Notes under the pieces: generated by a model | What the model was told of the DNA's origin: nothing | What the model saw: the letters and a program-made list of their open reading frames with translations, nothing else | Databases searched by the model: none | Shown here: in pieces, positions 1 to 64,000 of the stretch | Layout: each line of letters begins with the position of its first letter | Position numbering within the stretch: the stretch's first letter is position 1 | DNA from: Cyanobacteriota bacterium | GTDB lineage: Bacteria; Cyanobacteriota; Cyanobacteriia; PCC-6307; Cyanobiaceae | DNA: 64,000 nucleotides | Direction of reading: 5' to 3' | Assembly (NCBI GenBank): GCA_026389335.1 | Contig: JAPLIB010000091.1 | Span: 9,246-73,245, forward strand | Position numbers and translations under genes: made by a program

Positions 1-366
1 CTGTTCGATCCGCAGCTCCTGCACCTGCTGCGCGGCCCCGGAACGGCGGGTGCGCTCGCGGGCCACCTCAAGCGTGCCGGCGCTGATGTCCACCGCCAAC
101 ACCGTGGAACCGGGATTGAGATGGCAGAGGTAATCGGTGCTCACCCCCGTGCCGCAGCCGGCATCGAGGATCCGCCAGGTTCGGGTACCGGAGGAGGGCG
201 GGGCCGCTGACAGGGATCCAAGGGCTGCCGCCATGGCGCTGTCGACGCACCACCGCCAGTTGTATCCCGGCGGCGGACCGTCTTGCAGAGGATCCCCGGG
301 ATAGGGGAAACGATCGTAAAAAGCACTGACCACCGGCGTGGCGGCATCCCTGGGACTGGAGCTCAT
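1..366 (-). CDS. Class I SAM-dependent methyltransferase, runs off the window start (not in ORF track)
   Basis: Manual translation from ATG at 366: MSSSPRDAATPVVSAFYDRFPYPGDP...RILDAGCGTGVSTDYLCHLNPGSTVLAVDIS; SAM motif I (LDAGCGTG). Confidence 0.85.
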   Translation of the reverse strand, partial: MSSSPRDAATPVVSAFYDRFPYPGDPLQDGPPPGYNWRWCVDSAMAAALGSLSAAPPSSGTRTWRILDAGCGTGVSTDYLCHLNPGSTVLAVDISAGTLEVARERTRRSGAAQQVQELRIEQ

Positions 367-514
367 CGGCAAGAAGCTGGGCCGCTGGGGGAGCATTTCA
401 TGGCGGCGAAGGCGAAGGCGAGACAAACGCAGTGGGCTGCAAACATTTGTTCATCGCCGGCCGGTGGGCAGCGGGGCCAGCCGTAACGTTCCGGAGCCCG
501 GCTCGCTCTCGTTC

Positions 515-3500
515 ATGACCGTGACCGCCAGCAGCGGCAGCACCAGGGTCACCCCCCAGCGCTACGACACCCTGCCGCTCTCCAGCGTCCGTCAAGCGGA
601 GCAGCAGGATCGCTTCCCCGACGGCGGCGAACTCGACGCCCTGACCACCTTCTTCCAGAGTGGCCAGATCAGGGTGACAGTGGCCCAGCGCCTCTCGGCC
701 AATGCTGCTGCGATCGTCGCCAAAGCCGCCAACCGCATCTTTTCGGGCGGCACGCCGCTCTCCTATCTCGATGCCCCCCTCCCCGGCGACGCCGCTGGCG
801 AGGGTGCGCCCCTGGCAGCAGACCAGGCCGCCTTCCAGCGCTCAGTGCAGACCTTCGCCGGTGCCACCGCCAACCGCGGCAACCTGCTGAGCCGGCTGCT
901 TGAAGGCGCCGGCGGCGATGCCGATGTGCGCGTGATCCTGCCCACCGGCTTCGCTCCGATCAGCGTCGGCCGCTATGGCACCGAGCGGATGAAGAAGTCG
1001 ATCCGCGATCTGGCCTGGTTCCTGCGCTACGTCAGCTACGCCATCGTCGCCGGCGATCCCAGCATCCTGTCCGTCAACACCCGCGGCCTGCGGGACGTGC
1101 TGGAGAAGGCCTGTTCACTGGCGGCCACCAACGTCGCCCTGCAGGAGATGCGGGCGGTCGGTGCTGGCCTGTTCAAGGCGGAGCCGCAGGCGCGCAGCCT
1201 CGTGATCGAGTACTTCAACGTGCTGCTCAAGGAACTGGAGGTTCCTGTCCCCTCCAGCCGGGCACGGCTGGGCAGCCCTGTGAGCCAGGGCCTGCAACTG
1301 CCAGCCAGCTACGCGCAAGCCGCCGAAGGGGCCCAGCGCTTCGTGATGCGCCCCCGCCTCTCCGGCAGCCAGAAGGCCGAAGTGATCCGGGCTTGCTACC
1401 GCCAGGTGTTTGAGCGGGACATCACCAAGGCCTACTCCCAGGTGGTCTGCCCCGTTGAAGCCACCCAGGTGCGCCAGGGCCAGCTGTCGATGCGGGAATT
1501 CATTCGTGCCCTCGGGCGCAGCAAGGAATACCAGCGCCAGTTTTATGGCCGCTTCTCCAACAGCCGCGTCGTGGAGCTGGCCTTCCGCCACTTCCTCGGT
1601 AGGGGGGTGAGCTCGATCGAAGAGTTCCGCCAGTATTTCGCCATCGTCAGCAGCAAGGGTCTCGGCGGCCTGGTGGATGCCCTGGTCAATGGCATGGAAT
1701 ATGCCCGGGTCTTCGGCGAAGAAACCGTTCCTTATCTGCGGGATCTCGGTGAAGAGGCCCAGGAGAGTGCCGGCTGGGGATCGAACCGCAGGCTCTTCCG
1801 CTACAGCGCCCCGTTCGAAGGTGCCCCCCAGTACATCACCCTCTACGCCTCCTACCGGCAACCCTTCGCCGACCAGCATCCCTATGGCGGCGGCAACGAC
1901 CCGATCGGTCTCAACTACGGCGCCATCTTCCCCTCCGGCACCGCTTCGGTGGCCACGCGCCCGGCGCCGTTCAGTTACGACAGCCGCCGCATCCTGATCG
2001 GCAATGGCCTGCGCCAGCCTGGCCAGATGGACAGCGCCCAGTTCCGCAAGTCCACGCCACGGCGCGTCGGTCCCAAGGTGCTGCGTCTGCAGCAGATTGC
2101 CACCGGTGGCAGTTCCGTTCCCCGCCGCGGTGGCCAGCCCAGCATCCGCGGCACCGAAGCGGCCACCCAGGCGGTGATCCGTGGCGTCTATGTCCAGATC
2201 CTGGGCACCACCGGCTATGCCGGCGAACACAACACCGTTGAAGAGATCAAGCTCGAGAACGGCGACATCAGCCTGCGAGAGTTCATCCGCCAGGTGGCCC
2301 GCTCCAAGGCCTTCCGTCGTCGCTACTGGAGTGGCCTCTACATCTGCAAGGCGATTGAGGTGATGCATCGCCGCATACTGGGTCGCCCCAGCTTCGGTCG
2401 CTGGGAGATTGACAGCTACTTCGACACCGCAGCCCGCAGCGGCTTCTATGGCGTCGTCGACGCCATGATCAACAGCCGCGAATACAACGAAACCTTCGGC
2501 GAGGACACGGTTCCCTACGAGCGCTTCATCACCGCCAACGATCGCAACGCCCGCCAGGTGCCGGCCCTGCGCCGACCCTTCAATGCCGAGTCGGTGGCCG
2601 ATCTCACCCCGATCCAGCGGCCGGATGTGCCGCGGCCACTGCAGTTGCGCACCGTCGCCGACACCGTGCCGCGTAACCTGGCCGATCGCAATCGGTTGAT
2701 TCGCGGCAGCTGGACCGCCTCGATCAGTGGCGGTCAGAGCAATGCCCCAAGCCCCGACAGGTCGGCTGGCTCCCAGAGCATCAAACAGCCGCCGCTGCCC
2801 ACCCGCAGCTGGAGCGCGCCACGTTGGCAACCCGGGGTCGCCAAACCCCTGCCCTCCCGATCCACGGCACCGGCAGCCCCTGCGGCCCTTGCCCCAACAG
2901 CCTTGACGGGCCCAGGCAACTGGCGCGCGACCCAGGCCAGCGGCTATGGCTCCGCGATGGCAGTCCAGCCTGGTGCCGCCATGGTGAAAGCTCTGCAGCC
3001 GGGCTCCCCCCAGGGATTCCGCCGCCGCCAGAGCCTGGGACGTCCGATCCAGCTGCCCACCGCCCCTAGCGACAGCCAGCTGAGCGCGGCCATTGAGGGC
3101 AGTTATCGCCAACTCCTCAACCGCACCGTTCTGGCGGCGGAACGGCTCAGCGATGCCGAATCCCAGTTGCGCAACGGTGTGTTGACGGTCGCCGATTTTG
3201 TCGGCCAGATCGCTCTCAGCGACATGTTCCAGCAACGGATCCAGCTCATGGCCCCATTGCGGGGTGCCTCGGCGGTCTATCTCGCCCTGCTGGGTCGAGC
3301 CGCCCAGCCAGCTGAGGTGAGTCGCTTCCTGGCGACCCGCTCGAAGCAAGGTCAGAGGCAGGCGATTGCGGCCGTGCTCTCCGGTTCGGAGTATGCCGGC
3401 AGCTTCGGCCGCGACACCGTGCCCTATCTGAAGGGATTGAACACCGCTGATGGCCTGCCCTTGAGCACGGTCAATCGCACGGCCAATCTCTACGGAGGCA

Positions 3501-3538
3501 ATGCCGCCCTCAATCCTCCCCTGGGCGGAGCCATCTGA
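515..3538 (+). CDS. apcE: Phycobilisome core-membrane linker LCM
   Basis: Start MTVTASSGSTRV; phycobiliprotein domain with chromophore Cys (RGLRDVLEKACS); three REP linker domains (YRQVFERD, YVQILG, YRQLLNR, each ending in FGE/RxTVPY); directly upstream of apcABC. Confidence 0.97.
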   Translation: MTVTASSGSTRVTPQRYDTLPLSSVRQAEQQDRFPDGGELDALTTFFQSGQIRVTVAQRLSANAAAIVAKAANRIFSGGTPLSYLDAPLPGDAAGEGAPLAADQAAFQRSVQTFAGATANRGNLLSRLLEGAGGDADVRVILPTGFAPISVGRYGTERMKKSIRDLAWFLRYVSYAIVAGDPSILSVNTRGLRDVLEKACSLAATNVALQEMRAVGAGLFKAEPQARSLVIEYFNVLLKELEVPVPSSRARLGSPVSQGLQLPASYAQAAEGAQRFVMRPRLSGSQKAEVIRACYRQVFERDITKAYSQVVCPVEATQVRQGQLSMREFIRALGRSKEYQRQFYGRFSNSRVVELAFRHFLGRGVSSIEEFRQYFAIVSSKGLGGLVDALVNGMEYARVFGEETVPYLRDLGEEAQESAGWGSNRRLFRYSAPFEGAPQYITLYASYRQPFADQHPYGGGNDPIGLNYGAIFPSGTASVATRPAPFSYDSRRILIGNGLRQPGQMDSAQFRKSTPRRVGPKVLRLQQIATGGSSVPRRGGQPSIRGTEAATQAVIRGVYVQILGTTGYAGEHNTVEEIKLENGDISLREFIRQVARSKAFRRRYWSGLYICKAIEVMHRRILGRPSFGRWEIDSYFDTAARSGFYGVVDAMINSREYNETFGEDTVPYERFITANDRNARQVPALRRPFNAESVADLTPIQRPDVPRPLQLRTVADTVPRNLADRNRLIRGSWTASISGGQSNAPSPDRSAGSQSIKQPPLPTRSWSAPRWQPGVAKPLPSRSTAPAAPAALAPTALTGPGNWRATQASGYGSAMAVQPGAAMVKALQPGSPQGFRRRQSLGRPIQLPTAPSDSQLSAAIEGSYRQLLNRTVLAAERLSDAESQLRNGVLTVADFVGQIALSDMFQQRIQLMAPLRGASAVYLALLGRAAQPAEVSRFLATRSKQGQRQAIAAVLSGSEYAGSFGRDTVPYLKGLNTADGLPLSTVNRTANLYGGNAALNPPLGGAI

Positions 3539-3596
3539 GCGGCAGAGCCGAGGCCAGGCTGGGCCTTCTAATCGGAATAGCTAAACCAGTCACCCC

Positions 3597-3630
3597 AACC
3601 TCCCGGAGCCAGGCTCCGGGAGGTTGCTTT
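3597..3630 (+). terminator. Probable intrinsic terminator after apcE
   Basis: 13-bp stem AACCTCCCGGAGC / GCTCCGGGAGGTT, 3-nt loop, followed by GCTTT. Confidence 0.6.
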
Positions 3631-3944
3631 ATGAATAAGTAGTCTAATTTTATTCAGGGATTCATCACACAGATGGGCCCAAAATCGGCCTGCCTCAGTC
3701 TTCGCCCTCGGCCGCAAGAGATCAACAATTGCTGCAGCAAGCCGCTGTCAGCAACTGGCGCCAGCTGGTTTGCAGCCGCAGGGATCTCCAACGCAATTCG
3801 GCCGTGAAGATCTGTTACCGGTGCCCGAGCCCTAGAGGAGCGTTGCCGCAGAATGATTCGGCGGTCGACACTGTCGGCCTCAACCCTTACCCACTGGATA
3901 CCGGTCTCCTTCAACGGCGACCGCTTGTTTCGAGGCAGAACTGC

Positions 3945-4430
3945 ATGAGCATCGTCTCCAACTCGATCATCAACGCGGACGCCGAAGCCCGCTACCTCAG
4001 CCCTGGCGAACTCGACCAGATCAAGTCGTTCGTGGCTGGTGGTCAGCGTCGCCTCCGCGTCGCCCAGGTCCTGGCGGAAAGCCGGGAGCGCATTGTCAAG
4101 CAGGCCGGAGGCCAGCTTTTTCAGAAGCGCCCCGATGTCATCTCACCCGGAGGCAATGCCTACGGTGAGGAGATGACGGCAAGCTGCCTGCGGGACATGG
4201 ATTACTACCTGCGCCTGGTCACATACGGCGTTGTCGCTGGCGATGTGACGCCGATCGAAGAGATCGGCATCATTGGCGCCCGTGAGATGTACCGCGCCCT
4301 TGGCACTCCCCTGGAAGCGATGGCGGAAGCCGTGCGCGAAATGAAGTCGGTGGCCACCGGCATCCTCACCGGCGCCGATGCCGAGGAAGCTGGTTTCTAC
4401 TTCGACTACGTCGTCGGCGCCCTCTCCTGA
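3945..4430 (+). CDS. apcA: Allophycocyanin alpha subunit
   Basis: [29 protein letters not shown]...[17 protein letters not shown]; 161 aa. Confidence 0.98.
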
Positions 4431-4472
4431 GGTCTCTTCCCTCCCCGTTCATCGCCACTCCTCTCAGGATCC

Positions 4473-4958
4473 ATGCAAGACGCCATCACCAACGTCATCA
4501 ACCAGTCCGACGTTCAAGGTCTTTACCTTGACGGCGGTTCCATCGGCAGGCTTGAGCAGTACTTCGCCAGCGGTGAGCTGCGCGTCCGTGCTGCCGCCAC
4601 CATCAGCGCCAATGCTTCGGCCATCATCAAAGAGGCTGTCGCTAAAGCTCTGCTGTACTCGGACATCACCCGTCCGGGCGGCAACATGTACACCACCCGT
4701 CGCTATGCAGCCTGCATCCGCGACCTGGATTACTACCTGCGCTATGCCACCTACGCCATGCTGGCTGGTGACACCTCGATCCTCGACGAGCGCGTTCTGA
4801 ACGGCCTCAAGGAGACCTACAACTCCCTGGGCGTGCCCATCGGCGCCACCGTTCAGTCGATTCAGGCCATGAAGGAAGCCACCGCCTCCTTGGTTGGTCC
4901 TGATGCCGGCCGTGAAATGGGTGTCTACTTCGACTACATCAGCTCGGGTCTCGCCTGA
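4473..4958 (+). CDS. apcB: Allophycocyanin beta subunit
   Basis: [20 protein letters not shown]...[23 protein letters not shown]; 161 aa. Confidence 0.98.
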
Positions 4959-4990
4959 TCTCTGCAGAGTCGTCCCGATAAGGAGCCCCC

Positions 4991-5191
4991 ATGCGCCTAT
5001 TCAAGATCACAGCCTGCATTCCCTGCCCCGAAAAGGCGAGAACCCAGCGTGAATTGCAAAACACCTATTTCACCAAGTGGGTGCCGTATTCAAGCTGGTT
5101 CGCGGAACAGCAGCGCATCATGAAGCAGGGTGGCAAGATCCTGAAGGTTGAGTTGGCCGCCGGGCGCCGTCAGCAAAGCTGCGGCAACTGA
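4991..5191 (+). CDS. apcC: Phycobilisome core small linker LC7.8
   Basis: MRLFKITACIP...RTQRELQNTYFTKWVPYSSWFAEQQRIMKQGGKILKVEL; follows apcB. Confidence 0.95.
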   Translation: MRLFKITACIPCPEKARTQRELQNTYFTKWVPYSSWFAEQQRIMKQGGKILKVELAAGRRQQSCGN

Positions 5192-5198
5192 AGCTCCT

Positions 5199-5224
5199 AC
5201 AGCTGCCCTTTTTGGTGCAGCTGT
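5199..5224 (+). terminator. Hairpin immediately after apcC
   Basis: ACAGCTGC / GCAGCTGT stem; no clear U-tail. Confidence 0.4.
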
Positions 5225-5297
5225 CGGGCCATTCCCCTATCTGGTCCTTAGCCCTGATCTCGCCTCATTCCTTGCACGACTGGGCTCAGGCTCAGCC

Positions 5298-5338
5298 ACT
5301 CCCAAGGACTCCAAAGGACTCCAAAGGACTCCAAAGGA
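5298..5338. repeat. Decamer tandem repeat (ACTCCAAAGG) x4, first copy with one mismatch
   Basis: act cccaaggact ccaaaggact ccaaaggact ccaaagga read directly. Confidence 0.9.
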
Positions 5339-5481
5339 ATTTTCAACTTGCTTTTATTTCAGGATCACCCCCTGAAGATTGTTAGTTGTTGAACCAAAGC
5401 CTGGACCACCTGAGCACCGTGTGAATGACACGCTGACTGGACCCAGAGCCTGATACCTGCCTCCACTGGAGGAAATGGGTT

Positions 5482-5522
5482 ACCCAGGCCTTCTCGCAAG
5501 AAGGCCTGGGTTTCGGTTCTTT
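5482..5522 (+). terminator. Strong hairpin, terminator-like
   Basis: Perfect 13-bp stem ACCCAGGCCTTCT / AGAAGGCCTGGGT, 4-nt loop, then TTCGGTTCTTT. Confidence 0.6.
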
Positions 5523-6136
5523 GACGACGGGCTCGGGTGCGACTGCAGAGGGGCCGGAAGCCCCAAGAGAGCCACGGCAGTCCTCCTGGGCCATGAGCGT
5601 CAGGGGACCCTGCTCCAGGCCCAGACACTGGGGTTGAGCGCAGCCGCCCTCAGGATTGGTTCCGATCTTCGCCTTACGCCCCTGCTGGCGGCTTCTGCCG
5701 CAGCGTTCGAGCGAGCGGACAGGGGGCTATGTCGGTCACGCCGATCACCACAACCGCCGGACCCAGCGGCAGCCAGCGGCAATGTGGGGTAAGTCCGCTG
5801 CCCGCAGATTGCATCCGGAAGCAGCCTGAGCCAGCAGGGGATTAATTCCGACTCACTGGCACAAGCAGATCTGCTGCACTGCAAGTGCTTTCGAACGCCA
5901 GGCTGGCCTGAGGCACGGTCCAGGCGAGATCAGGCTGCGACCACTTCGGGCGTTGGCCTTGGGCGTGAACGGTCTGTTCGATCAGTATGGGCTTCCTGCC
6001 GCAGCTCATGGCGATGCCCTACGGCTGGCTGGCTGGTTCCATCCCGGCCTGGGCCGTTTGATTTGCTGACAGGACTCGACAAGCCCCGGCAGTTCACGGC
6101 TGAATGGACCGTTGGCGATCCCAGTAGCTTCCAGCC

Positions 6137-7354
6137 TTGACCCGAACCCCCTCTCGATCAGCCGACCGCCGCGACACCCAGGAAGCCAGCTCAGGTGGCG
6201 AGAGCCTGATGCCCCTGCCCTGGAGCCTCTGGCCCGCCGAAGCCAGGCTGTTGCTTGGCCTGGTGGCCATCTGGAGCCTGGTCGGGCTGCTCATCCTCAC
6301 CTCCGCCAGTTGGTTCGTCGCGGACCGGGAGATGGGCGATGCGGCCTACTACCTCAAACGCCAGGCCCTGTGGCTGCTGGCCAGCTGGGGTCTGTTGCTG
6401 CTGGCGATCCGCACCAGTCTGCGGCGCTGGCTGCACATCGCCGGATCGGCTCTGGTGATCTGTGGGGTTCTGATTGCCGCCACCCTGGTGATCGGCAGCA
6501 CCGTGAATGGGGCCAGCCGCTGGTTGGTGCTTGGACCGATTCAGATCCAGCCCACCGAATTGGTGAAGCCCTTTGTGGTGCTGCAAGGAGCGGTGCTCTT
6601 CTCCCATTGGCGTCGCATCGGCAATGACCAGAAGCTGCTCTGGCTGGCGATGTTCGGCGGTGTGATCCTGCTGATCCTCAAGCAACCCAACCTCAGCACC
6701 GCCGCCCTGCTGGGACTGCTGCTCTGGTTGATGGCCCTGGCTGGTGGCCTCTCCCTGCCACTGTTGATCGGCGCGGCGGGGGCCGGAGGGTTGCTCGGTG
6801 GCGCCAGCATCATGATCAACGAATATCAGCGGCTACGGGTCACCTCCTTCCTCGACCCCTGGAAGGATCCCCAGGGCGATGGCTACCAACTGGTGCAGAG
6901 CCTGCTGGCGATCGGTTCGGGCGGCGTTCTCGGGGAGGGCTTCGGCCTCTCCACCCAGAAGTTGCAGTATCTGCCGATCCAGACCACCGATTTCATCTTC
7001 GCGGTGTTCGCCGAGGAGTTCGGCTACGTCGGCTCGCTGATGCTGCTGCTGTTTCTGCTGATCTTCGGCTTCGTCGGCCTCAGGGTGGCCCTCAGCTGCC
7101 GCAGCAATCAGCACCGTCTGGTGGCCATGGGCTGCACGACCCTGCTGGTCGGTCAGTCGATTCTCAACATCGCCGTGGCCAGCGGCGCCATGCCCACCAC
7201 CGGCTTGCCGCTGCCGATGATCAGCTACGGCGGCAACTCGCTGCTCAGCAGCCTGTTCGTCTGCGGCCTGCTGATTCGCTGCTCCCTGGAAACGACGGGA
7301 CTGGAACCAGCACGGCCACGCCGACGGCGCCAGCCCCCTGCCCCGATAGGCTGA
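6137..7354 (+). CDS. ftsW: SEDS family cell division protein FtsW (start may be about 6209)
   Basis: NGASRWLVLGPIQIQPTELVK, GYQLVQSLLAIGSGG, TDFIFAVFAEEFG, PTTGLPLPMISYGG motifs; multi-TM. Confidence 0.9.
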   Translation: MTRTPSRSADRRDTQEASSGGESLMPLPWSLWPAEARLLLGLVAIWSLVGLLILTSASWFVADREMGDAAYYLKRQALWLLASWGLLLLAIRTSLRRWLHIAGSALVICGVLIAATLVIGSTVNGASRWLVLGPIQIQPTELVKPFVVLQGAVLFSHWRRIGNDQKLLWLAMFGGVILLILKQPNLSTAALLGLLLWLMALAGGLSLPLLIGAAGAGGLLGGASIMINEYQRLRVTSFLDPWKDPQGDGYQLVQSLLAIGSGGVLGEGFGLSTQKLQYLPIQTTDFIFAVFAEEFGYVGSLMLLLFLLIFGFVGLRVALSCRSNQHRLVAMGCTTLLVGQSILNIAVASGAMPTTGLPLPMISYGGNSLLSSLFVCGLLIRCSLETTGLEPARPRRRRQPPAPIG

Positions 7355-7380
7355 CCGCATCGGCCCTTCTCCCCCCGGCC

Positions 7381-8136
7381 ATGACCAGCCCCGGCCTGCT
7401 GCTCGCCGACTGGGCCCGCAGCAGCGAATACCTGCTGCAGAGTTCCCTCGCCCATCCAGGACCGATCACCCTGGCGGTGGTCTTTGCCGGTGGCGTGCTC
7501 ACCAGCCTTGGCCCCTGTTCGCTCTCCCTGTTGCCCGTCACCCTGGCCTACCTGGCCGGTTTCGGCGCCGATGGCACCAGGGCGCCGCTGCTGGCGGCGG
7601 GGCCCCGCTCCTTGCCCTGGCAGCGCAGCGTCAGTTTCGCCGCCGGCATCGTCTGCTCTCTGGTGCTGCTGGGTCTGGCCAGTGGGCTGATGGGGCGTCT
7701 CTACGGCAGCCTGCCCAGCCAGATCCCCCTACTGGTGGCGGTGGTGGCCGTGGTGATGGGTCTGAATCTGCTCGGTTTGCTGCGCTTCCCGTTGCCGGCC
7801 GGCCCTGATCCCGAGGCCTGGCGCCGCCGGGTACCGGCCCCGTTGGCCCCCCTGGCAGCCGGGCTGGCCTTCGGCCTGGCTGCTACACCCTGCACGACGC
7901 CGGTGCTGGCCGTGCTGCTCGCCTGGATGGCCCAGAACGGCCGGCCGCTGGAAGGCATGGTGCTGCTCACCTGCTTTGGTGCTGGCCAGGTGCTGCCGCT
8001 GCTGCTGGCCGGCACCGCCGCCGCCAGCCTGCCCGATCTGCTGCGCCTGCGTCGAGTCGGTCAGTGGATTCCCCCGATCAGCGGCGTGGTTCTGCTAACC
8101 ACAGGCGGCCTTACCCTGCTCTCCCAACTGCCATGA
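7381..8136 (+). CDS. ccdA: Cytochrome c biogenesis thiol-disulfide transporter CcdA
   Basis: [20 protein letters not shown] and [15 protein letters not shown] with the two conserved PC cysteines. Confidence 0.88.
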
Positions 8137-9602
8137 CGGCGGCCCCCTCCTCAACCACCAGGCGAATCCTGCTGCGCTGGATCGGCTGGCTGGCTGACCT
8201 GCGCCTGGCGATCACCTTGCTGCTGGTGATCGCCCTCACCAGCGCTATCGGCACGGCGATTCCGCAGAAAGAAAGCGAGCTTTTTTACCACCAGCGCTAC
8301 GACCCGGCCCCCTGGCTCGGTCTTGTTGATGGCAACGGCGTGCTGCGCCTGCAGCTCGACCACGTTTATTCCAGTGGCTGGTTTCTGGCCCTGCTCGCCT
8401 GGTTGGGGCTGGCTCTGGTGCTGTGCAGCTGGCGGCGCCAGTGGCCCGCCCTGCAGGCCTCCCTGCGCTGGATCGACTACCGCTCCCCGCGCCAGCTGAG
8501 CAAGCTGAGCGTGGCCGAAACCCTGCTCAGCGAAGATCCGAGTCCCTGTCTCGACCGGCTCGAGCAGGAATTGCGGGCTGGGGGTTGGCAGGTGCAACGC
8601 CAACCCGATCGCCTGGCCGCCCGGCGGGGTGTGCTGGGCCGGGTTGGACCGCTATTGGTCCATGCCGGCATGGTGGTGTTGATGGTGGGTGCGGCCTGGG
8701 GCTCCCTGGGGGGCCAACGGCTGGAGCGCTTTCTCGCCCCTGGCCGGGAGCTGGAACTGCTGGACAGCCGCGGCCACACCCAGCTGATCGTGGCCCTCGA
8801 CGACTTCCAGATCCAGCGCGATCCACTCGGCCGGCCGGAGCAGTTCAGCTCCAGCCTGCGCTTGATCTCACCCGCTTCCAGCGCCGAGGCCATCCCCGCC
8901 GCTAATCCCGCGCTTGCCATGCCATCCCCAGACCCCGGCGCCTTGACGCTCCTGGGCGAGGCCCCAGCCGTCGCGGCGGCCAATGCTGCTGTCGGCGGTG
9001 AAGGCGACGTGGATGCGGCCCAGCCACTGCGGGCCGTGATCAGCGTCAACCATCCCCTGCGCCACCGGGGCATGACCCTCTATCAGGCCGACTGGGCCCT
9101 GGCGGCGGTCAACATCCAGCTGGGTCGCAGCCCGGTGTTGCAGCTGCCGCTGCAGACCTATCCCGAACTGGGGGAGCAAGTGTGGGGCCTGGTGCTGCCG
9201 ACCCGCCCCGATGGCAGCGAACCGGTGTTTCTGAGCCTGCGCAGCGAACAGGGACCGGTGGAGGTGTTCGGGCCCGATGGCCAGCCACTGGCCCGGCTGC
9301 AACCCGGTGGCGAGGCGGTTGAGGTGCGCGGCCTGCCGATCCGGGTGGCCTCGATCCTGCCGGCGAGCGGCATTCTGTTGAAGCGGGATCCCGGGGTGCC
9401 ACTGGTGTACAGCGGCTTCGCCATTGCCCTGCTCGGGGGCGGACTCAGCCTGGTGGCCACCCGCCAGCTCTGGGCCATCAGCGAAGCCGAGGCCGGTCGT
9501 CTGCACGTGGCAGGCCTCTGCAATCGCAACCTCACGGCCTTCGCCGCCGAACTGCCGGCCTTGCTGGCTCGAGTCTCAACAGCTCCGGTCCAGCAGGCCT
9601 GA
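8133..9602 (+). CDS. ccs1: Cytochrome c biogenesis protein Ccs1/ResB (system II)
   Basis: [15 protein letters not shown]...[46 protein letters not shown]; ATGA overlap with ccdA stop. Confidence 0.9.
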
Positions 9603-9661
9603 GTACTCCTTGGCTCCATCCATACCGCTGATACTCCCTGGACAGCGAGCCGGCCCGAAGC

Positions 9662-10081
9662 TCAGCAGGGCTGACGCTGCCCATGGCTGACCCGCACCAC
9701 CGTGTGCACATTGCCGCGGGGGTTGAAGTCGGCCACCAACTCCATCCAGGCGGGCTCACAGGCCGCCACAAAGTCGTCGAGGATCCGGTTGGCCACCTCC
9801 TCGTGGGAGATGCTGCGATCCCGGTAGCCATTCACATAGAGCTTCAGAGCCTTGAGCTCCAGCACCCGGGGCCCCGGCTGGTACAGCAACCGCAACACCG
9901 CAAAATCGGGATAGCCGGAGAATGGACAATTGCAGGTGAATTCCGGCAGCTCGATCGACACCTCATAGGGGCGACCGGGGCGGGGGTTGTCAAAGCAGAT
10001 GAGCTGAGCTTCGGCGATCGCCCGCTCGCCATAGCTCGGGGTACGGGTGCGATCGCCCATGGCGGCGGCTTCGATGGCCAT
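9662..10081 (-). CDS. queF: NADPH-dependent 7-cyano-7-deazaguanine reductase (start uncertain, 10060-10150)
   Basis: [36 protein letters not shown] motifs. Confidence 0.93.
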
Positions 10082-10142
10082 GGCCTGGCTGCAAGATTCA
10101 GAGGAGCTGACCGTACTGGATCCCGACGGGGATGGGGCCGTC

Positions 10143-10156
10143 GTAGCCATCGTTAC
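10143..10156. promoter_or_regulatory. Candidate NtcA box between queF and glnB
   Basis: GTA-GCCATCGT-TAC fits GTA-N8-TAC; about 400 bp upstream of glnB; no well-spaced -10 found. Confidence 0.35.
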
Positions 10157-10480
10157 GACAGCTGCCGCTGGACTCGGGCCTAATGACGGAGTCGTCGGCT
10201 CTCGCTGATGTCTGCAACACTGATCCGAGAGGCTGGAACGGCCACACCACCCAGCCAAACCAGCCCCAGCCGCGACCTCAGCCCAACTGATTCCACTCCG
10301 ACTGGTTCCAGTCAGCCTGATTCCAGTCAGCCTGATCCCCGCAAGACCGATTCAGCGAACCTGAGCCGGCCCTTCGCCATCAGCCAGAATCAGTCCTCCG
10401 GATCACTCTGGCTGAAGCTGTCAGACTGACCACATCAAGCCAGCTCCACTGGTTCGGTTCATCGGCTTCATCGCCCTTGA

Positions 10481-10897
<417 letters not shown>

Positions 10898-11072
10898 CAG
10901 CGGCCGCGGCGATTGCTCGCGATCCTGCCTGCCGATTCCCGTCGCTATGGCCAGCGGGAGCTGGGGGAGGACGTTTCGGATCGTTGCCTGGTTCCATCCT
11001 CCGCAGCCACGGGGGCGATCAGCCCAGCCAGGCCCCAGGCCCTGCGTTGGCACCACTGGCGAGCCAGCGGTT

Positions 11073-11993
11073 TCAACGGCCGTTCAGGGTGCGCTGCACC
11101 AGATCGTGAATGCAGCGGCCATCCACCGGCCCCCTGATCAGGGCCGGCCCCTCCGGCTCGCTTCCGGATGGCGTCCCATCCCTGGGGCTGGCTGCGGCTG
11201 AGGTCGCTCCGGGCCTGCGCAGCCAGAGCAGATATTCATGGTTGCCTGCCGGGCCGGTGAGCGGCGAGGCCAGCAGCCCGGCTGCCTGCCAGTCCTGGGC
11301 CAACGCTGCCGCCAGCACCGTTTCAATCGCATCCACGTGCGCGGCCGCATCGCGCACCACGCCCCCCTTGCCCACCCGGGCCCGGCCCACCTCGAACTGG
11401 GGTTTGACCAGCAGCAGCGCTTCGACGCCGCTGCTGGCAGGATCAGGGCCGTCGAGCGCGGTGATCGCGGGTCGCAGCAACGCCCCCAGGGCCGGCAGCA
11501 CCCGGGTGAGCGAAATGAAGGAGACATCGGCCACGGCTAGATCCGGCCAGGGATCCCCGGGTTCGTAGAGATCGGCCGGCGTGAGATGGCGCAGGTTGGT
11601 GCGTTCCCGCAGCACCACGCGGGGATCGGTGCGCAGGCTCCAGGCGGTCTGGCCATAGCCGACATCGATGCCGTAGACGCGGCTCGCCCCGTGCTGCAGC
11701 AGGCAATCGGTGAAGCCGCCAGTGGAAATCCCGCCGTCGAGGCAGACTCGCCCGGCCACCTGGATCGGTAACTGTTCCAGAGCCGCCACCAGCTTTTCAC
11801 CGCCACGGGAGACAAAGCGGGGGGGCTGCTCCACCGCCAGCGCCAGCTCAGCGGCCACGTCGACACCGGGCTTGTCGAGCACCCGATCGCCGCTGCGCAC
11901 CCGGCCACTGCGAATCAGCTGCTGGGCCTGCTGGCGACTGATGGCCAGCCCCCGGGCCACCAGTTCATGATCGAGCCGCTGCCTGGGGGCCAT
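11073..11993 (-). CDS. tlyA: TlyA family RNA methyltransferase
   Basis: N-terminal S4-like RQRLDHELVARGL, FVSRGGEKL, LDGGISTGGFTDCLLQHGA, DVGYGQ, LLVKPQFE. Confidence 0.9.
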   Translation of the reverse strand: MAPRQRLDHELVARGLAISRQQAQQLIRSGRVRSGDRVLDKPGVDVAAELALAVEQPPRFVSRGGEKLVAALEQLPIQVAGRVCLDGGISTGGFTDCLLQHGASRVYGIDVGYGQTAWSLRTDPRVVLRERTNLRHLTPADLYEPGDPWPDLAVADVSFISLTRVLPALGALLRPAITALDGPDPASSGVEALLLVKPQFEVGRARVGKGGVVRDAAAHVDAIETVLAAALAQDWQAAGLLASPLTGPAGNHEYLLWLRRPGATSAAASPRDGTPSGSEPEGPALIRGPVDGRCIHDLVQRTLNGR

Positions 11994-12226
11994 GGGAAAC
12001 GTCCCGTCCGGCCGGAGCGGCCTGGTGTTGGTTCCGTTATCGAACCACACGGGAAACGGAAATAAAGCCAAAGCCCCACCTGTTCGGCTGGATACCAACA
12101 GAAGATGGCCCGAACCGCCGGTGAGAGCCTTCCATGGGCCCAGCCCGATCCAGCAGTCTGAGCGCACCGGAGCTGGTGACCACCAGCCGCAGCCTCGGCC
12201 ATCCCCATGGGCATCGGGGCAGTAAT

Positions 12227-12400
12227 GTGCTGGAGCTGCTCAGGCCGGGCAGCTTCGTGCGGCTGCGCAACCAGCCCGACGACCTTCCTCCCTTCCAGCT
12301 GATCCAGTGCCGCGGCGGACGCTGCTGGGTGCGGCAACAGAGCTGGGGCCGGCTGGTGCACTGGGAGGTGGGCCATCGCCAGCTGATCACGGTGATCTGA
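12227..12400 (+). CDS. Small conserved-looking hypothetical protein
   Basis: VLELLRPGSFVRLRNQPDDLPPFQLIQCRGGRCWVRQQSWG; non-random composition, fills the tlyA-purB gap. Confidence 0.55.
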   Translation: MLELLRPGSFVRLRNQPDDLPPFQLIQCRGGRCWVRQQSWGRLVHWEVGHRQLITVI

Positions 12401-12518
12401 CTCACGGAGTCTTGATCAGGGTGGCTTGAGAGCGGTGCTTGGCAGCGAGAGGACTGAAGGCGATGGTGGCCTGAGGGTCGCCCGATAGGTTGGGGACGAC
12501 GTTGCCACGCGCTGGCCC

Positions 12519-13814
12519 TTGATCGAGCGTTACACCCTGCCCGAGATGGGCGGCCTCTGGAGTGAGGAAGCGAAGTTCCAGAGCTGGCTGGATGTCGAGA
12601 TCGCCGCCACCACCGCCCAGTGCGAGCTGGGCCGGGTGCCGCCTGAGGCGCTCGCCACGATCCGCGAGAAGGCCGCCTTTGAGGTGGCACGCATCCTCGA
12701 GATCGAGGCTGAAGTGCGCCACGACGTGATCGCCTTCCTCACCAATGTCAACGAACACGTGGGGGATGCCGGGCGCTATATCCATGTGGGTATGACCAGC
12801 TCCGATGTGCTCGACACCGGCCTGGCCCTGCAGCTGAAGCGCTCGGTGGCCGTGCTTCGCACCGAACTCGATCAGCTGGCCGCAGCCCTGCGCCAGCTGG
12901 CCCGGGCCCACAAGGACACGGTGATGATCGGCCGCTCCCACGCCATCCACGGCGAGCCGATCACCTTCGGCTTCAAGGTGGCCGGCTGGCTGGCCGAAAC
13001 CGAACGCAACCGCGAGCGGCTGGAGCGCCTCGAGAGCGTGGTCTCCGTCGGTCAGATCAGCGGCGCCATGGGCACCTATGCCAACACCGACCCCGAGGTG
13101 GAGGCGATCACCTGCCGCCTCCTGGGCCTGGTGCCCGATGCCGCCAGCACCCAGGTGATCTCCCGCGATCGCCATGCCGAGTACGTACAGACCCTGGCCC
13201 TGATCGGTGCCTCCCTGGAGCGCTTCACCACCGAGATCCGCAATCTGCAGCGCACCGACGTGCTGGAGGTGGAGGAGAACTTCGCCAAGGGCCAGAAGGG
13301 CAGCTCCGCCATGCCCCATAAGCGCAATCCGATCCGCAGCGAGCGCATCTCCGGCCTGGCCCGGGTGCTGCGCAGCTACACCGTGGCGGCTCTGGAAAAC
13401 GTCGCCCTCTGGCACGAACGGGACATCAGTCACAGCTCGGTGGAGCGCATGATGCTGCCGGATTGCTCGGTCACCTTGCACTTCATGCTGCGCGAGATGA
13501 CCGAGGTGGTGCAGGGGCTGGGCGTCTACCCCGAGAACATGGCCCGCAACCTCAACGTCTACGGCGGTGTGGTGTTCAGCCAGCGGGTGCTGCTGGCTCT
13601 GGTGGCGGCCGGGATCAACCGTGAAGACGCCTATGCCATCGTGCAGCGCCACGCCCACGCCGCCTGGAATCGCGAAGGGGGCGACTTCCGCGCCAATCTC
13701 GAAGGCGATGTCGAGGTCACCGGGCGACTCTCGGCCGCGCAACTGGCCGACTGTTTCGCCACCGATCTGCACTGCGCCAACTTGGACGTGATCTGGCAGC
13801 GGCTGGGCATCTGA
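12519..13814 (+). CDS. purB: Adenylosuccinate lyase
   Basis: MIERYTLPEM, HDVIAF, TSSDVLDT, RSHAIHGEPITFG, signature GSSAMPHKRNP. Confidence 0.97.
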   Translation: MIERYTLPEMGGLWSEEAKFQSWLDVEIAATTAQCELGRVPPEALATIREKAAFEVARILEIEAEVRHDVIAFLTNVNEHVGDAGRYIHVGMTSSDVLDTGLALQLKRSVAVLRTELDQLAAALRQLARAHKDTVMIGRSHAIHGEPITFGFKVAGWLAETERNRERLERLESVVSVGQISGAMGTYANTDPEVEAITCRLLGLVPDAASTQVISRDRHAEYVQTLALIGASLERFTTEIRNLQRTDVLEVEENFAKGQKGSSAMPHKRNPIRSERISGLARVLRSYTVAALENVALWHERDISHSSVERMMLPDCSVTLHFMLREMTEVVQGLGVYPENMARNLNVYGGVVFSQRVLLALVAAGINREDAYAIVQRHAHAAWNREGGDFRANLEGDVEVTGRLSAAQLADCFATDLHCANLDVIWQRLGI

Positions 13815-13934
13815 GCCGCCAGGACAACGGACGTGGCCCACCGGGGCGGCGATCCGTGGCCCCCAGGAACGCGTGGACCTGGTCCAGTGCTCATGGCACT
13901 GCTTAGCCTTTGAAAACCTTGGAGCAAGGCTGGG

Positions 13935-14231
13935 ATGGGAGAGGTGAATCTGCATCCGGAGTATCCGGACAGAGAGCAACTCGACAGTGCCGAGGCTTGG
14001 CTGCACTATGCCGACGCCCTGATGGCGCAGGCCGAAGGCGGCGGCCTGCAGCGCTCCGTGCAGATGCAGCAGGTGGCCATGGCCCTGATGCAGGCACAGC
14101 GACACGGCGCCGACGAGACCACGATCCGTCGGCTGCTGCTGACCAGAGCCACCCTGGAGCTTGCCGATCAAGTGCAAGACCTTGGCCTCGAGGATGGCGC
14201 GATCAGCTTGCGTCAGCTGGCCGGCAGATAG
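13935..14231 (+). CDS. Hypothetical all-helical protein, 98 aa, at the core/island boundary
   Basis: ATG start, helical amphipathic pattern, no recognised motif. Confidence 0.55.
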   Translation: MGEVNLHPEYPDREQLDSAEAWLHYADALMAQAEGGGLQRSVQMQQVAMALMQAQRHGADETTIRRLLLTRATLELADQVQDLGLEDGAISLRQLAGR

Positions 14232-14830
14232 AGCTTTGGGGAGCTCCGACAAGACTTCTGTGGGCGGGGAGCCCCATGGCTAGGTGCACCACGGATGGGC
14301 GCGGATGGCCTTGATCTGAAGCACCCGCAGCGGAGGGCTGGGCAGCCTGTTCCAGTGCAGGGGGAAAGGCCCAGCCAAAGCTGGATCAGCCGGTCTTCGC
14401 TGGGGGTGGCCCCGAAGGTGAACCGCTGGATCTAGGCCTCCTGGAGCTGAATGGCAAAGTGCCCTGGCAGTCGTTGTGGCTTTTGCCGTCGGGGTGTGAG
14501 CACTCCAACGGGCTGGTATGAGTGCTGAACGGACAGGGAGCCACCAGGGAGATCGGCTCGGGGCTGGTACCGATGCGGCGGCAGATCGCTCAGTCAGGGG
14601 AGAAGGGTCATGTGGAGTGCATATGTCCTGGCCGAGTGCTGAGCAGGTTCTGAGGTCCAAATTCAAGGGAAGTGGGTGGAAACCTCGGTTCAAAGGTTGC
14701 CCGCAAGGAGGCAATCGCACCCACTCAAGATCCCATGGCCATCCATGGATACGGCCAAGAAGATCTGAGCAGAAGTTGCGTGGCAACTGGGTATTGCGGT
14801 GGGCCTTGATAGCCCATATTGTGAGGAATA

Positions 14831-17389
14831 TCAGGCTTCAGGATCAGAGATCTTGACCGCAAGCAAGGGTGGTAAGGACGGGTCCGGTTCCACCACCAAC
14901 TTGAGAAGACGGCCGTGCAGATCGCTGGCTTGAGAAGAGAACTGGATTCGGTTGACAGTCGATTCAGTCGTAAGAGTGGGACGATCCTGGGCGTGACTGC
15001 CATTGATCCAATCCCAGGTGCTCACAGTCAGCCGTGCTGACAGCCCAAGGCTGATCACAATCTCCCCGACGGTCGCCTCCAGCCAGAGGCAGAGCGGATA
15101 GCCCTGAAGCAGGAGGTAGTTGCCGAATCCCACTCGGTTCCGCTCCGCCAGCATGGCATCCAGAATGTCATTGGGAAAGCTGGGATCAACGATACGGTGA
15201 TGAACGATCAAACCGAAGTCCGGATTGGGAATGCCCGTATAGCCCGGATCACCAAGGAGGAAGATTTGTCGAGCCTGGGACTCGCTCAGAAGGCCTTTTT
15301 GCATCAGCTCCACCAGCTTCTCAATCACCCAAGAGAGTGGCTTGTCAGAGAAGTAAAGGGCCGTATAGAAACTCATTTTGGCTTCCTGGCCAAGGGGTGA
15401 GCGGCAGGCGGTTAGATGATAGGTATAAGCAAGGGGGCGCGGATCAATCCGGTTTGGGGCGACCGGTTTCTGCTCAATTCCTACCAGCCAAAGATAGTTG
15501 AGATGATCACTGGCAGATACCTGCTTACGCTTAAATGCTATGTTTTTATGAGGAAGGCTGCCGAGGGCGGGCACTTCCTCTGGGTCATAGGTGCAATAGA
15601 GGCCGCTGATATAGAGATTCTGCACACGATTAGAGGCAGCCGCGTACTCGGAGGTCCAGAATATTTCGTATTGATCGGCCTCTGCGATTGAGAATTCATC
15701 AGTGTCGTGGAGGACCACGATGTCTTCTTTGATAGCCTCGTAAGCGGCGATGCGTTTTTCCGCTTCACCCTTCCATTCCTGGTAGTGGTACACCACCCGC
15801 GGATCGGCCAGTAGTTCACGGCCCAGCTCGGTTTCATCCAGTCGCCGTGGTTGCTGGAGAAAGAAGGGAATGGAGGCGAGGTAGTCGTAGGGGCCGTCCC
15901 AGATGTAGATGCGGTCGTAGTTGTCAAGGAAGCCACCACGCACCTGCCAGCGCAGCATGTCTATATCATCGAAGTAGTTGATCAGGGCCGCAACACTCGG
16001 TGAACGAAAGGGTACTCCCGCTGGATGACTTAGCAGCTGATCGAGCACCGATTCGGCAAAATGTGCTTTCTCCATGTGCTGATTGAGTGCGGCGATCCAG
16101 GGGTGCTCCCGGTAAAAGGCGATTGAGGACTCGAGTTGGGCGCTAATGCCGAAGGGTTGGTCATGGTGGCGGTGTCCCCATGTTTCCGCCCAAGCCTCCA
16201 ACCCAAGGGCTTTTCGGACCCAAGGAAGAATCGGGATCGACAACTCGCCAAGGTGTTCCTCCACCTTCACGGACGTGGGATCCACCTCGGGTTTGAGGCT
16301 CATGGACGCCAGCACCCGCAGCAGCAGCTCCCAGAGGGCCGCATGAGTGGGGTGGTTGATCGTGTGAACGATTGGGAGTTGGCGATGGTGGTCGTCGATC
16401 CACGACGAAATCTCCACCGCACAATCGGCCTCCCGTTGCCGAAGTTGCTCCAGGGAATTTAGATGGTGCTCGCGGATCTGGCCGGCGCATTCCTCGGGAA
16501 GGTTCCGCGTCAGCAGATCCTGGGCCGAGAGGCCCCGGCGGGCCGCTGCCATGGCCAGAAAGTCGTGGTAGGGGCCCAGCGGCGAGGACGCCTCCAACTG
16601 GGCTAGGCGCCCTTCGGGATCATGGACATAGCCGATCCAGGGGTGATGCCCCTCGTAATGAAGGTTGGGCAGCACAAGCCTGCGGGCGTGGGGCGGCAAC
16701 TGCTGCTGCAGCGTCGCCCCATCAAGGCCGATGCCGTCGCGGTAGCCCGGCTGAATCCTGTGCATCACAAGTAAGTCGGTCTCGGGCAGCACGGCATGGA
16801 GTTCGGCCACGTCAGACACGGTGGCCAAATGCACGGATGGGCAGAAATAGATTTCTAATTCGGGCAGGACTTGGCGCAGAGCGAGGTAGATGGGATGCAT
16901 CTGGCAATTGCCCACCAAGGCCAGGCGGGGCAGGTGGAGAGCCTGCTGGGCCAGTTCCTCCATCTCCTGCCGCATCATCAGGATCCAGGCGGGTAGATCG
17001 GAATAGAAGAGTTCAAGGCGCTCAAGCAATCGCAGCGCCAGGCAAGAATATTGCTGGATCTGCCCATTGAGGCTGCCATCTTCCCTGATCTGCCTATGGA
17101 TCCAGATGGCCCCGTACCGACAGAACTGTTCATCGTGGATCTCAACCCAATCAGGCTGCTCCGGGGCGCTCTGCTTGAGTTGGCGGAATAAGCGCTCGCC
17201 GGTGAGGGCCAAGCTGATCGCTGTTATGGGGTCATGCTCAGCGCACTTCAGCATCTGTTCATGACAGCCCACACCGAGGTTGTGGATCTGCTCCTGATCG
17301 AGAGGATCGATCTGCCCCTGCAGCTGATCCAAGCGTTGCAGAAGCAAGGAAGCTTGCCTTTCAAGCTGATTTGGATCAGACAGATTCAT
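14831..17389 (-). CDS. 852-aa fusion: helical N-domain + WcbI-like polysaccharide acetyltransferase domain + C-terminal GT-A-like domain
   Basis: LALVGNCQM...LVLPNLHYEGHHP...VHTINHPT is the WcbI-type pattern; later AALINYFDD...IYIWDGPY...VVLHDTDEF resembles a GT-A fold; lower GC than core genes. Confidence 0.75.
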   Translation of the reverse strand: MNLSDPNQLERQASLLLQRLDQLQGQIDPLDQEQIHNLGVGCHEQMLKCAEHDPITAISLALTGERLFRQLKQSAPEQPDWVEIHDEQFCRYGAIWIHRQIREDGSLNGQIQQYSCLALRLLERLELFYSDLPAWILMMRQEMEELAQQALHLPRLALVGNCQMHPIYLALRQVLPELEIYFCPSVHLATVSDVAELHAVLPETDLLVMHRIQPGYRDGIGLDGATLQQQLPPHARRLVLPNLHYEGHHPWIGYVHDPEGRLAQLEASSPLGPYHDFLAMAAARRGLSAQDLLTRNLPEECAGQIREHHLNSLEQLRQREADCAVEISSWIDDHHRQLPIVHTINHPTHAALWELLLRVLASMSLKPEVDPTSVKVEEHLGELSIPILPWVRKALGLEAWAETWGHRHHDQPFGISAQLESSIAFYREHPWIAALNQHMEKAHFAESVLDQLLSHPAGVPFRSPSVAALINYFDDIDMLRWQVRGGFLDNYDRIYIWDGPYDYLASIPFFLQQPRRLDETELGRELLADPRVVYHYQEWKGEAEKRIAAYEAIKEDIVVLHDTDEFSIAEADQYEIFWTSEYAAASNRVQNLYISGLYCTYDPEEVPALGSLPHKNIAFKRKQVSASDHLNYLWLVGIEQKPVAPNRIDPRPLAYTYHLTACRSPLGQEAKMSFYTALYFSDKPLSWVIEKLVELMQKGLLSESQARQIFLLGDPGYTGIPNPDFGLIVHHRIVDPSFPNDILDAMLAERNRVGFGNYLLLQGYPLCLWLEATVGEIVISLGLSARLTVSTWDWINGSHAQDRPTLTTESTVNRIQFSSQASDLHGRLLKLVVEPDPSLPPLLAVKISDPEA

Positions 17390-17391
17390 GG

Positions 17392-18261
17392 TTAACGATT
17401 TCCACCTGGCTGGCCTGATTGGGATCTTGAAATAACTTGCAAATGTCTAATAATAGCAAAGGACACCAGGCCTTCCTTGTCAGGACTCATGGCAGTCGTG
17501 CGCAGCTGCCGCAACACCAGAGCCCAGCGTTCCACCACCATCAATTGGTGGTACTCCACAGGGGAACCGGCAGCCACAAGGCGTGCAATAGCAAGACGCA
17601 GTCGCGTTTCAACGTGAACTTCAACCCACGGGGGAGCGGGGACATCGTGATGAAACAGATGGTTCACCAGCACCAGAAGCCGCTGATCCAGACGCCAGGC
17701 GGCCGCACCCTGGGGTTCTTCAAGGCGAAGGTGCAGGGCAAGCCCCCGCACGCTGAGGTTCCAGTCAGCGTCGATGAGCCAGCTGGGTCGATCCAGGCCA
17801 GGACTCTGCAGGTCAGGACTCTGCAGGTCAATGAGCACAGCCTGGAGCGCCCAGTGACGATCGGCCGCCAGCGGCAGGGCCTGCGGTGGGAGGTCGTCCA
17901 GCTGGATCAGACTTTGCCAGAACCGTTCGACCAACTCCAACTGGGTGGCACGCAGGGCAGGCTGTAGACCCTCACGCCGGCAGGGCAGCACCAAGGCCGC
18001 CAGCCGATCCAAGGCCTCACACCAGTGACCGGCCAGAGCCTCCTCGCGACAGCGGTGCAGGTCGGCCTTCAGGATCTCGTGGCGTAGCAGCCGTTCCAGG
18101 GTCTGTGCCTTGCCCGGCCCAGCCCGACGCTGGACCAGGGGCAGCAGGGCCGCAAACAGGTGCCGCTGCACCGAGGGAGCCAGGGGCAGCGCCAGCAGGT
18201 CATCAAAGGAGAGTGACAGCGACTCCTCCGGTGGCAACGAACCCTGTGAACCCGGCATCAC
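17392..18261 (-). CDS. Hypothetical helical protein, 289 aa, likely co-transcribed with the WcbI fusion
   Basis: Stop 2 nt from the WcbI-fusion start; Leu-rich helical; contains a 15-bp tandem duplication (DLQSP x2, 17801-17830). Confidence 0.65.
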   Translation of the reverse strand: MMPGSQGSLPPEESLSLSFDDLLALPLAPSVQRHLFAALLPLVQRRAGPGKAQTLERLLRHEILKADLHRCREEALAGHWCEALDRLAALVLPCRREGLQPALRATQLELVERFWQSLIQLDDLPPQALPLAADRHWALQAVLIDLQSPDLQSPGLDRPSWLIDADWNLSVRGLALHLRLEEPQGAAAWRLDQRLLVLVNHLFHHDVPAPPWVEVHVETRLRLAIARLVAAGSPVEYHQLMVVERWALVLRQLRTTAMSPDKEGLVSFAIIRHLQVISRSQSGQPGGNR

Positions 18262-18393
18262 GACTCGATCGGAACCGGAGGCTAGAGCAACACCCAGGGC
18301 GCAGTAAACACCAGGTTGGTGTGGAGCTCGGGCTTGGCTGCTCAGACCGAATCTTCCTTCCCAGGCTTGCGCAGAAGCGGAGAGCGCCAGCCT

Positions 18394-19467
18394 TCAGAGG
18401 AGCGCCCACAGCTCCATGGCCTCGGCGAGCACGCCATTCCGCAGCCGGCGGGCGAGGGCGGGATCCAGCTCTGCGGAGGGCAGCACCCTCTGGTTGTAGA
18501 CAGGGAATGATTGGGCAGCGGGCAGACCAGCAGCGTCCAGTTCGAGGAAGCGAAGCACCCGCTGCAGCACCGTTTCCGGATCGGCGACCAGATCCTCGAA
18601 GCGCAGCACCAGCAGCTGATGGGCCGGAAAGGCGTCCCGCCAGCGCTGCAGCTGGTCGGCGTAAAGGCTGCCCGTGAGGGCATTGGGGTGGAGCCAGTCC
18701 AGCCCCTGACGGGCCTGCGGCGTCATCGCCTGGAGGGCCGCTTGCTCCGCCAGCAGGTGGCCCTCGGCCGTGCCCGTCAGGCCGACGTAGGTCTGCATAT
18801 GGCCCAGCCAGCTCAGGGCCCGATCCAGCGGTTCGCGCAGCACCACGATCAGGCGAGCAGCGGGTAGCAGACCGGCCACGCGGGATGGGGCCTCAGGATG
18901 CTGCAGGTAGTTGGGAGTGGCCTCAAGCCGCAGCAGGGATCCCTCCTGGCGGAGTGGCGGGAATTGGGCCCGGTACCAGGCTTCGCCGCGGCTCCAGTGG
19001 TTGTCAAAGAAGTGGAGTTCCTTGAGGGGATGCACCCAGACATCGGCGTGGGCAGCGAGGTAGGCGGCGAGGGAGGTGGTGCCGCACTTGGGAGCGCCAA
19101 GTATGAGCACATCGGCGCCGGCGCTTGCCTGGGCCGCCGCTGCGAGCCGATCGCCAGGCAACCCCAGACAGGCCGCCCGCCGAGCCAGTGCGCAGGCCTT
19201 CTGCTCTTCCCCCAGCTCATGCAGCCAGTGGGCTTCGAGGAAGAGGCCGAGGGGCTGGGGAGGTCGGCGGGCCAGGCACGCTCGCAGCTGGGGCAACAGC
19301 ACCGCCCTCTCGGCTGCTGAGCGCGCCAGATAGTAGAGGGCATGCAGGGGCCGGGGATCGGAGGGATCCAGGGCCAGGGCTTCGAGATAGGCGGCGGCGG
19401 CCTGATCCATGGCGCCTTGGCGACGGGCCAGCACGGCCCGCTCAAGGGAGGAGGAAGCGATCTCCAC
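18394..19467 (-). CDS. TPR + PAPS-dependent sulfotransferase (Sulfotransfer_1-like)
   Basis: N-terminal TPR (AAAYLEALALDP); 5'-PSB loop ILGAPKCGTTSL, KELHFFD, LEATPNY, 3'-PB VVLREPLDRALS. Confidence 0.85.
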   Translation of the reverse strand: MEIASSSLERAVLARRQGAMDQAAAAYLEALALDPSDPRPLHALYYLARSAAERAVLLPQLRACLARRPPQPLGLFLEAHWLHELGEEQKACALARRAACLGLPGDRLAAAAQASAGADVLILGAPKCGTTSLAAYLAAHADVWVHPLKELHFFDNHWSRGEAWYRAQFPPLRQEGSLLRLEATPNYLQHPEAPSRVAGLLPAARLIVVLREPLDRALSWLGHMQTYVGLTGTAEGHLLAEQAALQAMTPQARQGLDWLHPNALTGSLYADQLQRWRDAFPAHQLLVLRFEDLVADPETVLQRVLRFLELDAAGLPAAQSFPVYNQRVLPSAELDPALARRLRNGVLAEAMELWALL

Positions 19468-19525
19468 AGTGGGGCGGATCCTGCGGCATTGGACGCGTTC
19501 TAGGTTGGCTCGGAGACGTGCAGCT

Positions 19526-20452
19526 TTGGCCTTCTCCACCCCGGTCCTGTTGCTGGCTTTCCGCCGGCCAGACACCACCCGGCCGGTACTCGAGGCCCTG
19601 CGGCAGCTGCGGCCCACCCGGCTGTTCGTGGCCTGCGACGGACCGCGGCCTGCCGTAGCCGACGAGGCCGCAGCCTGCGCCGCCACCCGGGCCCTGATTG
19701 AGGCGGCGATCGACTGGCCCTGCGCCGTAGAGCGCCTGTATCGCAGCGATCACCGCGGCTGCCGGCGTGGGGTGAGCGAGGCGCTCGACTGGTTCTTCGC
19801 CCAAGTGGAGGAAGGCATCGTGCTGGAGGACGACGTGGTGCCGACGCCCGATTTCTTCCGCTACTGCGCAGCGCTGCTGGAGCGCTACCGCCACGACGGG
19901 CGGATCGGCGTGATCAGCGGCAATAACTTCCAGCCCCACCGGCCCCGCGATGGCTCCAGCTATTACTTTTCGCTCTACAACCACGTCTGGGGCTGGGCCA
20001 GCTGGCGACGAGCGTGGAGCTGTTATGACGCTGAGCTGACGAGCTGGCCCGCCTTCCGCGACCAAGGCTGGCTGGAGCAGATCGGCGGGCGGCGCTTCAG
20101 CCGCTACTGGAGTCGCTGCTTCGAGGCGGTGTGGCAGGGCGAATGCGACACCTGGGACTACATCTGGACCTACAGCTGCTGGCGCCAGGGGCTGCTCACC
20201 TGCCTGCCGGCGGTGAACCTGGTGAACAATGTCGGCTTCGGCCACGCCCACGCCACCCACACCCGCGACGGCCGCTCTCCCCACCGCGGCACCGCCGCCC
20301 TGGAGCCGGAGCTGGTCCATCCCCAGCAGCTGGTGCGCGACCGCGCCGCCGATGACTTCACCTTCCGCACTCAGTTCCAGCCGCCGTTGCTGCAGCGCGC
20401 CCTGCGCCGGGCCATCCGCCAGCTGGGGCCGGTTCAAGCCAGGCTGCGATAG
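19526..20452 (+). CDS. GT-A fold nucleotide-diphospho-sugar transferase
   Basis: PVLLLAFRRPD, LFVACDGPR, GIVLEDDVVP, WGWASWRRAW, WDYIW, NLVNNVGFG. Confidence 0.8.
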   Translation: MAFSTPVLLLAFRRPDTTRPVLEALRQLRPTRLFVACDGPRPAVADEAAACAATRALIEAAIDWPCAVERLYRSDHRGCRRGVSEALDWFFAQVEEGIVLEDDVVPTPDFFRYCAALLERYRHDGRIGVISGNNFQPHRPRDGSSYYFSLYNHVWGWASWRRAWSCYDAELTSWPAFRDQGWLEQIGGRRFSRYWSRCFEAVWQGECDTWDYIWTYSCWRQGLLTCLPAVNLVNNVGFGHAHATHTRDGRSPHRGTAALEPELVHPQQLVRDRAADDFTFRTQFQPPLLQRALRRAIRQLGPVQARLR

Positions 20453-21540
20453 AGGGCGCGGTGATCAGCCCGCAGCCGCTCAAGGCTGAAGTACCGGCGC
20501 AGTTCCGCCAGGGCCCTGGGGCCCAGGCGCCTGGTGGGGGTCACGTGCCGGGACCGATCGCGCAGCGCCAGCACCCAGGCCTCGGTGTCGCCTGGATCGA
20601 GCAGGTCGCAGAAGGCACCGCCGATTTCACGGTGCACCGTCAGGTCGGAGGCGACCACGGGGGCATCGCAGGCCAGGGCCTCGATCAGCGGCAGGCTGAA
20701 GCCTTCGGCCAGGCTCGGCACCAGCACCGCCCGGCAGTGGCGGTAGAGCCAGGCCAGCTGGCCGTCGTCGGCCGCCTGGGCCCGCACCCGTTGCTGCAAG
20801 CCCAGCAGTCGCAGCCGCTTTCGCTCCGCCGTCCGCAGCGGACCACCGCCCACCAGCAGCAGCTGGGGCGCGGTGTCGCCACCGTCGAGGTGCACCAGGG
20901 CCTCCAAAAGGCGGTCGATGTTCTTGTAGCCCTCACGCCGCCCCACGTAGAGAAAAAATGGCCGCCGGGGCAATCCCGTCAGGGGCGTGGGCGACTGGTC
21001 GGCGAAGCCTGTCGCCAGGTGAATCACCCGCAGCCGCTCAGCCAGGCCAGGGTCGAGCTCGACCAGGTGGGCGGCGCTGCTGGCACTGACGCTGACGATC
21101 CGGCTGCTGGCGCCGAACCAGGCGAGTTTGGCGCCATGGGGCGAACCGCGCGGAAAGAACTGGGGCCAGCGTTCCGGGGTCATGTCGTGGAGGGTGGACA
21201 CCAGCGGACAGGATTGCTGCTGGGGCGGCAGGCCCAGGTAGTAGGTGGCATGCAGGAGATCGATGCCGGTGAGCCTGGAGGGGCTGGCAGCAAGATCGCA
21301 GCCGAGCCGGCGCAGCAGCCGGTAGCCGAGGCAGGGCAAGCGCACCAGGCCACGGCCCTGCAGGTGCCGATTGGCATGGCAGCGGAACAGCAGCACCGGC
21401 TGCAGGGGCCGGCCTGGTCCCTCCGGCGTGCCCCCAGCGTCGGCCAATCCGGCGATCAGGTCGTGGAAGTGGCGGCTGATGCCGCCGCGGGCCATCAGAC
21501 AGAAAATCTGCCGATCGAAACCGATCCTGAGGGGCGCCAT
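20434..21540 (-). CDS. GT4 glycosyltransferase
   Basis: LLHATYY, LVSTLHDMTPE, FLYVGRREGYKN, PSLAEGFSLPLIEALAC (EX7E). Confidence 0.88.
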   Translation of the reverse strand: MAPLRIGFDRQIFCLMARGGISRHFHDLIAGLADAGGTPEGPGRPLQPVLLFRCHANRHLQGRGLVRLPCLGYRLLRRLGCDLAASPSRLTGIDLLHATYYLGLPPQQQSCPLVSTLHDMTPERWPQFFPRGSPHGAKLAWFGASSRIVSVSASSAAHLVELDPGLAERLRVIHLATGFADQSPTPLTGLPRRPFFLYVGRREGYKNIDRLLEALVHLDGGDTAPQLLLVGGGPLRTAERKRLRLLGLQQRVRAQAADDGQLAWLYRHCRAVLVPSLAEGFSLPLIEALACDAPVVASDLTVHREIGGAFCDLLDPGDTEAWVLALRDRSRHVTPTRRLGPRALAELRRYFSLERLRADHRALYRSLA

Positions 21541-21546
21541 TGGACC

Positions 21547-22419
21547 ATGCTGACAGTCATGGGCGTCCATCCCCCCCAGCTCATCAGTGTGGTCACCGTC
21601 TGCTGTGGCAATCCGATCGCGCTGGCTGACACGCTGAGCTCCATCGCCAGCCAGGAGGCCCCGGCCGGCACCGAGGCCGGGGCCTCCTGGCTGGACTGGG
21701 TGGTGGTGGATGGCTCAGAGGATGGGAGTTGCCAACGATTGCTCCAGCAGCATGACCAGAGCCTGGGAGCCCGGGGCGTGGCCCTGCATTACCTGCGCAG
21801 GCAGGCCCGCGGCATCTATGCCGGCGTCAATGCCGGCCTGGCCGCCAGCCGCGGTGCCTGGCTGCAGGTGTTGCCGGCGGGCGATGCCCACGCCGATGCC
21901 AGCAGCCTGGCGCGGCTCGCGCGGCACGCCCGCTGCCTCACCGCGCGGGGGCGAGTGGGCAACCGGCCGGAGCCGGCGGCCGTGTTCGGCCAGGCGTGGG
22001 TGGAGGTGCCGGGCCGGGCCTTGCGCTGGCTCAGCCCGGATCCCGGTGTGCGGGCGATCGGCTGCTGGCTGCGCCACATGGTGCCCTGCCACTCGGCCCT
22101 GTTGTTCGAGGGCAACTGGGCCCGCCGTCACGCCTATCGGGAAGCGAGCATGGTCTATGGCGACCGACCCATCATGCGGGCAGCGTTGGCGACCTGCGGA
22201 GCGGAGGCCTATCTGGCTGAGCCGGTGTGCCGCTTCCGCCTTGGCGGCCTCTCGAGCGGCCCTGCCGACCCTGCCACCCTGCTGCGGCGCTGGCGGGATC
22301 CGGATCTCGACCGGCGCGGCCGGGCCCACGAGCTGGCCAAGGCGCTGCTGTTCCCCCTGCGTGGGACCTACCCCGATCTGATGCGGGCCCGTGCCCGCTG
22401 GCTGGGCTGGATCTGCTGA
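21547..22419 (+). CDS. GT2 glycosyltransferase (WcaE-like)
   Basis: ISVVTVCC, WVVVDGSEDG, GIYAGVNAGLAASRGAWL, AGD at the DxD position. Confidence 0.82.
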   Translation: MLTVMGVHPPQLISVVTVCCGNPIALADTLSSIASQEAPAGTEAGASWLDWVVVDGSEDGSCQRLLQQHDQSLGARGVALHYLRRQARGIYAGVNAGLAASRGAWLQVLPAGDAHADASSLARLARHARCLTARGRVGNRPEPAAVFGQAWVEVPGRALRWLSPDPGVRAIGCWLRHMVPCHSALLFEGNWARRHAYREASMVYGDRPIMRAALATCGAEAYLAEPVCRFRLGGLSSGPADPATLLRRWRDPDLDRRGRAHELAKALLFPLRGTYPDLMRARARWLGWIC

Positions 22420-23282
22420 TGCCACGCGTCTCGATCGTCACCCCTTTCCGCAACGCCGCCCGCTTTCTGCCCGGCTACGTGGCCAATCTTCGCCGCCAGA
22501 GTTGCGACGACTGGGAGTGCCTGGCCATCGATGATGGCTCCAGCGATGGCGGCGCCGGCCTGCTGGAGCGGTGCGTGGCCAGCGACCGCCGCTTCAGGTT
22601 GCTGCGCCTGCCGGAGGCCAGGCCAGGCAGCACTCCCCTGGCCCGGCTGCCGGCGCGGCCGCGCAACCACGGCCTGGCCCATGTGCTCAGCCCGCTGGTG
22701 GCCTTCCTCGATATCGACGATCTCTGGCATCCGCGCAAGCTGGAACGCCAGCTGGCCTTCCATGCAGCGGGCCAGCTCGACCTGTCGGTGACGGCCTACG
22801 GCCGCTTCCGCTCGGCCAGGGAACCGCTCCTGGCCCTGCGCTGCCCCCCTGCCCAGCTCAGTGCGATCTCCCTGGCCGACGCCAATCCGATCCCGCTGCT
22901 GACGGTGTTGGTGCGGACCGAGCTGCTGGCTGGGGGATTCCCCACCATTCCCCACGAGGATTACCTGCTCTGGATGAACCTGCAGCGGCGTCAGCCCGGC
23001 CTGCGCTTCGGCAGCCTGCCGGAGCTGCTCGCCTTCTATCGGCTGCATCAGAACAACCAGAGTGGCCAGCCGCTGCAGGTGGCCGGCTGGACCTACAACC
23101 TCTACCGCCAGTACGGTCTGAGCCGCACCGGGGCCTTGACCCGCCTGGGCCGCTGGGGCCTGGGTCACCTGCGCCGACAATGGCAGGAACGTCAACAACA
23201 GGCGACGCTGCCCTGCGGCACCCAGAGTGTGGAGAGCCTGCTGGCGGCGCAGCCACTGCGGTTGGTCACCGCGTCGGCATGA
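22419..23282 (+). CDS. GT2 glycosyltransferase
   Basis: MPRVSIVTPFRN, AIDDGSSDG, RNHGL, VAFLDIDDLWHPRKLERQL, HEDYLLW. Confidence 0.87.
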   Translation: MPRVSIVTPFRNAARFLPGYVANLRRQSCDDWECLAIDDGSSDGGAGLLERCVASDRRFRLLRLPEARPGSTPLARLPARPRNHGLAHVLSPLVAFLDIDDLWHPRKLERQLAFHAAGQLDLSVTAYGRFRSAREPLLALRCPPAQLSAISLADANPIPLLTVLVRTELLAGGFPTIPHEDYLLWMNLQRRQPGLRFGSLPELLAFYRLHQNNQSGQPLQVAGWTYNLYRQYGLSRTGALTRLGRWGLGHLRRQWQERQQQATLPCGTQSVESLLAAQPLRLVTASA

Positions 23283-23334
23283 CGACGAAGTCATGACGGG
23301 CGTGCCATGCCAAGCGAGCCATGACGACCCTGCG

Positions 23335-24996
23335 ATGACAGAGGAGTTTCTGCCGCTGCTACAGCGCCTCGGCCGGCAGCTCCAGCCCCATCGCCGGCGC
23401 CAGCTGCTGCTGGCCACCGCCCTGCTGCTGGTGGCCGGCACCCTGGAGATGCTCTCGCTGGCGGCTGTGCTGCCGCTGCTGCTGGGGCTGATTCAGTGGC
23501 AGAGCGGGGCGCGCAACTGGGGGGTGGCCCTGTTCTGTCTTGTGGTGGTGCTGGCGGCCCTGGTGCGGATGGCCAACCTCTGGGTGAGCAACCGACTGGC
23601 GGCGGCGATCGGCGCCGATCTGGGCGAGATGGCCTTCCGGCGCACTCTGGGCCGGCCCTACCGGGAACAGCTGACCCTGGAGAGCACCCAGGTGGTGGCG
23701 GTGTTGGCCCCCCAGCTGCGTCAGCTGGTGTCCCAGGTGCTGCAGCAGGGCTGGCTGCTGCTCAGTGCCGGCCTGCTCGGCGTGGCGATCCTGGCAACCC
23801 TGACGCTGCTGGCCTGGCGGCTGGCCCTGCCCTTGCTGCTGTTGATGGGCCTGGGCTACCTGGGCCTGTCCGTCGCCAGCCGAGCTCGCCTGCGTCGCCA
23901 AGGCACGGAAGCGGTGGCCCAGCAGCAGCTCCTGATCCGCATGATCCAGGACAATCTCGCCTCGATCCGCGACGTGCAGCTACGGGGCTGGGCCGTGCCG
24001 CTGAGTCGTCGCTACGGGGTGATGGAGCGGCGCATGCGCCAGCTGGAGGCCAGCAACGCCACCCTCGCCGGCCTGCCGCGCTTCCTGCTGGAGCCGCTCG
24101 GGATGGTGGGGATCGTCTTGGCAGGGCTGGGATTGTTGCTGCAGGGGCGCCCCGTGCTGGAGGTGCTGCCGGGGTTGGGACTGCTGGCCTTTGCCGCCCA
24201 ACGGCTGTTGCCCCTGGGTCAGCAGGTGTGGGCCGGTTGGGCCGCCCTCACCGCCGGTACGCCGCTGCTGGCGGGGCTGCTGGATCTGATCGAGCGGCAA
24301 GAGCCCGCCGAGGTGAGCGAACCGCAGCCCGCGCCCCGACTGGCCGGCTGGCGACGCGTGGCCCTGGTGGGGGTCGACTTCTCTTACGGGCCTGCTACGG
24401 GAGTCATCCTGCGCAACGTTCAGCTGGCGCTGGACCGCGGCGAATGGCTGGGACTTTGGGGCCCTTCGGGGTGTGGCAAGAGCACTGTGATCGACCTGCT
24501 GCTGGGGTTGCTACCGCCCGATCGGGGCCAGCTGCAGGTCGACGGACGGCCCCTGGCAGCGGGATCGCCGCGGCTGCGCCGCTGGCAGGCAGGTCTGGCC
24601 AGCATGGGCGCCGCGGTGCCGCTGGTGCCGGGCAGCGTGCGAACCAATCTGGAGCTGGCCTTCGGTGAAGCCTCGCCACCGCCGGCCCAGGAGTTGGACG
24701 ATCTGTTGGCCCTGGTGGAACTTGAGGGCCTGTTGGATCGGCCCCTGGGCGAGGCGGGGCGCCAGCTCAGCGGCGGCCAGCGGCAGCGGCTTGGACTGGC
24801 ACGGGCCCTGCTGACCCGGCCCGACCTGCTGGTGCTGGACGAAGCCACCAGCGCCCTCGACCTGGAGGGCGAACGCCGCCTGCTGACACGGCTGCGCAGC
24901 CAGCGCCCACAGCTGACGCTGGTGCTGGTGAGCCACCGAAGGGCCAGCCTCGAACTCTGCGATCGTGTGCTGAACCTGGCCAAAGCCGATGGCTGA
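23335..24996 (+). CDS. Single-polypeptide ABC exporter (TMD+NBD), possible glycan flippase
   Basis: About 6 TM segments, Walker A GPSGCGKST, signature LSGGQRQR, Walker B LVLDEATSALD; embedded among GTs. Confidence 0.9.
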   Translation: MTEEFLPLLQRLGRQLQPHRRRQLLLATALLLVAGTLEMLSLAAVLPLLLGLIQWQSGARNWGVALFCLVVVLAALVRMANLWVSNRLAAAIGADLGEMAFRRTLGRPYREQLTLESTQVVAVLAPQLRQLVSQVLQQGWLLLSAGLLGVAILATLTLLAWRLALPLLLLMGLGYLGLSVASRARLRRQGTEAVAQQQLLIRMIQDNLASIRDVQLRGWAVPLSRRYGVMERRMRQLEASNATLAGLPRFLLEPLGMVGIVLAGLGLLLQGRPVLEVLPGLGLLAFAAQRLLPLGQQVWAGWAALTAGTPLLAGLLDLIERQEPAEVSEPQPAPRLAGWRRVALVGVDFSYGPATGVILRNVQLALDRGEWLGLWGPSGCGKSTVIDLLLGLLPPDRGQLQVDGRPLAAGSPRLRRWQAGLASMGAAVPLVPGSVRTNLELAFGEASPPPAQELDDLLALVELEGLLDRPLGEAGRQLSGGQRQRLGLARALLTRPDLLVLDEATSALDLEGERRLLTRLRSQRPQLTLVLVSHRRASLELCDRVLNLAKADG

Positions 24997-25243
24997 ACCC
25001 CCACTCCCGCCACGGCGCCGCACCGACAGGCCCCTGGCAGGTCCCCTGGAGCGCCGCCTGCAGCGCGACCTGGCGGATCCGGGCCGGCTTCAGCAGACCC
25101 TGCGGATCCTGGGGCTGCTGGGCCTGTTCCTGGGCTCGGCGGTGCTGGGTGGCTGGTTGCTGCTGGGGCTGGTGGGGCTGTACTCCCATTCGTTCACTCC
25201 CTGGCTGCGACCGGCCCCGGAGGGTTCGGACCGGCACCGCTAA
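24989..25243 (+). CDS. Small membrane protein, 84 aa
   Basis: One or two hydrophobic segments (ILGLLGLFLGSAVLGGWLLLGLVGLY); overlaps ABC stop. Confidence 0.5.
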   Translation: MAEPPLPPRRRTDRPLAGPLERRLQRDLADPGRLQQTLRILGLLGLFLGSAVLGGWLLLGLVGLYSHSFTPWLRPAPEGSDRHR

Positions 25244-25272
25244 GCTCAGGTTTCTTTATCGGCGACTGCGGG

Positions 25273-27825
25273 GTGTGGATCGAGGTCACGGCTCGCGCGC
25301 AGCGGCCCGTGTATGGCTGCTCGACGCGGGTGCATTTCCGCTCCGATGATGGCCAGATCCAGGAGCATCGCCTGAGCGTCTGCGACGTGGTGGCCACGGA
25401 GCGCTTCCTTTGGTGGAGCGCCAGCCTACCCAGCTCCATCGAGGCCGCCGAGGCCGCCCAGCCGATCAGTTTCAGTCTGCGGGAGGTGAGCCCCCGCACG
25501 GCGCGAATGACGATGGCACGGCAGCTCTGCGCCGACGATCCGCTCACCCTGTTCGACGAACCGCTGCAGTTACAGGAGCAGCTGGAACGCGGCGGCCTCG
25601 ATCCCAACCAGAGCCTGGAGCGGTTCTGGCTGCGCTACCGCCGCTGGCTCGAAGTGCGGCGGCGGCCCCTGTTCGCGAGCAGCTTGACCAGCAGTCGCCA
25701 CTATCCCCAGGACCTGCGACCCGAGCCGGAAGGGCTGACCATGGTGCGCTGGCTGGCGCCGCTGGCCAACCGCCCCGCCGAGGCCGAGGCACCGCTGGTG
25801 TCGCTGATCATCCCCTGCTATGGCAAGTTGCCGGTGACACTGCGCTGCCTTGAGAGCGTGCTGGCCGAGCGCACCTACCAGCGGCGTTCGCTCTGCCGGG
25901 TGGAGCTGCTGGTGATCGACGATGCCTCCCCGGATGGCTCCGGAGCCAGCCTGCAGCAACTCGACGGCATCGGGCCGATCCGGGTGTTGCGCAACGGGGA
26001 GAACCTGGGCTTCCTGCGCAGCTGCAACCGCTGTGCAGCCTTGGCGGAGGGCGATTTCATCTGCTTCCTCAACAACGACACCGTCGTCACCCACGGCTGG
26101 CTGGAGGAACTGCTGAACTGCTTCGCCCTCTTCCCCGGCACGGGCTTGGCGGGCTCGATGTTGCTCTACCCCGACGGCCGCCTGCAGGAGGCCGGCGGCA
26201 TCGTCTGGCGTGACGCCAGCGCCTGGAACTATGGCCGTGGCGGCAATCCCCGATCACCGGAGGTGGGATTCGCCCGCGATGTCGACTACGTGTCCGGGGC
26301 GGCGATTCTGCTGCCAACCCCTCTGTTCCGTGAGCTGGGTGGCTTCGACAATCGCTACGCCCCCTCCTACTACGAGGACACGGACCTGGCCCTGCAGGTG
26401 CGCCAGAAGGGGCTGCGGGTGATTTATCAGCCCGCCTCCAAGGTGATCCACTTCGAAGGTGTGAGCAGTGGCCGCGACGAGGAGACAGGCGCCAAGCGGC
26501 ACCAGGAGCGCAACCGGCAGCTGTTTCGGCGCAAGTGGCTCGAGACCCTGAAGGGCCACGCTGAAAGCGGTCACCAGCCCCTGATCGAGCGCAACCGCGG
26601 CCGCATCGGCCGGCTGCTGGTTCTGGAGATGGGCACCCCCACGCCAGACCAGGACGCGGGCTCGCTGTTCATGTTCAACATCCTCCTTGCCCTGGTGCAG
26701 CTGGGCTACGACGTGAGCTTCATCGCCGTCGACAACTTGAACTACATGCCGGAGTACAGCGGCGTGCTGGAGCGGCTGGGCATCCGGGTGCTGGTGCATC
26801 CCTACGTGAGTTCCGTGGCGGAACACCTGAAGACGGAGGGCGATCACTACGAGGGCATCCTGATGGCCAGGCCTGAGGTGGCGGAGCGCTGCCTGGAGCC
26901 GATCAAGCGCCATGCGCCGCACGCCCGCCTGCTGTACTACACCCACGATCTGCACCACCTGCGCATGGAGCGCCAGGAGCAGACGACTCCCGGCAGCGTC
27001 AAAGCCGATGCGATCGCGGCGATGCGCGAGCTGGAGAAGGAGATCGTCGACGTGGTGGACGGCGTGCTTTACCTGAGTGATGCGGAAAAGCGGGAAGCGG
27101 AGGAGCGGCTGGCGCCCAGAAGCCGCGGCTACGTGCTGCCGCCTGTGGTGGAGTCCGACCCGGGCCCCAAGGGCTTCGTGGAGCGCTCGGGGGTAGTGTT
27201 CATCGGCGGTTTCGGCCATCCCCCCAACCGCGATGCAGTGCTCTGGTTTGCGGCTGAGGTGATGCCCCGGCTGCGGGCGGCGGGTGCCGGCATCGTGTTC
27301 CACGTGGTGGGGGCGAATCCACCGCAGGAGGTGAAAGCCCTGGCCTGCGGCGATGTGGAGATCCACGGCTACCTGGCGGATCTGGAGCCCTTGCTGGGCG
27401 ACCGACGCCTGGCGGTGGCGCCGCTGCGCTACGGCGCCGGCGTGAAGGGCAAGATGCTCACGGCGATGACCGCCGGCCTGCCGATCGTGGCCACGTCGAT
27501 GGCGGCGGAGGGGCTGCAGCTGCGCCATGGCGTCACCTTTCTCAGGGGTGACGACGCCGAGACCCTGGCGGCGGGCGTGCTGGAGCTGCACCGCTCCCAG
27601 CCCCTCTGGGAGGAGATGCGCGCCGCGGCTCTGGACCATGCCAAAAAGGGCTGGGGAGGAGAGGCCTGCCGCGCCACTCTGTGCGCCATCTGCGCCGACG
27701 TGGGGCTGCCCGTGCCGGCGGATGGCATCGACCTTGGGCCGGCGCTCACTTACCGCCCCGAGCTGGTGACGCGGCTGGGGCCTGAGGAGCTGATCGGCCA
27801 GCAGAATCTCTGCGATCGGGATTGA
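25273..27825 (+). CDS. Bifunctional GT2 + GT4 glycosyltransferase
   Basis: VSLIIPCY, VIDDASPD, NLGFLRSCN, FLNNDT, YYEDTDL; then FIGGFGHPPNRDA and APLRYGAGVKGK. Confidence 0.9.
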   Translation: MWIEVTARAQRPVYGCSTRVHFRSDDGQIQEHRLSVCDVVATERFLWWSASLPSSIEAAEAAQPISFSLREVSPRTARMTMARQLCADDPLTLFDEPLQLQEQLERGGLDPNQSLERFWLRYRRWLEVRRRPLFASSLTSSRHYPQDLRPEPEGLTMVRWLAPLANRPAEAEAPLVSLIIPCYGKLPVTLRCLESVLAERTYQRRSLCRVELLVIDDASPDGSGASLQQLDGIGPIRVLRNGENLGFLRSCNRCAALAEGDFICFLNNDTVVTHGWLEELLNCFALFPGTGLAGSMLLYPDGRLQEAGGIVWRDASAWNYGRGGNPRSPEVGFARDVDYVSGAAILLPTPLFRELGGFDNRYAPSYYEDTDLALQVRQKGLRVIYQPASKVIHFEGVSSGRDEETGAKRHQERNRQLFRRKWLETLKGHAESGHQPLIERNRGRIGRLLVLEMGTPTPDQDAGSLFMFNILLALVQLGYDVSFIAVDNLNYMPEYSGVLERLGIRVLVHPYVSSVAEHLKTEGDHYEGILMARPEVAERCLEPIKRHAPHARLLYYTHDLHHLRMERQEQTTPGSVKADAIAAMRELEKEIVDVVDGVLYLSDAEKREAEERLAPRSRGYVLPPVVESDPGPKGFVERSGVVFIGGFGHPPNRDAVLWFAAEVMPRLRAAGAGIVFHVVGANPPQEVKALACGDVEIHGYLADLEPLLGDRRLAVAPLRYGAGVKGKMLTAMTAGLPIVATSMAAEGLQLRHGVTFLRGDDAETLAAGVLELHRSQPLWEEMRAAALDHAKKGWGGEACRATLCAICADVGLPVPADGIDLGPALTYRPELVTRLGPEELIGQQNLCDRD

Positions 27826-28070
27826 GGGGGCCAGCAGCTGAGCGCTGCGGGTCAGCATTCAGCTGGATCCAGCCGAATCCATGGTGAAATCCTCCCGACT
27901 GCGGGGCCTTTTTCCCCTGGCGCTACTCCTGCCTACGTGGCCTTGCCGTGGTGGCCGAAAGCGGCACCCGCCTGCAAAACTTCAGCCCCCCGTCAGCCAG
28001 CAGCCGCAGGGATGTCCTGGAGCGCATGCGCTGCTCTTCATGCATCAGATACGCGCCTGACACCGGATCC

Positions 28071-28878
28071 AGGGCACCTTGAAGTTGTAGAGATGTTTTG
28101 ACACTGGGTATGGAAAGTGGCTTTTGGGACGAACAGCAAAGAGTCACAAAGCTCCAGGATAAAAAGCCGGTTCTCAAGAGCCTGGTTGATTCAATCCCAT
28201 GGGAATTATTCCGCCCACTGCTTGACAAGGACTATGAGCATGAGCGCAAGAGCAATGCAGGGCGTAAGAGGATTGATCCGCTGATCCTTTTCAAGATGCT
28301 CGTTCTCCAGCAGCTTTTCAACCTGAGCGTGGGCGTAGCCTTACGCTTGAGGTTGAAAAGCTTGAATTCCAGGTGAATGACAGACGCTCCTTTGAGGAGT
28401 TTGTCGGGCTTGGTGTGATGAACAGTACTCCAGATGCCACCACAGTCGCCTTCCTCAGGGAGCGACTGCGCAAGGCGGGAGTGATCGAGGAGCTCTTCGA
28501 GATGTTTGATGCGTACCTCCGTTCCCAGGGTCTCCAAGCCCGCGGTGGGCGGATCATCGATGCGACGCTTGTCCCATTCCCAAAGCAACGTAATACCCGC
28601 GAGGAGAACAAGGAAATCAAGGCTGGGAGGCCTCCTGAGGCTGGGACGAAAACCCAGATGGCTTGTAGCAAAATGATTTAGATGCACGCTGGACAAAAAA
28701 GAACGGCATCAGTTGCTACGGTTACAAGAACAGCATCTGCATCGATATCGACCATGGTTCCATCCGCCGATATGCTGTTACTCCGGCCAATATCTATGAC
28801 AGCTAGGTGCTTCCACGCCTGCTGGATCCTGAAAACGAACATGACTATGTCTATGGGTGGAAAGCTGACAAGAAAGAT
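28071..28878 (+). mobile_element. IS5-family element, decayed and 3'-truncated
   Basis: End AGGGCACCTTGAA; transposase fragments GRKRIDPLILFKMLVLQQLFNLS, PDATT, IIDATLV, DARWTKKNG...YGYK; frameshifts and an in-frame TAG. Confidence 0.9.
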
Positions 28879-29666
28879 CTTGATTACCCATAAACCTCCG
28901 CGACCCTGAGATCCCGTTCGGTGAACGGCATACAGCAGCAGACCGCATTGACAATCCGCTCGGTCATCCCAGCCATCGAGAAGCGACGGTTGAAGCGGAA
29001 GCAGTAGCCACCCAGGTAGCGCCTGGCGTACTTTTCAAAGTTGAAGGCGTGAAAGGTACCACTGAAGCTGGTCTTGAGGTTGCCCAGCAGGGTGTTGATC
29101 CAGCGGAATTGCGGCAGGTCGTTGGGGTGCTTGCCGCCGGTGACGACAGCCTTGTGGTGACAGTTGGCCGTGGTCACGGCGCGGAAGCAGGCCAGGCCAT
29201 CGCTCAGGCATTGCGCGCAGGATCTTGTTGTGCAGCAGCCAGGCGGTGTCGTAGTTGACGCCCAGGTGGCGGCTGAGCTCCAACGAGGAGATCCCGGTTT
29301 TGGCCTGGCCAATGAGATAGAAGGCCAGGAACCAGGTTGTCAGCGGCAGCTTGGTGGTCTGCATGATCGTCCCGGCCGTGAGAGTGACCTGATGGCTGTA
29401 GGCACGGGCACTGATAGCGCTTGAGCCGCCGGCCATAGACAAGTCCAGCTCGTGGCCTTGGCAACGCGGACACTGGTACCCGTCTGGCCAGCGGGCTTTC
29501 TCCAGAGCAGCCTCACATTGCGCATCGGAACCGTAGAGCCGCTGGAACTGAGACAGGGAGAGGCCTTTCTGGAACTGGATGGCACTGCGTGACATGACCT
29601 GACTGGTATATGGGTATTAGCCTATGCGCCTAGGTCGCCCTGCGCGGAGTGAGCCGGGTAATCAAG
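28879..29666 (-). mobile_element. IS1595-family element, frameshifted and internally deleted
   Basis: Terminal inverted repeats CTTGATTACCC (28879) / GGGTAATCAAG (29656); Zn-ribbon CPRC, TIMQTTKLPLTTWFLA, SDGLACF, FRFNRRF; the central DDE-containing part is missing. Confidence 0.9.
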
Positions 29667-29725
29667 TCAGCTGTTGCAATGGGTGGTCCGAGGAGATATT
29701 TCTTGGGAAGTAAGCAGGTTGCTCA

Positions 29726-30481
29726 CTAGTTCCGTTTTCTTGGGTTTCTACCAAACGCGAAACGTCGTTTTCCGTTACGAGGCAGTAACTCGCCAATAAA
29801 TGCAAATCCAATTGCGTAAAGAACTGCTGTAAGCGAAATCCGGACAGCCTCACTAATCAGCTTGTCCGGCTTTATTGAGGATTGATACTCTATTTGCTGT
29901 TGCAGTAGCCCTGACATCCTCTCGGCTTTTTGAAGCAGCACATATTTTAATTGATTGATTGGTGTGCCCAGCTGTGATTGCGTGAAAACCACTTGTTTCC
30001 CCGAAACGGTCTGGAGCCGTTCTTGCAACTGCTTGTGACTCATTGAAGTTGCGATGGCTTCACGAAGTCCAGAAAGCTTTTCTGCTGACTGACTGATTTG
30101 CTGTTCTACTCTTGACGTATATCCATGATAAATCCTCCAGGTGTTAAATGCTTGTAGTGGTATTAAAAGAAGGAAGCCTGCTGTTGCAGCGGGCGCCCAT
30201 CGCTTAAACGCATTTCTACGCTTTCGGATACGTTTGGAATTTTTATTAATTTCCAATGCAAGAAATAGGAGAAGTACTCCAGCAAGGGCCACTGAACCAT
30301 TATTCGCAAGTTCAGCAGCGACACCAAGCTGCCATTGAGCATCCGTTAGCTTGAGCGGCAGAAGCTTCGCCAAAATGGAGACAAGAAACACTCCCAATAA
30401 AACGAGTGAACAAGCTTCTAGTACAATGGAAAGACTGCTCTCTTTGCTTGGTACTTGGTTCTCGTTGGATTGCATCAGCAA
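29726..30481 (-). CDS. HpsJ-like membrane protein
   Basis: LLPLKLTDAQWQL...LANNGSVAL, GFLLLIPLQ pattern; three TM + coiled coil; low GC. Confidence 0.7.
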   Translation of the reverse strand: MLMQSNENQVPSKESSLSIVLEACSLVLLGVFLVSILAKLLPLKLTDAQWQLGVAAELANNGSVALAGVLLLFLALEINKNSKRIRKRRNAFKRWAPAATAGFLLLIPLQAFNTWRIYHGYTSRVEQQISQSAEKLSGLREAIATSMSHKQLQERLQTVSGKQVVFTQSQLGTPINQLKYVLLQKAERMSGLLQQQIEYQSSIKPDKLISEAVRISLTAVLYAIGFAFIGELLPRNGKRRFAFGRNPRKRN

Positions 30482-30607
30482 CCTGAATAGTGCATTGCTA
30501 TTCTAGGGGATGACTCATACTGCTGCCACCTTTTAGGCTGAATTCTTCGGATGCGAGAAGCCACCCTTCTCTGCCATCAGGTCGTTGCCCTAACGGGGCA
30601 GCCTCAT

Positions 30608-30631
30608 AAAAAACCTCCCCGAAAGGGGAGG
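30608..30631 (-). terminator. Intrinsic terminator of the PEP-CTERM-like gene
   Basis: CCTCCCC-GAAA-GGGGAGG stem with A6 run (U-tail on the minus strand). Confidence 0.8.
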
Positions 30632-30653
30632 CTGGAGAGCAAAGCGGTATGAC

Positions 30654-31550
30654 TCAAAGAGAGGATTTCTTGATCCGGGCACGCAGACGGCGGGAGAAAC
30701 CGAAGGCCGTGCCTACGCCGAGGATGGGAAGAGGCCCTGGCGTATAAACAAGAGGTTGAGATACTCCGGGAACGTACTGCATATAGCTGTTACCCGCCGC
30801 ATCCTGAAGCAGGTAGGCATTGCCTTGCGAGATATTTTGCCATTCTTGCGCCAACTGCTTAACACTATAGGTCCAGCCAGCCGGCAGACCCAAAATCGTG
30901 TCCATATAAGCAACATCTTGAAGGTCATCAATTGTCAGGCTTGGCACGAGGAATCTCGCGTAGGACTGCATCACGTAGAGATTTCCGGATGGATCTGTCA
31001 ATTGATAGACCAAATTGCCTGCGTTATAAGTCCACGTCGCATTCCTTTGCACATCCGATGGTATGTATGCATCACCAGTAATATTTGTATTGAAAGCAAC
31101 GAATCCGAATATGGTATCATCAGGCAAATTTGGCACATCAAGCTCAAGATATGTCGTGGTAGTGGGAACTATTTGCTCAGATGCTGAATTGTAAACCCAG
31201 TTGCGCGGCCAATCCTGGATGGTTCCAGGGATAATCGCACCCGCAGGCAAATTATAAGAGTTCCCGACCGGAAACGCTTTGTTGTAGGCGTCTACAACAG
31301 CAGCACTTGTCAAGGTTGAATAATTAGAACAATCATCATAGCCTGTAGTGTTGAATACAGGTCTACCCTGTGTAGATGTCGGCACATTCAAAAGAACCTC
31401 ACAGTATTGGAAATTATATAGATTTGAAACGGGTGTTGGGCCTGAAGATTCTGGGTATGTGACGGCCGCCAACGCAGCAGAAGCCGAAAAAAGAGTAGTC
31501 GCGAGCAAGGCGGCTTGTGTTGCTTTGGCAACAAGATAACGGCATACCAT
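30654..31550 (-). CDS. Exported protein with cyanobacterial PEP-CTERM-like sorting signal
   Basis: Signal peptide (ALLATTLFSASAALA); C-terminus PGPLPILGVGTAFGFSRRLRARIK. Confidence 0.8.
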   Translation of the reverse strand: MVCRYLVAKATQAALLATTLFSASAALAAVTYPESSGPTPVSNLYNFQYCEVLLNVPTSTQGRPVFNTTGYDDCSNYSTLTSAAVVDAYNKAFPVGNSYNLPAGAIIPGTIQDWPRNWVYNSASEQIVPTTTTYLELDVPNLPDDTIFGFVAFNTNITGDAYIPSDVQRNATWTYNAGNLVYQLTDPSGNLYVMQSYARFLVPSLTIDDLQDVAYMDTILGLPAGWTYSVKQLAQEWQNISQGNAYLLQDAAGNSYMQYVPGVSQPLVYTPGPLPILGVGTAFGFSRRLRARIKKSSL

Positions 31551-31716
31551 TTGGAAATCTGAAACTGTGCACCTTCTAGCAGAGAAAGTGACTATCCGGC
31601 CACTCCTTGACAATAAAGATCTCTAATACCCCCATTTGGGGAGGGGGGATCCCATCCAGCCCCGTTGGTCAGCCTTGCCGTGCTATAAACATGAAAACTA
31701 TTTAAGTCAAGCAATC

Positions 31717-32964
31717 ATGGTAAAAACCAAGTCTCAACTAAAAGTCTTGTCCTCAATTACGATGAACTCCCAAGAGCCTTGGGACGCCACTAAGTTTTTC
31801 CAAAGCTACCTCTGCAGACTAGAACGTTCCTTTATTCCCGATCAAGCTCGCTCCACAACGAGGTTCTTTTCCCCATGGGCCTATGCCCCTAACGGCGTCA
31901 CAAGCACGGGCTTTGTTCAGGGTATAGGGGAAGGTACTAAAAAGAACACTTACACCATTGTAGGCACCTACGGACAGTTGGATAATGGGGCTTTAGGGGT
32001 TATCTATCAAGGGGCGATCAACGGCACCAATACCACTCAAGGTTCTGGACCTGGCACCTGGACCACGATGGTAGTGCCCAAAAAGTTTGGATCCCTGGGC
32101 ACCAGTATCTATGGGGTGCACAAAAATGCTGATGGTAAGTTCAACTTGGTTGGCACCTACGTCTCGGCCAGTCAAACCTTCAATCTGTCAGGGACTGAGG
32201 TTAACAGCACACTTGCATTCTATTATAAAGGAAAGATTACAAGCACCCCCAGGAACAATGACTTTAAAAGCTTTCAGGCACGTGACCCAATTACCGGTGA
32301 CCTAGCTGACGAAACTTATCTCCATAGTGTAAGCGGCCGCCTGGCTGCGGGCAACTATGACCTCTTTGGTGAAGGCCAAGACATCGGCACGGCCTTCGTT
32401 GTTGACATCAAGAGCGGCAAGCAAACCAATCTCAAATATAAAGATTCTGCGCTTTCCCATAGTGTTTATGGAATCTGGTCTAATAACTATCGGCACTACA
32501 CCGTAGCCGGGGGCGAATCGGATGTGTTCAGTAAGCAGCCTGGGACTGATAATGGTCCTTCATTTTCTTCGCCAAGGGCAATTGGCGAAGCCACCTTGGC
32601 TGATTACGATTCCATTACAGGCAAGGTGACAAATACTCGTACTTACCGCTACCCCGGCCAGGGTGACAGCACCTACGAAACCCATTTCGAAGGAATTTGG
32701 TCTGACGGTAAGGGACTCTACAAGCTTCCATTCTTTGCCTATGGACCCGACAATCTATTCGTTTCAGGGTTGGCGATAGTGAACCGTCAAAAGAATGGTA
32801 ACTTCAATTCTGAAGCTACCTGGATCACTTTTGATAACCCACCTGGGGGGTACAGCCGCTTCGCCTCCTCCGTTTGGGATGAGGCCAGTCTTGGCTCCCT
32901 ACCCAACACTTCTGACCCCTCGCAACCTGCCTCGAGTTATGCAGCTATTACACATATTTTTTAA
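31717..32964 (+). CDS. Hypothetical Gly/Thr/Ser-rich beta-strand protein (start uncertain, 31717 or 31762)
   Basis: Over 400-codon ORF in low-GC DNA; recurring T/S-x-Y-G-I/V motifs. Confidence 0.7.
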   Translation: MVKTKSQLKVLSSITMNSQEPWDATKFFQSYLCRLERSFIPDQARSTTRFFSPWAYAPNGVTSTGFVQGIGEGTKKNTYTIVGTYGQLDNGALGVIYQGAINGTNTTQGSGPGTWTTMVVPKKFGSLGTSIYGVHKNADGKFNLVGTYVSASQTFNLSGTEVNSTLAFYYKGKITSTPRNNDFKSFQARDPITGDLADETYLHSVSGRLAAGNYDLFGEGQDIGTAFVVDIKSGKQTNLKYKDSALSHSVYGIWSNNYRHYTVAGGESDVFSKQPGTDNGPSFSSPRAIGEATLADYDSITGKVTNTRTYRYPGQGDSTYETHFEGIWSDGKGLYKLPFFAYGPDNLFVSGLAIVNRQKNGNFNSEATWITFDNPPGGYSRFASSVWDEASLGSLPNTSDPSQPASSYAAITHIF

Positions 32965-33081
32965 ACTTATTTAAGCTGCACATGCCCTGGCAGGGCAGGA
33001 GTGAATTGGGATCATCTCCTAGTGGGGAGGGCTACCATCCTATCCCGATCACCACGCTGCAGCAGGGGTGAGCAAGGTTGA

Positions 33082-33282
33082 TCAGGCTGCTGGATGTTTT
33101 GGCACACAATACGCTGGCCTCCCAGTGCAGCCGTCCGCGAAAGGCACGGATCTCACCCTGCTGCTGCAGCCGCATCTGGGTGTGCTGGCCTAGTTCCACC
33201 GTTTCGTGTTTGCAGCGTGCCCCGAGGCCTGCATCGCCTGCCGCATCAGGGCGTCGTCGATGACGATGTTGAGGTCCGTCTT
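33082..33282 (-). pseudogene. VapB-type antitoxin remnant
   Basis: Two frames join to give NIVIDDALMRQAMQASG / ARCKHETVELG...RLQQQGEIRAFRGRLHWE; one frameshift, no start, no toxin partner. Confidence 0.7.
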
Positions 33283-33466
33283 GGTGGCCCCCGAGAATCA
33301 TCCATGGCGTGGGCCAGCGCCCCTAACCACTCCAAACAGCGGCCCGGGCCAGTCCAGAGCCAACCACCTCAATGAGTCCGCGTCCATAAGCGTTGAAGAT
33401 CAATATCCCTAATGGGTGGTTTGATTAAAAACTCACCCTCATTTATGGGTTAGTAATCCAGTCCGT

Positions 33467-34081
33467 TTAGGGCACCTGAAAAATTAACAAGCCACTTCCT
33501 TTAGGTATGAACCCGATCATTATTTGCTAAGAGTTAATTGGAAAAACTATCCGCAAAACCTTTTCACGGCTATAGCTTGTTTCTTTCTGATTTCGATTGA
33601 TCGATCGCTCAACCCCAGCTGAAAGCGCGATTTCGGCTATTTTTGTGTTACGCGCTTCTGTTTGCTTTTCCAGGGCCACGCCTTTGGGCGGCATTCTGTT
33701 CATATCGCCTCCATCGCTGGCTACCCCTGCGGAGAAGGCTGCGCCAAGAGCAGGTTGCCCAGGCGGATCAGCTTGTAGGAAATCACATTCAGGCCAAATA
33801 CGGCGCTGACGTTCTCATGGCCGCGCAGTATGAACTGCACAGCCCGCCGAGTGCCTTGATCCAACCGAACACCTTTTCGATGCCACGGCGGTCATTGATC
33901 GACTTGGCATAGCTCACATGGCGGGTGGTGTGGATCGAAATAGCCGGTAAATAAGCTGAAATCAGCTCGCTTCAGGCCAGCGATACTCATCAATAGTTCA
34001 ATCCGAGTAAAAGAGGGCCATGGCAAGCATTCTGGACCTGTTGCCCAGAGCTTCTTAAGGGCACCTCGAAAAATCAACAAG
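33467..34081 (+). repeat. Two orphan IS-end copies in direct orientation
   Basis: TTAGGGCACCT-GAAAAATTAACAAG (33467) and TTAAGGGCACCTCGAAAAATCAACAAG (34055); share AGGGCACCT with the IS5 end at 28071. Confidence 0.7.
33721..33935 (-). mobile_element. 3' fragment of another IS5-family transposase
   Basis: HTTRHVSYAKSIN.RRGIEKVFGWIK, then after frameshifts LRGHENVSAVFGLNVISYKLIRLGNLL*. Confidence 0.75.
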
Positions 34082-34129
34082 ATACTTGATTCTGGCCTGA
34101 TCCCGATTATGATTGGTTGAGTAATTATC

Positions 34130-35251
34130 ATGCCAACAGTGGTTCAGAGGGAGCCAATGCCCCCACGTCAGCGTGACCTTAACTTGCCCTCACCGATCGC
34201 TGCGGAGGACCTGCTGCCGACGACAAGGATTGCGGGACATCAGAAACGGCCCAGCGTGGCGATCGCCGTTTGCACCCATGGGCCAGATCTCGGCCTACTG
34301 GCAAAGCTGTTTACCGCTCTTGATCGCATCCTGGAGTGCAGCGCCGTTGCTGAGGTGCTGATCGTCGACAATGGCTCGCCACACCCCGTGGCGGCCAGTG
34401 CTCCATTGCTCTGGCTTCAGGCTCGCCACCCCCAAGTGCGGTGCGTGCTGGAGGACCGACCCGGCCTCACCCAGGCTCGCTGCCGAGCGATCCGCGAAAC
34501 AACGGCCGATCTGTTGATCGGCTTTGACGACGACAACGAACCGGCGGCCGACTACGTCGCCCAGGTCACGGCCTATGCCGCCCATTACCCCGAGGTGGGC
34601 GTCTGGGGGCCGGGCCACATCGCGGTGATCTTCAGCCAGGAACCGGACCCCTGGATTCAGCGGCACCGCGCCTGCTTTCAGGAGCGCCAGCTACCGTTCG
34701 CCATCTCCACGGTGCCGCCACCGCTTGGCGCTCCCTGGGTCACGGGTACGGGCTTTGCCGTGCGGCGGCCGGTGCTGGAGGCCTATCGCCTGGCGGTGGA
34801 GCGCGGCGAGCTGGCTGCCAGCGATCGCACCGGGGCAGGTCTGCAGAGTGGCGGCGATCTGCAGATCGTGTGGCAAGCCCTGCGGCTGGGACTGGCCCAG
34901 GGCTTCATCCCGGACCTGCGCTGCGGCCACCTGATTCCGCCCGCGCGTGCCAACCTCGCTTACATCCGCCGGCTCGAGTTCGGCGCCGCCGCCAGCTACG
35001 TGCCTGCCCTGCTGGACTGCTTCCCGTACGAGGCAGCCGGCATGCCCGGGGCTCGCCCCCTGGCGTTGCATGGGCTGGCCCTGCTGATCCAGCCCCTGGT
35101 GCGGCTGGCCCGCGGCCGGGAACGAGCACTTGAGTTCCGCATGGCCCGGGCCCGGGCCCTCGGCCACGACATGGGCTTGCTGGCGACCCGCAACCCAGCT
35201 CGCCTGGGGGCCTATCGCCGGCTGGCCCGTTGGAGCGGTGCCTACCCCTAG
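34130..35251 (+). CDS. GT2 glycosyltransferase
   Basis: VAIAVCTH, LIVDNGS, GLTQARCRAI, IGFDDDNEP, SGGDLQI. Confidence 0.85.
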   Translation: MPTVVQREPMPPRQRDLNLPSPIAAEDLLPTTRIAGHQKRPSVAIAVCTHGPDLGLLAKLFTALDRILECSAVAEVLIVDNGSPHPVAASAPLLWLQARHPQVRCVLEDRPGLTQARCRAIRETTADLLIGFDDDNEPAADYVAQVTAYAAHYPEVGVWGPGHIAVIFSQEPDPWIQRHRACFQERQLPFAISTVPPPLGAPWVTGTGFAVRRPVLEAYRLAVERGELAASDRTGAGLQSGGDLQIVWQALRLGLAQGFIPDLRCGHLIPPARANLAYIRRLEFGAAASYVPALLDCFPYEAAGMPGARPLALHGLALLIQPLVRLARGRERALEFRMARARALGHDMGLLATRNPARLGAYRRLARWSGAYP

Positions 35252-36120
35252 TAACCCAGGGAGATGACGGCGGCCTCCAACTGTCGCAGCCATTCACGGC
35301 GTTCGTCGTCCCATGGGAACTGCTCCCGCCGAATGGGGCGCCGCAGCGCCTCCTGGATGCCGGGCTCCGCCCGATCCAGGCCCTGCTCCAGCCCCGCAAC
35401 CAAGCGGCCCAGCTGTTCAGGCTGCTGGTGAATCAGCTCTTCATAGCTGAGCTCCAACTGGGGCGGCAGCGCCCGGCAGCCCTCCTCCAGCCAGGCACGA
35501 TGGCGAGCCATTTCCATGCAGGTCTGCTCCAGGGCCTGCGGATCGAGCAGGCGCTCGAACGGCAAGCCCTGGTGGGTGGTCTCAAGGCCTAGATCGTAGG
35601 CACCGGTGCAGCGGCTGAAATGCAGGGAGGCCGTGGCAGCCTGCCAGTTACGCCGTTGCAGCCGCACCACGAAGGGAGGATCGGGCGTCAGCAGCCCCGC
35701 CTGCCGCAAGGGGCTCAACAGCCGCTCCAGCACCAGCCGATAGGAGCCGCGCCGCTGGAATGGCTGCAGCTTGGTGGCGAAGATGCGCCGGCCACTGAAC
35801 AGGGAACCAGCTGAGCGCTCCCGCACTAGGGTCCGCAGCCAGGCGTGCGACCCCCATCGACCCCAGCGCCCGAGGGCACTGCGATAGAGAGGGTGAGGGT
35901 TGAAATACTCGGTGGGCTTGCCATAGCCCAGCCCCCAGAGGAGCCGGCAGAGATGGAAGGAGCCCACCCGCGGGGGGGCCAGCACGATCAGGAGCTGGGC
36001 CGGTTGCTGCTGGGGAAATCCTTCCATCAAGGCTCCCTGCGGCCTCGGTGAGGAGGCATCGAACCAGGGCGACAGCATTTCCAGCTCCCGCAGCGCCCGC
36101 TGGGCTGGAAGCTCGAGCAT
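35248..36120 (-). CDS. Stf0-like sulfotransferase
   Basis: IVLAPPRVGSFHLCRLL...GKPTEYFNP, FATKL, LQRRN...A.S, LSYEEL. Confidence 0.72.
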   Translation of the reverse strand: MLELPAQRALRELEMLSPWFDASSPRPQGALMEGFPQQQPAQLLIVLAPPRVGSFHLCRLLWGLGYGKPTEYFNPHPLYRSALGRWGRWGSHAWLRTLVRERSAGSLFSGRRIFATKLQPFQRRGSYRLVLERLLSPLRQAGLLTPDPPFVVRLQRRNWQAATASLHFSRCTGAYDLGLETTHQGLPFERLLDPQALEQTCMEMARHRAWLEEGCRALPPQLELSYEELIHQQPEQLGRLVAGLEQGLDRAEPGIQEALRRPIRREQFPWDDERREWLRQLEAAVISLGY

Positions 36121-36193
36121 GGCGGGGGCTTCAGCGGAGGATGCAACAAAAAGCCACCCCCGAAGGGATGGCAAAAGAGCCTAGCTCGCAAAT

Positions 36194-37048
36194 TCAGCTT
36201 ATGAAAATTATCCCTTCGGGACCTGGCTGAGAGGTGCTGAAAACAATTCCAGCCTGTGCCGTGAGAGTACTGGTGCTGCCGTCTGCACCAGTGAAAGTGA
36301 TTTGATTGCCGTTGATTGTATAGAGAATGTTGCCTTGGACCGCGATTTTATCCTCGCCAACCGTGAAGTCTGTGACAAAATCGGTGGCGGCTGCTCCCAC
36401 TTGATCGATGGTGTAGAACAAGGTATCGTTACCTTGGCCCAGGAAGGTTGTGTCGTTACCGGCACCGCCACGCACCAAGTCATTACCAGCACCAGCGTTA
36501 ATCGAGTCGTTACCGGCGCCGCCTCGGATAAAGTCATTGAGACTGGATCCGATCACCGAATCGTTGCCGGTACCGCCTGAAACATAGTTGGCAATTCCTT
36601 CGCCGGGGAGAAGACCACCGGCAGCGGTCGAGATGCTCTCTGCCGGAGAATCGTAGGAATCTCCAACAACGGTTTGGGCCGTATTCACCACGGCACCATT
36701 ATAAGGAACGGTATCATTGCCAAGATTAAACGCTTTGCCCGAATCAGGAATCGGAGCGCCGGTAGCAGTGTCAAAATATTGTATTGATTCAACAACAATA
36801 CCGCCACCGGCAAGCTGAACATCTGCAGCCCCGATGCCGAGATTAACCCTGGTACCAGCACCAGTAACGACAACCTGAGCCGTCTCGCCAGCGGCCACGG
36901 CCTGGGTCGTCCAAGTCACGTCGACTCCTCCCAGTTGAACAGGAGCGGTCGTTGCATTTACATCGGACTTATCTGTGTCTTCGGGCGGAGCCGAAACAGA
37001 CAAGGGATCTGTAAAAACTACAGACGAAGGCAATGAGGGTTCTGACAC
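36194..37048 (-). CDS. Small RTX (Ca-binding nonapeptide repeat) protein, probable type I secretion substrate
   Basis: GGTGNDSVI, GGAGNDSIN, AGAGNDLVR, GGAGNDTTF, LGQGNDTLF; C-terminal TDFTVGEDKI; no signal peptide; GTG start; low GC. Confidence 0.88.
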   Translation of the reverse strand: MSEPSLPSSVVFTDPLSVSAPPEDTDKSDVNATTAPVQLGGVDVTWTTQAVAAGETAQVVVTGAGTRVNLGIGAADVQLAGGGIVVESIQYFDTATGAPIPDSGKAFNLGNDTVPYNGAVVNTAQTVVGDSYDSPAESISTAAGGLLPGEGIANYVSGGTGNDSVIGSSLNDFIRGGAGNDSINAGAGNDLVRGGAGNDTTFLGQGNDTLFYTIDQVGAAATDFVTDFTVGEDKIAVQGNILYTINGNQITFTGADGSTSTLTAQAGIVFSTSQPGPEGIIFIS

Positions 37049-37105
37049 TTGGCTGCGTGAGCGTTGAATGTTTTAAGACTATACCACCCAACACCTGAGG
37101 CTTCG

Positions 37106-37118
37106 CCCCCCCCCCCCC
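37106..37118. repeat. C13 homopolymer (G13 on the RTX coding strand) in the RTX promoter region
   Basis: gcttcg-CCCCCCCCCCCCC-aatatg; an extended -10 TGGTATAGT lies at 37078-37086 on the minus strand. Confidence 0.9.
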
Positions 37119-37333
37119 AATATGCGAACCTCCGGACATTGGCAGTGGCTTTCCACGACTTGTCATCACTGCTTAAGGCAATCTTCACTCTCTCGTCGTG
37201 GGAATCGGCGTCATCTGCAGGCCCGTCCAAGGTCTGGTCGCAAGTCTTTGCAAAATTTCCGTGGCAATGGTCGGCTCCGGCACGGCCTTCCGGTGTGGCA
37301 CTGACCCCAAAATCCCGAAAACGTATCTTCGGG

Positions 37334-38686
37334 TTAGGTGAAACTTCCTGGGAGCTGGCCGTCCGTCATGGGGTGACCCTCTCGCTCCAGTTCCAGGCCC
37401 CGGAACAGCACCCAGCCGCCCAGGCGTCCGATCTCCCGTTCCGGTAGCCACACCAGGTTGGACGGCGCCAGCACCAGCGCCGAACGTCTCAGCCATGGTC
37501 CGAGATGGAGCGGCAGGCGGCAGCCGGTCGGCCGTTCCAGCACCACCAGATCGGCCCGCTCCAACTGCCAGAGGGCATGACGCGAGCGCTCAGCGGCCAC
37601 CGCCAGCCCTGCAGCAGCAAGGGTTTCGGTCACCCGCAGCGGATCCCGACTCGCCACTGGCAGCACCTGAAGCCCCATGGGTAGCACCTCCATCGCCGCC
37701 AGCCACACCAAGGCCTCAGCGGTACGCCCATGCACCAGCAGCACGGGGCCCTTCAGGTCGCGCAGTAGTCCCCGCAGGCGCAACCGCAGATCGAGCGGTG
37801 GCTCCAGCGGTTGCTGCCGCCCCAGGCCTGTACGGGCGGCAGGCCGCAGCCTGGCAAGCCCCGCCATGAAGACCTCATCAGGCGGGAGGGCCTGCACTTG
37901 CCCCAGCTGGTCAAGGGTGCGCCACCCCCCCGCCGTCGCCAAGGCCCGGGCCCTCAGCTTTAGGCCCCAGGAATGGGAGGGAGCAAACATCAGGCCCGCC
38001 TCAGCGCACTCCAGTCCCTCATCGTGAGTACCGCCCTCCACCAGCAGCCGCGCCAGCTGAAACCACATCAACGGCTGGGCCCTGTCGATCGCCAGGCTGC
38101 GGCGGCACCAGAGTTCAGCCCGCCCGGCGTCATCGATCGCCCGGTGGCTCCAGGCGAGCCGGTTGCACAGGGCCGAATCGGGCTCGCCCTGCGCGAGCAA
38201 CGGCACCAGCAACCCCAGGCTGGCCTGGGGCATCCCAACCGCCAGAAGCCGGTCACACAGGGGTAGCACCACGGCTCGGGTCGGCAGCGGTTCCACCAGC
38301 ACGGCCCGCACCGCCGCCTCCAGCAGGGCGGGTTCAGCCCCAGCATCGAGCTGGGTGACCAACGCCTGCCAAGCCGTGGGACCGGCGCTGCCGGAGATGG
38401 CCCGCTCTGCCGGCAGCAACAGAAAGGAGGCCTCGCCCAGCCCCTTCAGCAAACGATCACGATTGGGAGGTACCAGGCTCCAGCCCTGCCAGCGCGCCGC
38501 TGGACCAGCCTCGCCCTGGGCCAGCAGCCGCAGGGCCAGCTCCTCGTATAGCTCCAACTCAAACAGCCCGGCGAGCAGCCCGGCCGCCAGCCGTTCCAGC
38601 AGGGCCTGATCACTGAGGGGGGGCTCCAATCCAGCAGGTTTGGAAGACCTTGTTTCAGGAGCAGAGGCTTCGGGGGAAGGATTCAT
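37334..38686 (-). CDS. TPR-containing protein
   Basis: AELWCRRSLAIDRAQPLMWFQLARLL...GLECAEAGLMFAP; 4-nt overlap with the upstream GT. Confidence 0.75.
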   Translation of the reverse strand: MNPSPEASAPETRSSKPAGLEPPLSDQALLERLAAGLLAGLFELELYEELALRLLAQGEAGPAARWQGWSLVPPNRDRLLKGLGEASFLLLPAERAISGSAGPTAWQALVTQLDAGAEPALLEAAVRAVLVEPLPTRAVVLPLCDRLLAVGMPQASLGLLVPLLAQGEPDSALCNRLAWSHRAIDDAGRAELWCRRSLAIDRAQPLMWFQLARLLVEGGTHDEGLECAEAGLMFAPSHSWGLKLRARALATAGGWRTLDQLGQVQALPPDEVFMAGLARLRPAARTGLGRQQPLEPPLDLRLRLRGLLRDLKGPVLLVHGRTAEALVWLAAMEVLPMGLQVLPVASRDPLRVTETLAAAGLAVAAERSRHALWQLERADLVVLERPTGCRLPLHLGPWLRRSALVLAPSNLVWLPEREIGRLGGWVLFRGLELEREGHPMTDGQLPGSFT

Positions 38687-41397
38687 TGCAAATCCAGCAG
38701 GGCTCGGAGGGCGGCGGCGGTGCACTCAGCATCGAGGGTGATCGGCTCGCACAACGCCCCTTCGAACACCAGTTCTCGGTAGAGCGGCGGCGTGACTGCA
38801 GGCTGCTCGCTGGTGGCCAGGAGCAGGGCCTGATGCTGCACAATCCCATGAAAATAAGGTGGCGCATAGCGCGGCTGGTGCAGTTCCAATACGCGGGTAC
38901 CTTTGCCAGCAAACACCAGACTGGCCAGGGCACCGCCATGGGGCGCCACCACCAGTTCGGCCGAAGCCAGGGTGGCGGCCTGCTGCGGCAGCTCCATACC
39001 GGCCAGATCCACCGCCTCGAGCTCCACCCCGCCAAGCCTGAGCTGCTCGAGAAGGGCCGCCTCTCCCCATACCGGGCGCCGTGGCGAGGGTCGCCGGTTG
39101 AGCCAGAGCCGGCGCCGCGGCGCCACCGGTGCGATCTCCTCGGCCGCCGGATCGGGCAGGAACCGGCCCCGTAACCAGGCCTGGGCATGGCCTGAAGGCC
39201 AGCCGAAGCGACCGGCAAAAGGCGGAACCAGCAGCCGTTCGGCGCGGATGTGGGGATGGCGGCGGGCATCGATCAACTGCCAGGGCTCAATCCCCAGCTG
39301 TTGCTGAAGAACCGCCAGCCGGGAAGGATCATTGCCACCATTGTGCCAGATACGTAACTGGGCACGTGCCCTGGGATCAAGCGATTCCAGGGCCATGCCG
39401 AGGCGCGGCAACTGCTCCAGCAGCCAGTGGTAGTGGATCTCAGCCGAAAGGTCCGCCACCGCCAGCACCGTGCCCTCCAGCACCAGGGGATCGCGGGTCG
39501 GTGCAGGCTCAGACGCGGCCATCGCCTCGGCGCTGGGCAGCAGATCCTCCAGGCGGCAAGCGGGCCAGGGCTGGGGATAGCGACGGCAGAGCTGGGCCTG
39601 CCGGACTCCCGCAGCGTCGCAGATCACCAGGGCCGCCGTGGTGCCCCAGGGACTGGCCAGGGGATCGCGGATCCAGGCGGAGCCCCCATCGATCCATTGC
39701 AAAGGCGCCGCAGCTGCTTCCGCCAACGGCGGCGGCGGCATCCACAGCACGCCGCCGGCGGCCAGGGCTTTACGGCCCCAGGTTGCCAGGCTGGCCAGAC
39801 CACAGTCCTGGCAACCTGGTCCTTCGCAGCGGTGCCCTGGGGCAAGAGGTCGCCGCTGGGCTAAGGGTGCAGCCCCCAGATCGGCACGGCCGCCGCCGCT
39901 CTGCTCGAGCCGAGAGGCCAGCTGCCCCAGCGCAGCGGCGCCGCTTGGGGCGTGGTCGCGGTGGAGGCAGGCCAAGGCATGCAGCACACCTGGATCGGGA
40001 CACAGGGCGAAGGCCTTCTCCAGGCATGCACCGGCAGCGGCGCCGCTCTGGCCCCAGACCAGCCCTGCCCAGCCCACCAGCAGGGCCGCGAGGCCCTCAA
40101 CGAGAGGGCTGGCCCCGGACGGCTGACCATCCCAGGCCAGCAGAGCATCGAGCCAGCGCAGCGCCCGGACCCGGACCACCAGCACCGGGTCATCGCTGCA
40201 CTCCCAGGCCGCCGCCAGGTCCCAGGGAGACCAGGGGCCCCGACCTGCCAGCGCCGCCAATTCCGCTTGCAGCTGACGGCGCCAATGGGCCAGGCCAGCC
40301 GTCTCGAAACCATGGACGAGCAGGTCCCAGCCCCGCTGATGGCGCTCCTCCGCAGTTCCGGCCGCGGTTGATTCCGGCGGCGTGCCCCTCCGCTCGCGGC
40401 GCTGAAGGCAGGCGAGAACATGGTTCTCGAGGGCGTTCCAGGTGGGGTGGGCCAGTAGGTGCGCCGTTTGAAACGGGCGCCCCTCACGGGCACAGGCACG
40501 CTCCGCGCCCTGGGCCAGGTGGAGCCAGGTGCGTGCCGGACCGAAGGGGCTGGAACCCCAGCTGGAGCGCCAGAGTTCCAGGGACAGGGATTGGTCGTCC
40601 TCCACCCAGGCACTCCAGCCACTCCAAGCCCGGGCAGCAAACAGCAGTTCTGGGCCCTGAAGACGCAGAGGGGCGCTGGCAGGCAGCGAGGCCAGACGCC
40701 GGCCCAGCACCCAGAGCAGGGCCTGGCTCTGGGGCCGCAGGCGGTGGCTGGCACCACCAGGATGAACGCGGTAAGCACAGAGCACCTGCTCCAGCCAGGC
40801 CCCTGGGGCACCGGCCTGGGCCAGGCGCAGCAGCAGGTCCACGTCCTCCGCGTGAGCCAGGGCCGGGTCGAAGCCGCCGCAGGCCTCCAGGGCACGGCGG
40901 CGCAGCATCCAGGCACTGGGCAGGACCGCCTTCAGGCGAAATGCCGGTTCGAGGGTGAAACCCGCCCCCTCCTGCCAGGGCCGCACATCACAACCGCCGA
41001 GCTCACCAGGCTCGAAGCGGAAGCGGCGCCAGCCGCATAGCACCTGGTCGAGCCGGGGCTCCGCCTCCAACAGCTTCGCCTGGGCCGCCAGGCGCCCGGG
41101 CAGGCAGAGGTCGTCGGCATCGAGAAAGGCGATCAACTCGGCTTCAGCGGCCCGCCAGCCGGCGTTGCGAGCCGTCGAGACACCCTCGCCGCCTAGGCGC
41201 AGGATCCGCAGAGGCGCCGGAGTGCCGAGTTGGCGCCAGGTGAGGGCCAGGCATGCGGCCGAGCCGTCGCTGGAGCCATCATCAACGGCCACCAGATCGA
41301 AAGCCACATCACGCTGCACAGCAAGAGATGCCAGGCAGGCAGGCAGCCAAGTGGCCGCATTCCGGAAAGGAACCACCACCGAGACCCGTGCAACCAT
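38683..41397 (-). CDS. GT2 + helical linker + GT61 (DUF563-like) fusion
   Basis: VSVVVPFRN, AVDDGSSD, FLDADD, AEDVDL; C-terminal HYHWLLEQLPRL, ELVVAPHGGALASLVF. Confidence 0.85.
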   Translation of the reverse strand: MVARVSVVVPFRNAATWLPACLASLAVQRDVAFDLVAVDDGSSDGSAACLALTWRQLGTPAPLRILRLGGEGVSTARNAGWRAAEAELIAFLDADDLCLPGRLAAQAKLLEAEPRLDQVLCGWRRFRFEPGELGGCDVRPWQEGAGFTLEPAFRLKAVLPSAWMLRRRALEACGGFDPALAHAEDVDLLLRLAQAGAPGAWLEQVLCAYRVHPGGASHRLRPQSQALLWVLGRRLASLPASAPLRLQGPELLFAARAWSGWSAWVEDDQSLSLELWRSSWGSSPFGPARTWLHLAQGAERACAREGRPFQTAHLLAHPTWNALENHVLACLQRRERRGTPPESTAAGTAEERHQRGWDLLVHGFETAGLAHWRRQLQAELAALAGRGPWSPWDLAAAWECSDDPVLVVRVRALRWLDALLAWDGQPSGASPLVEGLAALLVGWAGLVWGQSGAAAGACLEKAFALCPDPGVLHALACLHRDHAPSGAAALGQLASRLEQSGGGRADLGAAPLAQRRPLAPGHRCEGPGCQDCGLASLATWGRKALAAGGVLWMPPPPLAEAAAAPLQWIDGGSAWIRDPLASPWGTTAALVICDAAGVRQAQLCRRYPQPWPACRLEDLLPSAEAMAASEPAPTRDPLVLEGTVLAVADLSAEIHYHWLLEQLPRLGMALESLDPRARAQLRIWHNGGNDPSRLAVLQQQLGIEPWQLIDARRHPHIRAERLLVPPFAGRFGWPSGHAQAWLRGRFLPDPAAEEIAPVAPRRRLWLNRRPSPRRPVWGEAALLEQLRLGGVELEAVDLAGMELPQQAATLASAELVVAPHGGALASLVFAGKGTRVLELHQPRYAPPYFHGIVQHQALLLATSEQPAVTPPLYRELVFEGALCEPITLDAECTAAALRALLDLQ

Positions 41398-41605
41398 GGG
41401 GGCTGATCGTGTTAGTCGTCGTTCCATGTTGGGATCCGGTCTTCCCGCCTCCCCTTTGAGCTCCCCCGCTCCGTCCTTCACCTCGAACGAGACGGCCAAA
41501 CCGCGACGTCCGAGCCTGCGGCGAGCCCTCATCCGTTTTCTCGGCGGCAACATTGAGCCGAGGTCCACGGCGACGTCTTATCCAGCCGCTCCGGGACCGG
41601 TGGCC

Positions 41606-42526
41606 ATGCCTGTTGCCCTGGCAACGGAGCAAGCCGAGCGCTGCTACGCGTTCGCCGAACAATTGACCAACCAAGGCGCCTCCGACCTGGCTGGCCCGAT
41701 CTATCGCCAGGCCTACCAGATTTTGCGGGGCATTGTCGGCCTGGAGGGAGCTGCCATGGGCTTCCGGCCCAGGCTGCCCCCAGCCGGGGGAACCACGACG
41801 CTGACCGGGGCGTCGATGCAGCCCAGCTCAGCCCACTCCGCACCCATGGCCCCTGCCGCGACGCCGCCAGCGTCGCGGCCCTCCTTGGAGCAGCGGCTGC
41901 AGCCCCTCAAGGAGCAACTCAGCGCCAGCACGGCCAGGACCATCCAGCAGGAGCTGCTTAACCTGCTCCAGGAGGGTCACCGCGACCCCGATCTCACCAA
42001 CCTCCTGGGGCTGTCCGCCCTGTTGCAGAACCAAGGCAGCGAAGCCGAGCGCTGGTTCCGGCAAACGGTGACTCTCAACCCCCGCCATTACCGCGCCTTG
42101 GTGAATCTGGGTGGCATCTGCCTGGCCAGCGGGCGGCTGCAGGAGGCGAGCCAACTGCTGACCAGCGCCACGGAACTGGTGGATCCCAACTCCAGCGAGG
42201 CCCTGGCCTCCCTCACCAATCTCTCCCTGGCCCAACAGCAGCTGGGTCGCCCCATGGAGGCCGCCCAGCTGGTGCTGCGCATCTACCGGATCAAGCCCGA
42301 TCAGCTGCGGCCTGAAAGCCTGGCCGCGGCGGCTCAGACGCTGGAATCGATGGGTGAGGACGACGCCGCCATCGAGCTGCTTCAGTACCTGCGCCGCCAG
42401 GGCTCTGGCAGCGACACCATCCGCAAGCTGGCCCAGTTGCTCGAGCGCCGTGGCAACTTCCAGGAGGCAGCGATGGTGTATCGCGACCTGCTAGCTCAAC
42501 CCGGGGCCATGGCCGGCCAGCCGTGA
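41606..42526 (+). CDS. TPR protein
   Basis: AERWFRQTVTLNPRHYRALVNLGGI, ALASLTNLSLA, KLAQLLERRGNFQEAAMVYRDLL. Confidence 0.8.
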   Translation: MPVALATEQAERCYAFAEQLTNQGASDLAGPIYRQAYQILRGIVGLEGAAMGFRPRLPPAGGTTTLTGASMQPSSAHSAPMAPAATPPASRPSLEQRLQPLKEQLSASTARTIQQELLNLLQEGHRDPDLTNLLGLSALLQNQGSEAERWFRQTVTLNPRHYRALVNLGGICLASGRLQEASQLLTSATELVDPNSSEALASLTNLSLAQQQLGRPMEAAQLVLRIYRIKPDQLRPESLAAAAQTLESMGEDDAAIELLQYLRRQGSGSDTIRKLAQLLERRGNFQEAAMVYRDLLAQPGAMAGQP

Positions 42527-43320
42527 GCGATGCCAGCCTGCCGTTTGCGATCAACCAGCTCGGCACCGACCTGCCCCTGCCGGATCCCCAGCTGCTCACC
42601 AACCTGGCCGCCACTGAGCTGCTGGACGCGTACCTGCAACGCCGCTTGCTCGAGGCACTTGTGGCCATCCACGGCGCCGCCGTCGAAGCTTCGGGCGACA
42701 AAGACACCGAGCCTGAACTCGGGTCCGAAGAGGTCCTCATGGCCTATGGGCGCCGCCGCGGGCTAGCCGATCTTGAGGCCTTGGACGCCTGGCGCCGCAG
42801 CCTGGGCCTGGACCTGGACCAACTCGAGCGGCTGGTGCAGTTTGACGCGGATCTGGCTGCCACAACCGAGGAGCTCTGGAACTCCCAGGTGACGAGCCTG
42901 TTCATCCAGGAGCGGCTCAGCTACGACCAGGTGGTGATGAGCATGGTGCGCCTCGACGACCCTGATCTGGCCACCGAGCTGTTCTTTCAATTACAGGAGG
43001 GCGAACTCAGCTTTCCCTCCCTTGTTGAGAACTACTCCAAGGGCAACGATCGCACCAATCGCGGTGTGATCGGCCCGATTCGCCTTAAGCAGCTCAACCC
43101 CCTGTTGGCCAAGGTGGTGCGCCGCTATGCCCCTGGAGAGCTGATCCCCCCCCATGACATCAACGGCACAGTGCACCTGATGCGAGTCGAATCGCTGGAA
43201 TCGGCCCAGCTCGATGAACCGTTGCGTCAGCAGCTGCTGGGCCAGTTACGCAGCCAGTGGTTGATGCGACAGCTGGCCACGCTGCACAGGCGCCTGCAGG
43301 ACGACCCCGCCACCACCTGA
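42523..43320 (+). CDS. Parvulin/PpiC-type peptidyl-prolyl isomerase associated with T1SS
   Basis: YDQVVMSMVRL, ATELFFQLQEGE.SF..L...YS.G......G.IGP, GELIPP. Confidence 0.85.
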   Translation: MSDASLPFAINQLGTDLPLPDPQLLTNLAATELLDAYLQRRLLEALVAIHGAAVEASGDKDTEPELGSEEVLMAYGRRRGLADLEALDAWRRSLGLDLDQLERLVQFDADLAATTEELWNSQVTSLFIQERLSYDQVVMSMVRLDDPDLATELFFQLQEGELSFPSLVENYSKGNDRTNRGVIGPIRLKQLNPLLAKVVRRYAPGELIPPHDINGTVHLMRVESLESAQLDEPLRQQLLGQLRSQWLMRQLATLHRRLQDDPATT

Positions 43321-43322
43321 AG

Positions 43323-46265
43323 ATGAATCGTCTCGCCGAACTGCTGCGCAGCTCCCCGCTGCTGTTGCCTCTCTCCGAGGAGCGCATCACAGCCCTGGTG
43401 GATGGAGCGCGTCTCGTGCAGTTGCCCCTGGGACAGGCCCTGCAGCGGGCCGGTCAACTGCCCAGCGGGGCTGCCCTGCTGCTGGAAGGCCGCCTACGGC
43501 GTCTGCTGGCCAAGCCCGGTGGCTCCCCCTGGAACCTTGGCTTCGTGGAGCCAGGGGAGTGGCTGGGGTGGTCTGCCCTGTGGCGGAATGAACCAGAACT
43601 CACACTGATCGCCTCGCGCCCCAGCACCGTGCTGCTACTGAGCGCCCCGGTAGCGCTGGCAGCGCTCGAGGCCGACGCCAGCCTGCGCCGGGCCCTGCAG
43701 ATGCCGAGCTTTGAGGAGTTGGCGGTGCTGATGGCCGGCGAGTGGGAGCGACAGGGCGTCTTCGTGGAGAATCAACTCGATCGGCTGCGGCAGCTGCAGC
43801 GCGACACCCGTGTGCTCGGCCCCGACGACCAGCTGCCCTCCGGCCACTTGCTGCTGTTCAGCGGACCGCGCCAGCCGGGGGGCCTGCAGCCGGGCGAACG
43901 CCTGACGGCGGAATCGAGCCAATGGCGCCAGGGCGCCGGCCGTCTGCCGCCGCGGGTGCTGGCGATCCCAGAGGCCGCCCTGGTGGCGCCGGTGGCTGGC
44001 GCCACCACCAGCTCGGCCCTCACCGTGACCCGTCCCTTGGGCCTGGAGGAGAGCAGCGAAGCTGAGGGCGAGGACGCGCTGTCCGCCAGCGCAGCCAAGG
44101 GAACGACCGGGTTCTCCAGCCGGGGCGCCGACGCCAGCCGGGTGGAGCAAGCGCTGGGCTGCATCCTGCACCTGGCGGCCGCCCGCAGGCTCGCCATCTC
44201 GGAAGATCTGCTTCGCAACAGCCTGGAGGATATTGAGCAGCGCCTGGAGGCCCTGCGGCTGCCCCAGGTGGGGCTGCAGCTGGAGGCCATCGGCTTCGAA
44301 ACCCGGCCACTGCGGGCCCGGCCCTGGGACCTGGCTCGACTGGAACCGCCGGCCATGATCGACCTTGACGGCGCCTTTGTGCTGCTGCTGGCCGGCGGGA
44401 CGAGTGGCGGCGTGTTGATCGGCGATCCACGCCACGGCCTGCGCCGCTATGGCCTTGCCCAACTGGAGAAGCGCTACCCAGAGGGCCTGGATGTGCTGGT
44501 GATCCGACCGGAGCGGCTGGATCAGCAGGCCAGCAGCTTCGGGGTGGGCTGGTTCATGCCGGCCTTCCTGCGCTATCCGAATCTGCTGGCGCTGACGCTG
44601 CTCTCGGGCTTCGTGGCCCAGCTGCTCGCAGCCGCCTCCCCCCTGGGGATCATGTTGCTGCTCAACGTGGTGGTAAGCCAGAACAACACCTCGCTGTTGC
44701 TACCGCTGACGCTGGTGCTTACGGTGGCGGCGATCGCCGGCGCCCTGCTCAACGGTATCCGGGCTCTGCTGAGCGCCGACCTTTCGGACAGGGTGGACGT
44801 GCGGCTGGGCTCAGCCGTGGTGGAGCACCTACTGCGACTGCCACTGCCTTATTTCGAGCGGCGCCAGGTGGGCGCCATTCTCTACAACGTGAATCAGCTT
44901 TACACCATCCGTCAGTTTCTGGTGCAGCAGGTGCTTGGGGTGGGGCTGGACCTGCTCTTCAGTGTGGTGTTTCTGGTGGTGCTTTACATCGTCAGCCCCA
45001 CCCTGACCTGGATCACGCTGTTGGTGGTGCCGGTGCTGATCGTGCTCAACCTCACCAGCACGCCTCTGCTGCAGCGGTTGATCAAGGAGAGCAACCGCCA
45101 TGCCGCCGCCGCAAGCTCCTATCTGGTGGAGATTCTCGGCGGCATGCGCACGGTGAAGAGTCAGAACTTCGAAGTGGAGGCGCGCTGGGAATGGCTGGAG
45201 CGCTACCGCCTTTACACCAACACACGCTTCCGACTCACCGAATTGACCAGCCTGCTGAGCGAAACCGGCAACCTGGTGCGCAACCTGCTCGAACTGGCTG
45301 TGTTCGTGGTGGGAGCCTGGCTGATCACCCAGAACGAGCTCAACGTGGGCGCCCTGATCGCCGTGCGGCTGCTGGGCGGCAACCTGGTGAACCCGCTGCT
45401 GCGACTCTCGACGCTCTGGCAGGGCTACCAGGAGATGAAAATCTCCCTGGCCTGCATCGGTGAGGTGATGCTCACGCTGCCGGAGGTGGGCGAAGAGGAT
45501 CTCCAGGCCCTACCGCTGCGAGCGGTGAAAGGGGAGCTGCGCTTTGAGGCGGTGAGCTTTCGCTACGGCGACCGCGGACCGATGGTGCTCGATGAACTCG
45601 ACCTGCTGATTCCAGCCGGCCAACTGGTGGGCATCGTGGGCCTCAGCGGCAGCGGCAAGAGCACGCTGGTGCAGCTGATTGATCGGCTCTACCTGCCACG
45701 CGATGGCCACATCTACCTGGATGGCTACGCCATCGACAAGTTGCAGCTGGCAGGCCTGCGCCGCCGCATCGGCTATGTGCCCCAGGACAGCCTGCTGTTC
45801 GAGGGCACCGTGCTCGACAACATCCGCCTCAATAACCCGGACGCCGACATGGAGGCTGTAGCGGCTGCCGCCCGGGTGGCTGACGCCCATGCGTTCATCA
45901 TGGATCTCGCCAATGGCTATGCCACTCGCCTCGGCGAGCGGGGTGCGGGCCTGAGCGGTGGCCAGCGACAACGCATTTGCCTTGCCCGCACCGTGCTGCA
46001 GGACCCCTCGCTGCTGATCCTCGACGAGGCCACCTCTGCCCTCGATGCCGACACTGAGCAGCGGGTGTGCCGCAACCTGGCCGAGCGCTTTGCCGGCTCC
46101 ACGGTGCTGTTCATCACCCACCGGCTCACCACGCTCACAGGCACCGATCGAATCCTTTACATGGAACGCGGCCACATCATCGAAGATGGAAGCCATGCCG
46201 AGCTTCTCGCCCGCAGGGGATCCTATGCAGCGCTGTGGCAGCAGCAAATGGGAAAAACAAACTAA
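43323..46265 (+). CDS. Type I secretion ABC transporter: cNMP-binding + C39-like + TMD + NBD
   Basis: N-terminal cNMP-fold (LEGRLR...GEWLGW), PYFERRQVG, GLSGSGKST, LSGGQRQR, LILDEATSALD. Confidence 0.92.
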   Translation: MNRLAELLRSSPLLLPLSEERITALVDGARLVQLPLGQALQRAGQLPSGAALLLEGRLRRLLAKPGGSPWNLGFVEPGEWLGWSALWRNEPELTLIASRPSTVLLLSAPVALAALEADASLRRALQMPSFEELAVLMAGEWERQGVFVENQLDRLRQLQRDTRVLGPDDQLPSGHLLLFSGPRQPGGLQPGERLTAESSQWRQGAGRLPPRVLAIPEAALVAPVAGATTSSALTVTRPLGLEESSEAEGEDALSASAAKGTTGFSSRGADASRVEQALGCILHLAAARRLAISEDLLRNSLEDIEQRLEALRLPQVGLQLEAIGFETRPLRARPWDLARLEPPAMIDLDGAFVLLLAGGTSGGVLIGDPRHGLRRYGLAQLEKRYPEGLDVLVIRPERLDQQASSFGVGWFMPAFLRYPNLLALTLLSGFVAQLLAAASPLGIMLLLNVVVSQNNTSLLLPLTLVLTVAAIAGALLNGIRALLSADLSDRVDVRLGSAVVEHLLRLPLPYFERRQVGAILYNVNQLYTIRQFLVQQVLGVGLDLLFSVVFLVVLYIVSPTLTWITLLVVPVLIVLNLTSTPLLQRLIKESNRHAAAASSYLVEILGGMRTVKSQNFEVEARWEWLERYRLYTNTRFRLTELTSLLSETGNLVRNLLELAVFVVGAWLITQNELNVGALIAVRLLGGNLVNPLLRLSTLWQGYQEMKISLACIGEVMLTLPEVGEEDLQALPLRAVKGELRFEAVSFRYGDRGPMVLDELDLLIPAGQLVGIVGLSGSGKSTLVQLIDRLYLPRDGHIYLDGYAIDKLQLAGLRRRIGYVPQDSLLFEGTVLDNIRLNNPDADMEAVAAAARVADAHAFIMDLANGYATRLGERGAGLSGGQRQRICLARTVLQDPSLLILDEATSALDADTEQRVCRNLAERFAGSTVLFITHRLTTLTGTDRILYMERGHIIEDGSHAELLARRGSYAALWQQQMGKTN

Positions 46266-46282
46266 AAACAAACACAAAAACC

Positions 46283-47527
46283 ATGCCTGATATAACAAAA
46301 GGCACCAAAAAAGCGGGAAATCCGCTCAAAACAGATCCAAGTAAAAAGGCTCAGGACCCAACCAGATCTGCTGTGCTGGGATCACCGCCACCCTCCACTT
46401 CCACTGCAGACCGTGGTGCCCTTACCGCAATCCAGGCCCCGAATTTACGGCTAGAAAGCCGGCCCACGCCGCTGTTTCCCATGCTGCTGGGCGGCGCCGT
46501 GGCGATCTTGGTCCTCACCGGGGTGGGCTTTGCAGCCCTTGTCAGAGTGGATCAGATCGTCACGGTGCCAGGCACACTTCGCACCATGCGTTCCACGCAG
46601 GATGTGAAGCCCGACGAGCCAGGCCAGGTGACGACCGTCCTCGTGAAGGAGGGGCAGCTGGTCCAAGCCGGCACGCCGCTGGTGGTGCTCGACAGCACCG
46701 TGCTGCGTGGCCGCCAGCAAGCCCTGGCGACCCAGGACCGTGAGCTGGGCACGAGCACAGCGGCGGAGGTGATCCGCCTGCAAGGGGCCCTGGCCGAGCT
46801 GCAGGCCAGCGAAACCGGCCTGCAGAACCAGATCGCCATCAACAAGCAACAGCTGACCAGTCTGCAGGCACTGGAAACCCAGGGGGCCGCCTCCCGCTTT
46901 CAGCTGCTCGACTACGAGAAAACCATCGCCCAACTGGAATCACAACTGCAGCAGAACCTCAAACAACGGGTGAAACTGACAGCCGAATCGAGCCAGAAAC
47001 AAGCCGAATTGGCCCAGCAGCAGGCCGAGAATCGAGCCAACCGGGTGGAAACAGGGGAAAAACTGCAGCGGGTGGTGCTGCGGGCGCCCCTCACCGGCAC
47101 GATCCTCAACCTCAAGGCCAAGCAGGCCCTGGTGGTGGGCGCCGGTGAGGTGCTATTGCAGCTGGTGCCCGCCGACAGCCTGCGGGCCGAGGCCTTCATG
47201 GGCAACCAAGACCTCGCCTTCGTGCGCCCGGGCCAGAAAGCCGACATCTCCGTGGCCTCCTATGACCGCAGCCGCTATGGAATCATCACCGCCACGGTGC
47301 GCACGATCGGCACCGATGCCCTGCCCCCGGACCAGACCTACAACTACGAGCGCTTTCCCGTGAGCCTGCGGCTCGATCGCCAGTATGTGGAAAAGGAAGG
47401 CAAGCACTACCCACTGCAGGCCGGTATGGGGATTGCGGTGGACCTGCGCCTGGAGAAGCGCACGATCATGGAGTTGCTGGAGAGCGCGCTGCTCAAGGGC
47501 ACCGATGCCGTGCGCACCATCCGCTGA
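46283..47527 (+). CDS. HlyD-family membrane fusion protein
   Basis: TM, then VRVDQIVTVPG, VLVKEGQLVQAG, coiled coil, LRAPLTGTI, GIITATVRTIGTDA, LQAGM. Confidence 0.93.
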   Translation: MPDITKGTKKAGNPLKTDPSKKAQDPTRSAVLGSPPPSTSTADRGALTAIQAPNLRLESRPTPLFPMLLGGAVAILVLTGVGFAALVRVDQIVTVPGTLRTMRSTQDVKPDEPGQVTTVLVKEGQLVQAGTPLVVLDSTVLRGRQQALATQDRELGTSTAAEVIRLQGALAELQASETGLQNQIAINKQQLTSLQALETQGAASRFQLLDYEKTIAQLESQLQQNLKQRVKLTAESSQKQAELAQQQAENRANRVETGEKLQRVVLRAPLTGTILNLKAKQALVVGAGEVLLQLVPADSLRAEAFMGNQDLAFVRPGQKADISVASYDRSRYGIITATVRTIGTDALPPDQTYNYERFPVSLRLDRQYVEKEGKHYPLQAGMGIAVDLRLEKRTIMELLESALLKGTDAVRTIR

Positions 47528-47536
47528 GCCGCCGCC

Positions 47537-48772
47537 ATGCGGATCCTGCTGGTGCACCAGAACTTCCCGGGCCAGTTCCGCCACCTGGCCCGGGCCCTGG
47601 TGGAGGCTGGTCACGACGTGGTCGCCATCGGCTGCCGCGACGAGCAGCCGGCCTTGGCGGGCCTGCGCTACTGCAGGATCGCGGCCGATGCCGACGGGGA
47701 GCTGAGGCGGCCGGGAATCGAGGCCCGCTGCCAGGCCCAGCTGGCCCAGGGCCGGCGGGTGGCGGAGCAGCTGCAGGGGCTGGCTGCCGGGGGCTGGCGC
47801 CCCGACGTGGTGGCGGGGCATCCCTTCTGGGGCGATCTGCTGTTTCTCGACGACGTGTATGCCGAGGTGCCGCTGCTGGCCCTGATGGAACTCGACCTGG
47901 CGCGGCTGCCCGCCCCCCGGGGCCAGGCGCCGGGGGCGGAGCCGGGCCTGATGCAGTGGACCACCCTGCAGGCGGCCCATCGCATGGCGGCCGGCATCAG
48001 CGCCACGACCTTCCAACGCGGCAGCTTCCCCCCCTGGTTGCAGCCCCGTATCGCCGTGATCCACGAGGGAGTGGATCTGCAGCTCTGCATCCCCCACAGC
48101 GCCGGGCCGCTGGAGCTGCCCAATGGTGTGCGGCTACTGGCCGGCCAGCCGCTGATCAGCTTTGCCTCCCGGAACCTCGAGCCGCTGCGGGGCTTCGCCA
48201 CCCTGCTGTGGGCCCTACCGGCGGTACTGGCGCAGCACCCCGGGGTGCAGGTGGTGATCGTCGGAGATGAGGCCGATGGCTACGGCCGGCCAGCGCCCAC
48301 CGGCAGCACCTGGAAGCGGGAGCTGCTGGCCCAGCTGGGGGAACGCCTCGATCGACGCCGGGTGCACTTCACAGGACTGCTGCCCTATAAACACCTCCTC
48401 CAGCTGTTCCAGATGAGCTGGGCCCATGTGTATCTCACCGAGCCCTACGTGCTCAGCTGGAGCTTGCTGGAGGCGATGGCCTGCGGCGCCCTGGTGGTGG
48501 GCTCACGCACGGCACCGGTGCAGGAAGTGATCGAGCACGGCCGCCAGGGCCTGCTGGTGGACCTGCACAATCCCGAGGAGCTGGCAGCAACCCTTGTGGA
48601 GGTGCTGGAGCGACAACCAGCCCTGGGAGCCCTGCGCCTGGCAGCGCGGCGCCGGGTGGCGGAGCGCTTCGACCGCCGCCGCTGCGTGACCCGCCAGATC
48701 GCCCTGCTGTCAGATCTGGCAGCGAGACGCGACCCATTTGCCAAGGGTGGCTCCTACCAGGAGGCTCCATGA
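47537..48772 (+). CDS. GT4 glycosyltransferase (HQNFPGQ-type N-terminus)
   Basis: MRILLVHQNFPGQFRHLA, RNLEPLRGF, YLTEPYVLSWSLLEAMACG. Confidence 0.9.
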   Translation: MRILLVHQNFPGQFRHLARALVEAGHDVVAIGCRDEQPALAGLRYCRIAADADGELRRPGIEARCQAQLAQGRRVAEQLQGLAAGGWRPDVVAGHPFWGDLLFLDDVYAEVPLLALMELDLARLPAPRGQAPGAEPGLMQWTTLQAAHRMAAGISATTFQRGSFPPWLQPRIAVIHEGVDLQLCIPHSAGPLELPNGVRLLAGQPLISFASRNLEPLRGFATLLWALPAVLAQHPGVQVVIVGDEADGYGRPAPTGSTWKRELLAQLGERLDRRRVHFTGLLPYKHLLQLFQMSWAHVYLTEPYVLSWSLLEAMACGALVVGSRTAPVQEVIEHGRQGLLVDLHNPEELAATLVEVLERQPALGALRLAARRRVAERFDRRRCVTRQIALLSDLAARRDPFAKGGSYQEAP

Positions 48773-49452
48773 GCAACACTCCCGCCAGCCAGGATCGCGG
48801 CCAGCAATTGTGGGACCAGGCCCAGACCGCCCTCGCCGCGGCTGACTGGCCCCGACTGGAACAGGACGTGGACCAGCTACTGGACATCGCTCCAGATCAT
48901 CCGGAGCTGCTGGATCTGCTCGGCCACGCTCTGCTGATGCAGGGCAAAGCGGCCAAGGGCTGCATGGTGCTGCAGAAGGCGTTGCTGGCCGGCAACCGCA
49001 GTTTCTGGACACCCCACAAGCTCGGTGATGCCCACAGGGCCCTGCAGTGCCCGGAAGCGGCGCTGGAGGCCTATGAGCAGGCCCTGGCCTGGGGGAGTGA
49101 CAGCCCGCTTACCAGCCGCAACCTGCTGGAGGCCCTCCACGCCGACAATGCGCTGCGAGCGATCGAGCGGCTGGAGCGCTTCGCCGCTGCCGTCCCACCT
49201 CCATGGGATTGGCAGGCCCCGGCGCCCTGGCTGGCGGGGGCCTGCGCTGCGGCCCTGCGCATTCAGGGTCCGGCACTGGCCGCCTGGCTTCTGAGCCACG
49301 GTTGCCCCGATCCGGCCGTGCGCGCCCTCGTGTGGCATCACGATCTTTATCGCCTCGATTTCGACGCCACCCTCGACTTGCTGAACGGCAGCTCCTTGAG
49401 ACTGGAGCAGCTCCTGGCCGAGCGGCTACAGCGGTTGCTCGATCCCGCCTAA
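48769..49452 (+). CDS. TPR protein
   Basis: LLDLLGHALLMQG, HKLGDAHRAL..PEAALEAYEQAL. Confidence 0.75.
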   Translation: MSNTPASQDRGQQLWDQAQTALAAADWPRLEQDVDQLLDIAPDHPELLDLLGHALLMQGKAAKGCMVLQKALLAGNRSFWTPHKLGDAHRALQCPEAALEAYEQALAWGSDSPLTSRNLLEALHADNALRAIERLERFAAAVPPPWDWQAPAPWLAGACAAALRIQGPALAAWLLSHGCPDPAVRALVWHHDLYRLDFDATLDLLNGSSLRLEQLLAERLQRLLDPA

Positions 49453-50657
49453 GCCACCTCCAGCTGGCTCAGGGGGTGGTCTTCAGGCAGGGCCGCCAGC
49501 AGCTCAGCGCGACCGCCCTGGCGGAGGAGGCAGCCGAGCCGCTGGACCACGACCGCCGCCAGCCGAGCGGGTGCCAGCAGCTCCTGCACCGCCCTGCGGC
49601 CCGCCAGAGCCAGACGGCGGTGGTGCTCAGCATCAAGGGCAAGGCGCCGCAGCTCGGCGGCGGCGACAGCCAGATCGGGCTCGGCCCAGAGGCAGCCCTG
49701 GCGGTAGTCCCCCTCGCTTTGGTTGATGGGCTTGAGCGTGTAGGGAATGAGGACGGCACTGCCGACCGGCATGAAGTCGAGATTGCCGGAATAGCCCGTG
49801 GCCACCACCGGCAGGGCCCCGGCCATCGCCTCAGCCAAGGTGAGACCAAAGCCTTCAGCCCGGTGCAGGCTGAGCAGCACGTCGGCCTCGGCGTAGAGAG
49901 CCTCGAGGCCCTGCAGGGGCAGATGGCGCTCCACCAGGCTGATGCGGGCATCGGCGGCGCAATGGGCGCGCAGGCGAGCACAGGCCTCAGGGAACTGCTC
50001 AGCGCTGGAGAGCTTGAGCACCAGCCGGGCAGGGACATCGCCGGGGAAGGCACGGCGGAAAGCCTCAATGGCGCCGTAGGGGTTCTTACGGCTTTCGGTA
50101 CTCCAGAAATCGAAGGCAAACAGGGCGGTGAAGAGCTGGCCGGGGCGACGAGGCGGCCGGGCCAGACGGGTCATGGCCAGCCGGTCGGCCCGATCCCAGT
50201 CGATCAGGTGAGGCAGGGCCGACACGGGCACAGGGCTGCGCAGCGCCAGGGCCTGGGCCGTGAAACTGGAGGGGCACCAGAGCTGATCAAGGCCGGCGAA
50301 GCCTGCCTCCCAGCCCCAGGGGAAGGACTCCAGCTCCCAGGCCCAGTAGCCGATGCGCAGAGGCGCCTTGAGGGCAAGGTGCTGGGCCAGGCCGTCGGTC
50401 TGACGCAGCACATTGGGGTTGGTGTGGATCAGGTCGATGGCTGCCGGCGCGAAGCTGGCGCTCTCCGGCAGGGGCTGATCATTCACATGGGTGGACAAGG
50501 GCAGATCGCGCCACTGCACGCGCAGGCCAGCCGCCTCCAAGGCACGGGCGGTGCAACGGGCACCTTCGCCGAGACCAAAGCCACCGCTCAGGTGGCCCCA
50601 GAGATTGACCGTGAGCGCCCGCTTCGACATCGGCGAATAGCGTTCAAGCGCGATCAT
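49449..50657 (-). CDS. GT4 glycosyltransferase
   Basis: GFGLGEGAR, IGYWAWELE, FAFDF.S...RKNP, SLHRAEGFGLTLAEAM, ATGYSGNLDF. Confidence 0.9.
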   Translation of the reverse strand: MIALERYSPMSKRALTVNLWGHLSGGFGLGEGARCTARALEAAGLRVQWRDLPLSTHVNDQPLPESASFAPAAIDLIHTNPNVLRQTDGLAQHLALKAPLRIGYWAWELESFPWGWEAGFAGLDQLWCPSSFTAQALALRSPVPVSALPHLIDWDRADRLAMTRLARPPRRPGQLFTALFAFDFWSTESRKNPYGAIEAFRRAFPGDVPARLVLKLSSAEQFPEACARLRAHCAADARISLVERHLPLQGLEALYAEADVLLSLHRAEGFGLTLAEAMAGALPVVATGYSGNLDFMPVGSAVLIPYTLKPINQSEGDYRQGCLWAEPDLAVAAAELRRLALDAEHHRRLALAGRRAVQELLAPARLAAVVVQRLGCLLRQGGRAELLAALPEDHPLSQLEVA

Positions 50658-50683
50658 GGCACTGTCCGCACGCTGCCAAGGCC

Positions 50684-52627
50684 ATGCTTGCCGCCGGTGA
50701 GCGAGCCGAAGACCCTGATGCCTGGTATCGCCAGGGTGCTGCCGCCCTGGCGGCAGCACAGGCACCGCAGGCGGAGGCGGCGCTGTGGCAATGCCTGGCG
50801 CTGGCGCCCGGCCACGCCAGCGCTCTGCACCTGCTCGGCAAGCTACGCGCCGGCCAGGGTCGCCCCGAGCAGGCCCTGGAGCTGCAGCGGGCCAGCCTGC
50901 GGGCCGATCCGCAACTGGGCTGGAATTCCTTCGCGGCAGGGGAGCTGCTGGCCGCGGCGGAGCGCTGGGGTGAAGCGGCTGCAGCCTTACGGGCCGCTGC
51001 CGCCGCCTTGCCGCAGGAGGCCTGGATCGGGATCAAAGCCCGGCAGGCTCAGGGCATGGACCTCAGCCGCCTGTTCGGCGGCCTGCGGCTCGCCGACGGC
51101 CTGAGCCCCGAGGCCTACCGGGTATGGACAGAGCGGTTCGAAGCGCCGTGGCCGGTGACCGCAGCGCCCGCGGCCATACGCGACGACTGGTGGCTGGACC
51201 TGGCGCCGGATGCCGTGCTGCAGCCTGGCGCCCGGGCCTGGCTGGCGGAGTGGCTGCAACGGCGGCTGGCCGAAGCCGCCGTTGCCGGCGCAGAGCCGCC
51301 GGATCTGATCGTGCCTGACGAAGACCGGCTCGACGCCAACGGCCGACGCCACGATCCCTGGTGGAAGCCGGGTGGGGTGGCGGAGAGCTTCTGGGCCACC
51401 CCCTGGCTGGAGGGTGGTGCCCTCTGGCGCCGCTCCTGGCTGGAGCAGCAGACGCTGGGGCCGCCACCGGCGAGCTCCGATCCGGAGCAGCAGCGGCTGG
51501 CGCGCTGGCGCTGGCAGCTGACGGCGCTGGCTCGGGAACCGCGAATCGAGACGCCGGGGCGCATCCTGCTGCGGCGGCGACAGGACAGCGCCGATGATCC
51601 AGGCCGCAGCCCGGCCCATGGCGCCGTGCTGGCCGAGGCGCTGGCCCAGGCGGGCGAAGCGGGGGTCACGGTGACGCCGGCGGCGCCCGCCGCCGCCGGG
51701 CAGGCGACCGGCCCCGCGGGCTTCCGGCTGGCCTGGCCAGAGCCGCAGGACCTGACCATCAGCGTGGTGGTGTTGAGCCGCGATCGCCCCGACCTCCTGG
51801 CCGCCTGCCTGGCCAGTGTGGAGTCCAGCCGCGGACCAGTGCAGCTGGAGTGGCTACTCGTGGACAACGGTTCGCGACTGGAAGCCACCGCAGCACTGCT
51901 GCGCCACTGGCAGCAGCGGCCGGGGGCCTGCTGCCACTGCCTGGAGATGGATGAACCGTTTCACTGGAGCCGGCTCAACAACAAGGCCGCCGCCGAGGCC
52001 AGGGGCAACCTGCTGCTGTTCCTCAACAATGACGTGGAAGTACCACCAGCCCTGGTGGCGGCAGGCGACGGCGGCTGGCTCACGGCAATGGCAAGCCAGG
52101 CAGGGCGACCCGTGATCGGCTGCGTGGGGGCTCGGCTGCTGTATCCACCAGGCAACCCAGCGGCGGGCAGGATCCAGCACGCCGGTCTGCTGCCTGGGCT
52201 GGGGGCCGGCTGCGAACACCCCTACCGCGGCCTACCAGCCGCCACCACGGTGCATCGGGGCCGCGCCGGCTGGCTGAGCGACTGGCCCGCAGTCACAGGG
52301 GCCTGCCTGCTGGTACGGCGGGCACTGTTCGAGGCAGTGGGGGGCTTTGAGTCGGCGCTGCCGGTGGAGGGCAACGATGTGGACTTCTGCCTGCGGCTGG
52401 GCGCCCTGGGACATCGCCATGTGGTGGTGCCGGAGGCCACCCTCTGGCACGCCGAGGCCGCCAGCCGCGATCCGGTGGCCAGCAGCACCTGGGCGCCGGC
52501 GATGGCCCTGCTGCGCCAACGCTGGCCGGCGGCGATGGGGAGCACCGGCCTCTGGTGGCCGGCCGGCAGCGCCACCGATACCCCCGATGGCCGGCCGCGG
52601 GAACTGGGCGGACTGGGTATCCCCTGA
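50684..52627 (+). CDS. TPR + GT2 glycosyltransferase (start uncertain)
   Basis: N-terminal TPRs (ALWQCLALAPGHASALHLLG); PDEDRLD; LVDNGS, FHWSRLNN, FLNNDVE, AVTGACLL, NDVDFCLRL. Confidence 0.82.
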   Translation: MLAAGERAEDPDAWYRQGAAALAAAQAPQAEAALWQCLALAPGHASALHLLGKLRAGQGRPEQALELQRASLRADPQLGWNSFAAGELLAAAERWGEAAAALRAAAAALPQEAWIGIKARQAQGMDLSRLFGGLRLADGLSPEAYRVWTERFEAPWPVTAAPAAIRDDWWLDLAPDAVLQPGARAWLAEWLQRRLAEAAVAGAEPPDLIVPDEDRLDANGRRHDPWWKPGGVAESFWATPWLEGGALWRRSWLEQQTLGPPPASSDPEQQRLARWRWQLTALAREPRIETPGRILLRRRQDSADDPGRSPAHGAVLAEALAQAGEAGVTVTPAAPAAAGQATGPAGFRLAWPEPQDLTISVVVLSRDRPDLLAACLASVESSRGPVQLEWLLVDNGSRLEATAALLRHWQQRPGACCHCLEMDEPFHWSRLNNKAAAEARGNLLLFLNNDVEVPPALVAAGDGGWLTAMASQAGRPVIGCVGARLLYPPGNPAAGRIQHAGLLPGLGAGCEHPYRGLPAATTVHRGRAGWLSDWPAVTGACLLVRRALFEAVGGFESALPVEGNDVDFCLRLGALGHRHVVVPEATLWHAEAASRDPVASSTWAPAMALLRQRWPAAMGSTGLWWPAGSATDTPDGRPRELGGLGIP

Positions 52628-52642
52628 GCCACGGGCTGGTCC

Positions 52643-53344
52643 TCAGCCGTCGTCGTGCTCCTCCCCCTCCGGCGCGATCCGCCCCAGAAAGCGAGAAAAC
52701 TGTTCCACCGAAAGCGCCAGTTCGTCGATCACCCTGAGGCGCTCCTGCGGGGCCAGTTCAGGACGGTCGGGCCAGAGATGTCTGGCGGCAGCGCGGCGCT
52801 CCTCCAGGCGGGCCCGATCTTCCACCCCATCGAGGGCCCGGCGAAACAGGCCCAGGCTGGACGCACCCGAATCCTGGACCTCGGCCAGCTGCAGGGCGCG
52901 CTGCAGGGCCTGGCGACCGGCCGCCATCTGGTCACTCTCCAGCTGGAGCTGTCCAATTTCGAACCAACACCAGGGGAAACCGGGCGCCAAGGCAGCGCAT
53001 CGCTCCTGGGCCCGAATTGCCTCAGCGCGGCGGCCCATCCGGGCTAACACGCGGCCATGGATGTGGTGGCTATAGGCGAAGTCATCCTGAAGCCGAAGCG
53101 CCCGGGTGATCAGCGAGAGGGCCTGGCGCAGGTCACCGAGCTCCAGACAGGCCTTGCCGCCGAGATAGGCACCCTGCGCCTCGAGCCTGGAGCCACGAGG
53201 CAGATGGGGCAGCTGCTCAAGAGCCAGACGACGCAGCTCGGGCCAGTCGGCCTGGCTGTCCAGCAGGGCACCCAGGGTTCGGAACAGGGATTCATCCCCC
53301 GGGAGAGCCCTCAGGCCTTCAAAGAGCGTCTGCTTCTGAAGCAC
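52643..53344 (-). CDS. TPR protein
   Basis: ALSLITRALRLQDDFAYSHHIHGRVL, AALAPGFPWCWFEIGQL. Confidence 0.75.
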   Translation of the reverse strand: MLQKQTLFEGLRALPGDESLFRTLGALLDSQADWPELRRLALEQLPHLPRGSRLEAQGAYLGGKACLELGDLRQALSLITRALRLQDDFAYSHHIHGRVLARMGRRAEAIRAQERCAALAPGFPWCWFEIGQLQLESDQMAAGRQALQRALQLAEVQDSGASSLGLFRRALDGVEDRARLEERRAAARHLWPDRPELAPQERLRVIDELALSVEQFSRFLGRIAPEGEEHDDG

Positions 53345-53402
53345 CGGCGGCGCGAAAACACGCGATCATTGTGGAACGCTTCCGCCGCAGCCAGCCCTCC
53401 AG

Positions 53403-54230
53403 GTGACCCGATCGGCTCCACCCTTCCAGGAAACGCTGGAGGCCCCCCTCTCGCGGGGGCTCTGGCTCTACGGCTTGCCCGGCAGCGGGCTGGGTCTGCG
53501 TCGCTCGGCCGGGGCCCCGCCCCTGGAGGAGCTGGTGACGGGACGGGGCTGTGGAGCTGTGTGGCAAGCCTGGATCTTCTACGGCCCGCCGGACGCGGCC
53601 CTGGCGGAACTGGCGGGCGGCAACGACAACACCACAGCGGAAGAGGAGCTGCTGGACCAGTGGCAGCGGGAGATGGGTCTGGCCATAACGCTGAAACGCC
53701 AGGACCGCGAGCGGTTGCAACTGGTGAACCTGGGTCTCAGCAATCCAGAGTTGGAGGCTCTGCTGCGGCGAGAGCTACCGGAACTGGAGCTGGAGGCCAG
53801 GCGGCGGCGCTCGGCCGGCCTGGGGGCCTTGCCGGCAGAGATTCTGACCCTAAGCACCAGGGCCCTGTTACAGAGCCGCCCGGAATTGCTCAACAGCTAC
53901 CTTGATCTGGAGGGCTGGGCCGATCGCTACGGTCGGGAGAGTGACGTGAGCCAGTGGCGCCAGGCGCTGGATCCGGTGCTGCTGTTGCGGTCGCTGCGCC
54001 ACTGGGACGACCACAGCGATGCCCTCGGCATCCGCGACGAACAACTACAACGGCTGGTGATAGAGCTGAATCGCGACCGCGAAGAACGGGACCTACTGGT
54101 CCGACAGGTGCAGCAACTGGAGAAGGAACTCGACCACTGGGTGGGGGAGCATGAGCAACTGGAGGCGCTGACCGCCAAGGTGATCAAGGCCATGGATCGA
54201 GCCCAACGACTGCTGGCCCCACAAGCCTGA
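53403..54230 (+). CDS. Hypothetical protein with C-terminal coiled coil
   Basis: IFYGPP...LDQWQ...LQLVNL...SYLDLE, then heptad-rich EQLQRLVIEL...QVQQLEKEL. Confidence 0.7.
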   Translation: MTRSAPPFQETLEAPLSRGLWLYGLPGSGLGLRRSAGAPPLEELVTGRGCGAVWQAWIFYGPPDAALAELAGGNDNTTAEEELLDQWQREMGLAITLKRQDRERLQLVNLGLSNPELEALLRRELPELELEARRRRSAGLGALPAEILTLSTRALLQSRPELLNSYLDLEGWADRYGRESDVSQWRQALDPVLLLRSLRHWDDHSDALGIRDEQLQRLVIELNRDREERDLLVRQVQQLEKELDHWVGEHEQLEALTAKVIKAMDRAQRLLAPQA

Positions 54231-54409
54231 AGAGCAACCCCAGGGCTGCCGGTCCACGGAGGAAGCTGCGGTACTGGCGGGCACGGCATGAACCGCTTCG
54301 GGGTGGCAAGCGGACTGCAGTTGGATCCCCGCTCCGCTTGCTCAGCCGCCGCTGCGACCCCTGAGCTCAGCCACCACCGTTCCAGGGCTCAACACCTTCA
54401 CCAACCCAT

Positions 54410-54470
54410 TCAGGCCAACCACTCCTGGGCGAGCCCGTCGATGGACTGAAACTCCGGGTCCACGTCAGGC
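54410..54470 (-). pseudogene. Possible C-terminal remnant of a PIN/VapC toxin
   Basis: DVDPEFQSIDGLAQEWLA* resembles the T/H-x-DPEF...EWL tail of some VapCs (inference). Confidence 0.35.
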
Positions 54471-54510
54471 CGGGCGCTCAAGCCGGCAAGCCATTTCAGG
54501 CCACCCATCT

Positions 54511-54566
54511 GTCTTGTCTCATGCAGCGCACCTCTCGGGTCTTGTTTCATGCAGCGCACCTCTCGG
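54511..54566. repeat. 28-bp tandem duplication
   Basis: GTCTTGTCTCATGCAGCGCACCTCTCGG then GTCTTGTTTCATGCAGCGCACCTCTCGG (1 mismatch). Confidence 0.9.
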
Positions 54567-54579
54567 TGCGACACCAGCC

Positions 54580-55027
54580 TGCGTACTACCCCAGAAGCAC
54601 TGCTGCGACATGCACGCCTACAACCACGATGCGGTCGTGGTTGCGGTTGAAGGGGGCAGATAGCGCCTACGGCTCGACAAGCTCGCCGGACTGCGTCTAC
54701 ATCGCTTCGATGGCGGCAGGGCTGGAGCTGCCAATAACGATGCGGTCGGGCTTCTGGAAATCGGCCACTGCTGAGCACTCCTTGAGGAACTCGGGGTTCG
54801 ACACCACCTCAAACGGGATCTCCACGCCGCGGGCCTGCTGCTCGGTGCGGATCGCATCGGCCACCTTGTCGGCGGTGCCGACGGACACGGTGCTCCTGGT
54901 CACCACGATGCGCGGAGCGTCGATGCAGCGGCCAATGGAGCGGGCGACGGCCAGCACGACTTGGAGGTCGGCGTGGCCGTCTTCATCGGGCGGGGTGCCC
55001 ACGGCGACGCACAGGATCTCGGCGCAG
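54580..55027 (-). pseudogene. ugd: UDP-glucose 6-dehydrogenase fragment A
   Basis: [53 protein letters not shown]; stops and frameshift, both ends missing. Confidence 0.88.
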
Positions 55028-55066
55028 ATGCCCAACCATTCTGCTTGGCAGAACTATGTTGAAGGA

Positions 55067-55345
55067 CTGATTCGTTCGTTTCGATGCCCCGATGCCGAAC
55101 GCCTGGCCCAGGGTTGGGCAGTGCCTCAATTCCAGGCTTTCGAGCGAGTGGCACGCCGCAAGCTCAGGCAACTGGAGATCTCTGGGCGCCTCGATGACCT
55201 ACGCATCCCTCCGGGGAACCGACTGGGGGCACTGCGGGGTGATCGCGCTGGCCAACATAACATCCGCATCAACGACCAATTCCACCTCTGCTTTATCTGG
55301 TCGGAGACAGGCCCTGAAGCTGTTGAACTTGTCGACTACCACTGA
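55067..55345 (+). CDS. higB: HigB toxin (RelE/ParE fold); expected start codon reads CTG
   Basis: (L)IRSFRC...ARRKLRQL...LDDLRIPPGNRL.AL.GDRAGQH.IRINDQ..LCF.W....VELVDYH. Confidence 0.85.
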   Translation: MIRSFRCPDAERLAQGWAVPQFQAFERVARRKLRQLEISGRLDDLRIPPGNRLGALRGDRAGQHNIRINDQFHLCFIWSETGPEAVELVDYH

Positions 55346-55647
55346 TGAATTCCATGGACCGCCTCACACCGATCACACCTGGGGAACTGCGCGATCAGGA
55401 GTTTCTTCGACCTCTTGGCATCAGCCAGTACCGGCTGGCCAAGGCCATTGACGTGCCTGCATCGCGGATCAGCGAGATCGTTACTGGTCAACGTGCCATC
55501 AGTGCAGATACCAATCTGCGACTTTGCCGTTTCCTGGGATTGAGCCCTGGCTACTGGCTACGTGCCCAGGCTGCCCATGACATCGAGGTAGCCAGCACTG
55601 ATCTCGCCGAGGAGATTGAGAGAATTCAGCCCTTTGTGGGCCGCTAA
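55345..55647 (+). CDS. higA: HigA antitoxin (HTH-XRE)
   Basis: TPGE...EFLRPLGISQYRLAKAIDVPASRISEIVTGQRAISADT.LRL.RFLG.SPGYWL.AQ; overlaps higB stop. Confidence 0.92.
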   Translation: MNSMDRLTPITPGELRDQEFLRPLGISQYRLAKAIDVPASRISEIVTGQRAISADTNLRLCRFLGLSPGYWLRAQAAHDIEVASTDLAEEIERIQPFVGR

Positions 55648-55667
55648 CGCTAGAGAGTGGCACCCGA

Positions 55668-55754
55668 TTGGGAGGCTCGAGATCGCTGATGGCGGTGCCT
55701 TCCGCGAGGAACTCAGGGGTGGGAGAGCTCCGAAAAGCTCTTGCGCCCAGAGGT
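55668..55754 (-). pseudogene. ugd: ugd fragment B
   Basis: TSGRKSFSELSH(+1)PEFLAEGTAISDLEPPNRV matches the SFxVLSNPEFLAEGTAIxDLExPDRV segment of Ugd. Confidence 0.75.
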
Positions 55755-55850
55755 CAGGAACTGACGACCCAGGCCCGGCTCCTGGGCTTCATACCAGCGA
55801 GCCGCAGCAGCGAGATCATCTCGGGCTGCGGAGCGGAGACGCAGCACCAC
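55755..55850 (-). pseudogene. ParE/RelE-type toxin, N-terminal third only
   Basis: VVLRLRSAARDDLAAAARWYEAQEPGLGRQFL, then fused to ugd fragment B. Confidence 0.75.
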
Positions 55851-55852
55851 GC

Positions 55853-56055
55853 TCAGAGCGACTGCTCGATGGCATCGAGCACCGCATCGACATAGAGGCC
55901 AGGGTCGCCGTCTGCCAGGAAGCCCTCCAGCCGCTGATCAATCAGTTGCCGATCGGCATCGCTGAGCTCCGGGTCGCTCTGCTCGGCAGCGATCGAGTCC
56001 CACAGGGTCTGGACCAGCTCCAGGCGCTCCGCCAGGGGCAGGGTCAGCAGGTCAT
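55853..56055 (-). pseudogene. Addiction-module antitoxin (TIGR02574-like); start codon out of frame
   Basis: DLLTLPLAERLELVQTLWDSIAAE...DQRLE...AVLDAIEQSL*; ATG at 56055 is one base out of frame; directly upstream of the ParE fragment. Confidence 0.75.
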
Positions 56056-56189
56056 CTCAACAGTAGCGGCGAGATTGGGCGGGACTCCGCTCGCAGCCGG
56101 AAGGAAATGGCGTCTGCCGAGGTGGATGGGGCCGCTTGTCGCCATCGACTTTCTGAGCTGGTCAGGGGCCTCACGACCTGCAGCCCAGC

Positions 56190-56625
56190 TCAGGCGCTTG
56201 GCGGCCTGAGCTCCTCCAGCAACACCGCCAGAGCTTCACTCAGCTGGAGCCGGTTGCGGGAGGTGTCTGCGAGGAGGAATCGGTATTGCGCAACAAGGCA
56301 GCCATCCTGGATTCGAGCTCGGCGAGTCGTCTGTTCTCGATCTCGAGCAGCTTCGTACGCTTCCTGCTCGATGTCGTAAACGGGGCGCCAATTGAACATC
56401 GCCAGCAAGCGCCGCCAGGGCGGCAAGGTGGAGACATATTCCGACCTGGTCATGGGTCGGGAGTCTGCAGAAGCGGGAGACGTTGTCGTCGCCATAGTTC
56501 GTGGTGAACGAAATCAGGAGCAGCAAGGCACCAGCAACAAGGGTTGACCAGCCCTGGCGATCCAGCCGCCGAGGGGGCGGCGCTGCATCAGCCTGCTCCG
56601 GAGGAGTTGCAACGTCTGCCATCAC
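56190..56625 (-). pseudogene. Two-TM + coiled-coil hypothetical protein, frameshifted
   Basis: ORFs 56236-56625 and 56190-56495 join into one protein; similar to 57691-58086. Confidence 0.6.
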
Positions 56626-56734
56626 CGTAGCGAGCTCAAACCAACGCCCATCACCTCATGGTGCGCCAGTACTACGTTGCGGCTCTTCAACAAGGGCCTG
56701 GACATCAATCTCTATAGGCTCTTGAGGCCAACCT

Positions 56735-57094
56735 TCAGGCTGGGCTAATTCCCAGGGCCTGTGCCAGGTCCGCCAGGCGACGGTCCTGCGTCCAGAGGGT
56801 GCAGTGGGTGAGTTTTGCTGAAGCAAGCAGCTGGGCATCAACAAAGCCGATGCCGCGCCCCATCAACTGGTGCTGCTCGATCAGCATCAGCACTTCCGCC
56901 GGGCTGGCCACGCGGGCAGCCGGCAGGCCCTGGAGGAGCTCGAGCACGCGGCTGCGATCGCGAAGGTTGCCGCAGGCGAGTTCACCGATCACCCAGGGAT
57001 GGATCAACACGGCACTCTCCTGGAGGGCTGCCGTGAGCTGCGGCACGCCGGAGCGCAGGTGATCCACCCAGATGGAGGTGTCCACAAGGATCAC
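56735..57094 (-). CDS. vapC: VapC PIN-domain toxin, apparently intact
   Basis: MILVDTSIWVDHL, IGELACG, GIGFVDAQLLASA, LWTQDRRL; acidic tetrad present. Confidence 0.92.
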   Translation of the reverse strand: MILVDTSIWVDHLRSGVPQLTAALQESAVLIHPWVIGELACGNLRDRSRVLELLQGLPAARVASPAEVLMLIEQHQLMGRGIGFVDAQLLASAKLTHCTLWTQDRRLADLAQALGISPA

Positions 57095-57285
57095 GCCGCG
57101 CTCCTGCGACGAGGGACCGGCTGCAGATCGGGCTGGCTGCCCGCGAGGGCAGCCAGGCGTCGGGCGCTCTCCCGCTCCACCAGGGCCTGCAGGGCTTGCT
57201 TGAGCAGACTTGTGCGCTCGAGAGGGCCACAGAGCTCCTGGGCCTGCGCGAGCAGCTGATCATCCAGGTTGACGGTGGTGCGCAT
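57091..57285 (-). CDS. vapB: VapB antitoxin (RHH type)
   Basis: MRTTVNLDDQLLAQAQEL...ALQALVERESARRLAALAGSQP; 4-nt overlap with vapC. Confidence 0.9.
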   Translation of the reverse strand: MRTTVNLDDQLLAQAQELCGPLERTSLLKQALQALVERESARRLAALAGSQPDLQPVPRRRSAA

Positions 57286-57385
57286 GGCCCTCACTCAAGC
57301 TAAAGCATCATTCTAGGCATCATCTGATGATGCATTGCCAACCAAGTCGACAGTTGTGCTCCAGCGGCGGGGCGCAGCTACCACC

Positions 57386-57498
57386 AGGAACTCGGGACTG
57401 GCAAGCACCGCAAAGCTCCTGCGGCCGGAGGACGTTTTGCCCTCGGCGGTTCGCACCGGCAGGGTGCTTTTCTCCACCACGATCGTGTGGCCCTGGGC
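57386..57498 (-). pseudogene. ugd: ugd fragment C
   Basis: AQGHTIVVEKSTLPVRTAE...SGRRSFAVLASPEFL; internal deletion, ends exactly at PEFL. Confidence 0.8.
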
Positions 57499-57690
57499 GC
57501 GGTAGTACTGGCTGTAGACGACGAGGTCCATAGGTCAGGGCCTCCTGAGCGAAAGCTCATCCACCGCCGCCATCAGTGCCAGGCGATCGCTGCGAGCAAG
57601 CGCCGGGCCCATCGCCCTCGAGACCACGCCTGCTTGACCAATACAATACGCATGCACTATTCTTGATCGCTGCGGTGCGGGATTCCTAGG

Positions 57691-58086
57691 GTGGTGGCCA
57701 GATTGGCTTTCGACGGCCCTGCGGCTGTGGAGACCCTCGCCGGCATCGTGATCGGTCTGGTGGCCCTCTTCTCCTCCTATGACCACATCAACCTCCCCGG
57801 TCACGTCCTCCCCCTCCAGCAGCAGTGGGGCGTCTGGCTCATCGCCGTCTCGCTTCCGCTCGTTTTTGCGGATGCTCAATTGGCGGCGCAACCCCGATAC
57901 GGAGAGAGCACTCGGCTTGCTCGACAAGCAGCACGCCATGCTCGATTGGATCGAATCTGAAATCGACTTGATCGAGGCCGACTTGCCTTCGACCTCGACC
58001 CCTCCCCCGCCCATCGACGCCAGCTCCAGCGCCTCCTGAAGCTGCTCGGCAGCCCGGAGTTTCTGAGCCTGCTGGCGGCTGCTTGA
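57691..58086 (+). pseudogene. Second two-TM + coiled-coil hypothetical protein, with internal TGA
   Basis: LAGIVIGLVALFSSYDHI...QQQWGVWLIAVSL...DAQLA; TGA at 57958, same frame continues RGRLAFDLDPSPAHRRQLQRLLKLL to 58086. Confidence 0.6.
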
Positions 58087-58094
58087 AACGCTGT

Positions 58095-59058
58095 TCATAG
58101 CCGCTCGCTCCCGCGGGCCGCAAAGTCCGCCACCGTGCTGGCCAGCCCCTCGGCTAGCCGGATCCGCGCCCGCCAGCCCAACGCCGCCAGCCGGCTCACG
58201 TCCAGCTGCTTCTTCGGGGTGCCATCGGGTTTGCTGGCATCCCAATGGATTTCGCCTCGGAAGCCTGTGGCCGCCGCCACCGCCTCCGCCAGCTCACGGA
58301 TCGTCAGATCCACGCCTGTGCCCACATTCAGAAACTGCAACTCCTCAGGGCCTGGTTGCCAGTGCTCAAAGGCATACACGCAGGCCTCGCCCAGATCATC
58401 CACATGCAGGAATTCCCGTAGCGGCGTGCCGCTGCCCCAGCAGGTGACGCTTGGGGCGTTCGCCTGAGCCGCCTCATGAAAGCGGCGGATCAACGCCGGC
58501 AGTACATGGCTGTTGGTGGGGTGGTAGTTATCCCCAGGCCCGTAGAGGTTCGTGGGCATCAGGCTGATCGCATCAAAGCCGTGCTGCTTCCGCAGTGCCG
58601 CACAGAGCTTGATGCCGGTGATCTTGGCGATCGCGTACCACTCATTGGTGGGCTCCAGCGCCCCCGTGAGCAGCGCTTCCTCGCGGATCGGCTGCTCGGC
58701 GAACTTCGGATAGATGCAGCTGCTCCCCAGAAACAGCAGGCGCCGCACTCCAAAGCGCCAGGCCGTTTCGATCACATGGGTCTGGATCTTGAGGTTCTCC
58801 AGCAGGAAATCAGCTGGGTAGCTGTTGTTGGCCTGGATGCCGCCCACCTTCGCCGCCGCCAGCACCACCACCGTGGGTCGCTGCTCGGCGAACCAGCGCT
58901 GCACGGCCGCCGGGTTGAGCAGATCCAGCTCCTGCCGGGTGGCGGTGAGCTGCTGGCTGTAGCCCGCGCGCTGCAGGGCCCGGCAGATGGCACTGCCCGC
59001 CATGCCCCGGTGGCCGGCCACGAAGAGGCGGTCGGCCGGGGTGATTCAGAGATGCCAT
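58095..59058 (-). CDS. fcl: GDP-L-fucose synthase with a +1 frameshift at codon 4-5
   Basis: [59 protein letters not shown]; ATG at 59058 is out of frame by one A (ATG GCA TCT CTG A ATC ACC). Confidence 0.92.
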
Positions 59059-59163
59059 CAGCCCTGACCTTCTACTTGGTCCAGAGGCGGACTAACATGC
59101 TGGAGGAACTGACGCCTGGATCCGCCCGTGACCGCTTCTCCCCAGCGCACGCTTGCCCAGCGA

Positions 59164-59406
59164 ATGGTGAACGTGCACGAGGCCAAGACCCACTTTTCGC
59201 GTCTGATCGACGCGGCCCATGCAGGGGAAACGATTGTGGTGGCCAAAGGTGGCAAGCCCTGGGCTCGTCTGGTGCCCCTGGAGCAGCGCGCCTCTCGACG
59301 CGTGCCAGGCGTGCTGGCGGGCCGGTTCACCCTGCCGTCACCGGCAGTGCTGCTGGAGGCCCTTCCGGAGGAGGAGCTCGCTGGCTTTGAGCAACCTCTC
59401 CTGTGA
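59164..59406 (+). CDS. Phd/YefM-family antitoxin
   Basis: MVNVHEAKTHFSRLIDAAHAGETIVVAKGGKPWARLVP. Confidence 0.92.
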   Translation: MVNVHEAKTHFSRLIDAAHAGETIVVAKGGKPWARLVPLEQRASRRVPGVLAGRFTLPSPAVLLEALPEEELAGFEQPLL

Positions 59407-59807
59407 CGACAACGGCTGCCTTGGAGCTGTTGCTCGATACCCACGCCCTGCTCTGGTGGCTGGCTGAGCCTGATCGCCTGTCTCCAGCGGCTCAGGCGGC
59501 CATTGCTGAACCTGCCAACGGAGTGCACGTGAGTGCTGCGTCTGGCTGGGAGATCGCCACCAAGGTGCGTCTTGGCAAGCTCCCAGCGGCCAGGGAATTG
59601 CTCGATGATCTGCCCGAGTTGCTTGCAGCCCAAGGGTTTCAGCTGTTGCCGATCACCCTGCAGCACGGCCTCCATGCCGGCAGCTACCCCATGCCCCACC
59701 GCGACCCCTTTGATCGTCTGCTGGCCGCCCAGGCTGAACTGGCCATGCTCACCCTGGTGACCGTGGATCCAGCGCTTCAGGCGTTCCCCTGCCAGCTTCT
59801 CTGGTAG
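59403..59807 (+). CDS. vapC: VapC PIN-domain toxin, apparently intact
   Basis: LLLDTHALLW, SAASGWEIATK, HRDPFDRLLAAQA, VTVDP; 4-nt overlap with the antitoxin. Confidence 0.92.
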   Translation: MTTTAALELLLDTHALLWWLAEPDRLSPAAQAAIAEPANGVHVSAASGWEIATKVRLGKLPAARELLDDLPELLAAQGFQLLPITLQHGLHAGSYPMPHRDPFDRLLAAQAELAMLTLVTVDPALQAFPCQLLW

Positions 59808-59812
59808 CGCCA

Positions 59813-60949
59813 TCAACCCTGGCCTCCTGCTGCCGCAACGGCCGAAGGGTTGGTGGGCGGGTTTTCCATTGAGCCCACCACGTTGAAGCCCTTGAGCCGC
59901 AGGATCGCCTCCTTGCGTGCTTCCTCGCGATCGGTCGCCACCATCTCGGCCACCAGCTGCTCAAGGGTGGTGGTGGGCGTCCAGCCCAGTTTCTCGCGAG
60001 CCTTGGTGGGATCCCCCAGCAGGGTTTCCACCTCCGCCGGGCGGAAGTACCGCGGGTCGATCCGCACCACCACCTCGCCGCTGCTGCGCCGGCCGGTTTC
60101 CTGCACGCCTGTGCCCTCCCATTGCAGGGCCCCCCAGTCCAGTTCCGCGGCCGCCAGCTCAATGAAGCGCCGCACCGATTCCTGCCGCCCTGTGGCGATC
60201 ACGAAATCCTCGGGTGGGCCCTCCTGCTGCAGCATCCGCCATTGCATCTCCACGTAATCCCTGGCGTGGCCCCAATCGCGCCGTGAATCGAGATTGCCCA
60301 TGTAGAGACAATCCCCTAGTCCTTCCTGGATGCGTGCCAGGCCGCGGGTGATCTTGCGCGTGACAAAGGTTTCACCGCGCCTCGGGCTTTCATGGTTAAA
60401 CAGAATTCCGTTGCAGGCATACATGCCATAGGCCTCGCGGTAGTTCACCGTGATCCAGTAGGCATAAAGTTTGGCTACGCCATAGGGGCTGCGTGGATAA
60501 AAGGGCGTGGTTTCCTTCTGGGGGGTTTCCTGCACCAGGCCGTATAGCTCCGAGGTGGAGGCTTGATAGATGCGGGTTTTGTGGGTGAGCCCTAGCAGCC
60601 GCACTGCCTCCAGGATGCGAAGGGTGCCCAGAGCATCACTGTTGGCCGTGTACTCCGGCGCCTCAAAGCTCACCGCCACATGGCTCTGAGCCCCGAGATT
60701 ATAGATTTCATCGGGCTGCACCTGCTCAATGATGCGAATTAGATTGGTGCTATCTGTAAGATCGCCATAGTGGAGCGTCAGCCGCGGATTGCTCTCATGG
60801 GGATCCTGGTAGAGATGGTCAATTCGCGTGGTGTTGAAACTGCTGGCGCGGCGCTTGATGCCATGCACCTGATAACCCTTGTCCAGCAACAGCTCCGCCA
60901 GATAGCTGCCGTCTTGCCCTGTGATACCGGTGATCAGGGCAACAGGCAT
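59813..60949 (-). CDS. gmd: GDP-mannose 4,6-dehydratase
   Basis: [58 protein letters not shown]. Confidence 0.98.
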
Positions 60950-60997
60950 TCATGCAAATGTTTATTTGTACTAATCTTACCATATCTGTCTCGGTTT

Positions 60998-61567
60998 TCA
61001 ACTGGTTGTACCAATGCAGGCGGGAAGGCCGGAGCTGGCTGTTGAAGGGGTCTTGCTGTTCAGGAGCTGGTGTCCCTGCTGGGCACTTGCCCGTGCCAGC
61101 GCCGCCAGCGCCACACGACAGTTGGCTGTGGCCTCGCCATCAGCAACCGGTGCTGCCAGGGTTTCCCCCGGCGCAAACATCAGGCTCAGCAACACCTGGG
61201 CAGGTGGGGCCGTGGCCAGATGCCGTGCCAGCCCCAGCAGCTGAAATGGCAGCAGGCTGTGGCCCAGCCACGCCCCCACCCGCTCTCCGGAGGCGCTGGC
61301 CTGTTGCAGTTGCTGCTCCATCCGGCGCCCCAGCTGCACCATCCCGCCCAGCTCGCTCCACAGACGCGGGTCTTCGTATCCGCAGCCGCTGAACACCCCC
61401 TGCAGGGGCCGGGGCGCCTCGCTGTCGCCCTCCAGGCGCACATCGGACCACAGTTCAGCTTGCCAGCCGCCACGGTTCAGTTTCGCCAGCAGCGGACGGT
61501 TCACTTCGTCGTGATGGCCGACTGAACTGGCATGAGCTGGATCAACGATCACCAGCCGGCGAGTCAT
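60998..61567 (-). pseudogene. Truncated GT-B-like protein (N-terminal domain only)
   Basis: RLVIVDP....VGHH..VN N-terminus; homology-like sequence stops at about QGHQL and runs into unrelated low-GC DNA. Confidence 0.5.
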
Positions 61568-61657
61568 GACGCCTCTGACAAGACCAATGGTGTCAGGCGC
61601 TGCTTGTCTCTGAGGGTCTGGTTCAGCAGTTGGCTGAGATGTTGATGTCTTGCAGGC

Positions 61658-62959
61658 ATGTCCTCATCCAAGCTGATCAGGGAGGCCTCCCCCTTGGAAG
61701 GTTCGCCACAATCAGTTCATCTTGCGCCGGTGCCATCAGTGCTCTCTCCTCTGACCGATCTGCTTGATCTGGGTCGTCGGGGACAGGGCTGTGAGCTGGA
61801 GAAGCGGGCCCAGGCCGCTCGTCGCGACGCCGGCTGGAATGCCGCCGTTGCTCTGGAGCTGGCCTCTGCCTGGCTGCTGGCCGGCGATCCACGCCAGGCC
61901 GATCTGGCCTACCTGGAGGCCGATCAGCTGGACCCCGCTCTGGCCCTGGTGCCCGATGTCTGGGGCCTCTGGCCTGCACCGGCCGCTTCTGCGGACAGTC
62001 CCCAGCGCCAGGCTGCCCGGCAACTGGCCGAACGTTGGCACGCCTGGCGCCAGCCCGAGGCCCAGGCCCTGTGGCAGCAGATCCTGCCTCGCCTCCAGGC
62101 CGACTGGCACCTGGCCCTCGACCCGGAGGGCAGCGATGCCCTGTTGATTCTCGGCCGTGCCAGTGCCGCCGCCGGTGCCGCACCGCTGGATCCACCGCTG
62201 GAGCCCGCGTTGGCCTGGCTGGTGGCTGATGCCGAGATCGCCGCCGAACCTGCCGCCAGCTGTCGCTACTGGCAGTTGCTGGCCACCATTCGCCCCCAAT
62301 GGGGTCTGGCCCGCATCCGAGCCGCTGATCTGGCTCTGGCTCGCGGCGACCTGGAGAACAGTCGCCGCTGCCTAGCCGATCCGCCGGCGGAAGTCCTCAC
62401 CAATCCCTGGTTTCACGATGTGGCCGCCCGTCATGCCGTACAGCGCGGCGCCGTGGACGACGCCCTCGACGCCTGGGCCGAAGCGATTCGAACCGCCACT
62501 TCCAGCGCCACTTCCAACGACCATGCCAGTGACGATCTGGGCGGGCTGGCCGAGATCTTTGAGCTCCGCCGCCGCGAGGCCCGCCGTGGCCCCGGCGTGC
62601 TGCAGGTGCGCAGCCTGGTCAACCGCGGCCAGCCCGATGCCGCCAGCGCCCTGTTGAAGCGCCTGCTGGCGGATGACCCCCAGTGGCAGCCCCTGCGCAG
62701 CCTGCAGGAGCAACTGCGGCGGGCCTCTCCCGGTCCAACACCGTCCAACCAGGAGCCCCCCTCACGGCTTCCCGATCCGCACCAAAGGGAAGGGTTGTCG
62801 CGGCTTCTTGATCGGGCCACGGTCCGTCTCCAGGCCCTGGGCCAGGCCATCCCCCCGCCGAGGACGGCAGCCGATACGGAGGCTTCGTGCCTGCAGATCG
62901 AGCTTGAGACCATCGCCCTTTGTCTCAGCGACTATGAGGCCCGCTTCGCCCTCGCCTGA
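61658..62959 (+). CDS. TPR-like helical protein, 433 aa
   Basis: ADLAYLEADQLDP, YWQLLATIRPQWGLARIRAADLALARG, ALDAWAEAI, LLKRLLADDPQW. Confidence 0.7.
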   Translation: MSSSKLIREASPLEGSPQSVHLAPVPSVLSPLTDLLDLGRRGQGCELEKRAQAARRDAGWNAAVALELASAWLLAGDPRQADLAYLEADQLDPALALVPDVWGLWPAPAASADSPQRQAARQLAERWHAWRQPEAQALWQQILPRLQADWHLALDPEGSDALLILGRASAAAGAAPLDPPLEPALAWLVADAEIAAEPAASCRYWQLLATIRPQWGLARIRAADLALARGDLENSRRCLADPPAEVLTNPWFHDVAARHAVQRGAVDDALDAWAEAIRTATSSATSNDHASDDLGGLAEIFELRRREARRGPGVLQVRSLVNRGQPDAASALLKRLLADDPQWQPLRSLQEQLRRASPGPTPSNQEPPSRLPDPHQREGLSRLLDRATVRLQALGQAIPPPRTAADTEASCLQIELETIALCLSDYEARFALA

Positions 62960-62977
62960 ATCCAGGATCCCGTCCGC

Positions 62978-63247
62978 TCAGCCCTGCTGTTCCACCCGTT
63001 CCAGCAGAGCCTGGATCAGGGTTTCAGCCCGACGGAGTTGCTCACGCTGGTGGCTCAGCAGTTGCTCCTGCTTCTGGTGCTCCAGAAGATAAATTTCAAC
63101 TTCTTCCTGAACCTGTTGCAGCATCAGCAGGTTGAGCTCCGCTTCATCGCGCACCGTTTCAAGCTGGATGAAGAGGCTGGAAATTTCAGCTTCTTGGTCG
63201 CAGGGGTCGGCTGCGCTGGTTACCCTCGTATTTGTCATCCAAAGCAA
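62978..63247 (-). CDS. Short coiled-coil protein or fragment
   Basis: EAELNLLMLQQVQEEVEIYLLEHQKQEQLL; heptad pattern. Confidence 0.5.
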   Translation of the reverse strand: MLWMTNTRVTSAADPCDQEAEISSLFIQLETVRDEAELNLLMLQQVQEEVEIYLLEHQKQEQLLSHQREQLRRAETLIQALLERVEQQG

Positions 63248-63293
63248 TAATTTTACCTCTGATAACCTATTGCACTCCTGTTGAGGTCCGCCA

Positions 63294-64000
63294 GTGTCAG
63301 GCGCCTTTGTTGCTCCTTCGCCTGCGGCACTGCATGTGGAAATCCAGAGCTTCAGCGATTTCCCCAGCTTTCAGGAGTTCCTCCGCCGCAGCCTGCCCCA
63401 CTGGCCTGCCCAGGTGCAGCAGGCCCTGAGGCTGATCGCTCTCCACGGCATCACCGACCCGATCCTCCACACCGCAGTGCCGGCCGATGCCCTCCGACTG
63501 CTGGGCGGCAACTATCGCGAAACCCTGGAGGCGCACAACTGCCTGTCGCGCCATCGAGCCGTGCTGCTGATGCTCCAGCATCTGATGGACGCCGATGCGA
63601 TTCCGCCCCGGCAGCAGCTGGAGCTCTATTGCCCTGAAAGCGTTACCGGCTTCGCGTCCTTGCTGCGCCAGCATTTCCCCCATTCGATGGGCAGTGAATA
63701 CCTGCCTGATCCTGCCGACCCCCAGCGCCAGCACTACCCCCACCAAGACCTTTGCGCCCTCACCCTGGGCGATGACTGTGTCGATGTGGTGGTGTGCAAT
63801 GAACTGTTTGAGCACCTTTACGACCTTCCGGCTGCTCTTGCGGAAATCGCCCGCATCCTTCGCCCTGGTGGTCGCTTGGTCGCCACTTTTCCCTTTGCTT
63901 ACGACCGCTACGACACCATTGTGAAGGCACGACACCGTCCCAGTGCCACTCCTGGCGTGGCAGCCGAAGCCGAACTTCTCTGCGACCCCGAATATCACGG
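63294..64000 (+). CDS. Class I SAM methyltransferase, runs off the window end (not in ORF track)
   Basis: Manual translation: ...HQDLCALTLGDDCVDVVVCNELFEHLYDLPAALAEIARILRPGGRLVATFPF. Confidence 0.85.
   Translation, partial: MSGAFVAPSPAALHVEIQSFSDFPSFQEFLRRSLPHWPAQVQQALRLIALHGITDPILHTAVPADALRLLGGNYRETLEAHNCLSRHRAVLLMLQHLMDADAIPPRQQLELYCPESVTGFASLLRQHFPHSMGSEYLPDPADPQRQHYPHQDLCALTLGDDCVDVVVCNELFEHLYDLPAALAEIARILRPGGRLVATFPFAYDRYDTIVKARHRPSATPGVAAEAELLCDPEYH

What the first reader, a model, noticed from the sequence alone, without database searches (positions are those of the whole stretch)
55668..57498. ugd split at its conserved PEFL motif with a TA cargo block between diverged ~47-bp direct repeats
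Seen: on the minus strand, ugd fragment C ends at ...SGRRSFAVLASPEFL (57386-57432). After about 1.6 kb of cargo (vapBC, a membrane-protein gene, an addiction antitoxin and a truncated parE), fragment B restarts with TSGRKSFSELSH-PEFLAEGTAISDLE (55707-55754). By manual alignment the duplicated segment is 35/47 identical. A third, differently derived ugd fragment A (SNPEFLKE type) lies beyond higBA. This is the same architecture as the gmd/fcl insert. Inference: highly conserved stretches of nucleotide-sugar genes act as recurrent landing pads, so TA modules accumulate with scraps of ugd from different donors. This could be an undescribed mode of TA cassette traffic (homology-facilitated recombination) in cyanobacterial glycan islands.
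Basis: partly seen in the sequence, partly recalled or inferred. Interest (0 to 1): 0.75.

Follow-up and report, generated by a model that had tools for sequence, protein, structure and literature searches.

The report
Decayed ugd copies in a toxin-antitoxin array
The two ugd pieces that bracket the toxin-antitoxin genes are leftovers of two neighbouring, separately decayed copies of an extra ugd gene in a repeat-built gene array, not one gene split by an insertion at its conserved PEFL motif, so the case is much more ordinary than proposed.

Summary
On the minus strand, ugd fragment C (57512-57385) ends at PEFL. About 1.63 kb later, fragment B (55754-55661) repeats some 50 nt at 74% identity. 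Fragment A (55035-54697) is a different, TuaD-type dehydrogenase remnant.

The landing-pad reading is not supported.
- B belongs to a ready-made block, E element - antitoxin - ParE - ugd remnant, which is intact in another species' MAG. The window copy lost about 320 bp, fusing ParE codon 32 to the ugd remnant, so B's start is a deletion edge.
- B and C are each closer to a third copy in the same genome than to each other.
- About 16 remnant ends map all along ugd. Only one lies at PEFL.
- vapBC homologues occur in 52 of 124 congeners and never lie beside that genome's intact ugd.
- ugd scraps are nearly confined to this genome.

The region is an outpost of a tandem array of units: promoter-like element U, an ORF (Rpn-like DUF2887/DUF4351 or a 2-TM protein), a ~135-bp element E, then a decaying ugd paralogue. 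TA modules sit in the decayed linkers. Metagenome haplotypes differ by whole blocks. The array family itself appears to be undescribed and is modestly interesting.

The parts
57691..58039 (+). Remnant of a small 2-TM/coiled-coil gene (family 'Z'), shortened and frameshifted, lying between the fcl stop (58095) and ugd fragment C.
   Evidence: Window 57727-58068 matches C29, C80 and the end of C14 at 70-81% nt; an intact 159-aa paralogue lies at C14:77259-77735.
57385..57512 (-). ugd fragment C: a remnant of the third ugd lineage ('ugdX'), residues about 127-173 in C105 numbering. It has a 30-bp internal deletion and ends at PEFL.
   Evidence: Its 5' 60 nt are 95% identical to C109 180-239 and its 3' 73 nt are 82% identical to C38 138-211. 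It is 99% identical in haplotype L007.
57317..57333 (.). Perfect palindrome GCATCATCAGATGATGC about 25 bp upstream of vapB; probably the vapBC operator. It lies inside the stretch conserved with vapBC modules of other species.
   Evidence: Sequence read. In one search, homology to 52 congeners extends to window positions 57329-57336.
56735..57294 (-). Intact vapB (57294-57091) and vapC/PIN (57094-56735) type II TA pair, single copy in this genome.
   Evidence: PF09957 E 1e-12; PF01850 E 8e-10. Searches found homologues in 52 of 124 congeners, none next to ugd.
56190..56673 (-). Array ORF type 2: a 2-TM/coiled-coil gene ('memb'), split here over two frames (56625-56236 and 56495-56190), so a pseudogene.
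   Evidence: It is 86% nt identical to the intact 179-aa copy at C38 3144-3680; further copies lie on C74, C109, C154 and C157.
56045..56213 (-). Element E: a conserved non-coding element of about 135 bp that begins just after the stop of the upstream array ORF (GGGCTGCAG...) and ends ...GAGTCCCGCCCAAT.
   Evidence: nhmmer (10 copies in the genome, all on array contigs). Alignment of 17 copies from 5 genomes. Not a hairpin or known RNA.
55853..56056 (-). TIGR02574/Unstab_antitox antitoxin gene without a start codon; a 39-bp deletion removed the GTG start that is kept in L016 and C109.
55755..55850 (-). ParE toxin remnant, codons 1-32 only, fused to ugd fragment B.
   Evidence: One search shows the L016 orthologue is a complete 100-aa ParE (PF05016 positions 2-88 of 89).
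55661..55754 (-). ugd fragment B: a ugdX remnant, residues about 160-190, with a +1 frameshift at PEFL. It belongs to the array unit after fragment C's unit.
   Evidence: Its blastn match to C38 150-241 is 88% identical (82/95, 86%, in the alignment). It is 83% identical to the L016 remnant.
55028..55647 (+). higB (55028-55345) and higA (55345-55647) TA pair, on the opposite strand, sitting in the ugdX remnant at about residue 186-190.
   Evidence: Searches show an 88% nt paralogue at C157 2294-2909 whose higB end abuts ugdX residues 186-209, while the window's higA end abuts residue about 190.
54697..55035 (-). ugd fragment A: remnant of a bacterial TuaD-type nucleotide-sugar dehydrogenase (Pfam N-domain positions 77-180). 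There is no intact copy of this type in the genome.
54407..56176 (.). Population-variable block. In haplotype L007/L011 this 1.77 kb (E through fragment A) is replaced by about 1.0 kb carrying U and a C-terminally cut DUF2887 gene.

Best explanation
Window 54.4-58.1 kb is an outlying piece of a tandem, decaying gene array that lies inside the surface-glycan island of a freshwater picocyanobacterium.

The array unit is: U (about 120 bp, promoter-like) - one ORF (either an Rpn-like PD-(D/E)XK nuclease with DUF2887+DUF4351, or a small 2-TM protein) - E (about 135 bp) - a copy of a third ugd paralogue ('ugdX'). In every unit ugdX is dead and has been whittled by deletions from both ends. Type II TA modules (Unstab_antitox/ParE, HigBA, VapBC) sit inside these dead linkers.

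Fragment C is what is left of ugdX in one unit. Its 3' part and the following U were replaced by vapBC, after which come that unit's 2-TM gene and E. Fragment B is what is left of ugdX in the next unit, downstream of an antitoxin-ParE pair. The diverged 47-50 bp 'direct repeat' is simply the stretch (residues about 160-173) that both remnants happen to retain.

Shown:
- the module map;
- the deletion of about 320 bp that made the ParE'-B junction;
- that B and C are not sister copies;
- the scatter of remnant ends;
- block-wise haplotype differences.

Inferred:
- the array grew by tandem duplication or unequal crossing-over between repeated U, E and ugdX sequences;
- it shrinks by microhomology-associated deletions;
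- TA and Rpn-like modules persist because losing them is costly.
For: 1. Module map. On C38, C96, C157, C74 and C109, and in MAG loci L016 and L019, ugd remnants lie between E and U, in the same orientation as the ORFs: E|27-473|U (C109+C38), E|235-473|U (C38, C96, C109), E|~64-119|U (C74), E|~79-121|U (C157, L019, G130).
2. The window's modules recur at 70-95% nt identity on those contigs.
3. L016 carries E - antitoxin (GTG start) - complete ParE - ugdX 141-233 - U. The window aligns to it at 80-83% with one 39-bp gap and one gap of about 320 bp that joins ParE codon 32 to ugdX. C109 has a third version of this block, E - antitoxin - ... - ugdX 194-473 - U.
4. In the overlap, B-C identity is 74%, C-C38 about 85% and B-C38 about 88%.
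5. Haplotype L007/L011 keeps fragment C, vapBC and the 2-TM gene but carries U-DUF2887' instead of E through fragment A. Its inserted block is flanked by a 7-bp AGGTGTT repeat.
6. The cargo is largely decayed: a frameshifted 2-TM gene, a start-less antitoxin and a cut ParE.
7. ugd scraps are almost unique to this genome among 125 congeners, and full-length E occurs in only 3 of 125.
8. In G058 and L021 the same U'-ORF-E cassettes are separated by a histidine-kinase C-terminal fossil instead of ugd. The linkers are therefore carried-along fossils.
Against: - The order of the short array contigs is unknown. The genome has 171 contigs and may be a MAG, so some 'paralogues' could be alternative haplotypes of co-occurring strains rather than copies in one chromosome.
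- No unit with an intact ugdX between E and U was found; the best has residues 27-473, broken by a MITE and an IS.
- The 3' end of E is a remarkably fixed point joined to at least six different sequences (ugd at four positions, a kinase tail, the higA end). Fixed-end deletions or a true element terminus would explain that better than random decay.
- Units within this genome are often closer to units in other species (E of C157 vs L019: 91-94%) than to each other (about 75%), and the array is sporadic in the genus. That pattern fits horizontal cassette traffic as well as ancient duplication.
- Fragment C has no E upstream. Its assignment to 'the unit before B' rests on order and orientation only.
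Confidence: 0.65

Rival explanations
1. One ugd gene was split at the conserved PEFL stretch when a TA-bearing segment, flanked by a ugd scrap from another donor, recombined there (homology-facilitated recombination). This left a 47-bp duplication, and conserved sugar-nucleotide gene motifs are recurrent landing pads.
For: The two arms are direct, homologous and flank TA genes. A second TA pair, between gmd and fcl, is bracketed by an imperfect duplicate of about 22 bp of the gmd-stop/fcl-start overlap. TA modules and ugd remnants also co-occur on C157, C109, L016 and L019.
Against: B's start is a deletion edge inside an antitoxin-ParE-ugd block conserved in L016. The arms are 74% identical and each is closer to a third copy. 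Only 1 of about 16 remnant ends lies at PEFL. vapBC homologues in 52 congeners are never next to ugd. There are almost no ugd scraps in 124 congeners. The TA-plus-scrap co-occurrences elsewhere are the same inherited blocks, not independent hits.
Confidence: 0.06
2. The cassette U'-ORF-E is itself a mobile or actively recombining unit, possibly moved by the Rpn-like nuclease it often encodes. It has entered ugdX at several positions, and a histidine-kinase gene in other lineages. E's 3' end is a true element terminus, and the ugd remnants are target fragments left between successive insertions.
For: E ends at the same few bases (...CCCGCC[C/G]AAT) but is followed by ugd residues 27, about 64, about 79 or 235, by a kinase tail, by the higA end or by an antitoxin. 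Two unrelated ORFs share the same 5' (U) and 3' (E) flanks. Units are more similar across species than within the genome, and the array is sporadic, with full-length E in 3 of 125 congeners. DUF2887 is a YhgA/Rpn-like PD-(D/E)XK family once annotated as a putative transposase (PMC3045609).
Against: There are no terminal inverted repeats, no consistent target duplications and no recombinase. No tyrosine recombinase lies on C14 or on any array contig. The ugd remnants overlap one another (27-162, about 64-119, about 79-121), so they are not collinear pieces of one target. The junction types are few and are shared between species, as expected if units were duplicated after a handful of deletion events. 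In G058 no intact kinase gene adjoins the array.
Confidence: 0.2
3. Binning or assembly artefact. The scrap-bearing short contigs, or the window arrangement itself, are chimeras or strain mixtures, so there is no real array.
For: The genome has 171 contigs. The array contigs are 2.6-14 kb and end in multi-copy IS/MITE sequence. Metagenomes from the same source hold at least two haplotypes.
Against: The window arrangement is reproduced at 99.4-100% identity in four independent metagenome assemblies spanning 57877-51468, 59221-54301 and 63111-51721. Similar arrays sit on longer contigs of other genomes: G058 on a 106-kb contig, plus L016, L019 and L021.
Confidence: 0.04

Closest known systems
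TA-rich chromosomal cassette arrays (sedentary chromosomal integrons such as the Vibrio superintegron; recalled from my own knowledge)
   Same: Many small cassettes in one orientation, separated by a conserved repeat of about 120-135 bp. Type II TA modules are interspersed and plausibly resist loss. Cassette content varies between strains.
   Different: No integron integrase, and no tyrosine recombinase on any array contig. E is not an attC-like hairpin (fold z-score -0.86) and shows no covariation. Cassettes carry their own promoter-like U. Linkers contain fossils of a host gene.
Rpn (YhgA-like) recombination-promoting nucleases, described as gene-within-gene toxin-antitoxin and anti-phage systems (bioRxiv 10.1101/2023.05.02.539157; family link in PMC3045609)
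   Same: The array's main ORF has DUF2887 (a PD-(D/E)XK domain related to YhgA-like proteins) plus C-terminal DUF4351, the domain that paper equates with the small RpnS antitoxin.
   Different: No activity has been tested here. There are tandem arrays of up to five copies with shared flanks, which those papers do not describe. The window itself holds no DUF2887 gene; only its L007 haplotype does.
Homology-facilitated illegitimate recombination, and glycan-locus replacement by crossovers in conserved flanking genes (for example galF/gnd/ugd around enterobacterial O-antigen and capsule loci; recalled from my own knowledge)
   Same: Conserved sugar-nucleotide genes lie next to hypervariable content. 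The repeated homologous stretches (ugdX, U, E) could serve as crossover points.
   Different: No crossover could be placed in ugd here. The one junction that could be reconstructed is a plain deletion. The haplotype breakpoints lie at the edge of E and inside a DUF2887 gene, not in ugd.
TA pairs located in genomic islands of estuarine and freshwater picocyanobacteria (Synechococcus CB0101, PMC5498466)
   Same: Type II TA pairs fall within non-core genomic islands and are presumed to be horizontally acquired.
   Different: That work does not describe repeat-flanked arrays or gene fossils between the modules.

Membership tests
Insertion with target-site duplication into a single gene | The two flanking repeats derive from one target sequence, so they should be each other's closest relatives and near-identical for a recent event. 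| tested here: not met
   B-C identity is 37/50 (74%). Each is closer to the C38 copy (about 85-88%).
Insertion with target-site duplication into a single gene | Both edges of the cargo are insertion junctions. | tested here: not met
   The cargo/B edge is a deletion of about 320 bp within a ParE-ugd block that is intact in L016.
Recurrent landing pad at a conserved motif (PEFL) | Breakpoints cluster at the motif in independent loci or genomes. | tested here: not met
   1 of about 16 remnant ends is at PEFL. There are almost no ugd scraps in 124 congeners.
Recurrent landing pad at a conserved motif (PEFL) | The same TA families are found next to ugd elsewhere through independent events. | tested here: not met
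   vapBC homologues in 52 of 124 congeners are not beside that genome's intact ugd, and none of the 10 loci with sequence on both sides has a ugd scrap. The higBA and ParE associations on C157, C109, L016 and L019 are the same inherited blocks.
UDP-glucose 6-dehydrogenase (functional gene) | Complete N-terminal NAD-binding, central and C-terminal domains in one open frame. | tested here: not met
   C covers about 47 residues, B about 31 with a frameshift, and A 112 (Pfam N-domain positions 77-180 only). Two intact copies lie elsewhere, on C25 and C105.
Type II TA module VapBC | A VapB antitoxin gene followed by an overlapping PIN-domain toxin gene, both open. | tested here: met
   PF09957 and PF01850 match. 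The genes overlap by 4 bp (57094/57091) and both frames are open.
Type II TA module ParDE-like (Unstab_antitox/ParE) | Intact antitoxin with a start codon and a full-length ParE toxin. | tested here: not met
   The antitoxin lacks its GTG start (39-bp deletion) and ParE stops at codon 32.
Integron cassette array | An IntI tyrosine recombinase adjacent to the array. | tested here: not met
   The five PF00589 matches in the genome are all on other contigs.
Integron cassette array | attC sites: imperfect palindromes that fold as hairpins between cassettes. | tested here: not met
   E folds no better than shuffles (z -0.86). The consensus fold shows 1 compensatory pair out of 21.
Rpn/YhgA-like nuclease TA (for the array ORF) | An N-terminal PD-(D/E)XK domain (DUF2887 / YhgA-like) plus a C-terminal RpnS-type domain (DUF4351). 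| tested here: met
   In the C157 copy, PF11103 has E 4e-25 and PF14261 has E 1e-20. Nuclease and antitoxin activity cannot be tested with these tools.

The most novel reading that the evidence does not exclude
U'-ORF-E units form a previously undescribed cassette system of freshwater picocyanobacteria. Unrelated ORFs (Rpn-like nuclease/antitoxin genes and a 2-TM protein) share the same promoter-side and terminator-side elements. The fixed 3' end of E is a recombination terminus, perhaps cut by the Rpn-like nuclease. Cassettes enter host genes such as ugd or a histidine-kinase gene, carrying target fossils and TA modules along. That would be a recombinase-free, nuclease-driven analogue of an integron.
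Probability: 0.13. Interest if true: 0.65.

Novelty: new member of a known kind. Interest (0 to 1): 0.3.

Why it matters
Taken at face value, the finding would have been a new route of toxin-antitoxin spread through conserved enzyme motifs. The evidence shows something more ordinary: tandem copies of a spare ugd gene that decayed in place, with deletions and block swaps around addictive modules.

This is a useful caution. Two overlapping gene remnants flanking cargo can mimic a target duplication.

What remains of interest is the array itself:
- Rpn-like DUF2887/DUF4351 genes and a 2-TM gene share conserved flanking elements.
- The array is present in a few freshwater picocyanobacteria only and differs between co-occurring haplotypes.
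- It shows how defence and TA modules persist and reshuffle inside the glycan islands that govern phage and grazer interactions.

Tried and rejected
1. E as an attC-like hairpin, tRNA fragment or known RNA. Rfam found no relevant match (one unrelated sub-threshold sRNA hit, E 0.17, outside E), there is no tRNA in the window, the fold z-score is -0.86 and there is no covariation.
2. E's 3' part as a decayed piece of ugd around PDRV. nhmmer of the E profile against four ugd copies gave nothing (best E 1.7), so this was dropped.
3. A 51-bp deletion in the C38 copy that shares B's start. This was an alignment artefact: C38 positions 1-140 are a multi-copy IS/MITE end, and the ugd part aligns without the gap.
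4. Microhomology AGTTCCTG at both the C|cargo and ParE'|B junctions as the recombination point. The ParE copy of this string is native ParE sequence (QFL, also in L016), and the deletion product does not use the PEFL copy.
5. higBA insertion with a target duplication (ATCGGGTG). The window keeps the left junction and C157 the right one, and both abut ugdX residues 186-190. This is suggestive, but it rests on two different copies, so it is not claimed.
6. A 3'-end attachment-site model for the kinase-tail arrays. In G058 no intact kinase gene adjoins the array.
7. DUF2887 expansion as the cause of the scraps. G002 and G009 have 10-13 copies, some tandem, but no ugd scraps and no E.
Full report
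**What is in the sequence.** The window is G000:C14:9246-73245 of a 4.05-Mb, 64% G+C, 171-contig genome. Hits to related MAGs are labelled Prochlorococcaceae/Synechococcaceae from lakes and reservoirs, so this is a freshwater picocyanobacterium. Reading the minus strand downstream of gmd (60949-59813) and fcl (59021-58095), the order is as follows:
- a shortened 2-TM gene on the opposite strand (57691-58039);
- ugd fragment C (57512-57385);
- vapB/vapC (57294-56735, intact);
- a 2-TM gene split over two frames (56625-56190);
- a conserved non-coding element I call E (56213-56045);
- a TIGR02574/Unstab_antitox gene without a start codon (56056-55853);
- the first 32 codons of ParE (55850-55755), fused to ugd fragment B (55754-55661, with a +1 frameshift at PEFL);
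- higA and higB on the other strand (55647-55028);
- fragment A (55035-54697), a TuaD-type nucleotide-sugar dehydrogenase remnant.

B and C overlap by about 50 nt at 74% identity. The arrangement is not an assembly chimera, because four independent metagenome assemblies reproduce it at 99.4-100% identity.

**The fragments are not two halves of one gene.** The genome has two intact eukaryote-like ugd genes, on C25 and C105, which are about 75% identical at the protein level. It also has many remnants on short contigs C38, C96, C109, C157 and C74. B and C belong to a third lineage, ugdX, recognisable by TAEVITTILTAEEGHTSSGRKSFSVLSNPEFL. Its most complete copy, residues 27-473, is spread over C109 and C38 and is broken by a MITE and an IS. 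In the overlap, C is about 85% identical to that copy and B about 88%, while B and C are 74% identical to each other. They are not sister sequences, so they are not the product of a duplication made by an insertion.

**The cargo/B junction is a deletion.** Searching public genomes for the core of E found the same element in four other picocyanobacterial MAGs. One of them, L016, carries E - antitoxin with a GTG start - a complete 100-residue ParE (PF05016 positions 2-88 of 89) - a short spacer - ugdX residues 141-233 - U - DUF2887. The window aligns to this block at 80-83% identity with two gaps. A 39-bp gap removed the antitoxin start. A gap of about 320 bp removed ParE codons 33-100, the spacer and ugdX residues 141-159. 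Contig C109 holds a third version, E - antitoxin - ... - ugdX 194-473 - U. Fragment B therefore travelled with the antitoxin/ParE pair, and its 'restart' at TSGRKSF is a deletion edge.

**The region is part of a repeat-built array.** Profile searches for E and for a second conserved element, U, were combined with tblastn for the proteins. They give the same grammar on C38, C96, C157, C74 and C109, and in L016, L019 and L021: U - ORF - E - linker - U - ORF - E, and so on.
- The ORF is either a DUF2887+DUF4351 protein or a 2-TM/coiled-coil protein with no family match.
- Both ORF types share the same U upstream, about 120 bp containing a CAGTAC-N4-6-GTACTG palindrome, and the same E downstream.
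- In G000, its closest relative G130, L016 and L019, the linker is a ugdX remnant, always in the ORF orientation, cut at its 5' end next to E and at its 3' end next to U: 27-473, 235-473 (three times), about 64-119, about 79-121, or a few dozen bases.
- In G058 and L021 the linker is instead the C-terminal tail of a histidine kinase. The linkers are thus fossils copied along with the units.

TA modules occupy the linkers: antitoxin/ParE after E (window, C109, L016), and higBA within ugdX at about residue 186-190 (window left junction, C157 right junction). In the window, fragment C, the 2-TM gene and E read as one unit in which vapBC replaced ugdX 174-473 and U. Fragment B is the next unit's remnant.

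**Tests of the landing-pad idea.**
- Remnant ends: 5' ends fall at residues 27, 64-69, 79-86, 127, 141, 160, 186, 194-210, 235 and 251 (C105 numbering). 3' ends fall at 119-121, 173 (PEFL), 188-190, 209, 233, 434 and the natural stop. One of about sixteen is at PEFL.
- Congeners: in 124 other species of the genus there is essentially one intact ugd per genome and only a handful of partial matches, many of them contig-end truncations.
- vapBC: the module has homologues at 72-84% nt identity in 52 of the 124. They lie on other contigs than the intact ugd, or far from it. None of the 10 loci that have sequence on both sides of vapBC shows a ugd remnant within about 1.5 kb.
- Full-length E occurs in only 3 of 125 genus representatives.

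The co-occurrence of TA modules and ugd scraps is real, but it is confined to this array family and reflects shared blocks, not repeated hits on a motif.

**Population variation.** A second haplotype (L007, L011) is 95-99% identical over fragment C, vapBC and the 2-TM gene, and 98% identical to the right of 54407. Between these it replaces the 1.77 kb from E to fragment A with about 1.0 kb carrying U and a DUF2887 gene cut in its C-terminal region. The left breakpoint is 8 bp into E. The two haplotypes share the right boundary GGTGAAGGTGTTGAGCCC, and the L007 block is flanked by a 7-bp AGGTGTT repeat. These are illegitimate, short-homology junctions. Neither lies in ugd.

**What the array may be.** DUF2887 is a predicted PD-(D/E)XK nuclease family related to YhgA-like (Rpn) proteins (PMC3045609). 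DUF4351 is the domain equated with the small RpnS antitoxin of Rpn toxin-antitoxin/anti-phage genes (bioRxiv 10.1101/2023.05.02.539157). The array is therefore a cluster of addictive or defensive modules in a glycan island, in line with TA pairs of Synechococcus CB0101 lying in genomic islands (PMC5498466). It is not an integron: no tyrosine recombinase lies on C14 or on any array contig, and E is neither a hairpin nor a known RNA.

One feature is not fully explained by passive decay. E ends within a few bases of the same point, yet it is joined to at least six different sequences, and units are often closer between species than within the genome. I therefore keep a mobile-cassette reading as the main rival, at about 0.2.

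**Caveats.** The order of the array contigs is unknown. They end in multi-copy IS/MITE sequence, and some may be haplotypes rather than paralogues. No intact E-ugdX-U unit was found. The overlap between B and C is only about 50 nt, so the 'not sister copies' statement rests on few sites, although it is backed by the independent L016 comparison.

**Verdict.** The proposed mechanism is not supported. The best explanation, at about 0.65, is overlapping remnants of two adjacent decayed ugd copies in a tandem TA/Rpn-like array, shaped by deletions and block exchange. The interest of the finding as stated is low to moderate. The array family is a modestly novel by-product.

Noticed in passing
window 63105-63111 (locus L006 1264-3984): One metagenome assembly carries a 2.7-kb IS21-family element (IstB plus a Mu-transposase_C-type gene) inserted here, with about 7 bp of overlap that looks like a target duplication. 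The window lacks it, so the insertion is polymorphic in the population.
   Followed up: partly
window 59780-59870 and 58990-59140: The Phd/PIN pair between gmd and fcl is bracketed by an imperfect duplicate of about 22 bp of the gmd-stop/fcl-start overlap (GGCCAGGGTTGATGGCG... vs GGTCAGGGCTGATGGCA...). The paralogous gmd-fcl pair on C146 has a plain ATGA overlap and no insert. Any insertion that keeps both overlapping genes intact must duplicate this junction.
   Followed up: partly
window 54511-54566: A tandem 28-bp repeat (GTCTTGTCTCATGCAGCGCACCTCTCGG, two copies, 96% identical). Related copies lie on C71, C24, C20 and C33, so this is a small dispersed repeat family.
   Followed up: no
G000 contigs C38:1-140, C109:1-141, C157:1-157 and many other contig ends: At least two multi-copy elements occupy contig ends: about 15 copies at 99-100% identity for the one at C38 1-140. 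A separate MITE of about 270 bp sits inside the ugdX copy on C109 (414-684). This suggests recent IS/MITE activity and explains the fragmented assembly.
   Followed up: partly
L035 (G058:C20:22000-29500) and L021: Tandem arrays of up to five U'-DUF2887-E units. Their linkers are fossils of a histidine-kinase C-terminus (…GSGIGLSLVRLLIEAMGGRVQV…ADFQLVL) rather than ugd. A Uma2-family endonuclease gene and a PIN gene are embedded in the G058 array.
   Followed up: partly
L016 2837-3466, 5162-6304, 6289-6870: The related array in MAG RE-23may17-332 also holds a Uma2-type endonuclease gene, a Fic-domain gene (both identified by eye from motifs) and what looks like the C-terminal fragment of a GT4 glycosyltransferase just before a DUF2887 unit. 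Other glycan-island genes therefore also leave scraps.
   Followed up: no
G000 C29:6886-7491, C80:2712-3110, C14:77259-77735: The small 2-TM/coiled-coil 'Z' family is multi-copy and lies directly downstream of sugar-nucleotide genes elsewhere too, for example after an RmlD-like C-terminus on C29. It is distantly similar to the array's 2-TM protein (39% over 90 residues in G130).
   Followed up: no
U element, e.g. C157:1089-1209 and 4105-4225: The shared upstream element of the two unrelated array ORFs contains a conserved inverted repeat, CAGTAC-N4-6-GTACTG. Its 5' half has a GGCGG-TGC-CCGCC hairpin that starts about 10 bp after the natural ugdX stop. These are possibly an operator and a terminator.
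   Followed up: no

Follow-up and report, generated by a model that had tools for sequence, protein, structure and literature searches.

We analysed a 64,000-nucleotide stretch of a Cyanobacteriota genome (assembly GCA_026389335.1, contig JAPLIB010000091.1), hereafter referred to as the window, in which a phd-vapC toxin-antitoxin (TA) pair lies antisense between gmd and fcl (59164-59807, + strand; Table 1). The gmd gene is the accessory second copy of its genome and its tail belongs to the PPTNP-tail clade, while the other gmd-fcl pair of the same genome (contig C146) is empty, carrying no TA pair. The vapC and gmd genes are convergent, their stop codons lying 5 nt apart. As an earlier note on this DNA had described, the TA pair sits at the gmd/fcl junction and is bracketed by a duplicated copy of that junction; the 732 bp between the two copies contain only phd and vapC, and the transposase, integrase and terminal inverted repeats that the note had reported missing are indeed absent from the insert and its ends. 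Two ugd fragments nearby share a 24-nt, 75% repeat at a PEFL-coding motif.

Table 1. Genes and sequence features at the gmd-fcl junction (positions refer to the window)
Feature	Position	Strand	Details
gmd (GDP-mannose 4,6-dehydratase)	59813..60949	-	378 aa, intact; PF16363 510 bits, full profile
fcl (GDP-L-fucose synthase)	58095-59058, including ancestral ATG	-	PF01370 212.6 bits
fcl body	58095..59045	-	316 codons; first in-frame ATG/GTG/TTG is GTG 59021
vapC, PIN-domain toxin	59403..59807	+	134 aa; PF01850 51.5 bits
phd/yefM-type antitoxin	59164..59406	+	80 aa; PF02604 38.0 bits, TIGR01552 27.9 bits
phd leader	59141..59163	+	contains 15-nt repeat unit CCCAGCGCACGCYTG
Palindrome TTGGTCC-N6-GGACTAA	59076..59095	+	probable Phd/VapC operator
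Repeat copy 1 (gmd side)	59809..59831	-	last five gmd codons, TGA, AGGAGG, bridge ATG
Repeat copy 2 (fcl side)	59054..59076	-	gmd-tail relic, weakened Shine-Dalgarno, bridge TGA, fcl ATG
Antisense bridge ORF	59058..59813	-	251 codons; from ATG over gmd stop to TGA over ancestral fcl ATG
Extra A in fcl start region	59045..59046	-	from alignment to L001

The module itself is ordinary for the type II Phd/YefM-VapC (PIN) modules, with which it shares the antitoxin-first order, the 4-nt overlap of the two genes, the domains, the acidic residues and the upstream palindrome, whereas its position and the open antisense frame are unusual. The Phd antitoxin domain scored above the curated thresholds of both profiles (29.8 bits for PF02604 and 20.8 bits for TIGR01552; the PF01850 cut-off for the toxin is 23.6 bits). 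In VapC, E50, D101 and D104 are invariant in 59/59 homologues, D122 is retained in 54/59, and D12 is present (LLLDTHALLWW). The 4-nt overlap of phd with vapC recurs in most sister cassettes, and an operator-like palindrome lies upstream of phd in 18 of the 29 scanned cyanobacterial sister cassettes. Cassettes in different contexts are homologous up to the vapC stop, beginning at the palindrome or at the phd start, and in each context compared the cassette starts with the palindrome. The conservation of this motif (TTRGTCC-N6-GGACTAA) upstream of phd speaks for autoregulation, and TTGGTCCAGAGGCGGACTAA may be the target of the Phd-VapC complex. Natural variants carry none, one, two or four extra 15-nt leader units, and bridge lengths of 251, 256 and 266 codons occur among them. 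A consensus scan of 58950-59900 revealed neither a sigma-70-type promoter nor an intrinsic terminator.

The repeat search identified the two junction copies as a direct repeat that is 19/23 identical at a spacing of 755 nt. On the minus strand, gmd ends in GGA GGC CAG GGT TGA TGG C, and repeat copy 1 comprises its last five codons (A G G Q G), the stop (TGA, 59815-59813), the AGGAGG motif and an ATG (59813-59811) that opens the bridge frame. The second version, GAA GGT CAG GGC TGA TGG C, lies upstream of fcl as a V E G Q G * relic, in which the TGA closing the bridge (59060-59058) overlaps the ancestral fcl ATG (59058-59056). The mismatches between the window copies fall mostly at third codon positions. 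The Shine-Dalgarno motif of copy 2 reads AGAAGG here and AGGAGG in relatives, where it lies 9 nt 5' of the ATG (L001, L122, L286, L297 and L302). Moreover, the fcl-side copies in L122, L302 and L305 read GCAGGAGGTCAGGGTTGATGGCG and match the gmd-side copy of the window at 22/23 positions. The repeat is bounded by the palindrome on one side and by the vapC stop on the other.

The earlier note had left room for the 23-nt match being no better than chance, that is, a fortuitous resemblance of two stop/start overlaps. The region is rich in GC-rich repeats of similar length and identity, among which this repeat merely takes its place when no condition is imposed; conditioned on the shared TGATGG, the chance of such a match is 2.4e-4 to 7.4e-4. 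Specifically, the 16 nt upstream of the gmd stop are matched at 12/16 or better at only one of 4,102 other genomic TGATGG sites, which is the fcl-side copy itself, and a fraction of 7.4e-4 of 144,453 pairs of junction-like TGATGG sites reaches 12/16. Together with the near-perfect copies in relatives, this count rules out a chance repeat for practical purposes. Since the duplicated stretch holds the gmd stop as well as the Shine-Dalgarno motif and ATG of fcl, both genes keep their signals, as the earlier note had proposed for the coupling signals on either side; the overlaps are further kept through the open antisense frame. Both genes are whole after the insertion only if this stretch is present twice, and the duplication therefore persists. 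The repeat is best read as a scar retained for its usefulness rather than as a recombination anchor.

Near the fcl start, the window carries one extra base (CTGAATCACC, compared with CTGATCACC in relatives), which shifts the ancestral ATG into a different frame from the fcl body; in the frame of the body, a TGA occurs at 59048-59046. The ATG that the earlier note called the real fcl start is the ancestral one, intact in L001, L122 and L286, but it no longer serves the reading frame of the body here. The frameshift in this genome is real, and it is polymorphic: seven independent metagenome contigs are frameshifted and three are in frame, all with a 100%-identical VapC. Other carriers also show decay, including gmd deletions in L001 and a degraded fcl in L131. 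The decay of the neighbours in several carriers (the fcl frameshift, the weak Shine-Dalgarno motif, L001 and L131) speaks against strong selection on coupling acting everywhere.

We found the same insert with the same flanks in more than 20 assemblies belonging to five diverged lineages (L001, L122/L185, L305-307, L302, L297-301, L286 and L131, together with 12 population contigs). L001 shares 82% nucleotide identity with the window over 2.28 kb, divergence of the insert reaches about 25%, and a tree of the cassettes groups the junction alleles in a supported clade, next to which L131 is placed. These comparisons indicate that the insert is old and vertically stable. Given that the same insert and flanks recur across lineages, and that the fcl-side copy is nearly perfect in some of them, one old insertion with junction duplication is indicated. 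In most relatives gmd and fcl are adjacent and TA-free, as they are at no fewer than 25 loci of the genus (at least 25), and the two genes form ATGA overlaps in the empty alleles. The usual adjacency assumed in the earlier note therefore holds and the insertion is a true one; the opposite outcome, in which all relatives would share this TA pair with the same flanks, was not what we observed.

By contrast, the empty allele with a single GQG*/ATG junction that the earlier note had predicted did not appear: no GGQG*/ATGGCG junction of this kind was found in 125 genus genomes, the species-representative and metagenome collections or the population contigs. A search of genome_contigs with TGATGGCNNNNCTGATYACCCC returned only filled alleles and unrelated matches, a search of metagenome_contigs with GGNCARGGNTGATGGCNNNNCTGATYACC returned one further filled allele (L286), and exact VapC and gmd look-ups in assemblies returned filled alleles only. 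Likewise, no excised form was found in the 125 genus genomes, two public collections or more than 20 population contigs. The nearest approach to an empty allele is L119, which has the same TGATGGC junction followed by a different gene. As no single-junction empty allele was found, the duplication of the target is something that we infer from the filled alleles and not from a before/after pair.

The junction is a hotspot for TA pairs. L124 carries a different Phd-PIN pair and L125 a HepT-MntA pair at the same position, both without a junction duplication, so that the earlier expectation of different TA pairs between duplicated junctions held for the pairs and failed for the duplication. In both genomes, the end of the gene upstream of fcl and the fcl ATG share an ATGA, and L125 additionally has the gmd TGA overlapping the hepT ATG. 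Judged from these alleles, stop/start coupling is the common denominator of the three TA families at the junction. We further compared the flanks of 21 cassettes with defined ends, and self-pair flanks scored no higher than non-self flanks except in the junction alleles and in L080, an unrelated actinobacterial locus; flanking repeats were accordingly rejected as a property of the cassette family. Among the same 21 cassettes, with the same exceptions, no flanking repeat rises above the non-self background, in contrast to the core repeat at every insertion site expected of a site-specific integrative element. GGYCAGGGYTGATGG is the sequence on which a recombinase would act in a site-specific reading, and the insert encodes no recombinase. 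For an IS element, transposon or MITE, we found neither bracketing inverted repeats nor a transposase in the insert, and the repeat is 23 nt long and inexact. No integron attC follows the cargo, for which there is no room because the vapC stop lies only 5 nt from the gmd stop.

Copies of the cassette at other loci retain traces of the junction. In L005, 14 of 15 nt are shared past the vapC stop (reached by 0 of 2,000 shuffles), and in L303 and L304 about 30 nt are shared (reached by 8 and 18 of 2,000 shuffles, respectively). L303 and L304 are placed inside the junction clade of the cassette tree, retain gmd-tail sequence beside vapC and probably carry a remnant of the second repeat beside the operator. 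The upstream flank of L303 was considered as a relic of the fcl 5' end and rejected as not significant (177 of 2,000 shuffles reach its score), and that of L005 is marginal (14 of 2,000). Relocated copies with gmd scars point to illegitimate recombination rather than to repeat-driven mobility, and the pattern in L303 and L304 fits the transfer of an arbitrary fragment rather than excision via the repeats.

The residues that the earlier note had taken for a vestigial MAL at the end of gmd open a frame of 251 codons, which ends at the TGA that overlaps the fcl ATG. This antisense bridge frame, 246-266 codons long, is open in every junction allele in which both repeat copies were seen; its course from the ATG of copy 1 exactly to the TGA of copy 2 is in frame in the window, L001 and L286, and in L302 and L305-307 it is open as far as the copy 2 TGA. 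It is also open in L131 and in 15 of 15 population contigs. Of 84 sister cassettes elsewhere, only 6 (about 7%) have this frame open, as do 2 of the 29 from the cyanobacterial clade. The junction lineages have accumulated about 0.74 substitutions per site without a single antisense stop, whereas the non-junction sisters of the same clade, at about 1.09 substitutions per site, show 11 distinct stop positions, all arising from the vapC codons TTA, CTA and TCA. At the sister rate, 7-9 stops would be predicted in the junction lineages, compared with the zero observed. On this evidence, stop codons appear to be kept out of the antisense strand of the insert. We also considered in-frame leader indels as a sign of selection on the frame and rejected them: all length variation consists of the 15-nt tandem unit, and in-frame length variants are therefore not independent evidence.

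How this frame is to be explained divides our judgement. It might be a compositional by-product, in which case the duplication alone would matter and fcl would use its own Shine-Dalgarno motif; we regard this as a serious candidate that falls somewhat short of an even chance. The probability of an open frame is 0.24-0.31 per sequence under synonymous-codon resampling and 0.32 for vapC under genome codon usage, the part of the frame that does not encode the TA pair is open in 29-46% of shuffles, and the junction alleles share descent. Such a reading is also consistent with the origin of the sister stops in just three rare vapC codons, with the frame still being open in the relocated L303 and L304 copies, and with an AGGAGG in copy 2 that could drive fcl initiation by itself. 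It accounts less well for the contrast between the diverged junction lineages, with no stops, and five of five same-clade non-junction sisters with 2-4 stops each at equal G+C (0.62-0.68), for a frame that stays open and in register across three unrelated leader sequences, and for a start and a stop that coincide exactly with the repeat copies. A bolder proposal, which we hold to be possible rather than probable, is that the antisense strand is a translated relay cistron under selection, that gmd, bridge and fcl are serially coupled, and that stop/start overlaps are preferred landing sites for recombinase-free TA pairs; within this relay proposal the preference would reflect the survival of only those insertions by which the overlap is duplicated or restored. 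Both repeat copies have the TGATG form, as in translational coupling by overlapping stop and start codons (TGATG, ATGA), but here, unlike in ordinary overlap coupling, the middle cistron would be the antisense strand of a TA operon. To our knowledge, no case of such a coupled middle cistron has been described, and our literature searches retrieved neither TA pairs at gmd-fcl nor relay ORFs through TA cassettes.

Taken together, we favor a history with one old entry of phd-vapC, a junction duplication of about 23 nt, a putative relay frame and later shuffling, to which we assign a probability of roughly 0.6. A self-contained and presumably self-regulated cassette, consisting of the operator palindrome, the leader and two overlapping genes and nothing more, would have entered the TGATG overlap of the accessory gmd-fcl operon once, long ago, antisense to the operon and within a surface-glycan island of a Cyanobium-like picocyanobacterium. 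The entry would have duplicated about 23 nt of the junction, whose ancestral form may have been roughly GCAGGAGGYCAGGGYTGATGGCG, such that copy 1 ends gmd and opens the antisense frame and copy 2 closes this frame on the fcl ATG. Terminating and reinitiating twice, ribosomes could then travel from gmd across the bridge into fcl, a passage that seems possible because the bridge is stop-free across diverged junction alleles. Later, inheritance of the block would have been accompanied by reshuffling through homologous recombination within its flanking genes, and illegitimate recombination would have placed copies of pieces of it, gmd scars included, at other loci.

The main competitor is a recombination between versions of the glycan cluster, homologous within gmd and with an illegitimate joint 23 nt upstream of the recipient gmd stop, whereby a donor with gmd and a convergent cassette met a recipient gmd-fcl and two gmd ends remained, the donor's and the recipient's. 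L131 shows such an event in this locus family, keeping the gmd-side boundary while a 42-nt relic of an L124-type PIN gene replaces the repeat on the fcl side (alignment score reached by 0 of 3,000 shuffles). The variation by genome of the gmd tails and of everything past TGATGG points to a recombination breakpoint, and mosaic identities relative to L185 (phd 91% but fcl 78%) and the preponderance of third-position mismatches in the window copies would also follow. We nevertheless consider this origin unlikely, if well worth keeping in view. Only 2 nt separate the cassette from TGATGGCG, and since a downstream gene begins with ATGGCG, the donor arrangement itself would already call for a previous insertion immediately behind a gene junction. 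In addition, the two copies converge across genomes on a single, nearly identical ancestral sequence (22/23), as would be expected of a duplication more than of two alleles, and the limits of the cassette coincide exactly with the vapC stop and the palindrome. Homology-facilitated illegitimate recombination is reportedly a feature of transformable bacteria, other than the organisms studied here. Its gmd anchor and illegitimate joint would explain L131 and could explain two gmd ends, but alone it leaves the exact cassette boundaries unexplained.

The earlier note had instead favored an enzyme-less mobile cassette that used the junction as its recombination anchor, which would imply a circle with one junction copy, a Campbell-type crossover at the junction and excision between the repeats. 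Its premises of insertion and duplication stand, the direct repeat being real and placed exactly at the insert ends, and both the hotspot with three TA families and the junction sequence beside the vapC stop in L005 and L303/L304, as a one-copy circle would leave it, agree with such mobility. The anchor and the excision fared worse, and we regard this mode of movement as improbable. Flanking repeats are no general property of the cassette family, the other TA pairs at the junction lack a duplicated copy of it, and no empty or excised form turned up in the genomes, collections and contigs searched. Moreover, both repeat copies appear to have left remnants in the relocated L303/L304 copies, whose upstream flank shows no significant resemblance to fcl. 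Repeats of 23 nt at 65-83% identity are at or below the length needed for RecA-type recombination; being so short and diverged, the present repeat is a poor substrate for homologous excision, and the insert is old and vertically stable.

The nearest known parallel to the favored single entry comes from restriction-modification gene complexes, which are said to insert with long target duplications. Enzyme-less restriction-modification insertions flanked by long target duplications, defined by a 30-bp threshold, were described by Furuta, Abe and Kobayashi (2010; PMC2853133), including a Haemophilus influenzae example with a 46-bp repeat overlapping the 3' end of a gene. Our locus shares with these systems an addiction-type pair, the lack of a mobility gene, the 3' end of a gene as target and direct target duplication, with end repeats that agree at 19/23 positions in the window and 22/23 across genomes. 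It differs in that the cargo is a TA rather than a restriction-modification pair, the repeat of 23 nt is below 30 bp, no insert-free relative with a single copy to which both repeats align was found in the genomes and contigs searched, the target is a stop/start overlap within an operon, and an antisense frame links the copies. Belot et al. (2026; PMC13617665) reported chromosomal TA "spots" between conserved genes, in which linkage is short-lasting, and for such pairs the route of entry into genomes in the absence of mobility genes is an open question. TA pairs also occur in genomic islands of subcluster 5.2 Synechococcus (PMC5498466). In common with these, the gmd-fcl junction has different TA families in one small interval, no mobile-element genes and eroding neighbours. 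Unlike in the spots, however, the interval is here of zero length, a 1-nt stop/start overlap within an operon, each of the three TA families retains a stop/start overlap with fcl, and the TA pair persists over about 25% nucleotide divergence rather than being short-lasting.

The locus thus represents a dated, multi-lineage case of TA entry into a zero-length interval between translationally coupled genes. It offers a survival rule, namely that the overlap with its stop, Shine-Dalgarno motif and start must be duplicated or re-created, and it makes a claim open to testing, according to which the insert's reverse strand was kept open as a relay reading frame. If true, the relay would be a novel means by which a selfish cassette can reside in an operon without breaking it, and it would place a novel kind of constraint on synonymous positions in a toxin gene. 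The glycan operon would then be transcribed and translated across the TA pair in antisense, which would couple the toxin-antitoxin balance to the expression of surface-sugar genes. With three TA families at one junction, the gmd-fcl interval is a natural setting in which the turnover of TA pairs within picocyanobacterial surface-glycan islands can be studied.

Comparison with homologous loci from other assemblies and contigs (L numbers) showed that the toxin-antitoxin (TA) cassette between the fucose-sugar genes gmd and fcl, an antisense phd-vapC pair with a 23-nt direct repeat at its ends, recurs with the same boundaries in several relatives. The acidic residues of the PIN nuclease are retained in VapC, with E50, D101 and D104 invariant across 59 homologues.

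Features of the gmd-fcl locus in the window
Feature	Position	Strand	Description
gmd	59813-60949	minus	378 aa; PF16363, 510 bits; 3' end ...GCA GGA GGC CAG GGT TGA
Copy 1 of junction	59809-59831		gmd-side repeat
vapC	59403-59807	plus	PIN domain, PF01850, 51.5 bits; ends 5 bases beyond the gmd stop
phd	59164-59406	plus	PF02604 and TIGR01552; precedes vapC, 4-nt overlap
phd leader			68 nt, 5' of phd
Palindrome	59076-59095		TTGGTCCAGAGGCGGACTAA; 5' of the phd leader
Copy 2 of junction	59054-59076		minus-strand reading GTA GAA GGT CAG GGC TGA TGG CA; abuts the palindrome
Bridge frame	ATG 59813-59811 (copy 1) to TGA 59060-59058 (copy 2)	minus	251 codons
fcl body	58095-59045	minus	PF01370, 212.6 bits; after copy 2

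A repeat search of the window found copies 1 and 2 identical at 19 of 23 positions, a match that by itself is unexceptional for DNA this GC-rich. Because TGATGG is common to both copies for functional reasons, significance was tested on the 16 nt upstream of it. Among 4,102 other genomic TGATGG sites, only the fcl-side copy matches the gmd upstream sequence at 12 or more of these 16 positions, and 7.4e-4 of pairs among 538 junction-like sites attain 12/16. The fcl-side copy of L122/L185, L302 and L305 (GCAGGAGGTCAGGGTTGATGGCG) agrees with the gmd-side copy of the window at 22 of 23 positions, and fcl-side copies are still recognisable in L286 and L001. These copies in relatives settle the repeat as real; the earlier note's duplicated gmd-stop/fcl-start junction around the TA pair is confirmed, and the match is better than chance.

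Across 125 species-level genomes of the genus, gmd and fcl are usually adjacent without a TA pair, the gap ranging from an overlap (ATGA) to 164 nt, which supports the proposal that the pair was inserted at their junction. The window's genome has a second gmd-fcl pair on another contig (C146:6610-8744), with ~32 nt between the genes, no TA, and ~87% and ~69% amino acid identity to the window's gmd and fcl, respectively; thus, the window's pair is accessory and lies in a glycan island. Cassettes with the window's boundaries were found in L001 (Synechococcus sp. MAG; 82% nucleotide identity over 2.28 kb), L122/L185, L305-307, L302, L297-301, L286 and L131, as well as in 12 metagenome contigs that match the window exactly in VapC or gmd. 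Junction carriers form a supported clade in the cassette tree, with L131 in a polytomy beside it and divergence of up to about 25%. The empty alleles with a single GQG*/ATG junction that the earlier note proposed to look for did not appear, as none of our searches found a single GGQG*/ATGGCG junction. The closest approach within the clade of gmd genes with a PPTNP tail is L119:2186-4201, in which such a gmd is followed by the identical TGATGGC overlap, opening an unknown 185-aa ORF, and then by a low-G+C glycosyltransferase-like gene.

Other TA pairs also occupy this junction, namely a Phd-type antitoxin with a different PIN toxin in sense orientation (L124, genus genome G073) and a HepT-like protein (HI0074 family, PF08780) with an MntA-like nucleotidyltransferase (L125, genus genome G098). 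In both, the end of the last cassette gene overlaps the fcl ATG (ATGA), and in L125 the hepT ATG overlaps the gmd TGA. The prediction of different TA pairs between duplicated junctions therefore stood for the pairs and failed for the duplication, which is absent around either of them. L131 has the antisense phd-vapC with the usual gmd-side boundary and, beside fcl, the 42-nt remnant of a PIN gene like that of L124 (alignment score reached by 0 of 3,000 shuffles), so cassettes have replaced one another at this site. These results support the gmd-fcl junction as a TA hotspot.

Sequence of the gmd tail directly follows the vapC stop at three non-junction loci. L005 has 14 of 15 nt in common with it (reached by 0 of 2,000 shuffles) and adjoins a hicA gene whose frame now crosses the scar. 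This HicA-like toxin gene (L005:964-1224, PF07927) is without its own end and continues via the 15-nt scar into the vapC antisense strand. L303 and L304, located between an AAA_14/DUF4143 gene and DUF4351/DUF2887 genes, have ~30 nt in common with the tail (reached by 8 and 18 of 2,000 shuffles) and are nested within the junction clade. Given the scars and this nesting, the junction was the source from which arbitrary fragments were copied elsewhere. The earlier note's view of the junction as an anchor for recombination, from which the pair could excise by crossing over between the repeats, is not supported: L303 and L304 seem to retain, next to the palindrome, a diverged piece resembling copy 2, and since that piece would be absent from a circle formed by repeat recombination and no empty sites were found, an excision or integration role of the repeats is argued against. 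Sister cassettes in unrelated contexts are homologous from the palindrome or the phd start to the vapC stop; in this comparison, direct repeats at the flanks are no general trait of the family. A distant phd-vapC cassette of the actinobacterium Luteipulveratus flavus (L080) lies between 18/20 direct repeats, CCGGCTGAGGCGGACGGCCT and CCGGCTGAGTCGGACCGCCT. The motif TTRGTCC-N6-GGACTAA, kept 5' of phd across the cyanobacterial clade, is likely the operator of the cassette. A tandem unit of 15 nt, CCCAGCGCACGCYTG, sits immediately 5' of the phd start (window 59141-59163; L288, L296-L300). Natural variants of the same cassette have zero, one, two or four additional copies of it, which alters the leader length and the called phd start.

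Among described processes, the closest is insertion with long target duplication, documented for restriction-modification genes, which proceeds without a mobility gene and leaves variable duplications, often at gene ends (PMC2853133). As the 23-nt repeat is below the 30-bp criterion of that study and the before-state is missing, we regard the locus as working like this process rather than as an established case of it. Previous work describes TA "spots" between conserved genes (PMC13617665) and island-borne TA pairs of subcluster 5.2 picocyanobacteria (PMC5498466); our literature search found no description of a zero-length TA spot within an operon, a duplicated stop/SD/start overlap around a TA pair, or an open antisense frame joining repeat copies.

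The bridge frame spans the whole antisense cassette and its leader, and its closing TGA overlaps the ancestral fcl ATG. In L001 and L286 (246 codons) this frame is both open and in register; it is also open in L131 and in 15 of 15 population contigs (251, 256 or 266 codons in the 14 with the stop inside the contig), open as far as the copy 2 TGA in L302 and L305-307, and still open in the relocated L303 and L304. The in-frame length variants, all due to the 15-nt unit, were given no weight as evidence for the frame. Of 84 sister cassettes at other loci, which average 2.7 stops, only 6 have the equivalent frame open; for the cyanobacterial clade the count is 2 of 29. The nearest non-junction sisters (L002-L006) have 2-4 antisense stops each, all being vapC TTA, CTA or TCA codons. 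On the tree, non-junction sisters show 11 distinct stop positions over ~1.09 substitutions per site and junction lineages 0 over ~0.74; the non-junction rate predicts 7-9 in the latter, the Poisson probability being about 1e-3 or lower for lineages that share descent. For a single sequence, the probability of an open frame is 0.24-0.32 under codon-usage nulls, and that of the leader part 0.29-0.46. We give selection on the open frame about even odds or slightly better. The vapC gene has no TTA, CTA or TCA codons; gmd and fcl together have 9, with about 4.3 expected from the genome average.

The duplicated stretch holds the last codons and stop of gmd, the fcl ATG itself and, 9 nt ahead of it, an AGGAGG. 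Because the gmd-end and fcl-start signals overlap, an insertion sparing expression of both genes requires two copies of the stretch. In copy 2, L001, L122, L286, L297 and L302 have an intact AGGAGG, which has decayed to AGAAGG or AGAATG in the window's population. The best reading is a single old enzyme-less insertion that would have duplicated the junction, the duplication presumably being kept since it preserved the signals of both genes, with a frame relaying ribosomes from gmd to fcl across the insert probable.

In the window, one extra A (59045-59046, fcl codon 5) places the fcl ATG out of frame with the fcl body. This insertion is polymorphic among independent metagenome contigs with identical VapC (L287-L296; seven frameshifted, three in frame), and is thus a real polymorphism rather than an assembly error. 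Further fcl breaks occur in some metagenome contigs, fcl is degraded in L131, and the accessory fcl appears to be becoming a pseudogene. The L001 gmd (3393-4073) matches residues 1-19, 85-124 and 196-378 only, which indicates internal deletions or misassembly. A ugd-like gene (UDP-glucose dehydrogenase, PEFL motif) is present in several fragments (window 54697-55035, 55699-55722 and 57313-57531), with other TA pairs lying among them, VapBC at 56735-57294 for one; the only repeat found there, a direct repeat of 24 nt with 75% identity at the PEFL-coding motif, may be a recombination scar of the gmd-fcl kind. At the gmd-fcl junction, the TA pair outlives its neighbours, as expected for an addictive module beside a redundant gene pair (compare PMC13617665).
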